A stretch of DNA of 64,000 nucleotides from contig JAVYRX010000001.1 in the NCBI GenBank assembly GCA_038729485.1, positions 44,890-108,889 on the forward strand. Direction: 5' to 3'. This DNA comes from Thermoplasmatales archaeon. Its GTDB lineage: Archaea; Thermoplasmatota; Thermoplasmata; Thermoplasmatales; GCA-001856825. Below the pieces are notes generated by a model. The model was not told where the DNA came from. It saw nothing but the letters and a program-made list of their open reading frames with translations, and did not search any database. The stretch's first letter is position 1; the number at the start of each line of letters is the position of its first letter. Positions 1 to 64,000 of the stretch are shown here, one piece after another. A program made the position numbers and the translations under genes.

Positions 1-475
1 TCGCCGCCACCGCAAGCTCAATGATTACAAAAAGATACATGTACGGAACCTTGTACCACTTTGGCCTCAGGAGTTCCCTCCTGCTGAGTAAATATATGAG
101 GTAAATGCTGGCGGAGACTGCAATCGCATATGAGGGCAATTCAAGCCACGTGTGCGGCAGAGCCGCCAAGGATAAAAATATGAAAAATCCGTTTATGTGC
201 GAATAGAATGCTTCTGTCGCTACCGTGAGCGATGTAACCGCCGTAGACACAGAGAAGAGAAGCGGACCGACTATAGGAACAAATTCTATAGTTGCTATAA
301 GAAGATTGTGAGGAAATATGGCAAGTATCATGGAGAATATGTTGCCCGATACTATGCTAGATCGTTCTGTCGTGATACTCTGCTCTAGAATCTGGCTATG
401 AAAATTTATAGACGACAGCACGGCGAACAGAGCCATCTCGACTATAAACGTGACTAGGAACAATCGTCTAAGCAT
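1..475 (-). CDS. SpoIIM-like (DUF95-type) integral membrane protein, partial (C-terminus runs off window start)
   Basis: Absent from the ORF track because it is open to position 1. My translation from ATG (complement of 473-475) is MLRRLFLVTFIVEMALFAVLSSINF...FIFLSLAALPHTWLELPSYAIAVSASIYLIYLL.... It has several hydrophobic helices and an LPHxxxELP motif as in SpoIIM/DUF95 proteins. Confidence 0.5.
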   Translation of the reverse strand, partial: MLRRLFLVTFIVEMALFAVLSSINFHSQILEQSITTERSSIVSGNIFSMILAIFPHNLLIATIEFVPIVGPLLFSVSTAVTSLTVATEAFYSHINGFFIFLSLAALPHTWLELPSYAIAVSASIYLIYLLSRRELLRPKWYKVPYMYLFVIIELAVAA

Positions 476-482
476 GAGGATT

Positions 483-522
483 CCCTTGTGAAAGAAGAAT
501 GTATTCTTTTCATTCACAAGGG
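483..522. promoter_or_regulatory. 40-nt interrupted palindrome/hairpin in a divergent intergenic region
   Basis: Perfect 10-bp outer arms CCCTTGTGAA (483-492) / TTCACAAGGG (513-522) and inner 6-bp arms AAGAAT (495-500) / ATTCTT (503-508). It sits 8 nt upstream of the minus-strand ATG at 475. Confidence 0.4.
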
Positions 523-761
523 AAAATGGATATGAGGGCCCATTCGACATTTACATCAGCACCTTTATTGAGGCTTTATTTATAATGCGGTCAAATACTT
601 TCGCATAACCAGCGTTCAATGTCAATACGTCCATCAGTTTTCCCCATTCCTCCTCAGATCCTTGCATGTTGAAATTCAGATGCTTCTTTGGCTAGAACAA
701 AGCATACCTCACAGAGGTATGTCGTAAAAGTCCTTATCTTTCCCGTAAATAGAGAGACGTT

Positions 762-2138
762 ATGAAAAATTCCACGATCCTTCTTACCACTTCACTTGCA
801 GCTTTTCTCACGCCTTTTATATCAAGTTCGCTCTCATTTCTTGTACCGAAGGTAGGGGAGGATCTTAACCTGTCATTCTACCAGGCTGCAATGCTCCCTC
901 TAATAATCCTCATACCGCTAGCGTCATTTATGCTCCTTTTCGGCAGGCTTTCAGATCAGGTAGGAAGGGTTGCCTTATTCAGGATTGGCCTCGTAATATT
1001 TACTGTCGGTTCAACGTTTTCCTTTTTTTCAAAGAGCTATGACGCTCTAATATCGTCCCTTTTGGTCATCGGCATAGGAGCTTCAATAATAAGTGCGAAT
1101 TCCACTGCAATTGTGAGCTCAACTTTCTTCGAAAATAGGGGCTTTGCACTTGGCATCAATGCGATGTCGGTGTATCTCGGATTGACCATTGCTCCATTTG
1201 CAAGCGGTGTTATAGCAGAATTTTTTAGCTGGCAGTTCCTTTTTCTCGTTGTCATTCCCCTTTCTATAATTAGCCTTTCAATCTCTTTCCTGGCGCTCCG
1301 TACCGAAATAACTGATAAGAGGAAAATAGGAATTAAAGGATCTGTGATCTTTGCCCTTTTTCTAGCTTCCCTCTCTGTATATCTCTCTTTTGGTTATGTC
1401 TATGGCTTCGAGAGCCTTTCCCCGATTCTTTATTCCTCAATTGTCTTCTTTGCTGTTTTCGTTATTGAGGAGCTCTATTCTTCCAACCCGTTAATATCTG
1501 CAAGAATGATGAAGATGAGGAGGAGCTTCATAGCTTCTAACATAGCTGCACTTCTTAATTACCTCGGAACTTTTTCGGTCGTATTCGTATTTTCAATTTA
1601 TCTGCAGGTAACCCTTAGAATTTCCCCTTTCCTTTCAGGCTTATATATACTCCCAGAGCCGGCCATAATGGTTCTTGTTTCCCCTTTGGCCGGCCGTCTT
1701 TCTGATAGGGTGGGCTCAAGGAGGATTGCATCCCTCGGGATGCTTGTAATAGGCATGTCTTTCCTCTCATTTTTCCTGCTGAGAACTCCAAACGTCAGGG
1801 AAATTTTACTAATCCTGGGAATTCTGGGATTGGGATTTGGTCTGTTTTCCGCGCCCAATACGAATTCTGTAATGGGCTCAATAAAAATTGAATTTTCAGG
1901 ATTCGGATCTGGCTTTCTGGGAACAATGAGGTTCATTGGGCAGCTTCTAAGCATCATCCTCGCGACGACTATGTTCTCCTTTGCAATACCTAGAAATATA
2001 ATGATAGGTATTTTCTCAGGCGTGTATGTTTCAATCGGACAATCATACTTTCAAAGCTTCCTAACAGGGTTTAGGGAAGTCATGTTCCTTTCTTTCCTGA
2101 TAAGTATCGCGGGCGCAATATCATCGGTTTTGAGGTAA
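762..2138 (+). CDS. MFS transporter
   Basis: 458 aa, about 12 hydrophobic helices. Has the MFS loop motif GRLSDQVGR and a second-half GRLSDRVGSRR repeat. Confidence 0.8.
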   Translation: MKNSTILLTTSLAAFLTPFISSSLSFLVPKVGEDLNLSFYQAAMLPLIILIPLASFMLLFGRLSDQVGRVALFRIGLVIFTVGSTFSFFSKSYDALISSLLVIGIGASIISANSTAIVSSTFFENRGFALGINAMSVYLGLTIAPFASGVIAEFFSWQFLFLVVIPLSIISLSISFLALRTEITDKRKIGIKGSVIFALFLASLSVYLSFGYVYGFESLSPILYSSIVFFAVFVIEELYSSNPLISARMMKMRRSFIASNIAALLNYLGTFSVVFVFSIYLQVTLRISPFLSGLYILPEPAIMVLVSPLAGRLSDRVGSRRIASLGMLVIGMSFLSFFLLRTPNVREILLILGILGLGFGLFSAPNTNSVMGSIKIEFSGFGSGFLGTMRFIGQLLSIILATTMFSFAIPRNIMIGIFSGVYVSIGQSYFQSFLTGFREVMFLSFLISIAGAISSVLR

Positions 2139-2179
2139 TTAACGGGAAATCATTTTATTCTATTTTAGGATAGAACATT

Positions 2180-3190
2180 ATGAAATACAAGAAACTTGGA
2201 TGGTCAGGTGTCCTTATAAGTGATCTCTGTTTAGGCACGATGACGTTTGGCTGGCAGGCCGACGAGACTACCAGCTTTGATATAATGAACAAATTCGAAG
2301 AAAACGATGGAAATTTTATAGACACGGCAAACGTTTATTCCGATGGAAAGTCCGAGGAAATAGTTGGAAAGTGGCTCAAGGGAAGAAATAGGGAAAATTT
2401 CGTGGTGGCGACAAAGGTTCGATTCAGAACCGGCAAAGGCCTGAATTCTGTTGGCCTGTCAAGAAAACACATCCTACATTCCGTAAGGGAAAGCCTCAAA
2501 AGACTCGAAACGGATTATATCGACATTCTTCAACTCCATGCCTGGGACCCCCTCACCCCTCTTGAAGAGACCTTAAGCACGATGAATTATCTTGTTCAAG
2601 AGGGCCTCATTAGATACGTCGGCATAAGCAACTTCAGGGGGTGGCAGCTTCAGAAGGCTGTGGACATTTGCACGGAAAGAGATTGGGAGAAACCCGTGAG
2701 CATACAACCCCAATATAACCTCATAGCTAGGGCAACAGAGTATGAAATACTGCCGGTGGCTTCTTTCAATGAGCTGGCTGTTTTGCCCTGGAGCCCCCTC
2801 GCGGGAGGAGTTCTAACTGGAAAATACGAAAGCGGCATCTCGTCGGCTCCAAAGGGAACTAGGATCGGAGATTCCAACAACAAGGAATACTACGCTAGGC
2901 TGGAGAATGACCGGACCAGGCTCATTTTAAAAACCTTAGGCATCATTTCAGAGGAAACGGGAAAGACGAAAAGTCAGATTGCTCTAAACTGGCTAATCAG
3001 CAATCCTGCAGTGACTTCACCCATAATCGGGGCAAGGAATATTGAGCAGCTATTGGAAAATCTCGGTGCAACAGAGTGGCACTTGACCATCGATCAGGTA
3101 GACCGTTTGAATAAAGCAAGCGCTATAGAGATAACGTACCCGTATGATCAGAGGGCCGAGGATCAGCAGAGAAGGGACAGAACACTCTGA
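2180..3190 (+). CDS. aldo/keto reductase family oxidoreductase
   Basis: 336 aa. Shows LGTMTFG, IDTANVYSDGKSEEIVGKWL, LQLHAWD and ISNF motifs typical of AKRs. Confidence 0.85.
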   Translation: MKYKKLGWSGVLISDLCLGTMTFGWQADETTSFDIMNKFEENDGNFIDTANVYSDGKSEEIVGKWLKGRNRENFVVATKVRFRTGKGLNSVGLSRKHILHSVRESLKRLETDYIDILQLHAWDPLTPLEETLSTMNYLVQEGLIRYVGISNFRGWQLQKAVDICTERDWEKPVSIQPQYNLIARATEYEILPVASFNELAVLPWSPLAGGVLTGKYESGISSAPKGTRIGDSNNKEYYARLENDRTRLILKTLGIISEETGKTKSQIALNWLISNPAVTSPIIGARNIEQLLENLGATEWHLTIDQVDRLNKASAIEITYPYDQRAEDQQRRDRTL

Positions 3191-3247
3191 TGCCCCTTCA
3201 GATTAACTGCAAAGATTTTAATTGGGGATTCTAATTAGGCGGAACAA

Positions 3248-6200
3248 TTGGTGGAGTTGATGGATTCGGAAAGCAGGAAGGAAAGCCTTGTTGACATAAT
3301 AAGGGGAACGAGCACGGAGACAAAGACAGGTCTATTATTGACCTTGATCTTCTTCTTTTCCGTCTTTCTTAGCACGTTCTTCGTGATTGGCCCTGCCGTT
3401 AGGGCTGACTATGCAGTCTCTGGTGGTTCCGATGCTTATTACAACATGAGAATTGTTCAATACATCCTTTCTACCCATCATCAACTGCTTTTCGATGCGG
3501 GACTCAATTATCCTGTAGGCCTTGAAAATCCAAGACCTCCTTTCTTCATGTGGCTTGCAGTCATGCTAGGCTACGCCTTCTCCCCGTTTCTAGGGGGAGT
3601 CTATAGTTCAACTATGACTATGTTCCTTGAAAGCACCGCAATAGGCGGAGCAATGATAATATTTCCCACATATTTTATTGGGAAGGAGATATTTGACAGG
3701 AAAGTCGGGATAGTTGCATCGCTCCTGGTTGCGATGTCTCCTCTCACGCTGATGAAAAGCATAGCAACGATTGGACTTTTCGATATTTTCACGGCACTGT
3801 TCGGCGTGATGTTCATATATTATTTCTTAAGATCCGTTAACACATTCAAATACGAAGGCCAGGTTTCGTCCATTAGGGACGTGCTGACGGCCATAGGAAA
3901 GAACCCACTTTCTGTCACTTATTCCCTACTTGCTGCGGTTTCTTTGGCCGCATCGATGCTCACCTGGGTCGGATCAATCTCGCTCGTGTTGATTCTAGTT
4001 GGCGCGGCAGTCATACAATTGATAATATTTTCTCTCAAGAGGAAGAGCGCACTGCCCGTATTTGTTGCAAACCTTTTCTTCGGATTTGGATTTATAGTCG
4101 CATTTCCTTGGTATTATGTTGCGCATTTTATACCCGTTAGATTCGAATACCCTCTGATATTGTGGCTTGCACTTCTCGTTGTTTCCGTATATTTCATACT
4201 GCTTGAAAAGAGGCCTTGGCTTGTTTCTGTTGGTGCATTCGTTTTAATCGGCATACTGGCAGTAGCTGCACTTTACAAAGTTGATAAAAATCTAATATAC
4301 TCAATACTGTCGGGCCAGCACTATTTCATCAAAAACAAAATTTATGATACCATTGCAGAGGCTCAGGCTCTTCCCTTAGGGGAGGATATGATGGAATATG
4401 GGGCCATACCTTTCTTCGCTTCATTTATTGGATTGGCCTATCTTGTCTACCGCTGGATAAAGACTGCTACGTTCAACATGACCCTTGCACTCTTTTATTT
4501 CGGAGGCATAATAATAATAAGCATGATAGCTTCCAAATTCCTTTATTTCGGCGCCGTCGCAGCATCTGTTTTGACGGGGTACATATTGGTAAAATCTTTT
4601 GATTTGCTTCAATTCAAGCAGACTATTGAAAAGGCAAAGGGAAGGACCGTCAGGACGGCCCTGAGGAAGGAGTTCAAGTTCGCTCATTACGTTGCCATAC
4701 TCATAGTTGTGTTCCTTCTGGTTGTGCCAACAACGTTCTATGCCGTAGATTCTGCCATTCCTTACAACAATAAAACGGTATACGACAGGCAGCTGTACAA
4801 CGATACCCCTTCTTTCCTTAAACCTGCCAATTACACGAACAACTCCCTCTATTACCTTGGTGCGTTCGGACCAGATCTTGCCACTCCGAACCAGGCACTC
4901 AATACGTTCGAATCCTGGTTCCAGAACCAAGATACCCAGCTGCCTTTTAATCAGAGACCAGCGTTTATGTCGTGGTGGGACTATGGTTTCCAGACAATAG
5001 AACAAGGTGCACATCCAGTCATGGCAGATAACTTCCAAGATGGCATATATCCAGCAGCACAGATTTTGCTGGCCCAGAACGAGAGCCAGATCCTTGGAGT
5101 CATGATTGCCAGGATGCTGTACAATTTTTCATTAACTACCAGCTTTAACTCCTCAGGCATTAATCTTATCCTGAATCAATATCTCGGCAGCACTGGAGCA
5201 AGTACTGTAATCAATTATGAAATTAATCCCAGCAGATACATTTCTCAGATATATTCGGACCCATCCTTCTTCGGCAACTATGAAAAGGTCCAGGGCGGAG
5301 ATGCAATGTACATCTTGGTGGAGCATTACCTAGCAAACAAATATCCCCTTGGGACTTTGGTAAATCTCTATCAGGCGATAGAGCAGAAAATGAATCAGTA
5401 CATGGCATACATAGGCATAGATTCAGGCCTATTCCCATTCAATGGGACGAATACTGGAATATTTTATGCACCATCCTATCTTGGAGACTTCCCGTGGGTA
5501 AACGCCTCTGGCGAGATAATACCTGTTGCATTCTACAACATCACGGCAACTGATACATCTGGAAATACGTATCCACTGCAGGATTTTCCGCCAGGTGATA
5601 CGGCTGTCAGCTACAACATAAATTACACCCCGGCCTTCTATAATACCACAATATATCGCGGGCTAATAGGTTATCCACCCACCGCTGTAGGAGCTACATC
5701 AGGAATCCCCGGAATAAGTTCCAACCTCTCATCATATCCGACTATGCCGGGCTGGGGAATGCCCAATTTTGAACTCGTATACGATACCGTTCTATGGAAC
5801 CCTTATACTGATTACCAAAACCACACAACAGCGTGGCGGACGGTCAGCCTAGAGCAGGGATATTACTACCTTAAGAACCACGACGGCACCGTCGATCTGT
5901 ACCCGCCCGCACAGATTCTGGAAAACGAGGTCGTTGCCCTTGAATATTATCCAGGGGCAATCATTCAAGGAAGAGTGACTAATTCCCTAGGTCAACCGAT
6001 AGAAGGAATAAGGGTAACTCTAGATGATCAATACGGAATTCCTCACATGACTGTCCTTACGAATTCTTCCGGTTATTATTCCGTGTACGCCGTTGCCGGT
6101 AACGATACTGTTGTCTTTTCCACGGGGAAATACAACTCTTTGAGCATGGCGGGTAACAAAACATTGAGTACATTTAACGTTACTATATCCGAGGCACAGG

Positions 6201-9200
6201 CAAATAGGGAGAGCTACACCCCGTACGGACAACCTACCTGGAACATAACTCACAATCTTGTCCTCCCGTCAGATAGGGTAAACGGGGTCCTTTTCCTCAA
6301 TTTAGTCAATAGCAATGTTTACATTCCAAATACTGACGTTTCCATTTCAGGAATAGTAAAATACTATAATTCGACCTACGGGGCCCAATACATAACGAAC
6401 ACAACACAGAACGGAAGTTATGGCATATACAACCTGAAACCTTACAATTACAACGTTTCAGCATTTGTATTGGGTCAGTGGTACTATAATGTTACGTCCG
6501 TTACCATTTCCAATAATGCGACTTCCCTTGACGTCCCTATCCAGTTCGGGATTGTAAACGCCACTTTGGCAGTGGGAGCAACGCTTTCGCCAGGAAGCAC
6601 CATAACGTTCAGCAGGGGAAAATACAACATCTCATACAACCTTACTCAACCTAACCAGAGAATAAATCTACCTGTCGGTATTTTCAATGTTTCAGCCCAG
6701 AGCGGGGGAATGTGGGATAACTTTACTGTCCAGTTAACGTACAACACAACGACCAAGCTTGGGCTTGATTTCTCAAAATACTATACTGCCAATTTCCTCA
6801 CTTACGTCGGAAATACGCCTGTGAGCGCTTCTTTACAATTGATGGACAGCAGCGGAAAATACTTAAGCATCTTTAGCACGAATGGCTCTGGAAAGGCGAG
6901 CGTGGCTATATCCGTATATTCGGTTTATGCCTCTGCTTACTACGACGGAACTCATTATGCAGCTACGGGCATACTTAACGTCTCTGGAAATGAGAATTAT
7001 TCTCTCAATCTTGAACCTTCATATCTCGTTACTGGCACTTTCAGCGTCAATGGTATACCTCAGGATGGCTCTCAGCTTACGATAACGGGGAACAATACGC
7101 TACTAAATTACTACACCAGTTCTAGCGGTTACTTCTCAGTCTATCTTCCATACGGGCAATATACAGCAGTCGCTCAAACGACCGTTAACTCCAGTCTATA
7201 CGTTTCGATGCTTCAATTCACTGTTTCCGGAAGAAGCCTCAATCTTCCACTTAACGGAATGCCCGGTGCCAAAATAACGGGAAATGCAACATACGAAGGA
7301 TCCGGGATCGCTGGTCTTCTCACTACCACGGTTAACGGCAGGCCATATTACTACACTATGGTTAACAACGGAAGTTATGCCATTTATGTTCCAAAGGGAC
7401 TGTCCCCTAGCGGTCAGTCCTTCGTGTCTCCTGGATATGCAGTTACCTCTTCCAGCCTTTCGTCAATTTCCCTCAGACAGCTTAATGTAACTGTCAACGT
7501 TTTTGCTAATTACTCCGGGAACTATCTTATGACGTTGGAAGCTGTTGGTTCAAAGAGCTATTCTGTTAACGGTACGCATCAGTTTAATCTATCGCTGGCA
7601 CCTGGGACATACGAGATCTCCCTGGCAAGACCAGGTGCTGTAGTTTCAATTTCTAAAACTGTTATAAATGTCGAGCCTGGAATTGGCATCCAGACGTTCT
7701 CCGTAAATGCCACTCTAATTGCAGAATTGCAGGTTTTTGCTCAAAATGCGTTTGTATTCAGAAACTCAACGTTGGTATCTAACACGCTAAATTCCACATT
7801 GGAACTGGGCAATTACACCATTTACTCTTATTCTGGAAATCAAGCCTTCGTCGGTACCATCGATCTCAGGAAGAATCAGACTTTTGAACCTTCCCTTTCA
7901 TTAGGGTTTAACGTAAGCCTCCAATCAAATGTAACGATATCCGGCAAATTCGGAAGCATCACCTGGTCAGGGAACATAGTTCTTCCGAAGGGCAACTACA
8001 CCTTTACCCTTGAGAGAAGGGTAAACGAGACTTATGTGTATTATGCCTCTAGTACCATGTTCATATCTTCGCAGCAGAACATTGTTCTGAATACATCTCT
8101 GCGCATGTTGTCCTCCAATCTCTACGTAAATTCAAACGGCGCCTACGGCATATTTACGGTCATGGGGCCGAGAAATGAGACTGGAATCCTCGGAACGCCA
8201 ATTACTGTTCCATACGGCCAATATTCAATCTACGTCAGATCTGGGAATGAGGCGTACTTCGGAGACTTAAACGTCTCTTCGCCGTCCACATACCTAAACG
8301 TAACGCTTAAGAAAGCCTACCCCCTCAATTACGGTACTTATCTCAACAATACTTCTTATTCTGGTTTGATAAGGATTGGAACGAACTATTACATAAATCC
8401 GAAGGGCATCATATACCTGCCCAATGGTTCGTACCAGTTTTACGCAACCACTCAGTACGTTTACTACGGCTTCTCCGACAGATTTGTTCTTAACCAAACA
8501 GTGAACGTTTCTGGAATCAGTTCAGCCACGCTCACGTTCAAAATAGTGAAGGTCATAAGCGTATCCTTCTTCCCAGAAGCTGGATCTCCAACGCTTAAGG
8601 CAAACCAATCGTATACGTTCCCAATGCTGATAACAAGCGCATCCAACATTCCGCTGAATTTCTCTGTTGAAGGGACTTCCACGTTTAAAGTGTCAGGAAG
8701 CATATTGAACCTCCTCCCTTATTCCACGGGGATGATCAATGTTACAATTACGGTACCTAAAGGGGAACCGTCTGGATTAAATGCAGTGAATTTGAGGGCT
8801 TACTACGGGACGACTTACAGGGAGATAACAGTTAACGTGACTGTTCCAAAGATATACAACATAACTGCAAAGATAATAAACACAACTGGAAAGGTTGTTG
8901 GAAACACTATAGAGATTCCCCTGGTAATAAGGAACAATGGTAACACGAACACTGTGGTTAACGGCACCATCATAAATGACGCACAGCTCAAGGCGCTCGG
9001 AATGAATGTGACTTTCAACGGTTCAAAGACCTACAGCGGAACCTTATACTCATTCACAAATAATACAACTTACATCACCATTAACTCCTCACAGGGAAGC
9101 AAGATCTACGGAAGGCAGATACTCATATCCCTCTCCTACCAGAACGGCACCTTCATTCTGTCCACGACAATTCACGCTCCGTCCGTTTCAATCATGAAAG

Positions 9201-9334
9201 GCAAGGGCGAGGGTAAAGGACTTTCTCCGTATTCTCAGTCTGAGCAGCAGTATTACATATACGGGCTAACTGCATTCATCCTGGTTGCAATGGTCATTGC
9301 TATGGTTGCGTTTAGAAGGAGGCAGAGAACTTGA
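3248..9334 (+). CDS. aglB: Giant AglB/STT3-type oligosaccharyltransferase fused to sequon-rich beta-sandwich repeat region with C-terminal membrane anchor
   Basis: 2,028 aa. The N-terminal polytopic domain has a GGSDAYYNMR loop motif, and the catalytic WWDYG is encoded at 4973-4987. From about 5968 there are carboxypeptidase-regulatory-like repeats (GRVTNSLGQPIEGIRVTLDD...SSGYYSVY). C-terminal TM helix plus RRRQRT. The track start at 3248 is TTG, and an ATG at 3260 is an alternative start. Confidence 0.8.
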   Translation: MVELMDSESRKESLVDIIRGTSTETKTGLLLTLIFFFSVFLSTFFVIGPAVRADYAVSGGSDAYYNMRIVQYILSTHHQLLFDAGLNYPVGLENPRPPFFMWLAVMLGYAFSPFLGGVYSSTMTMFLESTAIGGAMIIFPTYFIGKEIFDRKVGIVASLLVAMSPLTLMKSIATIGLFDIFTALFGVMFIYYFLRSVNTFKYEGQVSSIRDVLTAIGKNPLSVTYSLLAAVSLAASMLTWVGSISLVLILVGAAVIQLIIFSLKRKSALPVFVANLFFGFGFIVAFPWYYVAHFIPVRFEYPLILWLALLVVSVYFILLEKRPWLVSVGAFVLIGILAVAALYKVDKNLIYSILSGQHYFIKNKIYDTIAEAQALPLGEDMMEYGAIPFFASFIGLAYLVYRWIKTATFNMTLALFYFGGIIIISMIASKFLYFGAVAASVLTGYILVKSFDLLQFKQTIEKAKGRTVRTALRKEFKFAHYVAILIVVFLLVVPTTFYAVDSAIPYNNKTVYDRQLYNDTPSFLKPANYTNNSLYYLGAFGPDLATPNQALNTFESWFQNQDTQLPFNQRPAFMSWWDYGFQTIEQGAHPVMADNFQDGIYPAAQILLAQNESQILGVMIARMLYNFSLTTSFNSSGINLILNQYLGSTGASTVINYEINPSRYISQIYSDPSFFGNYEKVQGGDAMYILVEHYLANKYPLGTLVNLYQAIEQKMNQYMAYIGIDSGLFPFNGTNTGIFYAPSYLGDFPWVNASGEIIPVAFYNITATDTSGNTYPLQDFPPGDTAVSYNINYTPAFYNTTIYRGLIGYPPTAVGATSGIPGISSNLSSYPTMPGWGMPNFELVYDTVLWNPYTDYQNHTTAWRTVSLEQGYYYLKNHDGTVDLYPPAQILENEVVALEYYPGAIIQGRVTNSLGQPIEGIRVTLDDQYGIPHMTVLTNSSGYYSVYAVAGNDTVVFSTGKYNSLSMAGNKTLSTFNVTISEAQANRESYTPYGQPTWNITHNLVLPSDRVNGVLFLNLVNSNVYIPNTDVSISGIVKYYNSTYGAQYITNTTQNGSYGIYNLKPYNYNVSAFVLGQWYYNVTSVTISNNATSLDVPIQFGIVNATLAVGATLSPGSTITFSRGKYNISYNLTQPNQRINLPVGIFNVSAQSGGMWDNFTVQLTYNTTTKLGLDFSKYYTANFLTYVGNTPVSASLQLMDSSGKYLSIFSTNGSGKASVAISVYSVYASAYYDGTHYAATGILNVSGNENYSLNLEPSYLVTGTFSVNGIPQDGSQLTITGNNTLLNYYTSSSGYFSVYLPYGQYTAVAQTTVNSSLYVSMLQFTVSGRSLNLPLNGMPGAKITGNATYEGSGIAGLLTTTVNGRPYYYTMVNNGSYAIYVPKGLSPSGQSFVSPGYAVTSSSLSSISLRQLNVTVNVFANYSGNYLMTLEAVGSKSYSVNGTHQFNLSLAPGTYEISLARPGAVVSISKTVINVEPGIGIQTFSVNATLIAELQVFAQNAFVFRNSTLVSNTLNSTLELGNYTIYSYSGNQAFVGTIDLRKNQTFEPSLSLGFNVSLQSNVTISGKFGSITWSGNIVLPKGNYTFTLERRVNETYVYYASSTMFISSQQNIVLNTSLRMLSSNLYVNSNGAYGIFTVMGPRNETGILGTPITVPYGQYSIYVRSGNEAYFGDLNVSSPSTYLNVTLKKAYPLNYGTYLNNTSYSGLIRIGTNYYINPKGIIYLPNGSYQFYATTQYVYYGFSDRFVLNQTVNVSGISSATLTFKIVKVISVSFFPEAGSPTLKANQSYTFPMLITSASNIPLNFSVEGTSTFKVSGSILNLLPYSTGMINVTITVPKGEPSGLNAVNLRAYYGTTYREITVNVTVPKIYNITAKIINTTGKVVGNTIEIPLVIRNNGNTNTVVNGTIINDAQLKALGMNVTFNGSKTYSGTLYSFTNNTTYITINSSQGSKIYGRQILISLSYQNGTFILSTTIHAPSVSIMKGKGEGKGLSPYSQSEQQYYIYGLTAFILVAMVIAMVAFRRRQRT

Positions 9335-10083
9335 AGGCAATCCTAGCACTGCTTCTCATAATCGCAGTTACCATTTTGTTCGTGCCGTCCTCTTCTGGAA
9401 ATGCTTCCGTTGGACCTGTAACAGTGGTCGGTCCATCTTCGGTAGCTGTAAATTCATCGTTCAACTATTCCGTTAACGTCCAGGAGATATTTACAAACTA
9501 TTCTGTGACTATGATAATGTCGGGATACAACCTCACAGGCGCTTCCCCGATATCACCAAGCTACGATAAGGATATTACGTCAGGACCGGCAGTTTTCACC
9601 ATTAAATCGCCTGCAACCCCAACGACGCTGTTTCTCTTCTTTCAGGTTGCTGCTGACCTGAGGGGAAAGCTGTATTACTACAACTTATCGTCAGTTGTGA
9701 AAGTCAATACTGTAACCGTCCTCACTGCGACGGTAAAGAATCCAACAGACTTTAACTTGACTGCAGTGAACGTCACCTTTAGCGTAAACGGGAAGTATGT
9801 GGGTAGCGATGTAGTCAATATATCTAAAAATTCGACAAAGAATGTCACTTATGAATGGATTTCCGGAAACCTTCCAACAGGCATATATACAGTAACCGTT
9901 GGGCTGAACAGCACTCTACTTCAGCTTGAGGGAGGAGGAAGTTACAGCTTCAGGGTTCAGGCTGGAAACCCGTTCGTTTCGTACATCTACATAGGCATTG
10001 CCGCATTCCTGATTATAATAGTAACAGTAATTCTAATATCCGGTTACTACGCGAGGAAGAGGAAGCCCAAGTGGAAGAAGTGA
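9331..10083 (+). CDS. Secreted, C-terminally anchored sequon-rich protein (putative surface glycoprotein)
   Basis: 250 aa. The TTG start overlaps the aglB TGA (cTTGAagg). N-terminal signal-like helix (MKAILALLLIIAVTILFVPSSSG). I count 12 N-x-S/T sequons. C-terminal TM plus ARKRKPKWKK. Confidence 0.6.
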   Translation: MKAILALLLIIAVTILFVPSSSGNASVGPVTVVGPSSVAVNSSFNYSVNVQEIFTNYSVTMIMSGYNLTGASPISPSYDKDITSGPAVFTIKSPATPTTLFLFFQVAADLRGKLYYYNLSSVVKVNTVTVLTATVKNPTDFNLTAVNVTFSVNGKYVGSDVVNISKNSTKNVTYEWISGNLPTGIYTVTVGLNSTLLQLEGGGSYSFRVQAGNPFVSYIYIGIAAFLIIIVTVILISGYYARKRKPKWKK

Positions 10084-10085
10084 AT

Positions 10086-10640
10086 TCAAAGTATGTGGTC
10101 GCTCAGAGCTATATTTACCGCTGATCTAGAGTCGTCCCCCCTCTTTGACGTCCTGGAGCTGCCCTTTTCATCGACGATTTGAAGATGAAATCCGTAAAGG
10201 CTCCTGATTATTTGATTCCTGTATCTCCTGTCGCCGTCACCTATCTTCACTATGAGATCTTTATGACTGCACTCATTGTTCACTCTCAGAACATAATTCC
10301 TTATTTCTCTGACGTCATAAATGCTTCTTCTGTCTATGACGATGTTATTTGCTAAAGTAGCAATACCGGGCATCGGACCAGGGTCTATGCCCACCACTAT
10401 CTCATGGCTATCGCCCGACTTGACCAGCTGCCTTATCCTGAATTCATCTAGTCCGTCTGTTTTGTAAACATTGCCCCCGCTTAAGTCCATGTCAGTCAAT
10501 ACAAGGTCAAAACTTGAATATCGGTCGCTCTCCCTCAGAGATACAAATGGCTGTCCGATGTTTTTCAACAGACACATCAGCCTGTTATATATCCTAAAGT
10601 CTTTTGTGAGGACGCCTACCTTCAATGCCTTCACATGCAA
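10086..10640 (-). CDS. Uncharacterised protein with RuvC/YqgF-like RNase H-fold motif (GIDPG) and short receiver-like N-terminus
   Basis: 184 aa. EIVVGIDPGPMPGIATL resembles the first strand/Asp motif of RuvC-like nucleases. The N-terminus (KVGVLTKDF...FDLVLTDMD) has a CheY-like beta-alpha pattern. No family assigned. Confidence 0.35.
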   Translation of the reverse strand: MHVKALKVGVLTKDFRIYNRLMCLLKNIGQPFVSLRESDRYSSFDLVLTDMDLSGGNVYKTDGLDEFRIRQLVKSGDSHEIVVGIDPGPMPGIATLANNIVIDRRSIYDVREIRNYVLRVNNECSHKDLIVKIGDGDRRYRNQIIRSLYGFHLQIVDEKGSSRTSKRGDDSRSAVNIALSDHIL

Positions 10641-10767
10641 AATTCATAAAAATATTTTGCGTTAAAATCCTTCCCTGAAAATTTATGCGGAGGCGGAATT
10701 CTTTTATGGGCTCCTTCAGATCCGTTAAGTCCATGAAACTTCAAAAATATCAGCTTCTATAAAAAAG

Positions 10768-11013
10768 TCAAAAGAGATAATCCGTCTTCTTCTTGCTCTC
10801 CACTTCTTCTAATTCATCCTGCGTTTCTATGTATATTATGTCAAGCATATTGATAAGGAAATTTTCCTTACCGTTCGAAACGTAAAAAAGCGGCTGAAAC
10901 GTATCAGAAAGACCCTTGAATTCCCCCTCCACGGTAATGCTTTCATTCCCCGCTCTAAGGATCACTTTTACCCTTGAACCCTCTTTCAGACTAAAATTGT
11001 GAAATTCCTTCAC
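10768..11013 (-). CDS. small hypothetical protein
   Basis: 81-aa ORF in an otherwise empty gap with an acidic C-terminus. No recognisable motif. Confidence 0.35.
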   Translation of the reverse strand: MKEFHNFSLKEGSRVKVILRAGNESITVEGEFKGLSDTFQPLFYVSNGKENFLINMLDIIYIETQDELEEVESKKKTDYLF

Positions 11014-11022
11014 GATAACACC

Positions 11023-11493
11023 TCACTTTACGACAAGAACTGCACATTTTGAGTTTGCAGCTACACGCTGACTGACTGAACCAAAGAAAACACCTCTGAG
11101 GAACCCCCTGCGCCTATTCCCAATCACTATCATATCCGGTTTCATTAAGTCTGCAAGTTCCAAGATTTCCTTTGCAGGATCCCCCTGCTTCAGGTATATT
11201 TTCACGTTCATCACTCCATTAGAAATGGCATAATCTTTTGCGTGATTTAATATTGTTTCTCCCCTTTCCTTGAGCGTGGCGAGCCTTTCCACTATCGTCA
11301 AATCCCCGGTAGGGTTTTCTCCTGTTACATATTGTACGGGATACGGTATAACCATAACTATATTCAGTTCTATATTGCTGCCCAGCTTTGCCAGAGAGAT
11401 GCCCATATCGAGAGCTCGCATGGAGGGCTTAGTTCCATCTATTGCTACGATTATTTTTGAAATGGGAAGTATTCCCATGGACCTCTTGTCCAT
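11023..11493 (-). CDS. universal stress protein (UspA family)
   Basis: 156 aa. KIIVAIDGT...IVIGNRRRG...GSVSQRVAANSKCAVLVVK is the classic Usp ATP-binding pattern. Confidence 0.8.
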   Translation of the reverse strand: MDKRSMGILPISKIIVAIDGTKPSMRALDMGISLAKLGSNIELNIVMVIPYPVQYVTGENPTGDLTIVERLATLKERGETILNHAKDYAISNGVMNVKIYLKQGDPAKEILELADLMKPDMIVIGNRRRGFLRGVFFGSVSQRVAANSKCAVLVVK

Positions 11494-11580
11494 GGAGAAA
11501 GATAACTCCTAATTGTATAAAAGTGATTTCTTTTCTTTCGCTAAAACTTTAATAACTCATGCACTGAACGTATGTAAGAG

Positions 11581-12207
11581 ATGAAGCCGGATTTGATATT
11601 GGACCAAATTGAAAGAATGGTCAGACCACACAAGGGGATATGGGAAGATCCTTTCAGAATCCTCATAACGGCAATTTTGTCCACAAGAACAAAGGATGAA
11701 GTAACTGACAGGGCTAGCCTGAGGTTGTTCTGCCGGTTTCCAACAGTCGAGGAGATTTCATCCGCTTCCGTCGATCAAGTAAGGGAATTGATAAAACCCG
11801 TGGGTTTCTACAAATCAAAGGCGAAGGCTGTTGTAGAAGCAGCAAAAATTATTGAGAGGAAATATCACGGAAGTGTTCCTGACAAAATGGAACATTTACT
11901 CGAAATCCCAGGCGTTGGAAGGAAGGTGGCAAGCATAGTTCTCTCCTACGGTTTAGGTGAAAATGCGATAGCAGTAGATACTCACGTACAAAGGGTGTCC
12001 TATAGGCTCGGATTGACGAACTCCCGAGACCCAGTGAAGACAGAGAAAACATTGAAAAGAAAGATAAGCGAGGAAAGATGGAATGAGATAAACACTTACT
12101 TCGTTTCTTTCGGAAAAACGATATGCAAACCGGTGAGGCCTAAATGCGATCTGTGCACACTTAAGTACGTGTGTAAATATTGGAAGAGACATGAAAATAG
12201 TCGTTGA
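11581..12207 (+). CDS. nth: endonuclease III (HhH-GPD DNA glycosylase/AP lyase with 4Fe-4S cluster)
   Basis: 208 aa. Has LLEIPGVGRKVASIVL (HhH), AVDTHV, and the C-terminal C-x6-C-x2-C-x5-C motif (CKPVRPKCDLCTLKYVC). Confidence 0.9.
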   Translation: MKPDLILDQIERMVRPHKGIWEDPFRILITAILSTRTKDEVTDRASLRLFCRFPTVEEISSASVDQVRELIKPVGFYKSKAKAVVEAAKIIERKYHGSVPDKMEHLLEIPGVGRKVASIVLSYGLGENAIAVDTHVQRVSYRLGLTNSRDPVKTEKTLKRKISEERWNEINTYFVSFGKTICKPVRPKCDLCTLKYVCKYWKRHENSR

Positions 12208-12697
12208 CACCTCATCTTTTTTTAACGGTTTCCTGCCGGACGGATCGAATGAGTACTTTACGACCAGATCCGTTCTTGAAGAAATAAAGGGGAAGGGAAT
12301 GAGGAGAAGCATTGAGATGAGAGCCAATTTTTTAGAGGTAGTTGAACCTACGGAAGCTTCGAAGTCCCTAGTTAGTGAAAAGGCAACGGAGACGGGAGAC
12401 ATTTCTGAACTGAGCTCAACTGACATAGATGTTCTGGCTCTTGCCGTTGATAAAAACGCTACGTTAATCACGAACGACCTGGCAATACAAAACGTTTGCA
12501 GATTGATTGGATTGAGATACGATTCGTTCAAAAGTAAGAATATTAAGAATGAGATAGAATGGGGATACAGATGCGTTGGCTGCGGAAGAAAATTTTCAAT
12601 TAGGGTTAAAGAGTGCCCTTACTGCGGAAGCGAGATTAGAAAATATCCCAAGAAGAAAAAGAAGTTATCTGATCCACCTGAATTTGTAAAGTATTAA
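12191..12697 (+). CDS. nob1: Nob1-like PIN-domain endonuclease with C-terminal zinc ribbon
   Basis: 168 aa. PIN start MKIVVDTSSF, TNDLAIQNV, and zinc ribbon CVGCGRKF...CPYCGS. Overlaps the nth end by 17 nt. Confidence 0.75.
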   Translation: MKIVVDTSSFFNGFLPDGSNEYFTTRSVLEEIKGKGMRRSIEMRANFLEVVEPTEASKSLVSEKATETGDISELSSTDIDVLALAVDKNATLITNDLAIQNVCRLIGLRYDSFKSKNIKNEIEWGYRCVGCGRKFSIRVKECPYCGSEIRKYPKKKKKLSDPPEFVKY

Positions 12698-13354
12698 GCT
12701 TCCGTCTTTCTTGGCAGCGTGAACATATGTTTTCCTAACGGAATGAGCTATCCTGATCCTTCCTACCAGATCTCTTGCGAGCGGTTCATCATCTAATGTG
12801 ACTAAAAAACTGGCGTGGGGAGATTTTTCGTACAGTCTGTAATCGCAGCCATATTTGATGCCCGTTTCAACCCTGTATCCACTATCCTGCAGGACATTTT
12901 TCAGGCTCTCATTTCCCTGCTTTTTATAGAGAAAAATCTCGGAGAGATACAAAAGGCAACCGTCCTCGTAAGTTATGCACAAATATGTTCTTTTGCCGAA
13001 TTTTTTGAATTGAACCCTTTCACCCTCGCCACATACCTCAATTGGTATCCTATTCCACCTCAGCTTCCCACCATAAAAATATGGATTCTTCCCGCCAAGC
13101 CTGAGGAATAGGTAGGCGTTTGCCATCCTTTTCTTGTCTTCGTCCATCACGTTGAATAACTCTTCTCCTTCCACCTTCTTCGTTCCCCTTAAGACTTCAA
13201 GTCTTCCTGATCTGACAAGATAGTATGATACAGGAAGACTGAGGGAAAGCTTTGTGCCAATGTCTCTTCCTTTGAATCCCCTGTTCCTTAATCTAGAGGC
13301 CGACTTTTCGTCCTCAATGACAACCCTGTTTCTTCTAAAGAGGCCGACGATCAT
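12665..13354 (-). CDS. endA: tRNA-splicing (bulge-helix-bulge) endonuclease
   Basis: 229 aa. GIKYGCDYRLYEKSPHASFLV...RIAHSVRKTYVHA...ILYKFRWIR closely parallels the catalytic domain of M. jannaschii EndA (GLKYGADFRLYER...RVAHSVRKKLL). Confidence 0.85.
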   Translation of the reverse strand: MIVGLFRRNRVVIEDEKSASRLRNRGFKGRDIGTKLSLSLPVSYYLVRSGRLEVLRGTKKVEGEELFNVMDEDKKRMANAYLFLRLGGKNPYFYGGKLRWNRIPIEVCGEGERVQFKKFGKRTYLCITYEDGCLLYLSEIFLYKKQGNESLKNVLQDSGYRVETGIKYGCDYRLYEKSPHASFLVTLDDEPLARDLVGRIRIAHSVRKTYVHAAKKDGSLILYKFRWIR

Positions 13355-13822
13355 TCAGGAAGACACCATCACAGTGAGCTTCTCGATCAGAAGCTTTATG
13401 TTTTCGCCTGTGACTGCCGAAACGGGCACTACTTCAACTTTTCCACCGACTATCTTCTTGACGTCCTCCGTCCAAAATGCCGCGGAGTAGTGAAGGTCGG
13501 ATTTGCACAGTGCTACTATGAACGTCTTATCAGAAATCATCTCTAACGTCTTTGGAAGAGAGTCCAAATCGCCCCTGTTGTTCGAATCAAGAGCCAGAAT
13601 ATACCCGGCTTTCTTTTCTGGAGCTGGGAGGTAATTAACTTCTTTGAAAAGGAATTGAATGCTGCTGCCGTCTTCAGTGACATAACTGTATCTCATGAAT
13701 TGGCCCGGAACCTGTGTGCATTCCTCCAGGGAGTCAAAAACTATCCTACATATTAGGCTTGTCTTCCCTGCTCCCCTTGGGCCTATGACAAGGATTTTCG
13801 ATATGTTGGGTATACCCCGCAT
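13355..13822 (-). CDS. small P-loop GTPase-like protein (divergent G4)
   Basis: 155 aa. G1 is GPRGAGKTS, G4-like is CKSD (instead of NKxD), G5-like is SAVTGENI. Its stop codon directly abuts the endA ATG (TGAATG). Confidence 0.55.
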   Translation of the reverse strand: MRGIPNISKILVIGPRGAGKTSLICRIVFDSLEECTQVPGQFMRYSYVTEDGSSIQFLFKEVNYLPAPEKKAGYILALDSNNRGDLDSLPKTLEMISDKTFIVALCKSDLHYSAAFWTEDVKKIVGGKVEVVPVSAVTGENIKLLIEKLTVMVSS

Positions 13823-13874
13823 GCGGCTTTCAATTGTAACCCCTATAAAATGTTTCTCTCAAGCCTCCTTTAAA

Positions 13875-14807
13875 TCATTTTGAAACATGTTGGAGATTTC
13901 TATTCCTAGAGGAGATTTGTCTGTAGCTCTTGTACATGCTCCCTATTCCGATGACCCCAACGACTAGTATCACCAGGAAAGTGGCAACCCCGAGCGAGTT
14001 AAGATTAGGTATGGGATTTCCAGTGCTTATGGCATAATCTTCAATGGAGGGAAAGGCCGCGATTGCTACCCCGATGAGCGCAAATGCTATTCCGCCGTAG
14101 TACAGGGTTTTTGCAGACGTAGATCTTCCCACGTATTTTATCTGATCGACGCTCAGCTTCTTCATTCTCATGATGTTGGCAAATAGAGCGCCGATAACGA
14201 CCTGCATTATCATGGTCCCAATGCCAAACATTACGCCTACAAGCGCCGCATAGTATATATTAGGCATCTGGGGGGCAAGGATAAATGTTATTATTGTTGC
14301 GAACCCCCCGAAACCCCATCCCGCAATGAATCCATGCACAAGCGCCATCTTCAACGGGATTGGCCTCGCAGTATTTTCGACTTCCCTCATGGGAACTCTT
14401 TCTGCCCTCGTTGTATGATGCAATGAACCGCCGAAGAGCCTGTCGAGCGGGATATGCAGATCTGTGCCTCTTATCAGGTAATAGCCAACTACAAGCATAA
14501 CCACTCCAACCACTATGTAAATGTATCCGTCAAGGTTATACCTCTCATATATGGTTGCAAACCCGGCAAATCCCAGGATTGTGAGAATCGCTCTTTGAGC
14601 AGTGAATCCAGCGGAGAACGTGAACCCGGCCCTCATACCACCTTTTGTACTGTAGCTACCAACGGAATAACTGAACGTTATTGGCCACGTATGTTCGTCA
14701 GGCGTAATCCCGTGAAGCATGCCTAGTATGAGTGCTATTATGAGAATGATGAAGGCAGAAAGTCCCGCTGGTGGATTCAGTAAGAAGGAAATTCCGAACA
14801 CTTTCAC
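13875..14807 (-). CDS. polytopic membrane protein, putative divalent-metal transporter (paralog of 45876..46838)
   Basis: 310 aa. Conserved HGITPDEHTWPITFSYSVG, SAGFTAQRAIL, ALVHGFIAGWGFGGFA, and a His-containing loop. Overlaps the upstream DtxR-family gene by 4 nt. Confidence 0.55.
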   Translation of the reverse strand: MKVFGISFLLNPPAGLSAFIILIIALILGMLHGITPDEHTWPITFSYSVGSYSTKGGMRAGFTFSAGFTAQRAILTILGFAGFATIYERYNLDGYIYIVVGVVMLVVGYYLIRGTDLHIPLDRLFGGSLHHTTRAERVPMREVENTARPIPLKMALVHGFIAGWGFGGFATIITFILAPQMPNIYYAALVGVMFGIGTMIMQVVIGALFANIMRMKKLSVDQIKYVGRSTSAKTLYYGGIAFALIGVAIAAFPSIEDYAISTGNPIPNLNSLGVATFLVILVVGVIGIGSMYKSYRQISSRNRNLQHVSK

Positions 14808-15220
14808 ATCTCCACTCGTATTGGCTTACCGTGGGGGCAGTTTTTTGGCTGCCCTATTTTGTTTAAAATTAGCTCGGCGTCCTTTTCGCTGAGAAGGAAG
14901 TCAACTTTGGCGGCCTCACCGCAGGCTGCATTCTTCTCCATACCGCTCTGGCACAGAAGCGTCTCTATGGTCCTGTGTATGAGCAGTATGTCCGAGACTT
15001 CTCTTGTTCCTTTCCTTGTCAAATGAACCATTCCATCCTTAGATTCTGTCAGTCCCTTTCTTTCAAGTCTTCTCACTATTCCAAGAGCGGTGGGAGGCTT
15101 TATACCTAGCATAGAAGCTATCTCATGCAAGCGGAGAGGGAACTCACTATCAGGGTTCTCGGCAAGTACCACTAGACAATCTCTTTCTCTCTTCGTGATT
15201 TCATTAGCTGCATATTCCAT
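14804..15220 (-). CDS. DtxR/MntR-family metal-dependent transcriptional regulator
   Basis: 138 aa. wHTH (LHEIASMLGIKPPTALGIVRRLERKGL), HRTIETLL dimerisation helix, C-terminal CPHGKPI. Confidence 0.8.
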   Translation of the reverse strand: MEYAANEITKRERDCLVVLAENPDSEFPLRLHEIASMLGIKPPTALGIVRRLERKGLTESKDGMVHLTRKGTREVSDILLIHRTIETLLCQSGMEKNAACGEAAKVDFLLSEKDAELILNKIGQPKNCPHGKPIRVEM

Positions 15221-15222
15221 TC

Positions 15223-15239
15223 GTTAGTATTGCACTAAC
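15223..15239 (-). promoter_or_regulatory. putative operator, inverted repeat GTTAGT-N5-ACTAAC between TATA-like box and start codon
   Basis: Minus-strand reading is TTTAATAATGTTAGTGCAATACTAACGAATG. The palindrome ends 2 nt before the ATG at 15220, with TTTAATAA just upstream. The same layout occurs at 45421-45453. Confidence 0.55.
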
Positions 15240-15323
15240 ATTATTAAACATTGTGAATCGAGGGAACCTCTTCAACCCAATATTAGAAAAAAGGATTAAG
15301 AAGAGTTGTAATTCACCTATGAA

Positions 15324-15866
15324 ATGCCACAGATGATTCCACGAAAGGTTTTCTTCGTAAGTGGGGTAGGGACGCACAGAAGCCAGCTGGGTTCATTCGA
15401 AAATGCACTAAGAAGCGCAGGCATAGCCATGTACAATCTCGTTGAGGTTAGTTCCATATTCCCTCCGTATGCGGAGCTCATAGATAGGGAAGAGGGCCTT
15501 AAGCAGCTAAAGGCAGGACAGATTTTATTCCTGGTTCTTGCAAGAAATAGTTCGAATGAACTCAACAGGTTGATAACCGCCTCAATAGGTCTAGCGATAC
15601 CGAGGAATAGGACTATGTACGGATATCTAAGTGAACACCACAGTTTCGGTGAGACACCAGAGACTGCTGGAAAATTTGCAGAGGAGCTCGCAGCGGAGAT
15701 GCTTGCGAGCACTATGGGCCTTGAATCCTACCAGCTAGGTGATAAAGGTGAGTATAGGCTTAACGACGCGATTCTTCTTACGACTAACGTAACGTCATCA
15801 TCCACAGTGAAACGCAAGGACGAATGGACTACCGTGGTTGCAGCTGCTGTGATGATATTGGACTGA
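15324..15866 (+). CDS. pdaD: pyruvoyl-dependent arginine decarboxylase
   Basis: 180 aa. FFVSGVG...[25 protein letters not shown] matches the PdaD self-cleavage (SS) region. Confidence 0.9.
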
Positions 15867-15875
15867 GGTGCCTTA

Positions 15876-18581
15876 ATGAACTACGATTTTAATTCCGTTG
15901 AAGAGAAGTGGAAGAGAAAATGGGAAGAAGAACATGCTTTTGAACCTAGAATTGACGGAAGAAAGTTCATGATCACTGTGCCTTGGCCATATTGCAATGG
16001 CGCTCTGCACATTGGCCATGGGAGAACTTATACAATTGGAGACATAGTTGCAAGATTCAAAAGGATGACAGGTTACAATGTTCTCTACCCAATGGGCTTT
16101 CACATTTCTGGCACGCCGATACTGGCATTTAGCAAGAAAATAGAAAAGGGTGACGAACAGACTGTGAATCTCTACAGGAGCTACCTAGAACTTTACGGGG
16201 ACAACCCGGACAGAGTAAAGGAGTTTTCAGAACCTACTCGGATTGCTGCGTATTTCTCTGATAAGATAATAAACGATTTTACCAACATGGGCTTCTCAAT
16301 AGACTGGACGAGAAAATTCTCATCCGGAGAACCAATATACAATAAATTTGTGGAATGGCAGTTTTCTCTGCTTCTTGAGAAGGGCCTTATAAAGAGGGGT
16401 GACTACCCGATCCTTTATGACCCAAATGAAGGAAATCCCGTTGGAGAAGACGACATTCTGGAAGGCGATACAGATAAGGTCTCCATAACACAATTTACCG
16501 GAGTTTTTTTCAGGGTAGGAGAAGACATTCTTATCGCTTCGACTCTTAGACCTGAAACCCTTGAAGGGGTGACAAATCTTTTTATAAACCCGGAAGGAAG
16601 GTACGTCAGGATAAAGATGGATGGAAGGACGTTCATAGTAAGCGAAGAGGCATTCCTGAAATTGAAGCACCAGAGGAATTTGGAGCGCCTTTCAGATGTA
16701 GATCCGAAAGAGATCGTTAAGATGGAGGCCATTGAGCCGCTTCACTCTAGAAAGATTCCGATATATGAGGCTAGATTTGTTGATCCGGATATAGGTACCG
16801 GAATTGATTATTCTGTTCCATCGCATTCGATCTGGGATCACGTTGCCTTGCTGGAATTGGGCATGAAACCAGAATACATAAGGGTGATAGAAATTGACGC
16901 CTCTCCGATTGACATAGAGGAACTGAGGAAGAAATATTCTATACGTGGTCTTTCTGACAGGGAAAGGCTGGATGAAGCAACAAAATACGTCTACGAACAG
17001 GAATTCTACCATGGGAAGATTATCAGAGGGGAATATAGCGGTTCCTACGTAAGGGACGTGAAGGACGACATTGTTTTAGATTTGATATCACGTGGCTATG
17101 CTATCCCTGTTTATGACACCTCTAGGAAGGCAGAGACCAGGGAAGGAAATAAAGTCATAGTCGCAGTAATAAAGGACCAATGGTTCATTGATTATTCTCA
17201 GGAGGAGTGGAAAGAGAAAGTCCGGGAACTCGTCTTAAGGATGATACTCAGACCAGATAACTTGAGGGGCCAGTTTATCCAAGCTATTGATTGGGTCAGG
17301 GAAAGGCCCTGCGCTAGAAGAAGGGGACTGGGGACACGCCTTCCAATGGATAGGGATTGGGTGATAGAGAGCCTAAGCGATTCAACAATATATACAGCTG
17401 TTTATACAGTTATGCCCTACCTAAGGAAAATAGGTGTCGAGAAGATAGGGAGTCAAATTTTCAATTATATCTTCCTAGGGAATGGAGATATAAGCAATCT
17501 GGATGAAGAGGCCGCGGGCCTTGTGAGGCTCGCTAGAAAGGAATTCGAATATTGGTACCCAGTGGATCTAAGACACACGAGCTATCCGCACATAACAAAC
17601 CATCTGACCTTCTATCTTTTCAACCACGTTGCTATTTTTCCCGAAAGATTCTGGCCCGTAGGCATATCAACTGGTGGAATGGTCATCTCTGAGGGCCAGA
17701 AAATGTCTAAGAGCAAAGGCAACGTTTATCCATTGCTAACCATAAAGAGGAAATACGGCGCAGACTTATTCAGAATGTACCTTGCATCTAATGCGGACGT
17801 ATGGTACGATGTTGATTGGAGAACGAGCGAGGTCGAAAACTACTCCAAAAAATTATCTAGGTTGTACAGTATTCTCATGGAAGCTTCGGCGGAGACCGGT
17901 GAACCGGAGGAAAGAGATTGTTGGATCATATCAAGGATGGCGGACAGAATCAGAACTGCTTCAGAGAATTACGAATCCATGAGAATCAGGGACGCTGCAG
18001 TAGACCTATTCTTCAATTCTCTTAACGACGTGAGGGATCTAGAGAACTTTGCCGGGAAAGAAAGGATGCTGAGGGCCGTTAGAAAATTCGCAAAGGAATG
18101 GGCTTTGGCATTGGCACCAATAATGCCATTCATGGCAGAGGAAATTTATTACACTTATGGTGGCCGGGGTTTGGCTTCCTTGCAGACTTTTCCCAAAATC
18201 GAGAATGAATTCAAGGAGATAGAGGAACAGTGGAACTTCATCGAGTCTCTGGTGGATGACTTTAGAAACATAATGAAGGTGTCTCGCGTGAAACCGACAG
18301 GAATGAAGGTGTCTCTCGCGGAAGAGTGGAAGTGGGAGCTGTTTAATAGAGCCAAGAATGAAGACATTAGAAATATGATTAAAAACACGGAAGGGGAGAA
18401 GAGGGAATTTCTCGTTTCATTGATGAAGAGAAAGGGGTTGGACCCGAAGATCAGGAATGAGAGGGAAGTGATAGAAACATATAAGGAAGACCTCGAGAGG
18501 CTTTTGAACATAAAAATAATTATAACGGAAGAGGGAGACAGGAAAGCTCTGCCCGGAAGGCCCTCTATCATTTTATTTTAA
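15876..18581 (+). CDS. leuS: leucyl-tRNA synthetase (archaeal type)
   Basis: 901 aa. HIGH motif (ALHIGHGRTYTIGDIVARFKRMTGYNVLYPMGFH) and KMSKS (QKMSKSKGN). Confidence 0.9.
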   Translation: MNYDFNSVEEKWKRKWEEEHAFEPRIDGRKFMITVPWPYCNGALHIGHGRTYTIGDIVARFKRMTGYNVLYPMGFHISGTPILAFSKKIEKGDEQTVNLYRSYLELYGDNPDRVKEFSEPTRIAAYFSDKIINDFTNMGFSIDWTRKFSSGEPIYNKFVEWQFSLLLEKGLIKRGDYPILYDPNEGNPVGEDDILEGDTDKVSITQFTGVFFRVGEDILIASTLRPETLEGVTNLFINPEGRYVRIKMDGRTFIVSEEAFLKLKHQRNLERLSDVDPKEIVKMEAIEPLHSRKIPIYEARFVDPDIGTGIDYSVPSHSIWDHVALLELGMKPEYIRVIEIDASPIDIEELRKKYSIRGLSDRERLDEATKYVYEQEFYHGKIIRGEYSGSYVRDVKDDIVLDLISRGYAIPVYDTSRKAETREGNKVIVAVIKDQWFIDYSQEEWKEKVRELVLRMILRPDNLRGQFIQAIDWVRERPCARRRGLGTRLPMDRDWVIESLSDSTIYTAVYTVMPYLRKIGVEKIGSQIFNYIFLGNGDISNLDEEAAGLVRLARKEFEYWYPVDLRHTSYPHITNHLTFYLFNHVAIFPERFWPVGISTGGMVISEGQKMSKSKGNVYPLLTIKRKYGADLFRMYLASNADVWYDVDWRTSEVENYSKKLSRLYSILMEASAETGEPEERDCWIISRMADRIRTASENYESMRIRDAAVDLFFNSLNDVRDLENFAGKERMLRAVRKFAKEWALALAPIMPFMAEEIYYTYGGRGLASLQTFPKIENEFKEIEEQWNFIESLVDDFRNIMKVSRVKPTGMKVSLAEEWKWELFNRAKNEDIRNMIKNTEGEKREFLVSLMKRKGLDPKIRNEREVIETYKEDLERLLNIKIIITEEGDRKALPGRPSIILF

Positions 18582-19305
18582 GGAATTTTGAGAGAGCATC
18601 CCTGGCCTTGTCGGACCAGAGGATTTCTCCGAACAGTCTCGACTCTTCCTGAGAATCATAAGGATCATTGGATATCAGGTGTTTTATAGATTTCACGCTT
18701 TCTGACGATTTTGAGGAAATGCTTGCAGCAAGGTCTTCCGCGCAGCTAACAGGCTGATCGCAGAGAACATTTACCAGTCCTATTCTGAAAGCTTCGGCGC
18801 CCGTCAGTACCGTGCCAGTCAAGGCTAGATATTTTGCCATTCCTTGACCCACGGCCTTTTGAAGCCTCTTCAATCCGCCCCATCCGGGAAATAATCCAAG
18901 ATTTACCTCCGTTAACCCCATCTTTGCAGCTTGAGAGGCGATCCGGATGTCGCAGCTAAGTGCTAGCTCCAGACCACCGCCGTATGCGCCTCCTTCTATG
19001 GCAGCGATTGTTACTCCCTCGAACTTTTCTATTCTATCCATTATTTCGTTTCCGATTCTTGAAAATTCCTTCCCTTGCTCCTTGTTAGCGGAATACATTA
19101 CAGAAAGGTCTCCGCCGGCTGAAAAAAAACTGCCTGAACCTGAAAAAATTACCGCTGAACTTCCTTTTAGTGAGTCAAGCTCCCTTTCTATCTCCAAGAG
19201 GATGTCAGGAGATAGTGCATTTTTCTTTTCCGGCCTGTTCAGAGCAATTATGGCATATCCGTCCTTCTTATAAACAGATACGGGTCGCAAATTAATTACC
19301 TTCAC
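18568..19305 (-). CDS. enoyl-CoA hydratase/isomerase (crotonase) family protein
   Basis: 245 aa. NRPEKKNAL, FSAGGDL and AAIEGGAYGGGLELALSCD motifs. Confidence 0.85.
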   Translation of the reverse strand: MKVINLRPVSVYKKDGYAIIALNRPEKKNALSPDILLEIERELDSLKGSSAVIFSGSGSFFSAGGDLSVMYSANKEQGKEFSRIGNEIMDRIEKFEGVTIAAIEGGAYGGGLELALSCDIRIASQAAKMGLTEVNLGLFPGWGGLKRLQKAVGQGMAKYLALTGTVLTGAEAFRIGLVNVLCDQPVSCAEDLAASISSKSSESVKSIKHLISNDPYDSQEESRLFGEILWSDKARDALSKFLKIK

Positions 19306-19856
19306 GTTACAACGAACTTGTACGATATCTCTTCCTCACCAACTTTCTTTTCGGAAGGAGCTATCACCCTATTTGATTGATCAAGAAGTGCCGTTATATA
19401 ACCATCAGCAACATCGAGAAATGCGTTTCCGTCCTTTCTGGCCGATACAGTTAATATTATGATGTGTTTGGAAGCATCCTTCAATGCGGTTTTCACGTAC
19501 GGAACATCCGTTATCACGGCATCCTCTATGAGCCTCACCAGTTGCCTCTGCGTCGAGAATTTCGCTATGAACTTGGTCATCTTTGCCCTGTCTCCGAGTG
19601 CATATCCTATTTGATTCAGTCTTGTTTTTGGATCTCCGCCAAGGACGTTGGCTGCCGTTTCAATTACTTTCTTGTATATGGCCTCAGGATACAGCTGCGA
19701 CCTGCTTATCTCTCCGATGCCTCCGAAAACTATTGAAGGTCTATTCAGCATCGCGAGCATGGTCCTGACACCATTCATACCCCTCCTCTGCTTCACATAC
19801 TCGAACACAAACCTCAAGTCAGCACCAGTTGCTTCCTGCATTAATATCGGATTCAA
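19302..19856 (-). CDS. hypothetical protein
   Basis: 184-aa ORF. 4-nt overlap with the downstream crotonase gene suggests co-translation. No motif recognised. Confidence 0.4.
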   Translation of the reverse strand: MNPILMQEATGADLRFVFEYVKQRRGMNGVRTMLAMLNRPSIVFGGIGEISRSQLYPEAIYKKVIETAANVLGGDPKTRLNQIGYALGDRAKMTKFIAKFSTQRQLVRLIEDAVITDVPYVKTALKDASKHIIILTVSARKDGNAFLDVADGYITALLDQSNRVIAPSEKKVGEEEISYKFVVT

Positions 19857-19964
19857 TATAAATTACTTATTATTATCCCTTTTCATTCTGAATTCCTTAC
19901 GATCTTTGGACTATGATTGCTTCATAAACTTCAGTTTTGATGAGTCTTTGAGCTTGTAGAAACG

Positions 19965-20867
19965 TCAGAATACATCAGAAATAGATATGATCTCACTCGT
20001 GAAGCCATCCATTGCGATTGCAGATGACGAATAAATTGGATAGAAGCACGTGTTCAGGAAGGTCACCTTTATAGTATCGGCTATCGGCTTCACTGATTTT
20101 CTGGTGTAAATTATGAATGACTGCGTTTCCTTCTTTTCTACTATCTCAGTCTCTGTTGTATCTTCTAACCATTTTTTCGCTCTTTCAAGAGAAGGCAGAG
20201 GTTCCCACTTTATTTCCATCTCCCTGTGATCAGTGGGCCAGACATCAAGTAATTCAAACCCATTTATAGACCTGTAGACCTTCCCGTTAACTGCATTTAC
20301 CATCAATGTTCCCTCCCTGGTGCCGACGATCTCCCCCTCCATTACCTTCAGTGAATAAGAGAAGAAATGATACGGAACGAATATGAGCTCCGGCTTCAGG
20401 CCTACCGTTTTTACGACATCGTTCGCATCGATTGTCGGTTTAATGTATCTGGGATTTTGCCCCTCTTCGAGATACACTAAGATGTACCCTTTCCCCCCTT
20501 CCTGTTGTTCTCTATCGTTTGCAGTGGTCTCTTCCTTCCTAGACTCTAAATACATTTCTATAACCGCCCTCCCTAGAATCTTGGCTACCTCGTCATCCTT
20601 TACCGCAGTAATCTTATGGTACTTGCAGTATGAAATTATTTCCTGGTTCACGTCCTTAACCAGGATAAAAACGAACCTTTCCCCGGAGAAGGAAGAGGTG
20701 GACGATTGAAATTCTCTCACCTTCTCTATGTCGTTGTGCTCCAGTAGCAGGATTACCTCCCCCGAACCGTCGCCGTGATCAACCCAGATGTAGTCCTGGG
20801 GGAAGCCAGGATAAGTTCTATAACCCATCTTTTGAACCATGTCGTCGATAATTACTTTTATGTCCAC
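19965..20867 (-). CDS. hypothetical two-domain protein
   Basis: 300 aa, GTG start. N-terminal alpha/beta region, acidic linker (ESRKEETTANDREQQEGG), C-terminal beta-rich domain (GTLMVNAVNGKVY). No family assigned. Confidence 0.4.
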   Translation of the reverse strand: MDIKVIIDDMVQKMGYRTYPGFPQDYIWVDHGDGSGEVILLLEHNDIEKVREFQSSTSSFSGERFVFILVKDVNQEIISYCKYHKITAVKDDEVAKILGRAVIEMYLESRKEETTANDREQQEGGKGYILVYLEEGQNPRYIKPTIDANDVVKTVGLKPELIFVPYHFFSYSLKVMEGEIVGTREGTLMVNAVNGKVYRSINGFELLDVWPTDHREMEIKWEPLPSLERAKKWLEDTTETEIVEKKETQSFIIYTRKSVKPIADTIKVTFLNTCFYPIYSSSAIAMDGFTSEIISISDVF

Positions 20868-20940
20868 AGCTTCTTATGCTTTTATGGATATTATCGTTTT
20901 CATTAAATAACAGGGAAATTTGCACACCCCCCAAATTTTA

Positions 20941-21004
20941 GCATCCCTTTATAGAGTCTCGCAATTTTGGTTCAGCATCCTTTTATAGAATCTTGCAATT
21001 TTGG
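20941..21004 (+). repeat. tandem imperfect 34-nt duplication, each copy carrying a TATA-like box, upstream of the oxidoreductase operon
   Basis: GCATCCCTTTATAGAGTCTCGCAATTTTGG (20941-20970) and GCATCCTTTTATAGAATCTTGCAATTTTGG (20975-21004) match at 27/30 positions. The proximal TTTTATAG ends about 30 nt before the ATG at 21018. Confidence 0.7.
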
Positions 21005-21017
21005 ATAGTGCAGGGAT

Positions 21018-21563
21018 ATGTATGAAATAAGATTCCACGGAAGAGGTGGACAGGGAGCGGTTACAGCTTCAAAAATATTAGCTACGGCTGCTTTTTTTGA
21101 AAACAAATGGGTGACCTCCTTTCCATTCTTCGGGACTGAGCGCAGGGGGGCTCCTGTCACTGCCTTTACCAGAATTGACGAAAGCAGAATCGAGCTGAGG
21201 AGTCAAATATATGAACCTGATGCAGTCGTTGTCCTTGACAAGTCCCTAATGGACGTAGTGAATGTCACAAGCGGACTGAAGAGCGATGGAGTCATAGTAG
21301 TCAATGGGAAGAACACGGACGTCAAGGATTCTGGCAAGTTCCGGATAGGATATGTGGATGCTACAAGCATTGCCCTAAGGAATGGACTCGGAGACCCTTC
21401 ACATCCAATAGTAAATACAGCGATACTCGGTTCCTTTGCAAAAGCCAGCGGCGTTGTTTCCATTGAATCAATAAAAAAAGCAACATACGACATGGTTCCA
21501 TCAAGGAAGGCCGAAAACGTAAGGGCTATACAGGAAGCATACGAAGAGACGGAGGTGAGCTGA
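21018..21563 (+). CDS. porG: 2-oxoacid (pyruvate/2-ketoisovalerate):ferredoxin oxidoreductase gamma subunit
   Basis: 181 aa. FHGRGGQGAVTASKILA...FGTERRGAP is typical of POR/VOR gamma. Substrate is not assignable by eye. Confidence 0.85.
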   Translation: MYEIRFHGRGGQGAVTASKILATAAFFENKWVTSFPFFGTERRGAPVTAFTRIDESRIELRSQIYEPDAVVVLDKSLMDVVNVTSGLKSDGVIVVNGKNTDVKDSGKFRIGYVDATSIALRNGLGDPSHPIVNTAILGSFAKASGVVSIESIKKATYDMVPSRKAENVRAIQEAYEETEVS

Positions 21564-21564
21564 A

Positions 21565-21852
21565 ATGCCGTTAGCGCCGCTTGCCTATGTACCATCAAAC
21601 TCGAATATCATGTCTTCCTGGAGGACATCCAAACCTGTAATAGATTACGGCAAGTGCACAAGATGCGAGATATGCTGGAAGTTTTGCCCGGATGTTGCCA
21701 TTGACCTCGTATCAGGGAACGACCTCCCAGTCGCTAACCAAAAATTCAAGGCTCTTGAGGCCCCATCCATTGATTATGATCACTGCAAGGGGTGTGGGAT
21801 ATGCGCCACGGAATGCCCATTCGGAGCTATAGAGATGGTGAGGGAGGAATAA
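21565..21852 (+). CDS. porD: 2-oxoacid:ferredoxin oxidoreductase delta subunit (2x[4Fe-4S] ferredoxin)
   Basis: 95 aa. CTRCEICWKFCP and CKGCGICATECP cluster motifs. Confidence 0.85.
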   Translation: MPLAPLAYVPSNSNIMSSWRTSKPVIDYGKCTRCEICWKFCPDVAIDLVSGNDLPVANQKFKALEAPSIDYDHCKGCGICATECPFGAIEMVREE

Positions 21853-21854
21853 TC

Positions 21855-23027
21855 ATGCAGTCCGCAAATTCAATAATGAAAATAATGACGGGGAATGAGG
21901 CTGTGGCAGAGGGTGTTAGACTATCTAGAGTTGGCCTCATATCTGCCTACCCGATAACACCTCAAACTACAATAGTAGAAAAGCTGGCAGAAATGGTTTC
22001 TAACGGAGAAATAGATTCGAAATTTATAGAAGTGGAGAGCGAGCACAGTGCAATGTCATCGGTTATAGGAGGGGAACTTACAGGTACAAGATCTTACACC
22101 GCATCATCGTCCCATGGTATCCTCTACATGCACGAAGCTTTACACTGGGCTGCTGGTATGAGGCTCCCGATTGTTATGTCCGTAGTAAACAGAGCCATAG
22201 GTCCCCCGTGGAACATATGGAGCGAACAGACTGATACCTTTAATCAGAGAGATACAGGATGGCTTCAGATTTACTGCGAATCAAACCAGGAAGCACTTGA
22301 CAGCATCATCCTGGGATATAAAATAGCGGAAAACAAGAAAATATTGCTCCCGTTGATGAATATGCTTGACGCATTTACCCTCTCTCATACGTCAGAGCCT
22401 GTGGAAATAAGAGATGGAAGGATCGTGAGTGACTTTCTTGGCGAGCTAAATCTAGACTTCAGAATAGATCTAAAAAATCCCATGGGGTATGGATCCCTCG
22501 TCTCCCCAAACGGCCCGTTTATGGAAATGAAGAGGGACATAAGGGAAAGCATGTACAATCTTGATACGATTAAAGCCACGATAGGCGAGTTCAATGAAGT
22601 AGTCGGAGGGAGAATACCCGGATTGATCGAGGAGTTCATGACTGAGGACGCGGATTACGCACTGATAACGACGGGAGCAATCTCGTCAACCGGAAAGTAT
22701 ACTGTCAGGAAACTGAGGAATATGGGAAAGAAGGTAGGCCTCATAAGATTGTATTTCTACAGGCCATTCCCCGGTGATGAAGTGATAAGGGCGATCTCCG
22801 GCATGAAGGGAGTTGGAATAGTTGAGAGGAACAGTTCATTCGGATACAAAGGCGCCACTTTCCAAGACGTCGTTTCTGCGGCTTATGGTAGAACTGACGT
22901 ACACTTCAAGAATTATGTGGTGGGACTTGGGGGGAGGGACGTGAGAGTCAACGACTTTGAGTTCATGTTCGACGATCTTAAAAATGAAGACAGTGGCATA
23001 AAATGGGTAAATTCGGAGGCGGTATAG
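21855..23027 (+). CDS. porA: 2-oxoacid:ferredoxin oxidoreductase alpha subunit
   Basis: MTGNEAVAEG...AYPITPQT...EHSAMS motifs. I prefer the ATG at 21855 (after GGAGG, 2 nt after the porD stop) over the track start at 21792. Confidence 0.85.
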   Translation: MQSANSIMKIMTGNEAVAEGVRLSRVGLISAYPITPQTTIVEKLAEMVSNGEIDSKFIEVESEHSAMSSVIGGELTGTRSYTASSSHGILYMHEALHWAAGMRLPIVMSVVNRAIGPPWNIWSEQTDTFNQRDTGWLQIYCESNQEALDSIILGYKIAENKKILLPLMNMLDAFTLSHTSEPVEIRDGRIVSDFLGELNLDFRIDLKNPMGYGSLVSPNGPFMEMKRDIRESMYNLDTIKATIGEFNEVVGGRIPGLIEEFMTEDADYALITTGAISSTGKYTVRKLRNMGKKVGLIRLYFYRPFPGDEVIRAISGMKGVGIVERNSSFGYKGATFQDVVSAAYGRTDVHFKNYVVGLGGRDVRVNDFEFMFDDLKNEDSGIKWVNSEAV

Positions 23028-23909
23028 ATGCCACTCAGCATTCCTAGGGAAGAGTTTATGGAAAAGGGGCATACGGCGTGCGCCGGATGCGGTGCTGCAT
23101 TGACCATGCGCTACGTCCTCAAGGCACTTGGCCCCAAAAGTGTGGTGACAATACCGGCATCCTGCTGGGCCGTGATACCCGGAGAATATCCAAGCATTTC
23201 TCTTGATGTTCCCCTTGTTTACACCACGTTTGCCTCTACTGGCGCAACTATTTCCGGAATAAGGGAAGGGCTGGACAGCCAAGGAAAGGAAGACTACAAT
23301 GTCGTAGGCTTTGCCGGGGACGGGGGCACTGCCGATATAGGATTGCAGTCGCTGAGCGCCGCTATGGAAAGGGGGCACAACGTGCTTTACATTATGTACG
23401 ACAATGAAGCATACATGAATACCGGCATACAGAGAAGCGGAAGCACGCCTTTCGGGGCCTGGACCACTACTACACCTGTGGGTTCCAAGAGGAATTACAA
23501 GAGACAGAATAAGAAAAGCGTGTCTGATATAATGATAGCCCAGGGTGTTCCGTATGTGGCCACCGCAACGGTTGCTTATCCAGAAGACCTCGAAAGGAAG
23601 ATTTCTATAGCAAAATCTATAACTGGACCAAAGTTCATGCAAATTCTTTCGCCTTGTCCTCCAGGCTGGTATTACAATTCAGCAGATACGGTAAAGGTTT
23701 CAAGACTCGCAGTAGAGACGAAGGTTTTCCCTCTGTACGAATCCATTCAGGGGAAGTTAAAAGTGTTCAAACCCTCAAAGATTCTTCCAGTGAAGGAATA
23801 CCTCAGCCTGCAGGGAAGATTCGCACACCTAAATGAGGATGAGATTGCGGAAATTCAAATGGCCGTTGATCAGCGTTGGGAGGATCTTCTGAAAAGGGAG
23901 AAACAATGA
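23028..23909 (+). CDS. porB: 2-oxoacid:ferredoxin oxidoreductase beta subunit (TPP-binding)
   Basis: 293 aa. GHTACAGCG and GDGGTADIG...NEAYMNTG TPP motifs. Confidence 0.85.
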   Translation: MPLSIPREEFMEKGHTACAGCGAALTMRYVLKALGPKSVVTIPASCWAVIPGEYPSISLDVPLVYTTFASTGATISGIREGLDSQGKEDYNVVGFAGDGGTADIGLQSLSAAMERGHNVLYIMYDNEAYMNTGIQRSGSTPFGAWTTTTPVGSKRNYKRQNKKSVSDIMIAQGVPYVATATVAYPEDLERKISIAKSITGPKFMQILSPCPPGWYYNSADTVKVSRLAVETKVFPLYESIQGKLKVFKPSKILPVKEYLSLQGRFAHLNEDEIAEIQMAVDQRWEDLLKREKQ

Positions 23910-25729
23910 CATACAACTCATTAATGGGTCCGGAGGGTAGCGTTGAATTTCTCCTTGGAAACGAGGCGGTAGCAAGGGCCATATATGAAGCAGGAGTCTC
24001 CGTTGCATCAACCTATCCTGGAACGCCAAGTTCAGAGATAGGAGACGCACTTTTCTCTATCTCAGAAGAATTGGGAATAAAGTTTGAATTTGCAGTGAAT
24101 GAAAAGGTTGCGCTTGAGATAGCTGCAGCTGCCTCATCTGGAGGCTTAAGATCAATAGTTTTTATGAAACACGTTGGCCTGAATGTAGCCATGGATTCTT
24201 TCGTCTCCCTGGCAATGGCTGGAGTAAATGGCGGAATGGTAATACTTACTGCAGACGATCCTTCCATGCACTCTTCCCAAAACGAACAGGACAACAGATT
24301 CTTAGGTAAGTTCGCAAGGATGCCTGTCATTGAACCGTCCAATCCGCAGGAGCTTAAAGATTTCGTTCTCAAGGCATTTGAGATATCAGAGGAAACAGGA
24401 CAGCCTGTGCTCGTGAGAAGCGTAACGAGGGTATCTCACATAAGAGCACCGGTGACGCTAGGCAGGGTGTCAAGCAGGAAGGAGTGGGGGTTCAATAAAA
24501 GAAAATCGTTTGTGCTTCTTCCAGAGAACGCTGTTTCTGCAGAGACCAAAGTGGAAACGAGAATATCCATGGCATTGAAGAATGAGTTCACCTCATTCCT
24601 AAATAATGCCAGTGGAAACTCTGGTACCCTTATAATAACGTCAGGAGCTTCCTATAACTACATCGGAGAGGCCCTTGATATTCTGGGTCTCGATGCACGG
24701 ATTATTAAGATAGGCATGAGCTATCCCCTTGATCTTGATTTCATTATGGGCGAGGTTAGAAAGGCCGAGAGGGTCATATTCGTGGAGGAGGGAGGCCCGT
24801 TCATCGAGGAGCAGGTGCTTGCTTATTCAGCCCTGGAGGGCATAAACAAGAAATTCTATGGTAAGATAAACAAATCGATACCGTACGAATACGAGATGGA
24901 TGTAGACAGGGTCGCCTCAAGTTTGTCAAAGATATTTGGGGTAGAGTTTCACTCTGTAGAGGCATCACAAACTGCCCCTAGACCACCCGTTCTTTGTCCC
25001 GGCTGTCCCCACAGAGCTACATATTATGTAGCGAAACTTGCGATGCGCCAGAAGGGAATTAAGAATGCCGTGATGCCCACTGATATAGGATGCTATACGC
25101 TCGGCTATTATCAGCCGTATTCCATGGGTGATTTTCTCCTTTCAATGGGTTCATCCATAGGAACTGCAAATGGATTTAGCCTAGCTGCCGGGGAAAAGGT
25201 AGTTTCGTTCATAGGAGACAGCACATTTTTCCACGCGGGAATACCGGCATTGATCAATGCGTATCATAACAGGCACAACCTTCTGTTGGTCATACTAGAC
25301 AATTCCACGACGGCAATGACAGGAGGACAGCCGACGCCAGAAACATCTGACAGATTCAGGAGCGTTGACATAGAGAAGGTAGTGAAAGGAATTGGCATAG
25401 AAAACGTTTTCATAATTGATCCTTACGACATTCGGACCTCTCTGGACACATTCAAGAGGGCCCTGGATAGTAAAGACGTTGCCGTAATCATAAGCAGGAG
25501 AGAATGCGCTCTCGAAGCAGATAGAAAGAAGGCACCTTCAGAAATGAGATTTTTCCAAGTTAACCAAGATAAATGCAACCTATGCTACAACTGCGTTAGG
25601 AACTTTTCCTGTGCTGCGTTCTACATTAAGGACAAGAGAGTGTACATAGATCCAGAACTATGTGACGGTTGCGGTGTTTGCGCAGAGGATCTTGTTTGCC
25701 CGTTTAATGCAATAGAGGTGAGCGCTTAA
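23906..25729 (+). CDS. iorA: indolepyruvate:ferredoxin oxidoreductase alpha subunit
   Basis: About 607 aa from the ATG at 23906 (ATGA overlap with the porB stop). LLGNEAVARA...YPGTPSSEI, CPGCPHRA, GDSTFFHAG, and a C-terminal 2x Cys cluster motif. Confidence 0.85.
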   Translation: MTYNSLMGPEGSVEFLLGNEAVARAIYEAGVSVASTYPGTPSSEIGDALFSISEELGIKFEFAVNEKVALEIAAAASSGGLRSIVFMKHVGLNVAMDSFVSLAMAGVNGGMVILTADDPSMHSSQNEQDNRFLGKFARMPVIEPSNPQELKDFVLKAFEISEETGQPVLVRSVTRVSHIRAPVTLGRVSSRKEWGFNKRKSFVLLPENAVSAETKVETRISMALKNEFTSFLNNASGNSGTLIITSGASYNYIGEALDILGLDARIIKIGMSYPLDLDFIMGEVRKAERVIFVEEGGPFIEEQVLAYSALEGINKKFYGKINKSIPYEYEMDVDRVASSLSKIFGVEFHSVEASQTAPRPPVLCPGCPHRATYYVAKLAMRQKGIKNAVMPTDIGCYTLGYYQPYSMGDFLLSMGSSIGTANGFSLAAGEKVVSFIGDSTFFHAGIPALINAYHNRHNLLLVILDNSTTAMTGGQPTPETSDRFRSVDIEKVVKGIGIENVFIIDPYDIRTSLDTFKRALDSKDVAVIISRRECALEADRKKAPSEMRFFQVNQDKCNLCYNCVRNFSCAAFYIKDKRVYIDPELCDGCGVCAEDLVCPFNAIEVSA

Positions 25730-26319
25730 TGGTTTCAATTGTCCTGAGCGGGGTCGGAGGCCAGGGGGTCATAACTGTCGCGAACGTGATGGGGATGGCC
25801 GCAGTGAAGGAAGGGAAGAATGTCCTGATGACAGAGCTACACGGAATGGCGCAGAGAGGGGGAAGGATATTGGTCGAGTTGAGAATTGGAGACTTTAGGA
25901 GCGCCATTATACCTTCGGGCAGGGGCGACGTCCTTCTGGGATTCGAGGAGCTTGAAGCTGCCAGAAATTTGTACAAGATAAGAGAAGGCGGAATAATAAT
26001 AGTTAATAAAAGAAGGATACATCCTTTGCCTATGATAGTGGGTGTCAACAACTATCCTGAGGAATCGCTGAAAGAGCTGGAGAGGAGAGGTGCCTATTTC
26101 ATAGAGGCTGATTCACTTGCACTGGAACTAGGAAACAAGAGAGTCGTTAACACAATTATGAGCGGAGTACTCTACTCAACAGGGATCCTGGGCCTAAAGG
26201 AGGAGTCAATAAAAGCATCAATTAAGGAGTCTCTGAACAGCAAATACTGGGACGTTAATGTAAGGGCATTTGAGGCCGGAAAGGGTCTCATATCCATAGG
26301 CCAACAAACGATCGCATGA
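25729..26319 (+). CDS. iorB: indolepyruvate:ferredoxin oxidoreductase beta subunit
   Basis: 196 aa. GVGGQGVITVANVMG...ELHGMAQRGG. Confidence 0.85.
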   Translation: MVSIVLSGVGGQGVITVANVMGMAAVKEGKNVLMTELHGMAQRGGRILVELRIGDFRSAIIPSGRGDVLLGFEELEAARNLYKIREGGIIIVNKRRIHPLPMIVGVNNYPEESLKELERRGAYFIEADSLALELGNKRVVNTIMSGVLYSTGILGLKEESIKASIKESLNSKYWDVNVRAFEAGKGLISIGQQTIA

Positions 26320-27161
26320 AGATAAGCATAATAGGGGCCGGCGCAATGGGAATTGCGCTAGCGTATTTTTTAGGGAAGAGAAACGAAGTTTATCTTACTG
26401 TGAAAAAGGGTAAGACTGAACTATTTTCAGGCCTGTACGTCATTTTCAAAGGAGAAAGGCATGAGGTAAACGCTCACGTATCAGACCATTTGGAGAAGGG
26501 AGACCTGACTATAATAGCGGTAAAATCATATGATCTAGAATCCGTTTTTCAGGAATACGAGATAGGAGGCAACGTTCTCCTAATTCAGAATGGACTCTCC
26601 CATCTTGAACTTTCTAAGCCCGGCATGAATATCTTCTATGCGGTTACCACGATAGGTGCTAGGAGAATATCTGAATGGGTTTCTGAGATAACGGGTGTCG
26701 GTTACTTCAAGGTTGGAGGCCAAAAAATGATGGAACTTTCCTTCTTAGACGGTAGCGGAATTGATGCGGAATGGGAAAGCGACATAAAAAAGGAGATTTA
26801 CAGGAAGGCGGCAATAAACGCAATCATCAATCCCCTGACTGCGATATTCAGGGTGGAAAATAGATTTGTCGTTGAGGACCCTAACATCAGAGAAATTTCA
26901 ACGCTTGGGATTAGGGAGCTCTCCGATCTCTTTAACAAAATGGGATATGAATTTGATATAAAAAGGGACGTTGAGGAAACTTGCTCAGTCACGGGAAGAA
27001 ACCTGAGCAGTACACTTCAAGACATAATGATGGGAAGAAAAACGGAGATAGATTCTATAACGGGGGAAATTCTTAGGCTGGCAGATAGGTTTGGCATAAA
27101 CATGCCGATTAATTCCTTGCTTTACAATGCGGTGAAGTTCCTGGAAAAAGGTCAGAAGTGA
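26316..27161 (+). CDS. panE: 2-dehydropantoate 2-reductase (ApbA/PanE family)
   Basis: 281 aa. MKISIIGAGAMG Rossmann start. The ApbA_C region has SSTLQDIMMGRKTEIDSITG. Confidence 0.8.
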   Translation: MKISIIGAGAMGIALAYFLGKRNEVYLTVKKGKTELFSGLYVIFKGERHEVNAHVSDHLEKGDLTIIAVKSYDLESVFQEYEIGGNVLLIQNGLSHLELSKPGMNIFYAVTTIGARRISEWVSEITGVGYFKVGGQKMMELSFLDGSGIDAEWESDIKKEIYRKAAINAIINPLTAIFRVENRFVVEDPNIREISTLGIRELSDLFNKMGYEFDIKRDVEETCSVTGRNLSSTLQDIMMGRKTEIDSITGEILRLADRFGINMPINSLLYNAVKFLEKGQK

Positions 27162-28561
27162 TCTCCGTGAATCCTGACAGGATACCTTCCCGTAAGACAG
27201 CCCAGGCAAAGTTTTCCCTTTCCGAGACCTATCGCCTTGACTAGACCGTCCAGGGAGAGATACCTTAGACTGTCTGCTCCTATGCTTTCGCATACCTCTT
27301 CCTCAGTCCTATTCGATGCTATGAACTGCGCCTTTGTCTTCATATCAATACCGAGATAGCACGGATATCTGACAGGCGGGGAAGCTACCCTCACGTGAAC
27401 CTCCTTTGCGCCGTTATCTTTCAGTAACTTGACGATCCTCCTCATTGTGTTTCCACGTATAATGCTGTCATCTACCAATACCACTCTCTTTCCCTCTATG
27501 AGCTCCCTCACGGGATTCAACTTTATGTATATTTCATGTTCCCTTCCACTCTGCTCGGGCATTATGAACGTCCTATCGATGTACCTATTCTTTATCAACC
27601 CTTCCGTGAATGGAATGCCTGACTCTTCCGCATAGCCCATCGCATGAGACCTGCCTGAGTCTGGAACCGGTATCACATAGTCCGCCTCAACATTGCTCTC
27701 CCTCGCAAGCATCTTGCCCAGTTCGTACCTTACTGCAAACACGTTCCTCCCGTCCATGATGCTGTCTGGTCTTGCAAAGTATACGTATTCAAACATGCAG
27801 TGAGCGTCCTTCGCCTCGTCTGCGAAACGGTAAGACTTGAATCCGCCTTTAGTTATTTCAACGATTTCGCCGGGCAGCACATCTCTCAACATCTTTCCGC
27901 CGAGCTGGTCAAAAACAACACTTTCAGAGGCTCCACCGTATCCATATTCGGTTGTACCGATGACAAGCGGCCTTATGCCGTTCGGATCCCTCGCGACGAA
28001 TACCCTGCCGTTTATCATGATGTCTAGGGAATATGCCCCAATGAGCTTCTTGAAAGATGCACTGATGGCCTTTATGGGATCTGAAGATCTAGATAGCTCT
28101 ATTGAAAGGAGCTTGAGTATTACCTCTGTGTCTGAATTTGTGGAGAATGAATAACCCTTGCTTTCAAGCTTTTCCCGAATTTCGGGCGCGTTTACAATCT
28201 CTCCATTATGCCCAATAGAGATCTCATATTTTCCTATGTTCGCATAAAGAGGCTGAGCATTTTCTATCACAGAAGAACCGGAAGTGCTATATCTTATGTG
28301 CCCTATTCCAAGACCATCGTCTCTTTCAAGCTTGATACCGGAAAATACCTCATTTACCAAGCCCATTCCTTTAATTGTCTTTGCCTTTCCATTCAGGATC
28401 AGTGATATTCCGGCCGATTCTTGGCCCCTGTGTTGTATGATTCTGAGAGACTGGATCAGCCTGTAACCTACGGGAACACGTTCTGCTAGGGCCACTATCC
28501 CGCAGAACTCACCTGGTCTTTGCCCAGTTGTAGCTTCTGATCCTTGGGTCTGGATATCCAC
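27152..28561 (-). CDS. purF: amidophosphoribosyltransferase
   Basis: 469 aa. Ntn Cys in ...GEFCGIVA after a 19-aa leader, RGQESAGI, PRTase loop VVLVDDSIIRGNT, and C-terminal Cys cluster residues. The GTG start at 28561 is the only start codon upstream of the nucleophile Cys. Confidence 0.9.
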   Translation of the reverse strand: MDIQTQGSEATTGQRPGEFCGIVALAERVPVGYRLIQSLRIIQHRGQESAGISLILNGKAKTIKGMGLVNEVFSGIKLERDDGLGIGHIRYSTSGSSVIENAQPLYANIGKYEISIGHNGEIVNAPEIREKLESKGYSFSTNSDTEVILKLLSIELSRSSDPIKAISASFKKLIGAYSLDIMINGRVFVARDPNGIRPLVIGTTEYGYGGASESVVFDQLGGKMLRDVLPGEIVEITKGGFKSYRFADEAKDAHCMFEYVYFARPDSIMDGRNVFAVRYELGKMLARESNVEADYVIPVPDSGRSHAMGYAEESGIPFTEGLIKNRYIDRTFIMPEQSGREHEIYIKLNPVRELIEGKRVVLVDDSIIRGNTMRRIVKLLKDNGAKEVHVRVASPPVRYPCYLGIDMKTKAQFIASNRTEEEVCESIGADSLRYLSLDGLVKAIGLGKGKLCLGCLTGRYPVRIHGDHF

Positions 28562-28670
28562 AGTGCGAGCACCTTTTCTCTGTTACGTTATAAGAGTGGT
28601 GACCACATCTTCTGCACTTTATGTGAACTTTTATCCTTCCCATCTTTCCCATAGAGGGTGTTCCTCTCAT
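28509..28670 (-). CDS. rpl37e: 50S ribosomal protein L37e (eL37)
   Basis: Not in the ORF track (53 aa). My translation is MRGTPSMGKMGRIKVHIKCRRCGHHSYNVTEKRCSHCGYPDPRIRSYNWAKTR, with a C-x2-C-x11-C-x2-C zinc ribbon and the GTPSxGK start of L37e. Its ATG follows the Sm gene TAG directly. Confidence 0.85.
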   Translation of the reverse strand: MRGTPSMGKMGRIKVHIKCRRCGHHSYNVTEKRCSHCGYPDPRIRSYNWAKTR

Positions 28671-28907
28671 CTATATCGCCTCCGACGGTGAGATGTAAAC
28701 CACTACGTCCCCTCTAACTATCATGAGCGGAAATGTCCCGTTACTTTTATTTTCTACTACCTCTTCAGCGTTCTTTATAACCAGGTTAAGATGCTGATCG
28801 TAACCATCTAGGATACCCCTGTATTCCCTATTCCACTTTACTTTGACTAAGACATACTGATTGAGACTGCTGCCCAGTATGTTCAGGGGGCGAAGCTTTC
28901 CATCCAT
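28671..28907 (-). CDS. Sm-like archaeal protein (LSm/SmAP)
   Basis: MDGKLRPLNILGSSLNQYVLVKVKWNREYRGILDGYDQHLNLVIKNAEE...MIVRGDVVVYISP shows the Sm1/Sm2 motifs. I use the internal ATG at 28907, which has a TATA-like AATTATATA about 20-30 nt upstream, instead of the track start at 29003 that overlaps mtnP. Confidence 0.85.
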   Translation of the reverse strand: MDGKLRPLNILGSSLNQYVLVKVKWNREYRGILDGYDQHLNLVIKNAEEVVENKSNGTFPLMIVRGDVVVYISPSEAI

Positions 28908-28996
28908 GTGCCCACATTCGTACCTCGTATATAATTGTGAGTGCACGGGAATTAAGCTATGCAATACATTTTTAGGAAAAACCGTATACTGAAGCA

Positions 28997-29770
28997 ATGG
29001 CAAAGATAGGACTAATAGGCGGTTCCGTAACCGGCAGACTTCTTGAGAAGTCTGAGCAGGTTAACGTTACTACGCCTTATGGCGAGACTTCTTCTCCTAT
29101 TGAGATAGGAAAAATTGAAGGAAAAGAAGTTGCGTTGCTCTACAGGCACGGGATAGGACATACCATTCCTCCGCACAAGGTAAATTATAGGGCCAATATA
29201 TATGCGCTAAAGGAGCTGGGAGTGGAGAGAATTATTGCAATTTCAGCAGTTGGATCCCTTCAGAAGGACATAGAGCCTGGAACGATTGTTATACCGGATC
29301 AGTTTTTTGACTATACTAAGGGCAGGAATTATACGTTCTTCGACGGCCCAAATGTTATGCACATATCTTCGGCGGATCCTTTCTGCCCGGAGCTCGCAGA
29401 AACATTCCACAAGGTTCTGATAGACATGAAGATAAAATCAAGAAAGGGGGGGACTTACGTCTGCATAGAAGGACCGAGGTTTTCAACGAGGGCGGAAAGC
29501 AAGTTTTTTAGAGGAGTCGGGGATATAATCGGAATGACGCTCGTACCGGAGATAAACCTGGCAAGGGAAAAGGAGATGTGCTACTTGACGCTTGCAACGG
29601 TCACGGATTATGATGTCTGGGCTGACATACCTGTAAACTCCTTAGAGGTAATGAAGGTCATGAAGGAAAATGAAGAAAATGTGATGAACGTCGTAAAGAG
29701 GGGTGTTGCATCCATACCGGAGAATAGGGGATGTAGCTGCGGCCTTGTATTGAAGGAGGCAGGGCTTTGA
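28997..29770 (+). CDS. mtnP: S-methyl-5'-thioadenosine phosphorylase
   Basis: 257 aa. IGLIGGS...FLxRHG-like (LLYRHGIGH), PHKVNYRANIYALKELGVERII, GMTLVPE. Confidence 0.85.
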   Translation: MAKIGLIGGSVTGRLLEKSEQVNVTTPYGETSSPIEIGKIEGKEVALLYRHGIGHTIPPHKVNYRANIYALKELGVERIIAISAVGSLQKDIEPGTIVIPDQFFDYTKGRNYTFFDGPNVMHISSADPFCPELAETFHKVLIDMKIKSRKGGTYVCIEGPRFSTRAESKFFRGVGDIIGMTLVPEINLAREKEMCYLTLATVTDYDVWADIPVNSLEVMKVMKENEENVMNVVKRGVASIPENRGCSCGLVLKEAGL

Positions 29771-30987
29771 AGGCGAAATTTCTCGGCGGAGGAAACGAAG
29801 TCGGCAGGCTTGGAATGACGCTCTCGACAGGAAGATATCAGTTCCTGTTTGACTATGGAATGAATCCGACAAAACCGCCCTCTTTTCCGATGCTGTCTCC
29901 AAAGGTCGATGCTGTTTTCGTCACCCACTCCCATCTTGACCACGTAGGCATGCTTCCGTGGATAAATAAGGTAGGCGGTGCGAACATATACGCAACCCCG
30001 CCAACACTATCCGTCATACCGATATTGCTGTATGACGCTGTGAAAATAGCCAACATAGAAGGAAACAAGCTTCCTTATGAGGAGGAGGATGTTGACAGCA
30101 TCATAGAATCTTTCACTGCCATAAACTACGGAGAAAAGATGGAATTCAAGGATAACGAAATTTCGTCTCATTCGACAGGGCATCTCATAGGCAGCAGTAT
30201 GTACCTCATTGAAAACGACAGAAAAATTCTTTTCACTGGAGACATACAAAGCATAGACACTCACCTTCTTTTCGGCATAAAGCCAGTGGATACTGACATC
30301 CTTATAGTCGAGAGCACTTACGCTGGGAAAGAGCATCCGCCTAGACAAAGCGTGGAGGAAAACTTCCTCTCATCCATAAATAAAGTCGTTGAGGGGGGAG
30401 GAGTTGCAGTCGTTCCTGCATTTGCAACTGGAAGGGCACAGGAACTCCTGATGGTTCTTGAAAATACCGATTACGAGATCTGGCTGGACGGAATGGCGAG
30501 AACAGTGTCGAATGTTCTCCTCAGCTTTCCAAGGTACATTAAAAATTATCAGAGATACAGAAAGATGCTTAGGAGAGTGAGAATGGTAAGATCAAAATCT
30601 GACAGGGACAGGGCCCTCAGAGGAAACGTGATCATAACTACAAGCGGAATGCTTGATGGGGGCCCTGTTCTGAATTACATATCACAGCTGAATGAGCCGA
30701 AGAATGGTCTATTCCTGACCGGATACCAGGTTGAAGATACAAATGGCAGGATGCTGCTAGAAACGGGGAGCATAGACCTTGCTGGAGTAGGCACCAAGGT
30801 CAGCATGGACGTTAAATTCTTCGATTTCTCCGCGCATTCTGGCCACAGGGAACTCGTTGAGTTCATAGAAGGCTGCAGACCGGATAAGGTGGTACTGATG
30901 CATGGAGAAAAGAGGGAGGATCTTGCGAAGGACCTTACCAAAACGCAGGTTATACTCCCCAAAAACGGAGAGGAGTTTGAAATCTGA
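29767..30987 (+). CDS. metallo-beta-lactamase / beta-CASP family ribonuclease (aCPSF2-like)
   Basis: 406 aa, TTG start overlapping the mtnP stop. HSHLDHVG, IVESTYAG, FSAHSG and LMHGE motifs. Confidence 0.8.
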   Translation: MKAKFLGGGNEVGRLGMTLSTGRYQFLFDYGMNPTKPPSFPMLSPKVDAVFVTHSHLDHVGMLPWINKVGGANIYATPPTLSVIPILLYDAVKIANIEGNKLPYEEEDVDSIIESFTAINYGEKMEFKDNEISSHSTGHLIGSSMYLIENDRKILFTGDIQSIDTHLLFGIKPVDTDILIVESTYAGKEHPPRQSVEENFLSSINKVVEGGGVAVVPAFATGRAQELLMVLENTDYEIWLDGMARTVSNVLLSFPRYIKNYQRYRKMLRRVRMVRSKSDRDRALRGNVIITTSGMLDGGPVLNYISQLNEPKNGLFLTGYQVEDTNGRMLLETGSIDLAGVGTKVSMDVKFFDFSAHSGHRELVEFIEGCRPDKVVLMHGEKREDLAKDLTKTQVILPKNGEEFEI

Positions 30988-31924
30988 CTCTCATGTAAGG
31001 GATAGAATAGTGGAGATACTATTCTCGGGACAGATGAGCCAGAGGGAGATAACTTCAGTTTCTCATGCCTCCAGATCCAGAGTTTCAGAAGTACTGAAAG
31101 ATCTCGAATTAAAGGGTTTCGTGAGGAGGCATAGAGTAGGTGGAAGAACTGTATATGTCTCACTTGATCCTGATAAGACGCTGAGGATCGGTATACTTAG
31201 AAGTTCAGAATATTTTCACGTGGTTGCTGCCATGCTGGCTCTCGAAAAGGAGCTTCTCGTGAGGATAAAGGTTTATGACAACAGCCTGGAAGCGCTCAAA
31301 AACCTGCTGTTAGGTGCGGAGGATTTGGTTACGAGTCCCCTGGTGTCCGGATACTTTTTCCATTTGATAGATGGCAACGTTAAACCGCTGGCTGCAGTCG
31401 CTAGAGGGGGATCCGGCATAATATTCAAGAGGGATTCTGGTCTGATTGGAACGACGCCTCTCTCTTCCATGGATAGGGAGTCCATGAAGGCTGAGAGATA
31501 CAGGAGAGCTTACTTCAGAAGCGTTGAAGAAATATTGAAGGCATACAGAGATGATCAGATAGATGCAGCGTCAATATGGGAACCTTTTCTCTCCATGGAG
31601 GGTGGCATTTCGGCCAAGCCTGAGGATGTCTGCTGCTGCATATTTTCCAATAAGGCTACTTCGAAGGCAATGAAAGAATTTCTCAACAGCTATTTTTTGA
31701 GTTTGAGAGAAGGGGCGGATTGCAAGGAAAGAAGGGTCGTATGCAGTTCGCTTGCCTCGATATTGGGAGTAAGGATCTCCGACGTAGAGAAGAGCCTTAA
31801 ATCATATGAATTCACCAACGAGATGGACAGGAAAGACGCAATTGACCAAATTTCCAGATTTGGATTTCCTGTTGAAAAGGGGGTTGATCTCTTCCTTGAG
31901 AAATGTCCCACGGTTTCCGTATGA
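30977..31924 (+). CDS. winged-helix transcriptional regulator with C-terminal solute-binding-like domain
   Basis: wHTH is VRDRIVEILFSGQMSQREITSVSHASRSRVSEVLKDLELKGFVRR. The track ATG at 30902 lies inside the upstream gene. I prefer the TTG at 30977, with GTG 31010 and ATG 31034 also possible. The C-terminal domain is not assigned. Confidence 0.5.
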   Translation: MKSDSHVRDRIVEILFSGQMSQREITSVSHASRSRVSEVLKDLELKGFVRRHRVGGRTVYVSLDPDKTLRIGILRSSEYFHVVAAMLALEKELLVRIKVYDNSLEALKNLLLGAEDLVTSPLVSGYFFHLIDGNVKPLAAVARGGSGIIFKRDSGLIGTTPLSSMDRESMKAERYRRAYFRSVEEILKAYRDDQIDAASIWEPFLSMEGGISAKPEDVCCCIFSNKATSKAMKEFLNSYFLSLREGADCKERRVVCSSLASILGVRISDVEKSLKSYEFTNEMDRKDAIDQISRFGFPVEKGVDLFLEKCPTVSV

Positions 31925-33698
31925 ACCGTATCCCTGGCAGAGCTACATAATCGATCAGATAAAGAGAGACGACAGACAGAGCATCATGATAGATAGCCCA
32001 ACCGGTTCCGGAAAAACAGCCGCCGTCCTGTATGCAGTATCCACAAGATTCCCAGATAAAAAGATAGTTTTCCTCACAAGAACCAACTCGCAGGTTGAAA
32101 ATGTACTGAGGGAGGCCAGAAATCTTGGAATTGACAAAGTGATGACCTTTTTCGGAAGGGGGGAGATGTGTCTTTTTAGAACAGAAGCACCGGATATGAT
32201 CCAAGGAACGCCGGAAGAACAGAGCAATTACTGCAGGATCCTTGTTGAGAGAAATAGCAAGGGCCTTGGAGGATGCCCTTACAGAACTGACGGTCCGGAA
32301 GAATGGCCTGAAAATATCATGTCTCAACAATGTTTCCTGGAGCTTGGGCGGGATAGGATTTGCCCGTATTATGCCCAAAAAAATTTAGCCAGGGACGCAA
32401 CGGTGATAGCGACAAGTTATTCCTTTTTCCTGAATCCTTTTATAAGGAGCAGGTTCCTTAGCTGGATGGAAGCAGAATTAGACGATATCATCGTGATAGC
32501 TGATGAGGCGCATAATGTTCCAGATCTCACGAGGAATCTTATGTCCATGAAGCTAAGCCATGCCTCTATAAGCAACTGCAGAAAGGAGGTGGAGCAGTTT
32601 GGCGACTTTCAACTTAACAAGGTCAGCACTTCGTTCATCATGGACTCTCTTGAAGAGGCAATGGAGATTCTACTCGGCGAGGGGGACAGGATAATAACTC
32701 AGTCTGAGGTTAGCGAGGCCTACATGGAAGCATTCCAGATGAAATCAAACGATATAAAAAACCTCCTAAACCTCCTTGCCGGATATGGCCTATCGATACG
32801 CGAACAGAAGGAGAATGACGGAAAACTGCCTAGAAGTCACGTCTACAATACCGCCCTCCTGGCCCTAAGCATGATGGAGGGAGCAGAGGAATACAGTGTA
32901 ATAATATCCCATACGGAAGAGCCCTCATCCCTCGTGTTGACGAACCTTGAGACATACAAACTGCTGGACTTTTTCAGCAAATCATTCAGATCGTATTTCA
33001 TGTCTGGAACGCTAACTCCCTTTAGCAAATTCATTGACGAAGTTGGACTTCACAGTCCCGGGGAAATAACTGTCAGAGCCGATTATCTAGAGAGGAACCT
33101 GAAGGTATTTTTCGTAAGGGACGTAACCTCAAAGTTCACTATGAAGGACGAGGCTTTGGAGCGGATGAAATCGTACGTGAAGGATTTGGTGGAGAGAGTA
33201 CACAGGAACAAGATAATATTCTGCACTTCCTACGAACAGCTCAATTCCTTCCTTGAGCTGGAGATGAGGGGGAAGATCTATTTCGAGCGGAAGGGTATGG
33301 GAAACGAGGAGTTTCAACATCTCATTTCTGACTTCCGTTCGAAGGGAGGGAACCTCTTTGCAGTTATAAACGGCAGGCTTTCAGAAGGCATTGACCTTCC
33401 AGGAAAGCTGGTTGAGGTTGCAGTTGTCGCAGGAATACCGTACCCTCCGCCGTCGCCTGAAACATCTGCACTCGAGCTTTTCTTTGAAATGAAATTCAAG
33501 AGGGGCTGGGAATATGCATATGAAGCGGTAGCCTCCACAAGGATAAGGCAGGCAATTGGCAGAATCATAAGGGGTCCAACTGACAGGGGCGCAGCAGTGA
33601 TACTCGATTCGAGAGCTCGAAAATTCAAGGCGAGCCTCCCTAACCTATATTTGGCAGACGACGTTGTGGAAGAAGTAAACGCCTTCCTTGGTCAGTAG
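31896..33698 (+). CDS. xpd: XPD/Rad3-family 5'-3' DNA helicase (DEAD_2, FeS-cluster domain)
   Basis: DSPTGSGKT, LTRTNSQ, four Cys (MCLF...NYCRI...GGCPY...ICPYY), DEAHN, GRLSEGID, IGRIIRG. Collinear with T. acidophilum XPD as I recall it. Start is uncertain: track ATG 31806, or in-frame TTGs at 31872/31884/31896. I use 31896, just before FPYEPYPWQ. Confidence 0.85.
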   Translation: MRNVPRFPYEPYPWQSYIIDQIKRDDRQSIMIDSPTGSGKTAAVLYAVSTRFPDKKIVFLTRTNSQVENVLREARNLGIDKVMTFFGRGEMCLFRTEAPDMIQGTPEEQSNYCRILVERNSKGLGGCPYRTDGPEEWPENIMSQQCFLELGRDRICPYYAQKNLARDATVIATSYSFFLNPFIRSRFLSWMEAELDDIIVIADEAHNVPDLTRNLMSMKLSHASISNCRKEVEQFGDFQLNKVSTSFIMDSLEEAMEILLGEGDRIITQSEVSEAYMEAFQMKSNDIKNLLNLLAGYGLSIREQKENDGKLPRSHVYNTALLALSMMEGAEEYSVIISHTEEPSSLVLTNLETYKLLDFFSKSFRSYFMSGTLTPFSKFIDEVGLHSPGEITVRADYLERNLKVFFVRDVTSKFTMKDEALERMKSYVKDLVERVHRNKIIFCTSYEQLNSFLELEMRGKIYFERKGMGNEEFQHLISDFRSKGGNLFAVINGRLSEGIDLPGKLVEVAVVAGIPYPPPSPETSALELFFEMKFKRGWEYAYEAVASTRIRQAIGRIIRGPTDRGAAVILDSRARKFKASLPNLYLADDVVEEVNAFLGQ

Positions 33699-34237
33699 GG
33701 AACGCTTTTCACCTTCATCTTGTACCCGATTATATTTACCGCCCTGTGTATCAACGGCGTTACCACGAGTATAGAAATCGCCCCCTCCCATGTGAATATC
33801 CTTACAGACTCTGGGTAGAAGATCAGGTAAAAGAAGCCTAGAGCAAATAGGGCAAAAGGGTACTGATCCAGGAACAAGCTTTCAGAGCCTGGAGCCTTTC
33901 CTATCCTCCTCTTAATGAAGGAACCCGCCAGATCCCCGAACATGGAGAAAAAAGACAGCGTAGAGACCATTGGGAACGCCAACAAGAAATCGGCGGAAAA
34001 TGTAAGTTCTCTAATGCCAAGAAGGAGGAATAAATAATTGATGATGATGCCGGATAATATTCCAACTGCCGCCCCTCCAAGAAATCCCGACCAAGTCTTG
34101 TGATCGCCGAATATCCTCTTCCCCCTCCAGCTCTTGCCTCCGTCTATTACAAATCTTCCTCCCGTCAAGACGGCGCTTGGATTCGCTATGAAGGCAGGAA
34201 TGAACAGTACTAGAGACGTGATGAAGGAAGGAATCAT
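33692..34237 (-). CDS. carS: CDP-archaeol synthase
   Basis: 181 aa. GDHKTWSGFLGG, MFGDLAGSFIKRRIG and C-terminal KSVPY parallel A. fulgidus CarS (GDGKTWRGF, MFGDLCGSFIKRRFG, KEVPW). Confidence 0.85.
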   Translation of the reverse strand: MIPSFITSLVLFIPAFIANPSAVLTGGRFVIDGGKSWRGKRIFGDHKTWSGFLGGAAVGILSGIIINYLFLLLGIRELTFSADFLLAFPMVSTLSFFSMFGDLAGSFIKRRIGKAPGSESLFLDQYPFALFALGFFYLIFYPESVRIFTWEGAISILVVTPLIHRAVNIIGYKMKVKSVPY

Positions 34238-34278
34238 CGGAGCAAAGTTTCAGGAACAATATAACTGTTTCCGCAACC

Positions 34279-35850
34279 ATGGCTAAGGTTTTTCTATTCT
34301 CACCTATTCGGCCAAGGAAAATGGAAAGAGCCAAGCCAACTTGGATTCTGATTCAAAATCTCTACGGATTCATTATAGGATACGTCACGTACTTTATGAT
34401 ATTCAGACATGCTGGCGTCACGGCTTTCGGTATATTTTCATTTTCCCTTTCCTTTGGGCTTGTGTTCTCTTTCATTTCCGATTTGGGGATAAATACAGCC
34501 CATGTAAGAATGATAGCTGCTGGAAGGGATAGAAATGAATACAACAACGCTCTTCTATTCATCAAGTTCATCCTGACTGCAATATATGTTTCCGTGATTC
34601 TTCTGTCCGTTTTCGTTTGGACGAGCGTACTTCATCACGGATTTGAATCAAAGTACGAGTATCTTTCAATACTTGTCCTCATTCCGTATTTTGTCAGTCT
34701 GCCTTACGTTCAGGCGAACAGGGCATTTTTCACAGGTACGATGGAAGCAGCCAAAATGTCTCTTCCTGCTATAATTGAATCAACAGTAAGGCTAATTTCC
34801 ATACTTGTCTTCATAAGATTCAACGCATTCAGAATAGAGAATTTGCCGGAAATGGCCCTGCTCATAGCTCTATCTTATTCTCTATCGTATATAGCATATG
34901 CGATTTCAGGGTTTGCATTTGGGAGACCGTGGAACTTAAAGAGGCCTAAAAAAAGTACGATGAAGGAATATCTTAGGTATTCGTATCCTCTGATGGCCGT
35001 TGCGGTACTGGCTGCGATCGGAGCTAACATCGCACAGATTATTATCCAGTTTGCAGTCGGTTCATTCGATGTAGGGGGATATGCAGGGGATTTACGGATA
35101 ATAGCGATCGTAACGAGCCTCACGACATCTGTCACCGTCCTTATACTTCCCGTGCTTACATCACATTCAGGCAATAAGGAGGAGTACGGCAGAACGGTTG
35201 AACTGATGATGAAATATCTCGTAATTTTCGTGACGCCGATTACGGTATTTGCAATAATATTCGCATCACCTATACTGAACCTTTGGAGCAGTCAACTTAT
35301 ACCATTTTCCTTTTCTCTCAAAATCCTCCTTCTTGGGTCTTGGTTCTCCACGGTATCCATACCATTCTGGACGCACTTCAACGCAACGGGAGAAACGAAG
35401 ATATCCGGCGGTCTGAATATAATTTCTTACCTAGTCGTCATAATACTGGACGTTGTCCTTATCCCAAAATTGCTCTTCGGCGTTAGATTCCTGGGTTATG
35501 GAGTGAGTGGTGCAGCTTACGCGTCCCTTGCTTCCGGGATTGTCCTCCTGGCGAGTTCCTTTGCGATGCTCAAAGGAAGAATTAAGATAAGGATTCCTTT
35601 CGAAGTGATTAAGGGTATTCTAATATCGATCCTTATGGGAGTGCCGTTTTACCTTGGATTTGGGCAAAGGGTCAGAATGCCATCGTATGACCTTCTCGCC
35701 CTCTTTATAGCGTATGCTCTTGTATACATCCTATTCCTAGTCATATTCCGTGCACTTTCGAGAGAAGAAGTGATGAGCATAATATCCATGATCGACCCAA
35801 GGAGCATAATAAGATACGCCAAGGAAGAGCTAAGGAAACCGTCTCAGTAG
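34279..35850 (+). CDS. MOP-superfamily oligosaccharide/polysaccharide flippase (Wzx/AglR-like)
   Basis: 523 aa, about 12-14 TM helices with flippase-like N-terminal organisation. No catalytic motifs. Confidence 0.65.
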   Translation: MAKVFLFSPIRPRKMERAKPTWILIQNLYGFIIGYVTYFMIFRHAGVTAFGIFSFSLSFGLVFSFISDLGINTAHVRMIAAGRDRNEYNNALLFIKFILTAIYVSVILLSVFVWTSVLHHGFESKYEYLSILVLIPYFVSLPYVQANRAFFTGTMEAAKMSLPAIIESTVRLISILVFIRFNAFRIENLPEMALLIALSYSLSYIAYAISGFAFGRPWNLKRPKKSTMKEYLRYSYPLMAVAVLAAIGANIAQIIIQFAVGSFDVGGYAGDLRIIAIVTSLTTSVTVLILPVLTSHSGNKEEYGRTVELMMKYLVIFVTPITVFAIIFASPILNLWSSQLIPFSFSLKILLLGSWFSTVSIPFWTHFNATGETKISGGLNIISYLVVIILDVVLIPKLLFGVRFLGYGVSGAAYASLASGIVLLASSFAMLKGRIKIRIPFEVIKGILISILMGVPFYLGFGQRVRMPSYDLLALFIAYALVYILFLVIFRALSREEVMSIISMIDPRSIIRYAKEELRKPSQ

Positions 35851-35882
35851 CTGTTTTATATCTTAAGACGACATGTTGAAGC

Positions 35883-36281
35883 GTGCCAATCTCCGTTTTG
35901 GAACATCCATCAGACATAAGATTGAGGGCAAGGGGTCATTCGTTTCAATCGGCCTTGCTCGAACTGATGAATTATGTTCTTGAACTTATTTATGGGAAAG
36001 TTGTGAGGTTTGACTTTGTCCACACCTCCACGATAGAATTCGAGGACGTTACGGACCTTGTTCCTAAGGCAATAAATGAAGCGTTGTTCATTTCGGAATC
36101 CTCTGATACCGCGGGCAGAATAAAGCGTATTTCTCTATGCGATCACAGGGCATTAATAGAGTATGTGGGGGAAAAAATTTCCAGCAAAAAGGACTACGGT
36201 ATACTTGTTAAAGCGGCTACGTACGATAGGCTTCTTGTTTCTAGGGATCCTCCTGTAATTGAAGTTACCCTTGATATATAG
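35883..36281 (+). CDS. archease
   Basis: 132 aa, GTG start. LEHPSDIRLRARGHSFQSALLE...VKAATYDRLLV...IEVTLDI matches the archease pattern (xEHTADxxxxAxG ... KAxTYHxL ... DV). Confidence 0.75.
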   Translation: MPISVLEHPSDIRLRARGHSFQSALLELMNYVLELIYGKVVRFDFVHTSTIEFEDVTDLVPKAINEALFISESSDTAGRIKRISLCDHRALIEYVGEKISSKKDYGILVKAATYDRLLVSRDPPVIEVTLDI

Positions 36282-36360
36282 AGTGTTGCTTCCACAAATA
36301 GTGTTTCCCGCACTATTCTATTTCCCTATAGGTATTATATAAGTAACTCATAACCTTAGT

Positions 36361-36702
36361 ATGGCAAAGGAAGATAATTTCATTTTCGACGATACCAAGA
36401 AAATTCTGATCAGTGACGAAGTCATCATTAAGGCAGTCCAGGAGATATACAGCGATGAAATCAAGGAAATTATAAAGAAGAGACTGCACGAGAACCCCAG
36501 ACTAGAGAATGAACTAAAGGACGCCATAAGGGACTACACGAAGGGAAAGCTTCTTGAGGCCGCTGCTCAGGGCAAGATCCTAAAAGTCGTAGCTGAGCTT
36601 GGCCTTATTTCAATGCCAGATTCATTCAGAGAAGAGCTTGTAAAAGTGATCGTGAAGTCTCTGGGGCCGGAGATAGATAGCATTTTGAAGAACACGCTTT
36701 AG
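36361..36702 (+). CDS. hypothetical Lys/Glu-rich helical protein
   Basis: 113-aa ORF. Its stop directly abuts the ATG of the downstream permease (TAGATG). Confidence 0.4.
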   Translation: MAKEDNFIFDDTKKILISDEVIIKAVQEIYSDEIKEIIKKRLHENPRLENELKDAIRDYTKGKLLEAAAQGKILKVVAELGLISMPDSFREELVKVIVKSLGPEIDSILKNTL

Positions 36703-37776
36703 ATGAAGCTAACAGTAAATGCCATTCTCCTTATTGTGCTGGGAATAGCGTACGTAATTATAGTTGCAATAAGGAAAGTTGCATATTCTCCAGGTCTGGT
36801 TGATTGGAACACCATCTCAATTCTGGCTTCACTGATAATTGTAAACACTGGCTTGATGCGATCTGGCGGGCTTGATTTCATCTCTTACAACTTGATGAAG
36901 ATTACAAAGAGTCAGAGGGAACTGCTGTTCGTTTCAATATCATTGACCGCACTTCTTTCCATGTTCCTGACGAACGACGTGGCCCTTTTGGTCTTAATAC
37001 CAATCACCCTATCAATCGGGAAATTCTCAAAGAAAAGTATGGATGACATAATAATTTTCCAGGCCATGGCAGCAAACGTGGGTTCTATGCTCATGCCATT
37101 TGGAAACCCCCAGAATATCATTATGTTCAGAACTTTTGACCTCAATTTCAGCCAGTTCCTTCTTTCTATGCTCCCAATGTTTCTAATTTCTCTTGGGATC
37201 CTCCTCTCTTTTTCTCTAATAGTGAAGAACGCCAAGGTTGGTGCGGTTGCTTCCCCAGGAAAGCCCAATTTTCTTTATTTTGCAATATTTATTGCAATAC
37301 TAATAATAGTGATTATCTCCATGCTAACTGACCAATCAACCTACCTTTTCCTCGCAATCATTGTGATCACCATGGTGTTCTTGCTGCTTTTGGAGCCCAC
37401 GACAATATTGAAGGTGGACTACGTTCTGATAGTCGTGTTCGTATTGATATTCCTGGTCATGAATTCGCTTAGGCAGTTGGTATCTTTCTCGCCAGGAAAT
37501 AATCCAATTGAGATCTTCTTTCTCTCCCTCATATTTTCACAGTTCATATCAAATGTCCCTGCCACCGTTCTGTTCGGAAAGGTATTCTCTTGGGTTGCCC
37601 TTTCATACGGAGTGAACGTTGGTGGTAATGGAACGGTGATTGCTTCGCTGGCAAATATAATTGCATTGAGAAATTTATCCGGAAAAAACTTCTTTAGGTT
37701 CAATAAGTTTTCATTCATATTCCTATTGGTTACCGCAGCGTTGGCTGTACCGGTTCTTCTTCTTGTCACGAGATAG
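36703..37776 (+). CDS. ArsB/NhaD (CitMHS-like) superfamily ion permease
   Basis: 357 aa, polytopic. FLTNDVALLVLIPI and FGNPQNII motifs. Confidence 0.7.
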   Translation: MKLTVNAILLIVLGIAYVIIVAIRKVAYSPGLVDWNTISILASLIIVNTGLMRSGGLDFISYNLMKITKSQRELLFVSISLTALLSMFLTNDVALLVLIPITLSIGKFSKKSMDDIIIFQAMAANVGSMLMPFGNPQNIIMFRTFDLNFSQFLLSMLPMFLISLGILLSFSLIVKNAKVGAVASPGKPNFLYFAIFIAILIIVIISMLTDQSTYLFLAIIVITMVFLLLLEPTTILKVDYVLIVVFVLIFLVMNSLRQLVSFSPGNNPIEIFFLSLIFSQFISNVPATVLFGKVFSWVALSYGVNVGGNGTVIASLANIIALRNLSGKNFFRFNKFSFIFLLVTAALAVPVLLLVTR

Positions 37777-37845
37777 GTAACAGGTGAAAATCAATATTTT
37801 ACGGCAGACCAGAATTAAATTTATAGGAAGAAGCTATTTCAATGC

Positions 37846-39123
37846 ATGCAGATTCTCCTTAAGGGAGGCGTCCTGATCACAGAGGATCACAGGCCCAAGG
37901 TAAAGGACCTGTTGATTGATGGGAACGTGATCTCCCAAATTTCCGATAAGATCAATACGGAGGCAGAATACATAATCGACTGCAGAGACTCCATAGTTTC
38001 TCCAGGATTTGTCAATATGCATACTCACGTTGCCATGACAAATATGCGCTCCCTTTTTGACGATCTACCATTTAAAGAATTCCTCGATAAGAGCTTCAAG
38101 ATAGATTCCGAGAGAAGCCCTGAAGAAATATATTATGGAAGCAAGCTTGGAATAGCCGAGATGCTGTCAAGGGGAATAACAACATTCGTGGATATGTATT
38201 ACGGCGAAGATATGGTCGCGAAGGCTAGTGAGGAAATGGGAATTAGGGCATTTCTGGGATGGAGCGTCGTAAACAGGAATTTAACTACGCAGAAGGGCGA
38301 TCCGCTAAAAAACGCTGAAAGCTTCATAAGAGAGCATCTAGGTAAAGGGATCGTTACTCCGTTTCCCGCACCACACGGCATATATTCATGCGACAGGGAA
38401 GACCTGATTGCGTCTAAAGAGATCGCAGATAGATACAACGTGCCGTATTCAATTCATGTGAGTGAAACCAGGAAAGAGGTCTATGACTTAGTTAAAAAGG
38501 AAAAGAAAAGACCTGTGGAATATCTTCAAGACATCGGTTTCCTTGGGAAGAGGTTAATAGCGGCACATGCGCTCTACCTCACCCTCAACGAAATAAAGAT
38601 CCTGGGAAGAAACGAGGTGACGGTAGTAAATAATCCCGTCAGTAACATGAAGCTTGGAAACGGCAATTTCATGCCGATAATTGAAATGGTTCAGAATGGC
38701 GTCAATGTGACTATTGGAACTGATTCTGCAACGACAGGGAATTCCTTAGATATGCTGGAAAATGCAAAACTTTCATCGCTCATTCAGAAGAACTACAGAG
38801 AGCAGGCAGAAGTTCTTCCTCCGTCTCAGATCATAGATTTCCTGACGAAGAATCCGTGGAAGGTGCTGGGGAATGGCGGCGTCCTAAGGGAAGGCGGCGT
38901 TGCGGATGTCACCGTGATACGCGGTGGTATTGGATACGCACCATTTGATCCGAACTATGCCGAAAGCATCCTTCTTTATTCTTCAAACGGGAGGGACGTG
39001 AAGCAAACCATAGTAAATGGGAACCTATTATATTCTGACGGGAAGTTCGTCCGAGCCGATATTGAGGAGATTTTAGAAGAGAATCGGATAATTTTTGAGC
39101 GCTATAAGGAGCTTATAAATTGA
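37846..39123 (+). CDS. mtaD: amidohydrolase, 5'-methylthioadenosine/S-adenosylhomocysteine deaminase-like
   Basis: 425 aa. SPGFVNMHTHVAM, HVSET, AAHALYL, GTDSA metal-ligand motifs. Confidence 0.75.
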   Translation: MQILLKGGVLITEDHRPKVKDLLIDGNVISQISDKINTEAEYIIDCRDSIVSPGFVNMHTHVAMTNMRSLFDDLPFKEFLDKSFKIDSERSPEEIYYGSKLGIAEMLSRGITTFVDMYYGEDMVAKASEEMGIRAFLGWSVVNRNLTTQKGDPLKNAESFIREHLGKGIVTPFPAPHGIYSCDREDLIASKEIADRYNVPYSIHVSETRKEVYDLVKKEKKRPVEYLQDIGFLGKRLIAAHALYLTLNEIKILGRNEVTVVNNPVSNMKLGNGNFMPIIEMVQNGVNVTIGTDSATTGNSLDMLENAKLSSLIQKNYREQAEVLPPSQIIDFLTKNPWKVLGNGGVLREGGVADVTVIRGGIGYAPFDPNYAESILLYSSNGRDVKQTIVNGNLLYSDGKFVRADIEEILEENRIIFERYKELIN

Positions 39124-39848
39124 TGCACTTCCATTCCCGATCTCTTTGAAATTCCTTCTACAATCTTTTTGAAACCAGTGGAATATTGTGCGGCTTTTTT
39201 GGGTTTCCATGCTATCCTGCTATCCAAGCCAATGTTCTCTGCAACGGTCCTTAATATGAATTTCCTCTGCCCTTCTCTTATCTTAAGATCCCTTGGAATG
39301 GCCCTTGCGACTGATACTACCCTCGATTCCAGATAGGGATACGTTACCTCCTTTCCAAACTTTTCTGCTATTAGGGCATCTAACCTAGTCATCTTGTTGA
39401 TCACAGTGTTTAAGTCAATCTCTGATGAATCGATGGTTTCGTATTTCTTGTACCCCTGGAAAAGTTCGTCAGCTCCCTGACCCGATATCATAACATCTTC
39501 TTCGGAGTTTTTACATGAGAAATAGAGGGGAAGCTCTATGAGCAGAGTCATCGCATTGTTTTCTCCGGTAACTCGCTTAACATCCCTTAGCCCTTCTATT
39601 ACATCCTTTTCCCCTTGTTCTAGGAACTTGAGAGGCATTTTGAGGATCGAAGCGGCTTCTCTTGACCAGTAATAATCGTGGGATCCCCTGATGCCAGAAG
39701 AGAAAAGGGAAATTTTCTTCCCCAGATTCCTGGCAAGTAACGCAATCAGTGAGCTGTCAAGTCCGCCTGAAAACAGAACGACCCCATTTGGCGGCAAATT
39801 TCCTGCAGAGGAAACAAGAGCCCCCTTTAGCTCTCCTTCCCATTCCAT
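39102..39848 (-). CDS. asparagine synthase-like PP-loop ATP pyrophosphatase
   Basis: 248 aa. VLFSGGLDSSLIALLA PP-loop, GQGADELFQGY. Confidence 0.65.
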   Translation of the reverse strand: MEWEGELKGALVSSAGNLPPNGVVLFSGGLDSSLIALLARNLGKKISLFSSGIRGSHDYYWSREAASILKMPLKFLEQGEKDVIEGLRDVKRVTGENNAMTLLIELPLYFSCKNSEEDVMISGQGADELFQGYKKYETIDSSEIDLNTVINKMTRLDALIAEKFGKEVTYPYLESRVVSVARAIPRDLKIREGQRKFILRTVAENIGLDSRIAWKPKKAAQYSTGFKKIVEGISKRSGMEVHQFISSL

Positions 39849-41470
39849 GGATTAACCTTGAAGAATTCCCACAGTTTCTTCGAATCAACTCTTATTTGCT
39901 TCATTGAATCTCTGTGTCTTATCGTTACCGAATCGTCCTTTAATGTGTCGTAATCTACAGTTACGCAATAAGTGATCCCGATCTCGTCGTATCTGGCATA
40001 CCTTTTTCCTATCGAGCCGGAATCGTCATACACAACAGTCAGACCGTTGCGAAGCAGATCCTTGAATACGCTCTCAGCTTTTTCGGGCAATCCGTCCTTG
40101 TTCATAAGCGGAAGAACGGCAGCATCGTAGGGAGAAACTTCGCGAGGTATGCTTAGATAAACGTATCCAGACTCCTCCCTAACTGAAAGATTGTGATCCA
40201 ACAGAGCATACAATATTCTGTCTAGACCGAAAGACGGTTCTATCACCTCAGGTATGAAATTTTCACGATCTATCACTACCTTCTCTTCGACGTTCCTCAA
40301 ATACCTCTCAAGCTGTATCATGGTTCCGTCAAGCTCAATGCTACCCTTCCCTTCCGTTATGGCCTCAATTATTCTTTTGTAATTTCCAGGATTCTCCCTC
40401 TTCAGGAGATCATAGTTTATCTCTTTTCTCTGTCTTGTCTCCTCCCTCTTTGGCACTGTCCTTTGCGCATAGAGATCTTTACCTGAATACTTAATATGGT
40501 TTCCCAAATCAAATGTTCCACGATGTGCTATGCCTGTTATTTCTATCCATCCAATGTCCGTCAGTGCCTCTGCATCCCAGGTATCTGACGAATAATGACT
40601 GAGCTCCTCCTTGCGGTGTTGCCTGAATCTCACCCTCTTTATATCTATCCCTATACGGGAAAAGAATCTTGATGCAAAGCCTATAAAGTAGGCAATAGGC
40701 TGACTTCTGATTATGTTTTTTTCATATGCCTCCTTTGGCGTAATGTAGAATTCCTTACCGTCATTTGTAATGAATTGCACCTTAATTGAACCGTCTGGGC
40801 TGGTTATCCAATTCTCGTCCATCGGGTCATAAAATGATTCGCATTCCATCATGTTAAATTCCCTGAGCCTGTAAAGAGCCCTCCTTGGGGATATCTCATT
40901 CCTGTAACCTCTTCCAATGGTTACTATTGCGAATGGGAGCTTCTCCCTGAAAAACCTGTAATATTCCTTGAAATTTATGAATATTCCTTGGGCAGTTTCT
41001 GGCCTGAGGAATAACTCCGGAAGATCGCTTCCTTGTTCAACTTGAAACATGAGCTTCTGCACCATCACGTCTCCAAAGTCTCCACCGCATTTCAAGCATT
41101 TCAGATTTAATTCCCTAACCTTGCTCTGCAACCAGTCCTTATCGAGAACGGGAGCGATTCCCCTGTCTTCGATCAGTTCGTCAATCCTGTACCTAGTATG
41201 GCAATTCCTGCATTCCACGTAGAAATCAAAGAATCTATCGTAATGACCAGAGGCCTTCAGAACGCTTTCATGCGTGAGCGCTGTGCCATCAAACTCGGCT
41301 ACGACGCCTTCTGATAGCATCATTTCCTTCCATATCCTGGCGACATTGTCCTTTATCCTTGCCCCTACTGGACCGTAATCGTATAATCCAGAAAGACCTC
41401 CATATATGCCGAAAGATTGGAAGTAAATGCCTCGTCTCCTTGATACTTCTTCCTGATCCACATCCTTCAT
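39827..41470 (-). CDS. glyS: glycyl-tRNA synthetase (archaeal/eukaryal class II type)
   Basis: 547 aa. RRGIYFQSFGIYGGLSGLYDYGPVG, FLRPETAQG, GRGYRNEISPR, EPSFGLDR. Confidence 0.9.
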   Translation of the reverse strand: MKDVDQEEVSRRRGIYFQSFGIYGGLSGLYDYGPVGARIKDNVARIWKEMMLSEGVVAEFDGTALTHESVLKASGHYDRFFDFYVECRNCHTRYRIDELIEDRGIAPVLDKDWLQSKVRELNLKCLKCGGDFGDVMVQKLMFQVEQGSDLPELFLRPETAQGIFINFKEYYRFFREKLPFAIVTIGRGYRNEISPRRALYRLREFNMMECESFYDPMDENWITSPDGSIKVQFITNDGKEFYITPKEAYEKNIIRSQPIAYFIGFASRFFSRIGIDIKRVRFRQHRKEELSHYSSDTWDAEALTDIGWIEITGIAHRGTFDLGNHIKYSGKDLYAQRTVPKREETRQRKEINYDLLKRENPGNYKRIIEAITEGKGSIELDGTMIQLERYLRNVEEKVVIDRENFIPEVIEPSFGLDRILYALLDHNLSVREESGYVYLSIPREVSPYDAAVLPLMNKDGLPEKAESVFKDLLRNGLTVVYDDSGSIGKRYARYDEIGITYCVTVDYDTLKDDSVTIRHRDSMKQIRVDSKKLWEFFKVNPWNGKES

Positions 41471-42312
41471 TTTATCAACGAGGAGATGACGTCAAAGTCA
41501 TAAACCATTCCTATGAGTTCATCGTCAACGTCCCTTACTGGCAACTGAGTAAACTTGTTCTTCTTCATAATTCTGGCAGCATCGTACGCACTTGCACCTT
41601 CAAAGATCGTCACCGGCGATTTTACCATGATCTTTTCAGCCTCAACGTTTGGAAGCTCGAGATCCCTTATAGTATAGTAAAAAGTGAATATGTCTCGCAA
41701 GCTTTCCCAGCTCCAAGCGTCGTCATCCTCGCCGATCCCAAGCTGCGAAGAAACAGTCTTAGAATCAAGATTTGCTCCGCTAAGTAGGTCGCGTTCCGTT
41801 ACTATTCCAACAAGATTCCCGTTATCGTCCAATACGGGGAATGCGGTAACGTGAGTGAGACGGATTGCCTTCTCTACCATCTTTGCCGTAGACTTTATAT
41901 GTATAGGTATTGCCGTCCTTGTGAGAAGTTTTGATATCTGCATTTCCACCTTACTTACTATGACGGCATCTAGGATATCATACGGAGTAATTATCCCCAC
42001 TACCTTCTTGTTTTCCAGGACAGTTAGATGCCTCCTGTATGTTTCTGCAAATATCTTAACAGCCTTTTCAAGGGGATCCTTCGGACTTAGAGTAGGGAAA
42101 TCTTTTCTCATCAGAAGGGATAACTCGTCTTCCTTCGGATGTTCAAGAATGTCTCTCCTGGAAACTATACCTAGATAATTCCCCTTCGCGTCTACCATGG
42201 GAACAGCCGCAACATCCTTAGTAGCCATAATTTTCATTGCTTCCGAGACAGCGGCTGGAAGTTTCAGGGTATAGGGCTTTTTTGTCATATATGATTCTAC
42301 GGTGAAATTCAT
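41467..42312 (-). CDS. CBS-domain protein (four CBS repeats)
   Basis: 281 aa with repeated ...PVxDxxGxLxGIVxxxDIL... units. Confidence 0.8.
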   Translation of the reverse strand: MNFTVESYMTKKPYTLKLPAAVSEAMKIMATKDVAAVPMVDAKGNYLGIVSRRDILEHPKEDELSLLMRKDFPTLSPKDPLEKAVKIFAETYRRHLTVLENKKVVGIITPYDILDAVIVSKVEMQISKLLTRTAIPIHIKSTAKMVEKAIRLTHVTAFPVLDDNGNLVGIVTERDLLSGANLDSKTVSSQLGIGEDDDAWSWESLRDIFTFYYTIRDLELPNVEAEKIMVKSPVTIFEGASAYDAARIMKKNKFTQLPVRDVDDELIGMVYDFDVISSLIK

Positions 42313-43002
42313 CTCACTACCCTCTGAGGTTTCTGAATGATAGGAATTCAGATTACTTTAACTTTATCATTTTTACTATTTAACATCACGGAGATGCGTT
42401 CTATATTTATAGCTTCAAAGGAAGGTCACGCATGCCCTTCTATACCCCTATCTTGCGCCTTTATAAAGCTCGTTTATCTTTACGAAATTTTTACGTTTTA
42501 TTAAGAAGCTGATTTTAATTGATTTTGACCATAGTCAAATTGTATGCTCCCGCCCCATTTACCGCCGTTCATATCTTTATGCCATATAAAAGTAGAAACT
42601 CATGCTTTAATCCTGAACATTTCCTGCAACGAGATTCCCGTACTTGAATGTCTTGCCTGCCCTATTTTCTCAGGATATTACTATTGCCTCTTTCTAAGTG
42701 AAGTAATCCGGTACCCCATCTATGCTCGTAAACATACGTTGGAATGGAAATACTAGGGCCTTTCTAGCATCTTTCGGCTTAGGCATCAAAAACGGATGCC
42801 TCTCTTCTTTCAGAACTTTTTTTATTTCGCTTAATGAGACAGTTGGGCGAATTATTTTTTTTAAAACAAGGGTATATTGGGCGAGGTGGTAGGTTTCGTT
42901 GATTAATGAAAAATGATCTAGCCTTGAGAAATACCAAGCGCATTAACTGTTGGTGGAAGCTGGAAGGAGGCTGTTAATAGGGTGAAAAGAAATACATCCC
43001 TG

Positions 43003-43437
43003 CTATACGTATTTATCCATGATCTCGTTAAATTTTGCCAGTGTTTCACTCAGCTTTGAAAGATCTTCCTTCGTCATTTTATTTAGGAAATCCGCGAATA
43101 TCTCCCTCTTGAGTTTGTCAATTTCCGCTGCCTTTTGAGCGCCTTTTTTTGTGAGGGTAATTATATATCTTCTTCTATCTCTCCCTTTAGTCCTTTCTGC
43201 CAAACCCCTCTGTTCAAGGCTATCGACTGCCGATGTAATAGTAGCATTCGAGAACCCCGTGATTTCTGAAAGATCGCTCATTGTGTATTCTCCCTTGCCT
43301 TTACGAATCGCATTTATGACAAGTATATCCATTGAGTTAACGCCCTTGAGGCGAGAATTTATTTCGTTTATCACTTTTATCCTTAACTTCCTGATGGAAG
43401 CTAGCTTTTCAAGAAGATCGTAGTAGTCGTCCATCAT
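43003..43437 (-). CDS. MarR-family transcriptional regulator
   Basis: 144 aa. MSDLSEITGFSNATITSAVDSLEQRGLAERTKGRDRRRYIITLTKKG. Confidence 0.85.
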   Translation of the reverse strand: MMDDYYDLLEKLASIRKLRIKVINEINSRLKGVNSMDILVINAIRKGKGEYTMSDLSEITGFSNATITSAVDSLEQRGLAERTKGRDRRRYIITLTKKGAQKAAEIDKLKREIFADFLNKMTKEDLSKLSETLAKFNEIMDKYV

Positions 43438-45188
43438 TTCTTTACACCGTGAATTATCAAAGATGAATCGTTGGATTGCTGGCCTCGTTGATGCATGTCA
43501 TCGGCGCTTGCTTCCCCAGACAACTGCCTCTTTTCTGGCTTTTCTTCGTGTATGTATTTCCCACCCCTTAGCGCTGAAAGGAGTGCACCGATCAATGTCA
43601 GGGCTATGGCAAAGTAAAGAGATTCCGATAAGCCTACCTTGAAGGAGGGCCCAATGGCATTGGGCATGAATGTTAGCGATTCGAGCGCCTTCAATGCTGT
43701 TGGAGGTATAATCGACAGCATGGAGGATGGTAGCGAGCTAGCTGGATTTATTCCGAGGAAAGCAGCAAATAACATCCCTTCCGGATTTACTCGCGATAAC
43801 GAATAAGCGACTTCCGATGGAAGGCCGATGGAGATAGATGTATTGTAGAGGGAAGACGGGAGGCTTCCGGAAAATACAGCTATAAGTATTGTAAAGAATG
43901 CTGCCATGCTAATCGTCTGCCCTATATTGTTAAAAGTTGTCCTCATGCCGTTTCCAGCCCCTCTGTTCTGCTCGGGCAAGGAGTTCATTATTGCAGTTGT
44001 GTTTGGCGCGGCGAAGAGTCCGCCTCCTAGACCATTCATCAACATGATAAGCTCAAATTCCCAAACATTGAAGTTATAAGGAAGAAGCGTAAGCAAATAG
44101 AGGGAAAGAGCTATTATGAGCATCCCAGCAGTTGCAAATATCCTGGCACCGTATCTATCGGTAAGTATCCCTCCTATCGGACCGAGAATTATAAATCCGA
44201 CCATCATCGGCAGCATGTAAATGCCGGCCACGAAGGGGGTGTTGACATAGCTCACACCATGAAGCGGCAGATATATACCCTGTAGCCAAATCACTACGAG
44301 AAACATCACGGCACCTCTTCCTAGAGACATCAAAAAAGCGGCGAGGCTTCCGTATGTAAACGGTTTGATCCTGAATAGATTAAGGTTGAACATAGGATAT
44401 TTGACCCTTCTCTCAATTAACACGAACAGTACCAATAAGACTATGCCTACTAGGAAGAATGCAATTACCTTTGGATCAGACCACCCCATGGCAAGGTTCT
44501 TGTAAGGTATCAGGCCGTACGTGAATCCCAAGCTGACCAATACCAGTCCGCCTCCAAGAGCTATATTTCCTCCCACGTCAACTGGCACCTTAACCCTCTT
44601 TGAAGTCTGTTTAAGCTTGAAAACAGACCAAATTGAGCCTGCTACGGCGAAGGGGACGTTGACTATAAAGACTAAATGCCAGTCCACAGATGCCAAAAGC
44701 CCTCCAGCAACCAGACCGATCAGTGAGCCTGCCATAAACGATATTTGGTTAATTCCGAGTGCCTTTCCCCTTTCGTTCGGGCCAAAAGCATCAGTCAGGA
44801 GAGCAGTACTGTTAACCATAAGAAGTCCGCCTCCCACTGCTTGAACCATCCTGAATCCTATGAGCATTTCAGCGCCTAGGTTCCCTGATCCGCTTGGTAC
44901 GACCGATAGGATTATGGAACCGATCGTGAATATTATAAAACCTATTGTGTAAAACCTGGTTCTTCCGAATAGGTCGGATATTCTACCAAAAGTGACAAGC
45001 AGCGTTGCAACGACTATGCTGTATCCCATTAGAACCCACAATAGCATTACCAGCTCTCCCGAAGCGAACGGGTCAATGCCCAATCCCCTGAAAATCGCCG
45101 GTAAGGAAATCATAACGATTGTCATGTTTATAGAAGACATCAGGCCGCCAAGCGTTGTGTTTGTCAGCACAGTCCACTTGTATTCCAT
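43434..45188 (-). CDS. MFS drug:H+ antiporter (DHA2/EmrB-like, 14 TM)
   Basis: 584 aa. FGRISDLFGRTR motif. 4-nt overlap with the downstream marR. Confidence 0.85.
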   Translation of the reverse strand: MEYKWTVLTNTTLGGLMSSINMTIVMISLPAIFRGLGIDPFASGELVMLLWVLMGYSIVVATLLVTFGRISDLFGRTRFYTIGFIIFTIGSIILSVVPSGSGNLGAEMLIGFRMVQAVGGGLLMVNSTALLTDAFGPNERGKALGINQISFMAGSLIGLVAGGLLASVDWHLVFIVNVPFAVAGSIWSVFKLKQTSKRVKVPVDVGGNIALGGGLVLVSLGFTYGLIPYKNLAMGWSDPKVIAFFLVGIVLLVLFVLIERRVKYPMFNLNLFRIKPFTYGSLAAFLMSLGRGAVMFLVVIWLQGIYLPLHGVSYVNTPFVAGIYMLPMMVGFIILGPIGGILTDRYGARIFATAGMLIIALSLYLLTLLPYNFNVWEFELIMLMNGLGGGLFAAPNTTAIMNSLPEQNRGAGNGMRTTFNNIGQTISMAAFFTILIAVFSGSLPSSLYNTSISIGLPSEVAYSLSRVNPEGMLFAAFLGINPASSLPSSMLSIIPPTALKALESLTFMPNAIGPSFKVGLSESLYFAIALTLIGALLSALRGGKYIHEEKPEKRQLSGEASADDMHQRGQQSNDSSLIIHGVKK

Positions 45189-45431
45189 TCTTAGGGTATT
45201 TGTTTCAGTCTTAAAAGTTTTCCTAGTAAAATATCACACTGAAAAACTTCACTCTATCCCTATATCATCTCTTTTATCCATTGCGGTCTTTAAAATGATC
45301 TAGTCTGGGTTACCTGCAGCTGAATTATGATTGAAATTACTTCGCTGAAGGCGGGCGTTTCCGGCTTCATCGGGAATGATATAGCCAACCGATTAATTCC
45401 AGGCCCTTTTTTGCGGAGCTTTTTTATAATT

Positions 45432-45448
45432 GTTAGTGCTTACCTAAC
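45432..45448 (+). promoter_or_regulatory. putative operator GTTAG-N7-CTAAC between TATA-like box and start codon
   Basis: TTTTATAATTGTTAGTGCTTACCTAACTAATG. 15 of the 20 nt before the ATG are identical to the 15220 promoter, at identical spacing. Confidence 0.55.
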
Positions 45449-45450
45449 TA

Positions 45451-45864
45451 ATGAAGGGATATATTAATCATATCACCAAGAGGGAAAGGGACGCCCTGGT
45501 GATCATTGGAAGAAATAAGGAAAACAAGTTCCCGATAAGGATTTCTTCATTGGCAAAGCAGCTGAACATAAGAACGCCTACCGCGGAGGAGATTGTTGAA
45601 AAGCTGGTATTGAAAAATCTTGTACAGAAAAGCGGTGGCTTGGTTATCTTGTCAGACGCAGGAATGAAATATTATCTGGAAACCATGATGAAGCACAGGG
45701 CAATGGAAACATTTCTAACAGGTTGCGGCGTGGACCCGGACACGGCATGCAAACAGGTAAGCGTATTTGACTACCTCCTGGACAAGGGAAGCGCCATCAA
45801 AATATTGAAAAAATTGGGCAACCCTGAAAAGTGCCCCCACGGACTCAAGATAGTTGAGAGTTAG
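45451..45864 (+). CDS. DtxR/MntR-family metal-dependent transcriptional regulator (paralog of 14804..15220)
   Basis: 137 aa. ITKRERDALV, HRAMETFL, CPHGLKI. Collinear with the other copy. Confidence 0.8.
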   Translation: MKGYINHITKRERDALVIIGRNKENKFPIRISSLAKQLNIRTPTAEEIVEKLVLKNLVQKSGGLVILSDAGMKYYLETMMKHRAMETFLTGCGVDPDTACKQVSVFDYLLDKGSAIKILKKLGNPEKCPHGLKIVES

Positions 45865-45875
45865 GAGGCCTGCGT

Positions 45876-46838
45876 ATGGTATACATAAACTTGTGGAATC
45901 CCCAAAACGTACCTTTTATCAGCACTGTAATAATATCGTATCTTCTAGGAATAGTCCATGGAATAACACCTGATGAACATACGTGGCCCATTACTTTCAG
46001 CTACTCGGTTGGAACCTTTAGTTCGAAGGGGGGTGCTAAAACAGGGCTTGTTTTCAGCTCTGGCTTTACCGCTCAGAGGGCAATATTGTCAGAATTAAGC
46101 TACCTTGCTTTAGCAGGCGTTTTCATGACGGCTGAAGCATTTGGTGTCACGTATATCTTCGTAGGTTTAGCGATGGCCCTGGCCGGCATTTACATAGCCA
46201 GGAGGGGGAAATATCCGCATTGGCATTTCTTGGAAGAAAAACTTGGTATTTTATTCAGAATCCACGGCAAGAAGAGTGAGGCGCAGAAGGAGGAGCTGCA
46301 GCACAAAATAAATCCTGCATATGTAATGGGTGATTCGGTAGATGTTAGGCCCGTTCCGGTAAAGCTAGCGCTGATACACGGATTCATAGCTGGATTCGGT
46401 TTTGGAGCATTCGCATTGATCATATACACTGTATTGGCACCATCAATGCCGTCAGTTTATCTCGGCTTTCTTCCCGGCCTGCTCTTTGGGTTGGGCACCA
46501 TGACGATGCAGATCGCTTTTGGCACCGTATTTGGAACCTGGCTCAGCAAGATGAAAAGACTAACGAAGGAAGGTGTTGCGTTCGTGGGAAAGACGATTTC
46601 AACATATGTACTAGAATACGGCGGTGCGGCTTTCATTATTGCTGGGGCGGCAATACTTGCGTTCCCACAAATACTCAACTTTGGAATAATCACTCCTCTG
46701 AAGGTTCACAATCTTCATGACCTGGGCGTTGGATTCTTTATCGTTATAGTGGTTGTTGTCGTCATAGGGCTGATAGGCTACAAGATTGCAGTAAAGGAGG
46801 CAGTAAATAATCCGCGTCTGGTAAGGACACAGACGTGA
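45876..46838 (+). CDS. polytopic membrane protein, putative divalent-metal transporter (paralog of 13875..14807)
   Basis: 320 aa. HGITPDEHTWPITFSYSVG, SSGFTAQRAIL, ALIHGFIAGFGFGAFA. His-containing loop YPHWHF...RIHGK...QHK. Confidence 0.55.
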   Translation: MVYINLWNPQNVPFISTVIISYLLGIVHGITPDEHTWPITFSYSVGTFSSKGGAKTGLVFSSGFTAQRAILSELSYLALAGVFMTAEAFGVTYIFVGLAMALAGIYIARRGKYPHWHFLEEKLGILFRIHGKKSEAQKEELQHKINPAYVMGDSVDVRPVPVKLALIHGFIAGFGFGAFALIIYTVLAPSMPSVYLGFLPGLLFGLGTMTMQIAFGTVFGTWLSKMKRLTKEGVAFVGKTISTYVLEYGGAAFIIAGAAILAFPQILNFGIITPLKVHNLHDLGVGFFIVIVVVVVIGLIGYKIAVKEAVNNPRLVRTQT

Positions 46839-46960
46839 ATCGTAGGGAAAAGCGTTGCGCTACTCCCGATTGCATCTGTGGCTCAATAAAACGCATCATC
46901 TGACTGGGACAGATAGCAAACGCTAAGGATTTATAACAATTGTCTTTATCGTATGGTCAC

Positions 46961-47035
46961 GCTCCGGTGGTGTAGTCCGGCCAAGCATATCGGCCTTTCG
47001 AGCCGACGACCCGGGTCCAAATCCCGGCCGGAGCA
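46961..47035 (+). tRNA. tRNA-Glu (anticodon UUC)
   Basis: GCTCCGG...CCGGAGC acceptor stem plus A73. Anticodon loop CTTTCGA (TTC at 46997-46999). T-arm CCGGG-TCCAAAT-CCCGG. TTTATAA lies about 28 nt upstream. Confidence 0.9.
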
Positions 47036-47039
47036 TTAT

Positions 47040-47474
47040 TTACATGGATTTTAAGTCAATCTCCAAAGCCCTGAGAGACAAGATTATGTGCAGTATTATG
47101 AATATCGCACCCAGAAATACTGAAATGAGCGAAAGGATCATATTTATGAGAACAACTCCTTCTACATTGACGCTGTACAAAAATGAGATGACGATGGAAA
47201 TGCTTGATACTACGGCAAAGAACACCGAAAAATAGAGTGATAGGAGACCGTTCCTTAGAATCTTGGCCATTAGGATAAGGGTGGATATCTGTCTCCTGTA
47301 AGAGGAAACAAGATTCTCGTTTATCTCTCCAAGAAATATTTCTCTGTGCATGTTCCTGATTCTATTCATGACACTTGAATACCTTTCATTAGCCCCCAGT
47401 ATTATCAGAGCTACGCCCGTTATGAGTGCCATTGGTATGAAGGACTCGTTCATGAGTTCTAGAACGTCGATCAC
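47040..47474 (-). CDS. small membrane protein (DUF2721-like)
   Basis: 144 aa, 3-4 TM helices. N-terminal ...GANERYSSVMNRIRNMH... resembles DUF2721. Low certainty. Confidence 0.45.
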   Translation of the reverse strand: MIDVLELMNESFIPMALITGVALIILGANERYSSVMNRIRNMHREIFLGEINENLVSSYRRQISTLILMAKILRNGLLSLYFSVFFAVVSSISIVISFLYSVNVEGVVLINMILSLISVFLGAIFIILHIILSLRALEIDLKSM

Positions 47475-47548
47475 CTAGGATAATCGCTTACAGGGATAAT
47501 TATTCATACCCTGACAAAAGATTAATAATCACGATATATGAAAATGCA

Positions 47549-48130
47549 ATGCATACAGATCTTTATGTATCACTGGCAGGGTATCTCCTTGGCCTTTCCC
47601 TATCTGCACCCCCAGGGCCAGTAAACGCAATTATGATGAATGAATCCTCAAAATCCGCACTACATGGCGCAAGCGTGGGTGCCGGGGCCATGACAGCTGA
47701 CGCAATATTTCTGGCCATCCTATATTTTGTTAGAAGCACAATCCCACATTGGATATTCGAGTATCTTTATATTCTCGGAGCAGCGTATATGCTCTACCTT
47801 TCGGTATCCGTACTAAAATCAAAGATGCCTTCAAGGTCACAGAAGGGAAACTATCTAGTAGGCATATCGATAGGAATAACTAACCCATTTCAGATAGTCT
47901 GGTGGATCACCGTGGGTCTTTTCCTAATTGAGAAGTTGACAATGATTTCTGTTTTGTTTTTCTTCTTGGGGATTGTAACATGGATTACGGTTTTTCCACT
48001 TGCGGTGAACCGCCTGGGCAAAGAATACGCTGGATTAGTTAAACTGCTGTCATTTATTGTCTTGGTAGCATTTTCAGCTCTGATGATTTTTTATGCGTTG
48101 GAGTCCTTTCTCCCATTTAAGCTAATCTAA
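47549..48130 (+). CDS. LysE/RhtB-family amino-acid exporter
   Basis: 193 aa. N-terminal SAPPGPVNA motif, 5-6 TM helices. Confidence 0.75.
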   Translation: MHTDLYVSLAGYLLGLSLSAPPGPVNAIMMNESSKSALHGASVGAGAMTADAIFLAILYFVRSTIPHWIFEYLYILGAAYMLYLSVSVLKSKMPSRSQKGNYLVGISIGITNPFQIVWWITVGLFLIEKLTMISVLFFFLGIVTWITVFPLAVNRLGKEYAGLVKLLSFIVLVAFSALMIFYALESFLPFKLI

Positions 48131-48174
48131 GCTCAAAGATTTAATATTTCAAAAATTATACTCTCCTGATACAA

Positions 48175-48777
48175 ATGCCCGGGACCGAAGAGAAAGACTG
48201 GTTTTCTAAGCTTGACGAACAACTTGCCAGGAAAGAGAAAGAAGTACTAAAAGACAGCTCACTCACCACAGGAAAAAAGTCTGAATTTAATAGGAAGATC
48301 CTATCAGATCTGTGGCAAACCTGGGTGAGATTTAACAGACAGAATATTCATTTTACCATTGATCCCCCACCCAATAAATGGCTGGAGTTCACTAGCTATC
48401 CAGAAAAGTTCCAGCTGAGCGGTGATTTTCTTTTTGAGAATGTTAGCAATATAACCTTCCGTGATACTGCAGGGGACAGAGAACGTGTGGGCGATTCTCT
48501 AAAAGTTATATATAGGAAGGAGGAAAACGAAGGCATTACGATCCTTTTTGAGTTTTCTGAAGGAGAAAAATACGATAGATACACAGGGTGGCACAGATAT
48601 TTCACACAGTATCTCCTTTACGAATCTTCACTGAAGACGGCAAAAATTGATGAGGTAGAGAACGTTCTTCTGGACGTGCTTACTAAATGGTATGAGAGTC
48701 AGTTGAGAAGAGACAGAAACGTAATAATAGAGGAGATAAAGAAGAACTATAAGAAAGGTGAAACATTTATTGCCTGA
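48175..48777 (+). CDS. hypothetical cytosolic protein
   Basis: 200-aa ORF, no motif recognised. The downstream alaX-like gene overlaps its end by 20 nt. Confidence 0.4.
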   Translation: MPGTEEKDWFSKLDEQLARKEKEVLKDSSLTTGKKSEFNRKILSDLWQTWVRFNRQNIHFTIDPPPNKWLEFTSYPEKFQLSGDFLFENVSNITFRDTAGDRERVGDSLKVIYRKEENEGITILFEFSEGEKYDRYTGWHRYFTQYLLYESSLKTAKIDEVENVLLDVLTKWYESQLRRDRNVIIEEIKKNYKKGETFIA

Positions 48778-49444
48778 GCACAACGCTCTCCTTTACCTCG
48801 ACGGGATAGAGGGCTCTTATCTCAAGGAAATAGACGTTACCGTTCTAGGATATGAAAACGGGGGATACGTCTTAGACAAGACGATAATGCATTATCAAGG
48901 AGGGGGTCAGCCGGGAGACAGAGGATACATTTTGACTGATAAAGGGAAGATACCTATATACAATGTTGTTAAAGACAAACGGAAAATTCTACACCTTTCG
49001 AACGTCAAGGCGGATATTCGAGAAGGGAAACTGGCAGTTGACTGGGAAAGGAGATACAAAATAATGAAAATGCACACGCTGCAGCACGCGATATCTGCTA
49101 TAATATTCAAGCAGGGGATTAGATCCTTGATTACGGAAGTGTTTCCAGGGCATGGATATATAATAGTGGACAGGACGCCTTCCTTCTCTCCTGAAATATA
49201 TGAGATAAGTAAAAATGCACGCAGCCTAAAAAGGTACAACCTAAAGAAGGAGGAACTTGACAGAGAATTGTTGGCAAGATGCAATCTGGAAAAATTGCCA
49301 AAGTCTCTCGACGTTCTTTCAATCGTTGAAATTGATGGAATCGACGTCTGCGCGTGCGCGGGAACTCACGTACGAAATACAAAGGAGATAGGAGATTACT
49401 GGATCAGAAATCCTGGAAAGACCATTGAGTTCGGTTTGTTTTAG
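48758..49444 (+). CDS. alaX: AlaX-type alanyl-tRNA editing protein (AlaRS editing-domain homolog)
   Basis: 228 aa, GTG start. Zinc motifs HTLQHAISA (HxxxH) and CACAGTHV (CxxxH). Confidence 0.8.
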   Translation: MKHLLPEHNALLYLDGIEGSYLKEIDVTVLGYENGGYVLDKTIMHYQGGGQPGDRGYILTDKGKIPIYNVVKDKRKILHLSNVKADIREGKLAVDWERRYKIMKMHTLQHAISAIIFKQGIRSLITEVFPGHGYIIVDRTPSFSPEIYEISKNARSLKRYNLKKEELDRELLARCNLEKLPKSLDVLSIVEIDGIDVCACAGTHVRNTKEIGDYWIRNPGKTIEFGLF

Positions 49445-50140
49445 TCATTGAAACAGTTCAGATTTAGACAACACTGCTATGCCCTTGGGCCCGATGCTGT
49501 AGGGTCTTGCCTTCCTGTCGTGGTTCATCATTCTCATCTTCAATACCCTCATGATGCTTGTAGTCGTGCCGACGTTGTCGTCGTATCTATTAAGGAGGGA
49601 GATTACGCCATCTGACACAAATTCTGCGAGCCCTTCCCTGCTGGAATAAGGTATAGACAAATTGGATTCAGCAAGCAGCAGCGACGTGACTCCTGTGTCC
49701 CTGAGTGCATTTGAAAGATTCATAATTATATTCCTCTTCATCGCTTCGCCATCAGCAACCAGCAGGAGAAGGGAGATGCTGTCTATTATAACTCTCTTTG
49801 GCTTCATTGCGGCCAAATTAGCACGAAAATTATCTCCATTTTTCAACATTTCAACAAATTCCAGGACGTCGGGGTTTATCAGATATATCTTACTGCCTAG
49901 ATAGGGTGAAAAATCTAGGCCATAAGAGATAGAAGCTGCCACGATACTTTCCTTTCGCTCCTCCAGGGTAAAATATGCAACTACGTCGCCCTTTACCGCG
50001 CCCCTATGTGCGAAGTGTATACCGAGTGTTGTTTTCCCAGCCCCGTAGCTACCAAGAACTAAGACAGACGATCCCTCTGGAATACCCCCTCCCAACATGT
50101 CATTCAATCCATCGATTCCTGTGTCTATAAGATTCATCAC
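49445..50140 (-). CDS. KaiC/RecA-superfamily ATPase (single KaiC-like domain)
   Basis: 231 aa. GGIPEGSSVLVLGSYGAGKTTLG (Walker A), TLEE, RVIIDSIS (Walker B). Confidence 0.75.
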   Translation of the reverse strand: MMNLIDTGIDGLNDMLGGGIPEGSSVLVLGSYGAGKTTLGIHFAHRGAVKGDVVAYFTLEERKESIVAASISYGLDFSPYLGSKIYLINPDVLEFVEMLKNGDNFRANLAAMKPKRVIIDSISLLLLVADGEAMKRNIIMNLSNALRDTGVTSLLLAESNLSIPYSSREGLAEFVSDGVISLLNRYDDNVGTTTSIMRVLKMRMMNHDRKARPYSIGPKGIAVLSKSELFQ

Positions 50141-50940
50141 CTCACCTTCATCGTATTTAGAACGACCATGCCAGATGCATATTCAAATTCCGTGTCGAAT
50201 CTTTCTATCTTTTCCGCTTCTATCATCGGAAGGACCCCGATGAACCTTGGTATTGTCATGAACCTCTTTCTTCTGCTTGTTCTTTCAGATGCCCCCCACT
50301 CAAACAGCATAGTTCCATCGAATATTTCCATAAGAATGTTCTCAGACCTTCTTTCTACTATTCCTGAAGTCATGAGAACGTATATAACGGAATTCCACAT
50401 CTTTGCCGCTCTGGACAGACCCCTCGCAAGATCAAATATTGTGTTTTCGTCAGAGTACTTGCTCGTCAGCAAATCCGTCAATGAATCTACTATTATCAAC
50501 CTGTCCCTTCCTACCTTTTCTATATCCCTGATAAATGTCGAAACGAGATTCTCTCTGTCTCTCAAAGTCGAATACTCCCCAACCCAAGAAAGCGGTACTT
50601 GGGTCTGCTGATAAAAAAGTCTGGAATAATCAAGGACATTTATCGTACTTATCAGGTCTGATGCAAGCCTATTTTCTAGCGAAAGAGATATAATTCTAAA
50701 TACTTCTTTCTTTGGCTTCGAAAATGATACATATACTATCCCTCCCAGTATTTTCACCTCGAAACCATCAAGCTCTCTGAATGCTTTCCCCCTCAAGGCC
50801 TGAGAAAGGTTAGCTGCAGAACTAAGGCAAAATTCCAGATTGCCTGCTCCAGGCTGACCCAAAAGAAGCACCGAACTCCCTTCTGGGACTCCGCCTTTTG
50901 AAATCGTATCGAATGATGGTACGAATGTTGGAACCCTCAT
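50137..50940 (-). CDS. KaiC-like protein with degenerate Walker A (likely non-catalytic partner)
   Basis: 267 aa. GGVPEGSSVLLLGQPGAGNLEF: the P-loop Lys-Thr is replaced by Asn-Leu (codons at 50836-50859). Walker-B-like RLIIVDSLTD is retained. 4-nt overlaps on both sides. Confidence 0.6.
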   Translation of the reverse strand: MRVPTFVPSFDTISKGGVPEGSSVLLLGQPGAGNLEFCLSSAANLSQALRGKAFRELDGFEVKILGGIVYVSFSKPKKEVFRIISLSLENRLASDLISTINVLDYSRLFYQQTQVPLSWVGEYSTLRDRENLVSTFIRDIEKVGRDRLIIVDSLTDLLTSKYSDENTIFDLARGLSRAAKMWNSVIYVLMTSGIVERRSENILMEIFDGTMLFEWGASERTSRRKRFMTIPRFIGVLPMIEAEKIERFDTEFEYASGMVVLNTMKVR

Positions 50941-51869
50941 CCTCGGGCACCCTCAATTGTCTTCTTAACCGCTTCCGTACTCTCCCACCTATACCTCCAG
51001 CCGTTGTTAAGTGCTTTTGTTATGTCCAAGCTCATCTTCTTAACGTCCCCTATCCAGCCGGCACCACCAGGGCCACCTACGAATTTTATCCGAGCCTGAG
51101 GAGAAAACTTTCTCACTGTCATTTCCGCAATCTCTGAAACCGATGTTTGTCCCTTAGTACCTAGGTTAAACAGCCCGTCTGCCTTTCCATGTAGGTATAC
51201 CATCCCTGCCACGCAGTCGTCTACATAAATGTATGACTTCGTTTGAGTTCCATCTCCAAGGACTTCTAGTTCATCTTTATTTTTCTTCAATTTTTCTATA
51301 AAATCGAAAATGGCACCGTGAGTTCCTCTCTTTCCAACTACATTCGCAAATCTAAACACCGATGACTTAAAGCCGTAGTTACTAGAAAAGCTGAATATAA
51401 AGGCCTCTGCCGCCAACTTTGATGCCCCATAGTGTGATATTGGCTTCAACGGTCCATAAGATTCCGGAGTCGGGAGCAAATCAGCATTTCCATAAACAGA
51501 ACTTGTTGATGAAAATACTAACTCTCCTACATCGCTTTCCCTCATAGCCTGCAGCAAAATCTTGGTGGCGTATGCGTTCTCCTGGAAATCAACTTCTGGA
51601 TTGCCATATCCTCTCCTCACATCTGCATTAGCGCTTAAATGGAATACCACATCCACGTCTTTCATAGTTTTCTTTAGCATTTCTTTGTCCTTTACGTCGA
51701 CTCTTTCCAGTCTGAAGCTCTTGTTTCCAAGAAATTCATTTACGTTTTCCTCTTTACCATTTGAAAAATTATCTACGCCTATCACGTAATTATCCTTCAA
51801 CAAGAACTCAACAAGATTAGATCCTATAAAGCCCGCTGCGCCTGTGACAATTATTCTCTTATTTTTCAC
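50937..51869 (-). CDS. NAD-dependent sugar-nucleotide epimerase/dehydratase (GalE-like SDR)
   Basis: 310 aa. IIVTGAAGFIGSNLV, YGASKLAAE (YxxxK). Confidence 0.85.
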   Translation of the reverse strand: MKNKRIIVTGAAGFIGSNLVEFLLKDNYVIGVDNFSNGKEENVNEFLGNKSFRLERVDVKDKEMLKKTMKDVDVVFHLSANADVRRGYGNPEVDFQENAYATKILLQAMRESDVGELVFSSTSSVYGNADLLPTPESYGPLKPISHYGASKLAAEAFIFSFSSNYGFKSSVFRFANVVGKRGTHGAIFDFIEKLKKNKDELEVLGDGTQTKSYIYVDDCVAGMVYLHGKADGLFNLGTKGQTSVSEIAEMTVRKFSPQARIKFVGGPGGAGWIGDVKKMSLDITKALNNGWRYRWESTEAVKKTIEGARG

Positions 51870-51905
51870 ATTCTGTTAATGACCGCCTTGTCTAATAATT
51901 TTCTA

Positions 51906-52460
51906 TCACAGTCCGAGAATTTCGCAAAATTTTGAGAGTATCCTAGCCGTAAGACCCCATATTCTGACATCGTCAAAGACGAATTCTTTCCCTTTGGAGT
52001 TAAATTTGCCCAGCTGCACTAGGAAGATAGAATCGATCTCATCAGATTTTTTAAAATCAGGTTTATGATCCAATCTGAACACATAGGAATAGACCCTCAT
52101 GTTTGGCCGATTCAGAGGCGAGTATGGACCGAAGAAACCGAAATATTCCTGGTCCCCCAGGTCAATTCCAGTCTCTTCCAAGGTTTCCCTCATGGCTGTT
52201 TTCTTGAGTGTTGAATCCTCAAGCTCATATTTGCCTCCTGGAAGGCAATATTGACCGGACCATGGATCAATTGAACTTGACGCCCTCTTTTCGATAACGA
52301 TACTTTCCTCAACTATTATTATTGAAACAGCAGCATAATCGTTGTTCTGATGCCCCGAAACCAGTGGTTCGTCTCCTTTTTTAAGGGAAACATGAAGTAG
52401 CTCTACATTCATTTTGATTCTCTCCTTAACTCTCCACTTAACAAACCGGCCTTCACCCAA
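51906..52460 (-). CDS. NUDIX hydrolase
   Basis: 184 aa. Nudix box GGKYELEDSTLKKTAMRETLEETGI. The start may be the internal Met at 52412. Confidence 0.75.
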   Translation of the reverse strand: MGEGRFVKWRVKERIKMNVELLHVSLKKGDEPLVSGHQNNDYAAVSIIIVEESIVIEKRASSSIDPWSGQYCLPGGKYELEDSTLKKTAMRETLEETGIDLGDQEYFGFFGPYSPLNRPNMRVYSYVFRLDHKPDFKKSDEIDSIFLVQLGKFNSKGKEFVFDDVRIWGLTARILSKFCEILGL

Positions 52461-52532
52461 GCATAACTTCCCTTTTAAAATATTCTCTGCATTCCAATAT
52501 AGTCGAGGTAATGATACAAGTATATTGGCTTA

Positions 52533-52606
52533 GGCCGGGACCGGGAATCGAACCCGGGTCCGGGGATCCACAGTCCCCAAGGATAAACCGCTACCCCATC
52601 CCGGCC
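52533..52606 (-). tRNA. tRNA-His (anticodon GUG) with genome-encoded G-1
   Basis: The reverse complement reads G-GCCGGGA...GGGGA-CTGTGGA-TCCCC...CCGGG-TTCGATT-CCCGG-TCCCGGC-C. G-1 pairs with discriminator C73. Confidence 0.9.
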
Positions 52607-52681
52607 ACAAATCCCAAGGCACAACGCGCTAAAAATATTTACCGTTATTATGTATTACGAAAAGTGAGAAAAAACAAGGGG

Positions 52682-53335
52682 ATGTTTCTTGACTTTTCCA
52701 ATACTATAACCACGGTGGAGTCAGAGAATCTTTCCATTAAGGCGTGGTTGTCATTTATCACGGAGAAGTATCACTTAACCGGTGATGTTTATGAGAAATT
52801 TGTGAAGAGACGACTTGAAAAGCTGGTTGAAAGAGAGAAAAAATTCGAGACCTTCATGGAGATAAATAGAGAAGTCCTGAAGGAACTTTATGGAATTGAA
52901 GACATATTCGAGGATGATTATTACAAATTTCATGAAAAATACCTCAGGTTAAGACCAGATTTCCTTAATTTCTTCGATGCAATAAGGAATGAATTTGTCA
53001 CGGTTGTCGTGACAGACGCAGATGATATTTATACGAAGAGAACAATGTCGTCACTCGGAATCTACGAGATATTTGATTTCATCGTTACGGCAGAGGACGT
53101 GAAAGCTCCGAAACCCGACAGTAGGATCTTTCAGGAGGCGTTGAGAAAAGCTGGAAATCCAGAAATCCTAATTTACATCGGCGATTCAGAGAGAAGAGAT
53201 ATAAAAGGGGCCAAGAAAATGGGTTTTATCGTGATCAAGATGGAAGATCATTCTGGAGAAACTGTTGCAGATTATGTGGTCCACAATTTCACTGAAGTTT
53301 TGGGGATTTTGAAAAAAGAGAAAATTATTAAATAA
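52682..53335 (+). CDS. HAD-superfamily hydrolase
   Basis: Motif I is FLDFSNT (D-x-S-x-T, second Asp absent). VVTDAD, KPDSRIF, and motif IV GDSERRDIKGAKKMG. I use the ATG at 52682. The track start at 52511 would read through the antisense of tRNA-His. Confidence 0.7.
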   Translation: MFLDFSNTITTVESENLSIKAWLSFITEKYHLTGDVYEKFVKRRLEKLVEREKKFETFMEINREVLKELYGIEDIFEDDYYKFHEKYLRLRPDFLNFFDAIRNEFVTVVVTDADDIYTKRTMSSLGIYEIFDFIVTAEDVKAPKPDSRIFQEALRKAGNPEILIYIGDSERRDIKGAKKMGFIVIKMEDHSGETVADYVVHNFTEVLGILKKEKIIK

Positions 53336-53359
53336 ATGTGTTAAAACTAAGTATTTACT

Positions 53360-53914
53360 TCAAAACATTGACAAGAAATCTGAAGTCGAAATGACTGGTA
53401 GGAGCAGGGACATATTTTTTAAACTTCTCTCATGTGCGTCCTTGTCTCGTGACGACACGGCATCCCTTACGACAAGAGGTATAAAACCTAAATTCTGGGC
53501 GTGCCTAACGGACGTTTCAATGCCAATCTCAGTCGCTATACCCGTAAAGAACAAAGAATTGATGCCCGCATTTCTGACCATGAGTTCAAAGTTGGTCCCT
53601 ATAAAGATGCTGGCAGTGTTTTTGTTTATTACGATATCGCTGCTCGTAGGGTAGACCTCTTTCACGATATCACCCGGTTCGAATTTTCCGTACCCGGCAA
53701 CCTTTCGCAGGGGTGACTCGAATTGCGATGGAAGCAGGGTTATCTTCGTGTAAAAAATAGGTATCTTAACCGTACGTGCTTTCTCTATTACTTCCCTCAA
53801 ATTACTTAGGAATTCCTGCTTGTTAAATATGCTAGATACAAGCGCTTCCTGCACGTCCCATACGATAATCGCACTATTCTCCTTTCTTATTAAATTTCCA
53901 AGAGTCTTAAACAT
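53360..53914 (-). CDS. isochorismatase-family hydrolase (Gly at the usual nucleophile-Cys position)
   Basis: 184 aa. AIIVWDVQ (Asp), VINKNTASIF (Lys), FFTGIATEIGIETSVRHA where the family consensus has G-x-x-T-x-x-C-V. The Gly codon is at 53522-53524. Confidence 0.75.
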   Translation of the reverse strand: MFKTLGNLIRKENSAIIVWDVQEALVSSIFNKQEFLSNLREVIEKARTVKIPIFYTKITLLPSQFESPLRKVAGYGKFEPGDIVKEVYPTSSDIVINKNTASIFIGTNFELMVRNAGINSLFFTGIATEIGIETSVRHAQNLGFIPLVVRDAVSSRDKDAHERSLKNMSLLLPVISTSDFLSMF

Positions 53915-54158
53915 AATGTAGTAGTGTAATGAAAAGCAAATATTTTTTCTATTACCTTAGTTTTCCTCTTCCTTCTCTTTGAAATTTAGTAGGCTGCAAT
54001 TTATATAACTTACGAATACGCAGAAACTTTATTTGTATAATTTCCTTTGATTCTTTCGGAATAGGCGAAATTTGCCTGTATGTAAAGGTTTATAGGTTTC
54101 TATACGAATGCATTTGCTGAGTAAACTTAAGAACATCAAGAGGAAATTTTCTGATTGA

Positions 54159-54671
54159 ATTATCAATATAATTTTAACACGAGCACTGAGGGGAGGTGAG
54201 ATATGCAATCTGATAATTGAGGATATTCATGACGACTACAGATCGCTAATAGGGAAATGATCCAATAGGAGAGACGTATATCTCCCTCTCGATACCAAGG
54301 AGACCCTAGACAATTACCTAAGGGTGAGGATCCTTGGGGAATCTCCGTACATATCCAGGAAAGGCAAGATAACGAATGCCTATATGGGTTCTATTGCCCA
54401 TGATATTTCAAGGAAGGCAGGGATCCGATTCTCATGGCATAGGGCACGTCACACCTACGCAAAATCGATGGTAAGGGACGGAATAGATCTCGAAACCCTA
54501 AGGCTAATGCTAGGTCACGAGAGGTTGCAAACAACACAGATCTACGCACTGAAGGACCAGGAAGAGGCTCTGGACGAGATCCGTAGGAAGAAGCCTAGTT
54601 TTTTTGAAAACGGTAAAAGGTTCAAATCCCCTCCACCCTGTAGCATTGTCGATGGACCGGCGGGGATTTGA
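54159..54671 (+). pseudogene. tyrosine recombinase/integrase remnant (catalytic domain only, in-frame stop)
   Basis: One reading frame gives IILTRALRGGEICNLIIEDIHDDYRSLIGK*SNRRDVYLPLDTKETLDNYLRVR...WHRARHTYAKSMVRDGIDLETLRLMLGHERLQTTQIYA. It has the R...HxxR...H...Y catalytic signature, an in-frame TGA at 54258-54260, and no N-terminal domain (stop at 54156-54158). The 3' tail runs into tRNA-Ala. Confidence 0.65.
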
Positions 54672-54724
54672 ACCCCGGGCCTCCTCCATGCCAAGGAGGC
54701 GATCTTCCGCTGATCTACCGGCCC
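54653..54724 (-). tRNA. tRNA-Ala (anticodon GGC)
   Basis: The reverse complement is GGGCCGG-TA-GATC-AGCGGAA-GATC-G-CCTCC-TTGGCAT-GGAGG-AGGCC-CGGGG-TTCAAAT-CCCCG-CCGGTCC-A. The G3:U70 identity pair is present. TTTATATTT lies about 24 nt upstream (plus 54744-54752). Confidence 0.9.
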
Positions 54725-55206
54725 CTGCCTCTTACTTCACTCAAATATAAAACAATTCTCATTGCGGTTTCGAAAATAAGTTTCGTTTGAGTTGTTTCTA
54801 GTTTTCCTAGCCCATAAATACATTAACTATTCGAGTTGATTAGCGGCTATCCAAAATTAAGTTGTTGAAATATCTCGCTATATATTATGTGTAGGGGGAA
54901 ATTCAGGGAGTTTCTGACAAAGAACTTCTTTAATTCCTACGGATCCCTGGGGTCTTTTGCTGAAAGTGAGCCTTGTGAGCACACAGGGATATGCTTAAGC
55001 GACGCTTCCCAGTCTATAGCTGGGCACATGTATGTAATATGTGCAAGCACCTGAATATCAGATCATTTGCTCAACTGTTGTTACCGAAACATTTTGGATT
55101 AACTTTAAGGAAATAAAAGAGAATATGTGAGCTGTTTCCGGATTTCCTGACATTGTTTCCCAAAGATATACTGAACACTCTATATACTGATCCTCAATTA
55201 ACCCAC

Positions 55207-56109
55207 ATGAGCGGCTTCCTCAGGGAATTTTTTGTCATGACGAAGCCAAGGGTCTGGGTCTTCTTGCTCCTCACGGGAATAGCAGGAGAGGTTTTTTCCC
55301 TCTCTGTCCAAAGAAGGCTTGACATTTTAGGATTCATTTTCGTCGCAATATACATAACGCTTGGCCTGATGGGAGCCGAATCTGTCTCAAATTACTTTGA
55401 TCTTCCTATAGACAAGATCATGAAAAGGACTATGAACAGGCCACTCCCATCCGGGAGGTTGAAACCACAGGTGGCCCTCTACGGCGGGCTGATATTGATT
55501 ATTTTGATGTTGATTATGGCTCTGTATCAAAGCCTGCTGTCATTCCTGTTCATGGCAACAGGCGTCTTCGACTACACTATAATATATGCCTTTCTAACTA
55601 AAAGAAAGACCTACTGGAACATAATTCTTGGAGCATACTCCGGTGGGGCACCCTTGCTAGCTGGGTTCTATGCGTTCTCTCACACGTTCAATGCTGTTGC
55701 AATATTGCTTTTTGCTGCCATATTAATTTGGACTCCTCTACATATATGGACTCTCTCCATAAGATATATGGATGACTACTCAAGAGCCTCTGTTCCAATG
55801 CTCCCCGTTGTGTTCGGTAAGAGAAAAACCATGATGATCCTCCTGCCGGTATCCATTATGGTAACAATTGTTTCTATTTTGACAGGTTTAGAAATGATGA
55901 CTTATTTTAATCTAGGCTTAGGTATTGCCGTTCTCACTGTTTTTGCCGCCCTAGGCATCTACATACTTTTATCATATCTTAGAGCCTTTCTCTCGACAGA
56001 AAAGAGAATTATGAAATTATTTGCCTCTACGAATGCATTCATTGGGTCCTTCTTTATCGCAGTTGCTATATTCTCGTTATTGATTCCGTTTTTCGGTGTG
56101 ATAAAATGA
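55207..56109 (+). CDS. ctaB: protoheme IX farnesyltransferase (heme O synthase, UbiA family)
   Basis: MSGFLREFFVMTKPRVWVFLLLTGIAG..., NYFDLPIDKIMKRTMNRPLPSG (Asp-rich UbiA motif). I prefer the ATG at 55207. The track start at 55153 is a TTG. Confidence 0.8.
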   Translation: MSGFLREFFVMTKPRVWVFLLLTGIAGEVFSLSVQRRLDILGFIFVAIYITLGLMGAESVSNYFDLPIDKIMKRTMNRPLPSGRLKPQVALYGGLILIILMLIMALYQSLLSFLFMATGVFDYTIIYAFLTKRKTYWNIILGAYSGGAPLLAGFYAFSHTFNAVAILLFAAILIWTPLHIWTLSIRYMDDYSRASVPMLPVVFGKRKTMMILLPVSIMVTIVSILTGLEMMTYFNLGLGIAVLTVFAALGIYILLSYLRAFLSTEKRIMKLFASTNAFIGSFFIAVAIFSLLIPFFGVIK

Positions 56110-56804
56110 AAACTGAGCAAGTTTATCTTATCGACCCATACATGAAGGAGATTGATGCCACTGTGATCGCCGTCAACGACGGGGTCGTACTCGATAGGAC
56201 TATATTTTATGCGGCGTCAGGCGGGCAGCCTTCAGACACTGGATGGATGGAAGGGAGAGGAAGATACGAGATAAAGGATGTTGTAAAAAGGGATGAAATA
56301 TTTCATATCGCCCAGCCAGTTCCTGATATCGATGAAAGAGTGAAGTTGCAAATCGACTGGGACAAGAGATACAAGCACATGAGACTCCATACTGCCATTC
56401 ATGTGGTGTCTGCAATAGCTATGAAGGAGTTCAACGCTATGATAACAGGAAACCAGATATATTTTGAGTATGCTAGGATAGATTTCAATTTTAGAGAATG
56501 GAATCCTGAAATAACAAAGAAACTTCAGGAAAGAGCCAATGAGGAGCTGAAGAAGAATCAACCTGTGGAGTGGTTCATGATGAAAAGGGATGACGTTTTA
56601 GGAATAGAAGGGTCGGTAAAAGTCGATCCTAGGTTGATTCCAGAATCTGATATTCTTAGGGTCGTCAAGATAGGGGACGTTGACATTCAACCTGACGGCG
56701 GCACTCATGTCAGGAATACATCAGAAGTTGGAACAATAGAAATTTACAAGACAGAAAACAAGGGAAAAAACAATAAGAGAATGTATTTCGACGTTCATAG
56801 ATGA
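56106..56804 (+). CDS. AlaX-like tRNA editing-domain protein (second paralog, Asp in place of the zinc-motif Cys)
   Basis: 232 aa, ATGA overlap with the ctaB stop. HTAIHVVSA (HxxxH) is present, but IQPDGGTHV reads DxxxH instead of CxxxH. Confidence 0.75.
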
Positions 56805-57892
56805 AACTGTGAAAAGAAACCTTTCTCATTCTTGAACTGTTCCAGCAGCTCCCTTTGTTTCTTGGATACCCTCTTTGGGATCATGATCTTAACGATGAGG
56901 ATGATGTCTGCATTCCCTTTCCCTGATTTCTTTGGTATTCCTTCGCCTTTTAGTACAACCCTGTCGTTCGGCTGCGTACCAGCAGGTATTTCTACTTCCT
57001 TCTCGCCTCTCAACAAAGATACCTTGACCTTGCTTCCCAATATTGCATCTGTGAAGTCTACGGATATTTCCTTGAGGAGATTGTCCCCCTCCCGGGTAAA
57101 TTCCATGTAATCGATATTGAATTTTATCCTTAGATCTCCAGAGCCCCCCCTCCTGTAATTTCCTTTGTCACGAAGAATGTATAATTCTTCCTCGTTTACC
57201 CCAGGCGGAGGGAAAATTTCGATCTTGTCCTTCCTCCTCACAAATCCTAGGCCTTGGCAGTCATTACATATTTTCTCAGGCACCTTACCGGTACCCCTGC
57301 AAGTCGGACACACCTCAGTAGTCCTGAACATTATAAATCCTTGGTTTGACGTCCTCTCTACGTATCCCCGTCCTCTACAGGTTGGACATGTTAAAAGTTT
57401 TCCAGTGGCAGAACCCGTACCCTTGCACGTCTCGCATCTAACTTCCCTATAGTATGATGCCTCGATCTTCTCGTTTCTGGCAATTCTTCTTATGTCTATC
57501 GGTATTTCTATGTAGACGTCGTTTCCCCTTGATTCCATTTGTTGGTGGGTGAATCCACCGAAACCTCCGAAATTCCGGCCAAAACCAAACTGCGAAAACA
57601 GGTCACCGATGATATCCTCTATATCCTGATAATGATGGAATTGACTCCAGTCAAACCCGCCCTGGAACTTTACTCCCTCTTCCCCGTACTGATCATATCG
57701 CGCTCTCTTCTGATCATCCATTAGAACTTCGTATGCCTCTGATATTTCCTTGAACTTTTCTTCTGCTTCTTTTTTATTATTCGGATTCAAATCTGGATGA
57801 TACTTCTTAGCTAGCTCCCTGTAAGCCTTCTTTATCTCATCTTTCGACGCGTTCCTGTTAACACCTAGGATGGCATAGTAGTCCTTCGCCAT
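56795..57892 (-). CDS. dnaJ: chaperone DnaJ (Hsp40)
   Basis: 365 aa. J-domain DYYAILGV...YHPD, Gly-rich linker, four CxxCxGxG repeats. Confidence 0.95.
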
Positions 57893-57905
57893 TTAAACCA
57901 GCAGT

Positions 57906-59747
57906 TCATTGTCCCTTATTTTCTTTATCTTCGTGAATCTCTCTCTCATTTTCATTCGTGCCTGAACCTTGCGACGCCTGACCTGTCGCCTGTCCCTCGT
58001 TGACGTTCTTGTATATGTGCTCCCCTATCTTCTGAATTTCCTTGGATAGGGACTCCATGCGTTCCTTTATGGCTTGCGTGTCCTTCTTCTCGATCGACTC
58101 CTTGAGATCCTTCAGCTTTGAGTTGATGCCGTCCTTAACGTCTTGAGGTATTTTGTCCGCGTATTCGTTGAGAGTCCTTTCTGTGGAATATGCAAGTGAC
58201 TCAGCACTGTTCAGTGTTTCTATTTCCTCCTTCTTTTTCTTGTCCTCTTCTTCGTACTTCTTTGCTTCCTGCTTCATTCTCTCTATATCTTCCTTGCTCA
58301 GCTTAGTGCTTGATGTTATTGTTATTCCCCTCTGCTTATTTGTGGCCAGATCCTTGGCAGTGACATTTAGGATTCCGTTCGAATCTATGTCAAACGTAAC
58401 CTCTATCTGCGGTATGCCCCTCGGTGCAGGAGGTATACCATCAAGCATGAACCTACCCAGCGATGTATTGTCCTTTGCAAGCGGTCTCTCTCCTTGTACT
58501 ATGACTATCTCCACCGCAGTTTGATTATCAGCTGCGGTCGTGAACACCTGTGATTTCTTGGTTGGTATAGTGGTATTGGCCGGAATCAATGGAGTGGCAA
58601 CCCCTCCCAGGGTTTCTATACTTAGTGTAAGTGGCGTAACATCAAGAAGAACTATGCCCTTAACGTCACCAGCGAGTACTGCGCCTTCAATGGAAGCTCC
58701 GATTGCTACGCATTCCATTGGATCTACCCCGCTCTCAACGCTCCTTCCCATGAAATCTTCGACGAATTTCCTGACTAGTGGCATCCTGGTTGGCCCCCCG
58801 ACCAGTATAACCTTTGTGATATCCCCCTTGGTTAGCTTGGCAGCACTTATTGCATCCTCCATAGGCTTTCTTGCCCTTTCAATGATTGGCCTTACGAGGT
58901 TCTCAAGGTCAGCCCTCGTAACATTCATCAAAAGATGCTTTGGTCCGTCAGCTCCGCTCGTTATGTATGGAAGATTTATCTCAGTGGAAAGGGAGGTTGA
59001 TAATTCTATCTTCGCTTTCTCTGATGCGTCCCTTAGCCTTATGTACGCATTCCTGTCTTTTTTTAGATCAATGCCGTTTTCCTGAAGGAACTTGTCAGCA
59101 ATATAGTTCAGCAGAGCCTCATCCATGTCCGTTCCGCCCAGCTTGGTGTCCCCAGAAGTTGAAAGAACTTCATATACGCCGGAACTGAATTCCATTATCG
59201 TGACGTCGAGTGTCCCCCCGCCTAGATCAAATACCATTATTCTGTGTTCCCCCTCCGTTTTGTCTATTCCATATGCGAGGGCAGCTGCAGTAGGTTCATT
59301 TATGATCCTCACCACGTCGAGCCCCGCTATAGCGCCTGCGTCTTTTGTTGCCTGTCTCTGGTTGTCGTTAAAATATGCTGGCACGGTTATAACGGCCTTA
59401 CTTATCTTTTCTCCTAGATACTTCTCCGCATCGTCTCTTATCTTTTGAAGCAAGAACGCAGAGAGCTGTTGCGGGGTGTACTCTTTCCCGTGCAGCTTGA
59501 ACTTGTAATTTTCACCCATTCTCCTTTTAAAAGCATAGGCCGTGCCTTCGGGATTCATGAGAGCCTGCCTTCTTGCCGGCTCTCCCACAAGGAGCTGGCC
59601 GTCCTTGGTGAAAGCTACATAACTTGGGAAGGCCTTACCGCCTATTGTTGTCCCCTCTGAGCTGGGCAGGACAACTGGCTTACCGGCTATCATAACGGCC
59701 GCCTGCGAGTTGCTGGTTCCGAGATCAATACCTATTATCTTCTCCAT
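57906..59747 (-). CDS. dnaK: chaperone DnaK (Hsp70)
   Basis: [41 protein letters not shown] use the ATG at 59747 ([10 protein letters not shown]). The track GTG at 59756 would overlap grpE. Confidence 0.95.
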
Positions 59748-59748
59748 G

Positions 59749-60231
59749 CTAATCACCCTTGTTAATAATCACCAGTTCAGGTCGTATTACTTTCCCCCTG
59801 AGCATGTATCCCTTTCTGACTACCTTGTTTATCACGTTGGCTTTCCCCCCATCCTCAACGCCTACGACTTCGTGCTTGTTTGGATCGAATATTTCCTTGT
59901 CGTCAATGGCGCTTAACCCCTCTTTCTCCAATACGCTCTCAATTTGTTTCCTGATTGCTTTCACCCCGTCATCGGCTGCGTTCTCCATTGAATCCAAGAC
60001 GGGCAGCAATTCCTTGATAAGTCGCTCTGAGGCATATGCTGCAAGGGCCTCCTGTTCCTCTTTCATCCTTTTCTGGAAGTTATCAAGGTCTGCTGCGAAC
60101 CTAAAGTTCTGTTCTTTCAGTTCTTTTATGGCATTTTCCTTATCTACCAAAGTCTGCTGCATAGCTTTTACACGCTCGGTGCAGTCGGAAAGTGACTGTT
60201 TCAGAGACCTGTAATACGATACGCCTGGCAC
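59749..60231 (-). CDS. grpE: nucleotide exchange factor GrpE
   Basis: 160 aa, GTG start. [16 protein letters not shown]...LPVLDSME...FDPNKHEVV...[15 protein letters not shown]. Confidence 0.9.
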
Positions 60232-60364
60232 TTTTCGAAATTTTGCACTTCTATAATAATGTTTTCAAAGGAGCCTCTCCACAACAAAAAATGGATCACA
60301 TGAATGACTAAAAAGAGAACACAAATAATGGAGCATCCAAGAAGCATGAGCAAACAATAATAGT

Positions 60365-61282
60365 ATGCTTTCATTGCAGATGACTGAGATGCCAAGTGTG
60401 AGAGAGAGCTCATTGTTTCCGCAAATAGTTAGCCTTATGCTTTTCATATTGTCGTCTATATTCGCCGTATACCTGGCTAGTATAGCACTAGCTTACGAGC
60501 CATCGATAACACCAAAATCAACGACGACTGGTGCGTACTACATTCTCTATTATCTTGCTGTTGCATTGATATTTTCCTTTCTACTGCTATTCCTTGGAAG
60601 AAAATACAAATTGAACTTCCTGAAATGGCTCTTTGTCGCAATGATAGGCATAGTGGTTTTCTACGTATGGAGCTACCTGGGTCTGGAATTAGCCAGCACG
60701 TATCCCCAGTATTACGCTATGATCATCTTGGCTCCGGTTATAACGGTCCTGGCTCTGGTCTTGTATGGCAGATGGTTTGTAATTGATATAGCTGGATTTT
60801 TCCTGTGCGCAGGAATGGCATTCATTTTGGGAATACTCCTCGGTATCTGGGCGGCAGCTATCTTCCTGGCGGTATTCGCAATTTACGACTACGTCTCGGT
60901 TTACAAAACTAAGCACATGGTAGGCCTTGCCAAAATGGCGCTGGACCTGGACCTTCCCATGCTTTTCATTTTCCCTTCCGAACCCACTTCCGGCCAAGTC
61001 AAAATTGAACTGACCGACGAGGGAGTTAAAGAGCACAGCGCGATGGCATTAGGATTCGGAGATATAGCGTTCCCAGGCATCATGGTCGTTGCCTCGTGGG
61101 TGTATGGAAGGGGTGTTGGTTTTTCCATTCCTTTCCTTATCTTGCCCCTCCTTGGCGGGATAGTAGGGATGCTATATCTCATGTTTGGAAACGTGAAGAA
61201 ACCTGCACCGGGGCTTCCATTTTTGAATACCGGCGTCATAGCTGGCTCTTTGCTTGCATACCTCATATTTGTGGTTCGTTGA
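60365..61282 (+). CDS. presenilin/signal-peptide-peptidase homolog (GxGD intramembrane aspartyl protease)
   Basis: 305 aa, about 9 TM helices. YD motif (FAIYDYVSVY), GxGD motif (ALGFGDIAFPG), PAL-like PGLPFLN. Confidence 0.7.
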   Translation: MLSLQMTEMPSVRESSLFPQIVSLMLFILSSIFAVYLASIALAYEPSITPKSTTTGAYYILYYLAVALIFSFLLLFLGRKYKLNFLKWLFVAMIGIVVFYVWSYLGLELASTYPQYYAMIILAPVITVLALVLYGRWFVIDIAGFFLCAGMAFILGILLGIWAAAIFLAVFAIYDYVSVYKTKHMVGLAKMALDLDLPMLFIFPSEPTSGQVKIELTDEGVKEHSAMALGFGDIAFPGIMVVASWVYGRGVGFSIPFLILPLLGGIVGMLYLMFGNVKKPAPGLPFLNTGVIAGSLLAYLIFVVR

Positions 61283-61283
61283 C

Positions 61284-62741
61284 CTATTTCTCATTGGAGA
61301 CTCCGATCGAAGGTTCGTGCCTGTTCTCTGACCCCCTTACAAATGAGAATATTCCAGAAACTGCAAGCATCGCTAGCAAGACAAGGAAAGACGCTTTCAT
61401 ACCCGAGACAAATCCGCCTCCCACCCCTCCGATCACTTTCGAAGTTCCTGCAAATATTTCAAACGCAAGATATCTCGGAATAGCTGTAGCTGCTGAAACA
61501 AATGCTATTATGAAGCTTCCTATTAGACCAAGGTTTCCAAGTAGCCTTAACGTGCCTGACGCCGCACCCCTCAATTCTCCAGAGACATTGGCCATAACTG
61601 CACTGTTGTTGGCAGGCCAGAACATTGATCCTCCAAAGCCTGTTATTATTGTACCTATTACTATGTAGTATAGAGGGGAGCTTACAGTCAACAACGTAAC
61701 ATAGTAAATCACGCCTGCCATCATGAATGCGATGCCGACTGTCGCTATAATCATAGATCCGAATCTATCAGAAAGTCTGCCCATAAAAGGGGATAGCACG
61801 GAGCTCACTATATATCCTGGAAATAATAGAAGGGAGGCATCAAAAGGTGTTAAGCCCCTTACCCCCTGCAGGTACATAATCAACAGGAACGTTACCCCCA
61901 TGAAACCTAGGCCCTGGAAAAGACTCGCAAGTAGTGAATTCTTGAAGACCCTATTTCTGAACATCAAAAAATTTATGGTTGGCACCTTGACCCTCCTGTC
62001 CACGAAGATGAATGCAAATAGTGAGGCAATTCCGCCAAGAAGCATTGACATATTTAAGGAAGAAAGCCCTCTTGAGGCATAATCTATGCCAGCGTATGAT
62101 ATCATTGCTATTGCGACACCGAGAAGAACCATCCCCGGAAAGTCTAACGATTCTTTCCTACTGTTCCTGTCTACTATGTACCTTATGCCCAGAATAGTAG
62201 CAATGATTCCTATTGGAACGTTAATGAAGAATATGTATCTATAGCCAATAAAAGTAGTTATAACGCCTCCGAGTATTATACCCAGAAGAGCTCCTATGTT
62301 CCAGCTCATTGATGTGAACCCGTATGCTCTTCCTATCCTGTTTCTTGCAAATGTATCCGCTATGATGGCGCTGCTGTTTGAAGATATTAATGCCCCTCCG
62401 ATCGCCTGGATTCCTCTGAAAGATATGAGTGAGATATCGGTCGGGGCAATCCCACACAGGAAAGAGGAGATCGTGAATACTACGAATCCAATATTGAACA
62501 TCTTTGCCCTTCCGTATATGTCGCCTATTCTTCCGAACTGAGTTGAAAATACTGCTACCACGATCATATAAATGAGAATGACCCAAATGATAGTTGATAT
62601 GTTAGAGTGCAGTGCTGCGGTTATTGCTGGGAAAGCGAGAAGCACTATGGTGGAGTCAATGGATGCCATCAGGGTACCTATTACAATGACTGTGAGTATA
62701 AGATTCTCGTTTATCTTTTCCTTTGCATCGTAAGAATTCAT
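61284..62741 (-). CDS. MFS transporter (DHA2-like, 14 TM)
   Basis: 485 aa. FGRIGDIYGRAK and GRLSDRFGS loop motifs. Confidence 0.85.
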   Translation of the reverse strand: MNSYDAKEKINENLILTVIVIGTLMASIDSTIVLLAFPAITAALHSNISTIIWVILIYMIVVAVFSTQFGRIGDIYGRAKMFNIGFVVFTISSFLCGIAPTDISLISFRGIQAIGGALISSNSSAIIADTFARNRIGRAYGFTSMSWNIGALLGIILGGVITTFIGYRYIFFINVPIGIIATILGIRYIVDRNSRKESLDFPGMVLLGVAIAMISYAGIDYASRGLSSLNMSMLLGGIASLFAFIFVDRRVKVPTINFLMFRNRVFKNSLLASLFQGLGFMGVTFLLIMYLQGVRGLTPFDASLLLFPGYIVSSVLSPFMGRLSDRFGSMIIATVGIAFMMAGVIYYVTLLTVSSPLYYIVIGTIITGFGGSMFWPANNSAVMANVSGELRGAASGTLRLLGNLGLIGSFIIAFVSAATAIPRYLAFEIFAGTSKVIGGVGGGFVSGMKASFLVLLAMLAVSGIFSFVRGSENRHEPSIGVSNEK

Positions 62742-62789
62742 TGCCTCGCTAACATTAACGAGTGAAAAAATGTTACCTATGTAATAAAA

Positions 62790-64000
62790 CTAAACGGGAG
62801 CAGGTGGCATTCTTTCCTTTGCCTCCATTACTATAGCTGTTACTCTTTTCTTGAACTCCTGAAATCCTTCCGGGGAAATTGGATAATTGTTGTATATAGA
62901 GTTCAGTTCTTTCATCTTCCCTACGGTCCAAACAAGATCCTTGAAGGTTTTCAGTGCGGTGATTCCCCTGACCAGCTTTCCAACCTTCTTGGTTAGGGAA
63001 AGCTCAGGTATCCTTCCATATGTTATTTCTACGGCTTCTTCGTAAGTTATGAAACTCTTCATTCCATAATCTATGTCTTTGTTGCTCATTGACTGTAGAA
63101 ATATTCTGAATACCTCCATTCCGGCCATGCTTTTGCCGTACTGCTTTACATAGTCTTTATTGAATTCCCAGAGGCCAGAAAGAGTAACGTCGTTTGCCTC
63201 CACGGCCCTCGCAGCAGCCTTGCCAGCTAGTATACCGCCAATTAGGGCAGGACCTATCCCTCCAGCGCTGAGAGGGTTCGGGGACGCCATCGAATCCCCG
63301 GAGCCTATGTATCCTGGGAAAACCATGCCTTCCATCTGCCTTCTAACGCTCACGCTCCAGTAACCCTCCCCGTTACTGAATGAGTTATCCAGGGAATATC
63401 GCTTGAAAACTGGGTTCCATTTCACGTATTTTTCTATCAAAGATTTTAGGTTGTCCTTCTGTCCAAGTTTCTTGTTTCTTATGTCCAAGCTTTTCTGCTG
63501 CACTCCAAGACCCACGTTCACCCTTTTCCCCGTCTTTGGAAATACCCAACCATAGCCGCCGGGCGCCATTTCTTGATTAAGATGTATCAAGGCATTTCTT
63601 TCGTCGTAATATCTTGCGTCGTTGTATCCGTCCTCCAGTTTGTATATAAATCTACCAGTGAGCTCAATGTCGTCATAGTCAATGTCCCTATCTATGAATG
63701 GATTCTCCGGAAGCTTTCTCCTGAGAAGAGACGATATCCCCAGCGCATCAATAACGACCTTTCCCCTTATTTTTTCCTCCTCACCCTTCTCATTTTTTCC
63801 GTATATTCCCTTGACAGTTCCACCTTCTATTATCGGCCCTTCAACGCTGAATTTTCCTTTGAATTCAACGCCATTTTTAATCGCTTGGTCAAAAATAGCC
63901 TTTCCAAAAAGCGGTCTTTCCAAACTGTACCCCTCCCCTTCAAAGGGTAGCTTATAATCTAAATCGGGCGAAACGGCTATGACACCGTCAACCTTCAATC
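62790..64000 (-). CDS. geranylgeranyl reductase-family FAD-dependent oxidoreductase, partial (N-terminus beyond window end)
   Basis: VVIDALGISS, GGYGWVFPKTGKRVNVGLG and GSGDSMASPNPLSAGGIGPALIGG parallel T. acidophilum GGR. The FAD GxGxxG start is not in the window, and the frame is open to position 64000. Confidence 0.75.
   Translation of the reverse strand, partial: LKVDGVIAVSPDLDYKLPFEGEGYSLERPLFGKAIFDQAIKNGVEFKGKFSVEGPIIEGGTVKGIYGKNEKGEEEKIRGKVVIDALGISSLLRRKLPENPFIDRDIDYDDIELTGRFIYKLEDGYNDARYYDERNALIHLNQEMAPGGYGWVFPKTGKRVNVGLGVQQKSLDIRNKKLGQKDNLKSLIEKYVKWNPVFKRYSLDNSFSNGEGYWSVSVRRQMEGMVFPGYIGSGDSMASPNPLSAGGIGPALIGGILAGKAAARAVEANDVTLSGLWEFNKDYVKQYGKSMAGMEVFRIFLQSMSNKDIDYGMKSFITYEEAVEITYGRIPELSLTKKVGKLVRGITALKTFKDLVWTVGKMKELNSIYNNYPISPEGFQEFKKRVTAIVMEAKERMPPAPV

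Follow-up and report, generated by a model that had tools for sequence, protein, structure and literature searches.

Why would an archaeal oligosaccharyltransferase (OST) of the AglB type carry a long extracellular chain of beta-sandwiches on the same polypeptide as its active site? The question is raised by the window analyzed here, a 64,000-nucleotide stretch of DNA from a Thermoplasmatales archaeon. An original prediction, made from the letters alone, had suggested a Thermoplasmata-type cell as the host, in agreement with this source. It had also read one giant open reading frame (ORF) as an AglB fused to sequon-saturated repeats with an anchor of their own, possibly a glycocalyx module and substrate of the attached enzyme. 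To evaluate these claims, we examined the catalytic core, the extension, the homologues, and the neighboring gene (Table 1).

Table 1. Features of the giant AglB locus, in window positions
Feature	Position	Strand	Basis
Giant AglB gene	3248..9334	+	2,028 codons from TTG 3248; stop TGA 9332-9334
Polytopic STT3/AglB membrane domain, aa 1-505, 13 predicted TM helices	3248..4762	+	Pfam, A. fulgidus AglB matches, AF2, Foldseek
Extracellular catalytic and peripheral AglB domain, aa 506-902	4763..5953	+	Motifs, alignments, Foldseek
First beta-sandwich, CarboxypepD_reg-like, aa 903-1000	5954..6247	+	Pfam PF13620, conservation, pLDDT
About 12 further sequon-rich beta-sandwich units, aa 1001-1975	6248..9172	+	AF2, hhalign, Foldseek, conservation
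14th TM helix (aa ~1997-2022), cytoplasmic RRRQRT tail, stop codon	9236..9334	+	Predicted helix, hydropathy
Partner gene, 250-aa type I membrane protein	9331..10083	+	Directly downstream in 65/65 evaluable loci

Gene model and catalytic core

The single 2,028-codon ORF is present as predicted. Its start is ambiguous (TTG 3248, GTG 3251, or ATG 3260), and the protein measures 2,024 to 2,028 aa depending on the codon chosen. GTG 3251 is the start in the NCBI gene model; the resulting 2,027-aa protein, from a Thermoplasmatales archaeon metagenome-assembled genome (MAG), is identical to the window AglB. ATG 3260 is the position used by homologues. All the motifs quoted in the original prediction were found in place, among them GGSDAYYNMR at aa 59, WWDYG at aa 576 to 580 (nt 4973 to 4987), GRVTNSLGQ at aa 908 (nt 5969), and IEIPLVIRNNGNT at aa 1888.

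The STT3 domain expected in the N-terminal part is recognized by Pfam (38.5 bits; cut-off, 24.5) over aa 61 to 305. In both sequence and structure, the best match is AglB-L of A. fulgidus (AfAglB-L; 3WAJ, 5GMY, and 7E9S). Searches with phmmer and with profiles retrieve 3WAJ and 5GMY, and an AlphaFold2 (AF2) model of aa 1 to 1060, with TM helices predicted in the membrane domain, has 7E9S as its best Foldseek match (E 3e-23, TMt 0.62), followed by STT3A/B, yeast Stt3, and PglB. Since the alignment takes in most of the 867-residue AfAglB chain, the canonical AglB-L part ends at about aa 900. Among 29 aligned sequences, the EL1 aspartate D62 (GGSDAYY, aligned with D47 of AfAglB in GGNDPWY), the EL5 TIxE motif (T368-I369-A370-E371, aligned with TIAE of AfAglB), and WWDYG are invariant, and WWDYG occurs in 293 of 294 retrieved homologues. 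As in AfAglB-L, an A(E/Q)NES sequon follows the WWDYG helix, and the sequon N611-E-S in the catalytic/peripheral domain is invariant. Judged from its motifs and models, aa 1 to 902 is a complete AglB-L-type enzyme, sharing with AfAglB-L the GT-C fold, 13 TM helices, the EL1 Asp, TIxE in EL5, and WWDYG.

Two elements of AfAglB-type enzymes are harder to place in the window protein. At the DxD/DxE/DxH position, a DxH motif in AfAglB-L, D179 of GLFDIFT is the single acidic residue; at least 90% of sequences keep it, and its AfAglB counterpart is D161 in one alignment but H163 in the other. A DK or MI motif, which would complete the Ser/Thr pocket, was not located; the sequence alignments with AfAglB end near aa 620, and DxxK is unrecognizable in the consensus of aa 620 to 720. 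With the second metal-binding motif reduced, AglB activity is assumed from the remaining motifs and their conservation. We also considered membership in NCBIfam TIGR04154 (archaeo_STT3), the archaeosortase A system-associated OST, and rejected it: the score of 183.7 bits over aa 30 to 619 lies below the curated cut-off of 450, which makes the protein related only. No PGF-CTERM-like motif precedes the C-terminal TM helix in the AglB tails of the aligned homologues.

The extracellular arm and its sequons

AfAglB-L, with about 870 residues, stops where its peripheral beta units stop; the window AglB runs 1,126 aa further, through 13 predicted beta-sandwiches and a 14th TM helix. The first sandwich bears out the predicted carboxypeptidase-regulatory-like signature: CarboxypepD_reg matches at 40.4 bits (gathering cut-off, 32.3) in two stretches, the best at aa 906 to 966. 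It is also strongly conserved, with D927, Y929, I931, P932, and H933 invariant and 49% identity to distant homologues over aa 903 to 1000, against 33 to 46% for the catalytic core; pLDDT is 84 to 92 over aa 901 to 960 and 67 to 88 up to aa 1000. The junction itself (aa 895 to 910) is a short stretch of high conservation for which an ordered structure is predicted. Conservation and modeling thus show the core joining the first beta-sandwich without a flexible linker.

An AF2 model of aa 881 to 2028 is all-beta with a mean pLDDT of 77, although its pTM of 0.43 makes the inter-domain geometry unreliable. The units of about 80 aa are true homologous repeats by hhalign profile-profile comparison (probability up to 98.7%, E 3e-16), numbering about 13 in aa 903 to 1975 when counted from predicted secondary structure alone, and Foldseek returns structural matches solely to multi-domain beta-sandwich chains. 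Together, these results support the repeated chain that had been proposed. No catalytic Pfam domain was found in the extension, and the only catalytic families precomputed for homologues, STT3 and PMT_2, both fall in the N-terminal transferase region. Residues 1000 to 2000 are almost free of indels among homologues, and residues 1100 to 2000 diverge fast (19 to 24% identity). The ectodomain contains only 3.4% acidic residues and no Cys; the extension alone amounts to 122 kDa before glycans.

The last two units (aa ~1788 to 1974) are weakly CARDB-like. Here the original prediction fared less well: Pfam CARDB (PF07705; gathering cut-off, 22.7 bits) has no match in AglB at E<=1, and support for a CARDB-like stretch is confined to an NxGN motif (N1896, G1898, and N1899, all invariant) and the likeness of its profile to that of the downstream protein. 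The anchor that it foresaw is predicted by both AF2, which places a terminal helix at aa ~1997 to 2027 with RRRQRT as the C terminus, and hydropathy, and is shared by 231 of the 238 homologues that measure 1,900 aa or more. With its basic tail facing the cytoplasm, this 14th TM helix would tether an ectodomain of about 1,100 aa to the membrane at both ends.

Some known proteins resemble the arm. About a dozen chained CarboxypepD_reg/Ig-like beta-sandwiches make up NOMO, a subunit of the BOS complex that ends in a C-terminal TM anchor, and Bacillus anthracis TIE (BaTIE). NOMO2 (9C7V) gives a weak profile match (whole-sequence E 1.2e-5, with no single stretch above threshold) and BaTIE (6FWV) a Foldseek match to the extension (E 2e-9); this similarity is at the level of domain type only, and in NOMO, a type I protein of the endoplasmic reticulum (ER) of eukaryotes, the chain stands alone with no enzyme attached, unlike in the window AglB. 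The top Foldseek matches are the long beta-sandwich strings of alpha-2-macroglobulin and complement MG chains (more than 1,000 columns, E 1e-9 to 1e-8), yet at TM-scores of 0.06 to 0.1 the domain type matches and the assembly does not; family searches showed no thioester, bait region, or CUB domain for the extension. Archaeal S-layer and surface glycoproteins (COG1361/CARDB; Sulfolobus SlaA/SlaB) are likewise extracellular, beta-rich, anchored, sequon-dense, and found in acidophiles, and the terminal AglB domains recall, through their weak CARDB likeness, the COG1361/CARDB "S-layer domain" proteins. Unlike these, the window protein is fused to an enzyme and anchored at both ends, and it is known here from sequence, not as a lattice.

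AglB carries 74 sequons, of which only 5 precede WWDYG; the 69 that follow it agree with the roughly 70 originally counted by eye. In aa 901 to 2028 there are 59, against 23.4 +/- 4.0 in composition-preserving shuffles, an excess of about 9 standard deviations (SD); all 28 aligned homologues show an excess as well. Their counts stay at 37 to 62 while positions turn over: 363 alignment columns bear a sequon in one or more sequences, and just 36 do so in half of them or more. At 5.2 per 100 aa, AglB is about 12 times as dense in sequons as non-membrane ORFs (0.44), but other exported proteins of the same genomes, a small comparator set, range from 2.9 to 4.9. The original prediction had spoken of sequon saturation; the strong enrichment on the predicted outside stands, but the value lies at the top of the exported-protein range rather than apart from it. 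Density also varies by lineage, from about 5 per 100 aa in acidophiles to 1 to 3 elsewhere, and the Poseidoniales and Methanomassiliicoccaceae forms, at 1.2 to 2.6, are 2 to 4 times lower. Given this dependence on lineage and the same trait in other exported proteins, sequon saturation looks like a glycan shield overlaid on a scaffold of fixed length, not the cause of the fusion.

A conserved giant form with a conserved partner gene

Homologues numbering 37 align at 93 to 100% coverage with identity down to 29%, and most of the nearest 150 50%-identity cluster representatives measure 2,000 to 2,700 aa. At 78 related loci in GTDB species genomes, all complete ORFs but two encode 2,026 to 2,265 aa, and all of these orthologues have a basic tail after a C-terminal TM helix. 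The form extends to cultured organisms and to other orders; Thermoplasma volcanium, Oxyplasma, Caldiplasma, Cuniculiplasma, and Aciduliprofundum carry it, and the versions in marine Poseidoniales and in Methanomassiliicoccaceae measure 2,500 to 3,200 aa. Sequence comparison thus shows the giant form to be the standard AglB across the phylum Thermoplasmatota, and the window protein to be the orthologous OST of a Thermoplasmatales archaeon related to I-plasma. Homologues and models agree with the prediction of one conserved polypeptide that unites a bona fide AglB, a long extracellular beta-sandwich chain, and an anchor.

A further difference from AfAglB-L is an obligate downstream partner. The partner gene's TTG start overlaps the AglB TGA stop (TTGA), and the comparison of loci shows the two genes to be a strictly conserved pair. 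The product opens with a signal/TM segment at its N terminus and contains Ig/CARDB-like beta domains, 12 sequons at a density similar to that of the AglB extension, and a C-terminal TM helix with a KRKPKWKK tail, of which a cytoplasmic PKW(K/R) motif is conserved in most partner proteins. It scores 22.5 bits against the CARDB cut-off of 22.7, and its profile matches AglB aa 1853 to 2028 with a probability of 93.6%, a score to which the TM helix and composition may contribute. At the sequence level, its C-terminal domain and anchor are shown to resemble those of AglB itself. Every partner homologue is annotated "hypothetical protein."

Possible roles of the fused arm

The reading that we favor, and hold to be reasonably probable, is that of a conserved giant general OST whose arm and partner form the scaffold of the holoenzyme, with outer domains that are glycosylated in acidophiles. 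Its main competitor, which we think unlikely but not negligible, makes the arm, the C-terminal TM helix, and the partner an analogue of the noncatalytic subunits of eukaryotic OST (ribophorins, OST48/Wbp1). These elements might stabilize STT3 or handle the nascent substrate or the lipid-linked glycan, the PKW(K/R) tail perhaps docking to the Sec translocon or ribosome, and arm glycosylation would be incidental. Eukaryotic OST likewise sets a catalytic STT3 amid beta-rich extracytoplasmic domains, and ribophorin I/II and OST48/Wbp1 each cross the membrane once, by a C-terminal TM helix, and also leave a short basic tail in the cytoplasm. Eukaryotic STT3 is itself N-glycosylated. The analogy gains from the strict conservation and translational coupling of the partner with its cytoplasmic motif, the fixed length of the arm, a first domain conserved like the active site, the persistence of the architecture in lineages of low sequon density, and a topology that would allow the 14th TM helix to pack on the STT3 membrane domain. 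In the window AglB, however, the beta-rich domains belong to the same polypeptide as the enzyme and there is one small partner, which sets it apart from eukaryotic OST. Neither ribophorin I/II nor OST48, nor any other noncatalytic OST subunit, appears among the PDB Foldseek and profile matches, although the library's OST STT3 chains do; the matches are generic (alpha-2-macroglobulin MG domains, BaTIE, pilins, NOMO), and the rapid divergence of aa 1100 to 2000 would be unusual for a substrate-handling surface. Any resemblance of the arm to eukaryotic OST subunits would be convergent.

The self-substrate or glycocalyx idea of the original prediction is plausible from sequence. In its full form, a hyper-glycosylated module that replaces the cell wall while AglB carries its own main substrate, we consider it improbable. 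The sequon excess and the acid-adapted composition of the ectodomain fit such a module, as does the view that wall-less Thermoplasmatales rely on a glycocalyx or membrane glycoproteins (PMC4243693); P. torridus STT3 (PTO0786) was, moreover, detected in all three culture-supernatant proteomes (PMC8345856). Yet other exported proteins and the partner are similarly sequon-dense, a catalytic domain on every copy would be superfluous in a coat protein, and the first domain is conserved like a part of the enzyme. The link to wall-less cells is weakened by the doubly anchored giant form in Aciduliprofundum/DHVE2, with S-layer genes predicted in A. boonei (PMC3750248), and by the less sequon-dense forms of Poseidoniales and Methanomassiliicoccaceae. 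Least probable of all, and by a wide measure doubtful, is that the ORF is an artefact of assembly or of a frameshift, or that its product is a precursor invariably cut near aa 900 to give an ordinary AglB and a separate anchored surface glycoprotein of about 122 kDa. The mass of the latter before glycans would be comparable to that of the 152-kDa major membrane glycoprotein that Yang and Haug reportedly described in T. acidophilum in 1979, in a paper cited by PMC2952790. One locus does end early, at 1,589 aa, and AglB was listed as "split" in E-plasma and Fer2 (Yelton et al. 2013), the only two genomes, both early drafts, for which the orthologues were reported that way. More than 60 independent assemblies, complete genomes among them, contain the ORF without interruption, which excludes an artefact; against cleavage speaks the conserved junction, predicted to be ordered and not a linker.

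The enzyme is thus a known one, and its fusion is widespread and already stands in sequence databases under the labels STT3 or AglB, in the case of T. volcanium since the deposition of its genome; in the literature searched, we found no paper describing the giant architecture. The conserved partner gene is an addition of the present analysis. Since the supplement of Yelton et al. (2013) has one AglB entry per AMD-plasma genome, the giant AglB is probably the sole general OST and would N-glycosylate the proteins of the cell at large. In the favored reading, the first beta-sandwich would serve the catalytic domain as one more peripheral unit, and the fused arm and partner would form a fixed-size extracellular scaffold belonging to the OST holoenzyme. 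In acidophiles, the outer domains may carry dense N-glycans that AglB itself attaches, in cis or in trans; these would form a shield over the arm and contribute to the glycoprotein coat, as an overlay and not as the reason for the arm.

The enzyme core and its beta-sandwich arm

The giant AglB had been predicted as a single ORF of 2,028 codons at 3248..9334 (+), and we confirmed this ORF in the window. A motif search of the translation located every motif quoted in the original prediction where it had been placed. The maximal ORF opens at a TTG (3248), and the choice of start codon within 3248-3262 is ambiguous: the identical NCBI protein starts at GTG 3251 (2,027 aa), and AglB homologues begin at the Met encoded by ATG 3260, just 5' of which lies GGTGGAG. 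The true product is probably 2,024 aa long. The 223-kDa protein lacks cysteine, and acidic residues account for only 3.4% of its ectodomain.

Sequence features of the giant AglB and the adjoining partner gene
Feature	Protein position (aa)	Window position (nt)	Strand	Location or remarks
GGSDAYYNMR	59			AglB
WWDYG	576	4973-4987		AglB
CarboxypepD_reg-like signature	from 908	5969		AglB
Recurring G-x-Y cores	1055, 1293, 1374, 1657			AglB arm
IEIPLVIRNNGNT	1888			AglB arm
RRRQRT	C-terminus			AglB
Partner gene		9331-10083	+	TTG start overlapping the AglB TGA (TTGA); 250 aa

Residues 1-902 form a complete AglB, and the protein belongs to the AglB/STT3 family, four of whose six sequence or fold criteria were found in it. 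This region matches Pfam STT3 above the cut-off, and Archaeoglobus fulgidus AglB-L (AfAglB) is matched both by phmmer (E 1e-12) and by the family profile (E 1e-20). The best PDB match to an AlphaFold2 model of aa 1-1060 (pLDDT 72.8) is the AfAglB structure 7E9S (E 3e-23, TMt 0.62), followed by human and yeast STT3 and PglB. D62 in EL1, TIAE 368-371 in EL5, and WWDYG are invariant across 29 aligned full-length homologues. According to alignments with AfAglB, the DxD/DxH motif is cut down to one Asp (D179), which is atypical; no DK/MI motif was located in these alignments, which end at about aa 620. N611-E-S, an invariant sequon, has its aligned counterpart in AENES of AfAglB and is therefore a general AglB feature. 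An archaeosortase-type sorting signal was rejected, since TIGR04154 scored 183.7 bits against a cut-off of 450 and no PGF or PEF motif lies ahead of the C-terminal transmembrane (TM) helix in AglB or in the tails of its homologues. We infer that the giant AglB is the general oligosaccharyltransferase (OST) of the cell.

The arm, which extends from about aa 903 onward, is an extracellular chain of beta-sandwiches. In its AlphaFold2 model (aa 881-2028, pLDDT 77.2), the fold is all-beta: roughly 100 strands lead up to a final helix at aa ~1997-2027, and their pattern gives about 13 sandwiches, each of roughly 82 aa. When 100-aa tiles were compared profile against profile, these units proved to be homologous repeats (probability up to 98.7%, E 3e-16), with register shifts of about 80 and 136 aa. 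Tile-wise hhalign was required to relate the later units to one another; an HMM of the first domain alone missed them (E >= 0.24). Foldseek matched the arm only to multi-domain beta-sandwich chains, namely, the MG domains of alpha-2-macroglobulin and complement, Bacillus anthracis TIE, and pilins, with low TM-scores; thus, the match holds at the level of domain type only. NOMO2 was weakly matched by the AglB family profile. Neither Foldseek nor profile searches of the PDB matched the arm to OST accessory subunits, and we rejected homology to them on these grounds. Nor did we find a hidden enzymatic or carbohydrate-binding domain, as Pfam and NCBIfam searches of the query and the precomputed Pfam annotations of its homologues showed only beta-sandwich families in this part of the protein. 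By the positive-inside rule and the topology of AfAglB, the whole arm would lie outside the cell and be tethered to the membrane at both ends, because the C-terminal domain of AglB is extracytoplasmic and RRRQRT comes after the last helix.

Conservation is uneven along the arm. The first domain (aa 903-1000) shares 49% identity with distant homologues, compared with 33-46% for the catalytic core, and contains an invariant D-x-Y-x-I-P-H motif. Between aa 1100 and 2000, identity falls to 19-24% and indels are almost absent. The short junction (aa 895-910) is conserved, and its predicted structure is ordered. This pattern argues that the first domain belongs to the enzyme; the remaining arm looks like a fixed-length, surface-exposed scaffold rather than a variable-copy repeat adhesin.

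Distribution of the giant form and its partner gene

A search of 5.8 billion proteins retrieved 37 homologues at 93-100% query coverage (2,022-2,114 aa, 100% to 29% identity), all from Thermoplasmata MAGs. When only aa 1-900 were used as the query in an exhaustive HMMER search, the majority of the 150 nearest representatives of 50%-identity clusters were still 2,000-2,700 aa long. Scanning a single genome for each GTDB species yielded 585 confirmed relatives. Among the best 78 of these loci, every complete ORF other than those of L022 (1,589 aa) and L068 (1,442 aa) is 2,026-2,265 aa long, places WWDYG near aa 570-606, and ends in a TM helix and a basic tail. The C-terminal anchor is present in 231 of the 238 homologues retrieved with a length of 1,900 aa or more.

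The fused architecture is therefore conserved, and wide recurrence among relatives rejects the idea that it is unique to this genome. Carriers include I-plasma (the closest named relative, 60% identity), Thermoplasma, Cuniculiplasma, Ferroplasma, and Aciduliprofundum/DHVE2. Cultured carriers are Thermoplasma volcanium GSS1 (TVG1271204, 2,076 aa), Oxyplasma meridianum (2,113 aa), Caldiplasma sukawensis (2,093 aa), and Cuniculiplasma SKW3 (2,111 aa). Still longer forms occur in Methanomassiliicoccaceae (2,544 aa) and in the globally abundant marine Poseidoniales (3,174 aa). Acidiplasma (database homologue P0293, 1,425 aa) and L068 (ORF 4871-9199) have a shorter form of about 1,430 aa that retains the C-terminal anchor and, in L068, also the partner; it provides a natural truncation series bearing on arm function.

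Dozens of independent assemblies, as well as complete genomes, carry the ORF unbroken, which rules out an assembly or frameshift artefact; the consistent splitting of orthologues that the original prediction had asked about is absent. Yelton et al. (2013) listed a single AglB for each AMD-plasma genome and marked it as "split" in two drafts only. An AglB N-terminus is found on each of two contigs of MAG SRP271791_co2_51 (L008 and L011), with 57% and 69% identity to the query; this reflects either bin contamination, strain mixing, or a second copy. As to whether the fusion was already known, it is widespread, and databases list it without a consistent name, as STT3 domain-containing, glycosyltransferase family 39, carboxypeptidase regulatory-like, hypothetical, or AglB, but full-text literature searches and reviews yielded no description of the giant architecture or of the partner; an earlier mention elsewhere is possible. 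We rate the giant AglB as an undescribed variant of a known enzyme.

AglB and the partner, a membrane-protein gene overlapping its stop codon, form a conserved gene pair. The partner is predicted to be a type I membrane glycoprotein, with an N-terminal signal/TM segment, Ig/CARDB-like beta domains, 12 sequons, a C-terminal TM helix, and a KRKPKWKK tail; Pfam CARDB falls just short of its cut-off (22.5 versus 22.7 bits). By tblastn, it lies directly 3' of AglB in 52 loci. By ORF criteria, it is present in 65/65 Thermoplasmata loci where AglB is complete and 900 nt or more of downstream sequence is available, always with both hydrophobic ends and a basic tail. The tail motif PKW(K/R), on the cytoplasmic side by prediction, is usually conserved (PKW in 58/65). 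All database homologues of the partner are annotated as "hypothetical protein" and have no Pfam domain. The partner profile aligned with AglB aa 1853-2028 (probability 93.6%, E 2e-7), a signal seen by profile-profile comparison only, as pairwise BLASTP against the AglB C-terminus gave no significant match (E 0.69). The Arg codons of the AglB tail (AGA AGG AGG, window 9313-9333) place an AGGAGG about 10 nt upstream of the partner TTG, and this Shine-Dalgarno-like sequence suggests that the two genes are translationally coupled.

A convergent 184-aa ORF (window 10086-10640, -) carries VVGIDPGPMPGIA and has no sequence match in Pfam, NCBIfam, or the PDB. It occurs in 56 of the 78 related loci, about 1.3-1.8 kb past the AglB stop in 53 of them and about 9.6 kb in the other 3, and is thus a third syntenic gene. 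The upstream MFS and aldo-keto reductase genes adjoin AglB in one related locus only (L004) and therefore fall outside the conserved unit; in L026 and L051, they are located elsewhere. Farther along the window (33692-35850), a CDP-archaeol synthase (-) adjoins a Polysacc_synt/Wzx-type flippase (+, 523 aa, 11 TM helices); the latter, about 25 kb from aglB, may be an AglR-like protein that flips the lipid-linked glycan. At 49445-51869 (-), two KaiC-family ATPase genes sit side by side, with an NAD-dependent sugar epimerase/dehydratase after them, in the region of the window's strongest negative GC skew (-0.26 at 50-52 kb).

Sequon density in the arm and in other exported proteins

AglB contains 74 N-x(not P)-S/T sequons, 5 before and 69 after WWDYG, in good agreement with the approximately 70 counted by eye. 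Of these, 59 fall within residues 901-2028, where composition-preserving shuffles give 23.4 +/- 4.0, and an excess is found in all 29 aligned sequences (37-62 observed versus 14-33 expected). Yet the positions turn over: of the 363 alignment columns where any sequence has a sequon, 36 have one in half or more of the sequences, and 3 (N611, N952, and N1041) have one throughout.

Whether this density exceeds that of other secreted proteins has a divided answer. The arm, with 5.2 sequons/100 aa, is far above the median of 0.44 for non-membrane ORFs and polytopic proteins of the window and related loci, and many window ORFs without TM segments fall under their own shuffle expectation. Exported domains, at about 3-5 sequons/100 aa, thus show a sharp compartment-specific contrast with ORFs lacking TM segments. 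However, the partner has a similar density (4.8/100 aa here, median 3.4 across homologues), as do a few other exported ORFs (2.9-3.9), these comparators being taken from the flanks of related loci rather than from the window. Two window ORFs with N-terminal hydrophobic segments were dropped as secreted comparators, being Rossmann-fold enzymes. Arm density also depends on lineage, at about 5.3/100 aa in acidophilic Thermoplasmatales, 2.6 in Poseidoniales, and 1.2-2.5 in other deep branches; it reaches 8.1 in the roughly 530-aa arm of Acidiplasma P0293. Sequon saturation therefore looks like a general property of acidophile exported domains, overlaid on an architecture that exists without it.

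Possible roles of the arm and the partner

We propose that the first sandwich would be an extra peripheral unit of the enzyme and that the rest of the arm, TM14 (the TM helix that follows it), and the partner would form a fixed-size scaffold of an OST holoenzyme. In acidophiles, this scaffold would be densely glycosylated by AglB itself, in cis or in trans, and the glycans would shield it and contribute to the glycoprotein coat on which wall-less Thermoplasmatales are thought to depend (PMC4243693). The STT3 of P. torridus (PTO0786) was detected in all three culture-supernatant proteomes (PMC8345856), the only expression evidence that we found for the family. The arm may work like NOMO and BaTIE, which are rod-like beta-sandwich chains; the likeness is one of domain type, and we do not claim homology.

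Other readings are weakened by our results. The arm and partner could resemble accessory subunits that serve in substrate handling or translocon docking, as the conserved cytoplasmic PKW motif of the partner and the persistence of the architecture at low sequon density would suggest; yet homology to OST subunits was not found, and the arm diverges fast. The original prediction saw in the arm what looks like a glycocalyx module, plausible for a wall-less cell; the reading of it as a dedicated cell-wall-substitute module loses ground with the same architecture in Aciduliprofundum, where S-layer genes are predicted (PMC3750248), and in neutral-pH lineages. Obligatory cleavage of AglB near aa 900 fits poorly with a junction that is conserved and predicted to be ordered. 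The overall layout of AglB and partner recalls the eukaryotic OST complex, by analogy only. It is unlikely, in our judgment, that a composite OST holoenzyme evolved independently in Thermoplasmatota, with the arm, via TM14, and the partner acting as ribophorins and OST48 do. In such an enzyme, the 13-domain arm would loop back into the membrane through TM14, and the partner would make contact, through its cytoplasmic PKW(K/R) tail, with a component of the cytoplasm or the translocon; in a variant, the major membrane glycoprotein long known from Thermoplasma would be the arm itself, either released or exposed. If true, Thermoplasmatota would have the first multi-component OST found beyond eukaryotes and Asgard archaea.

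To our knowledge, the AglBs studied biochemically or structurally so far are all single-subunit enzymes of roughly 600-1,000 aa. In contrast, Thermoplasmatota AglB spans 2,000-3,200 aa, is predicted to be doubly anchored, and has a strictly conserved partner gene. If the arm and partner are functional parts of the enzyme, the archaeal N-glycosylation machinery would be more varied than the single-subunit textbook picture and would offer a tractable case of OST complexity evolving along a path parallel to that of the eukaryotic complex. Should the arm serve chiefly as a glycan-shielded coat element, a concrete component would be identified for the poorly defined glycocalyx of wall-less acidophiles. 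Either way, the AglB-partner gene pair is a specific, testable target.
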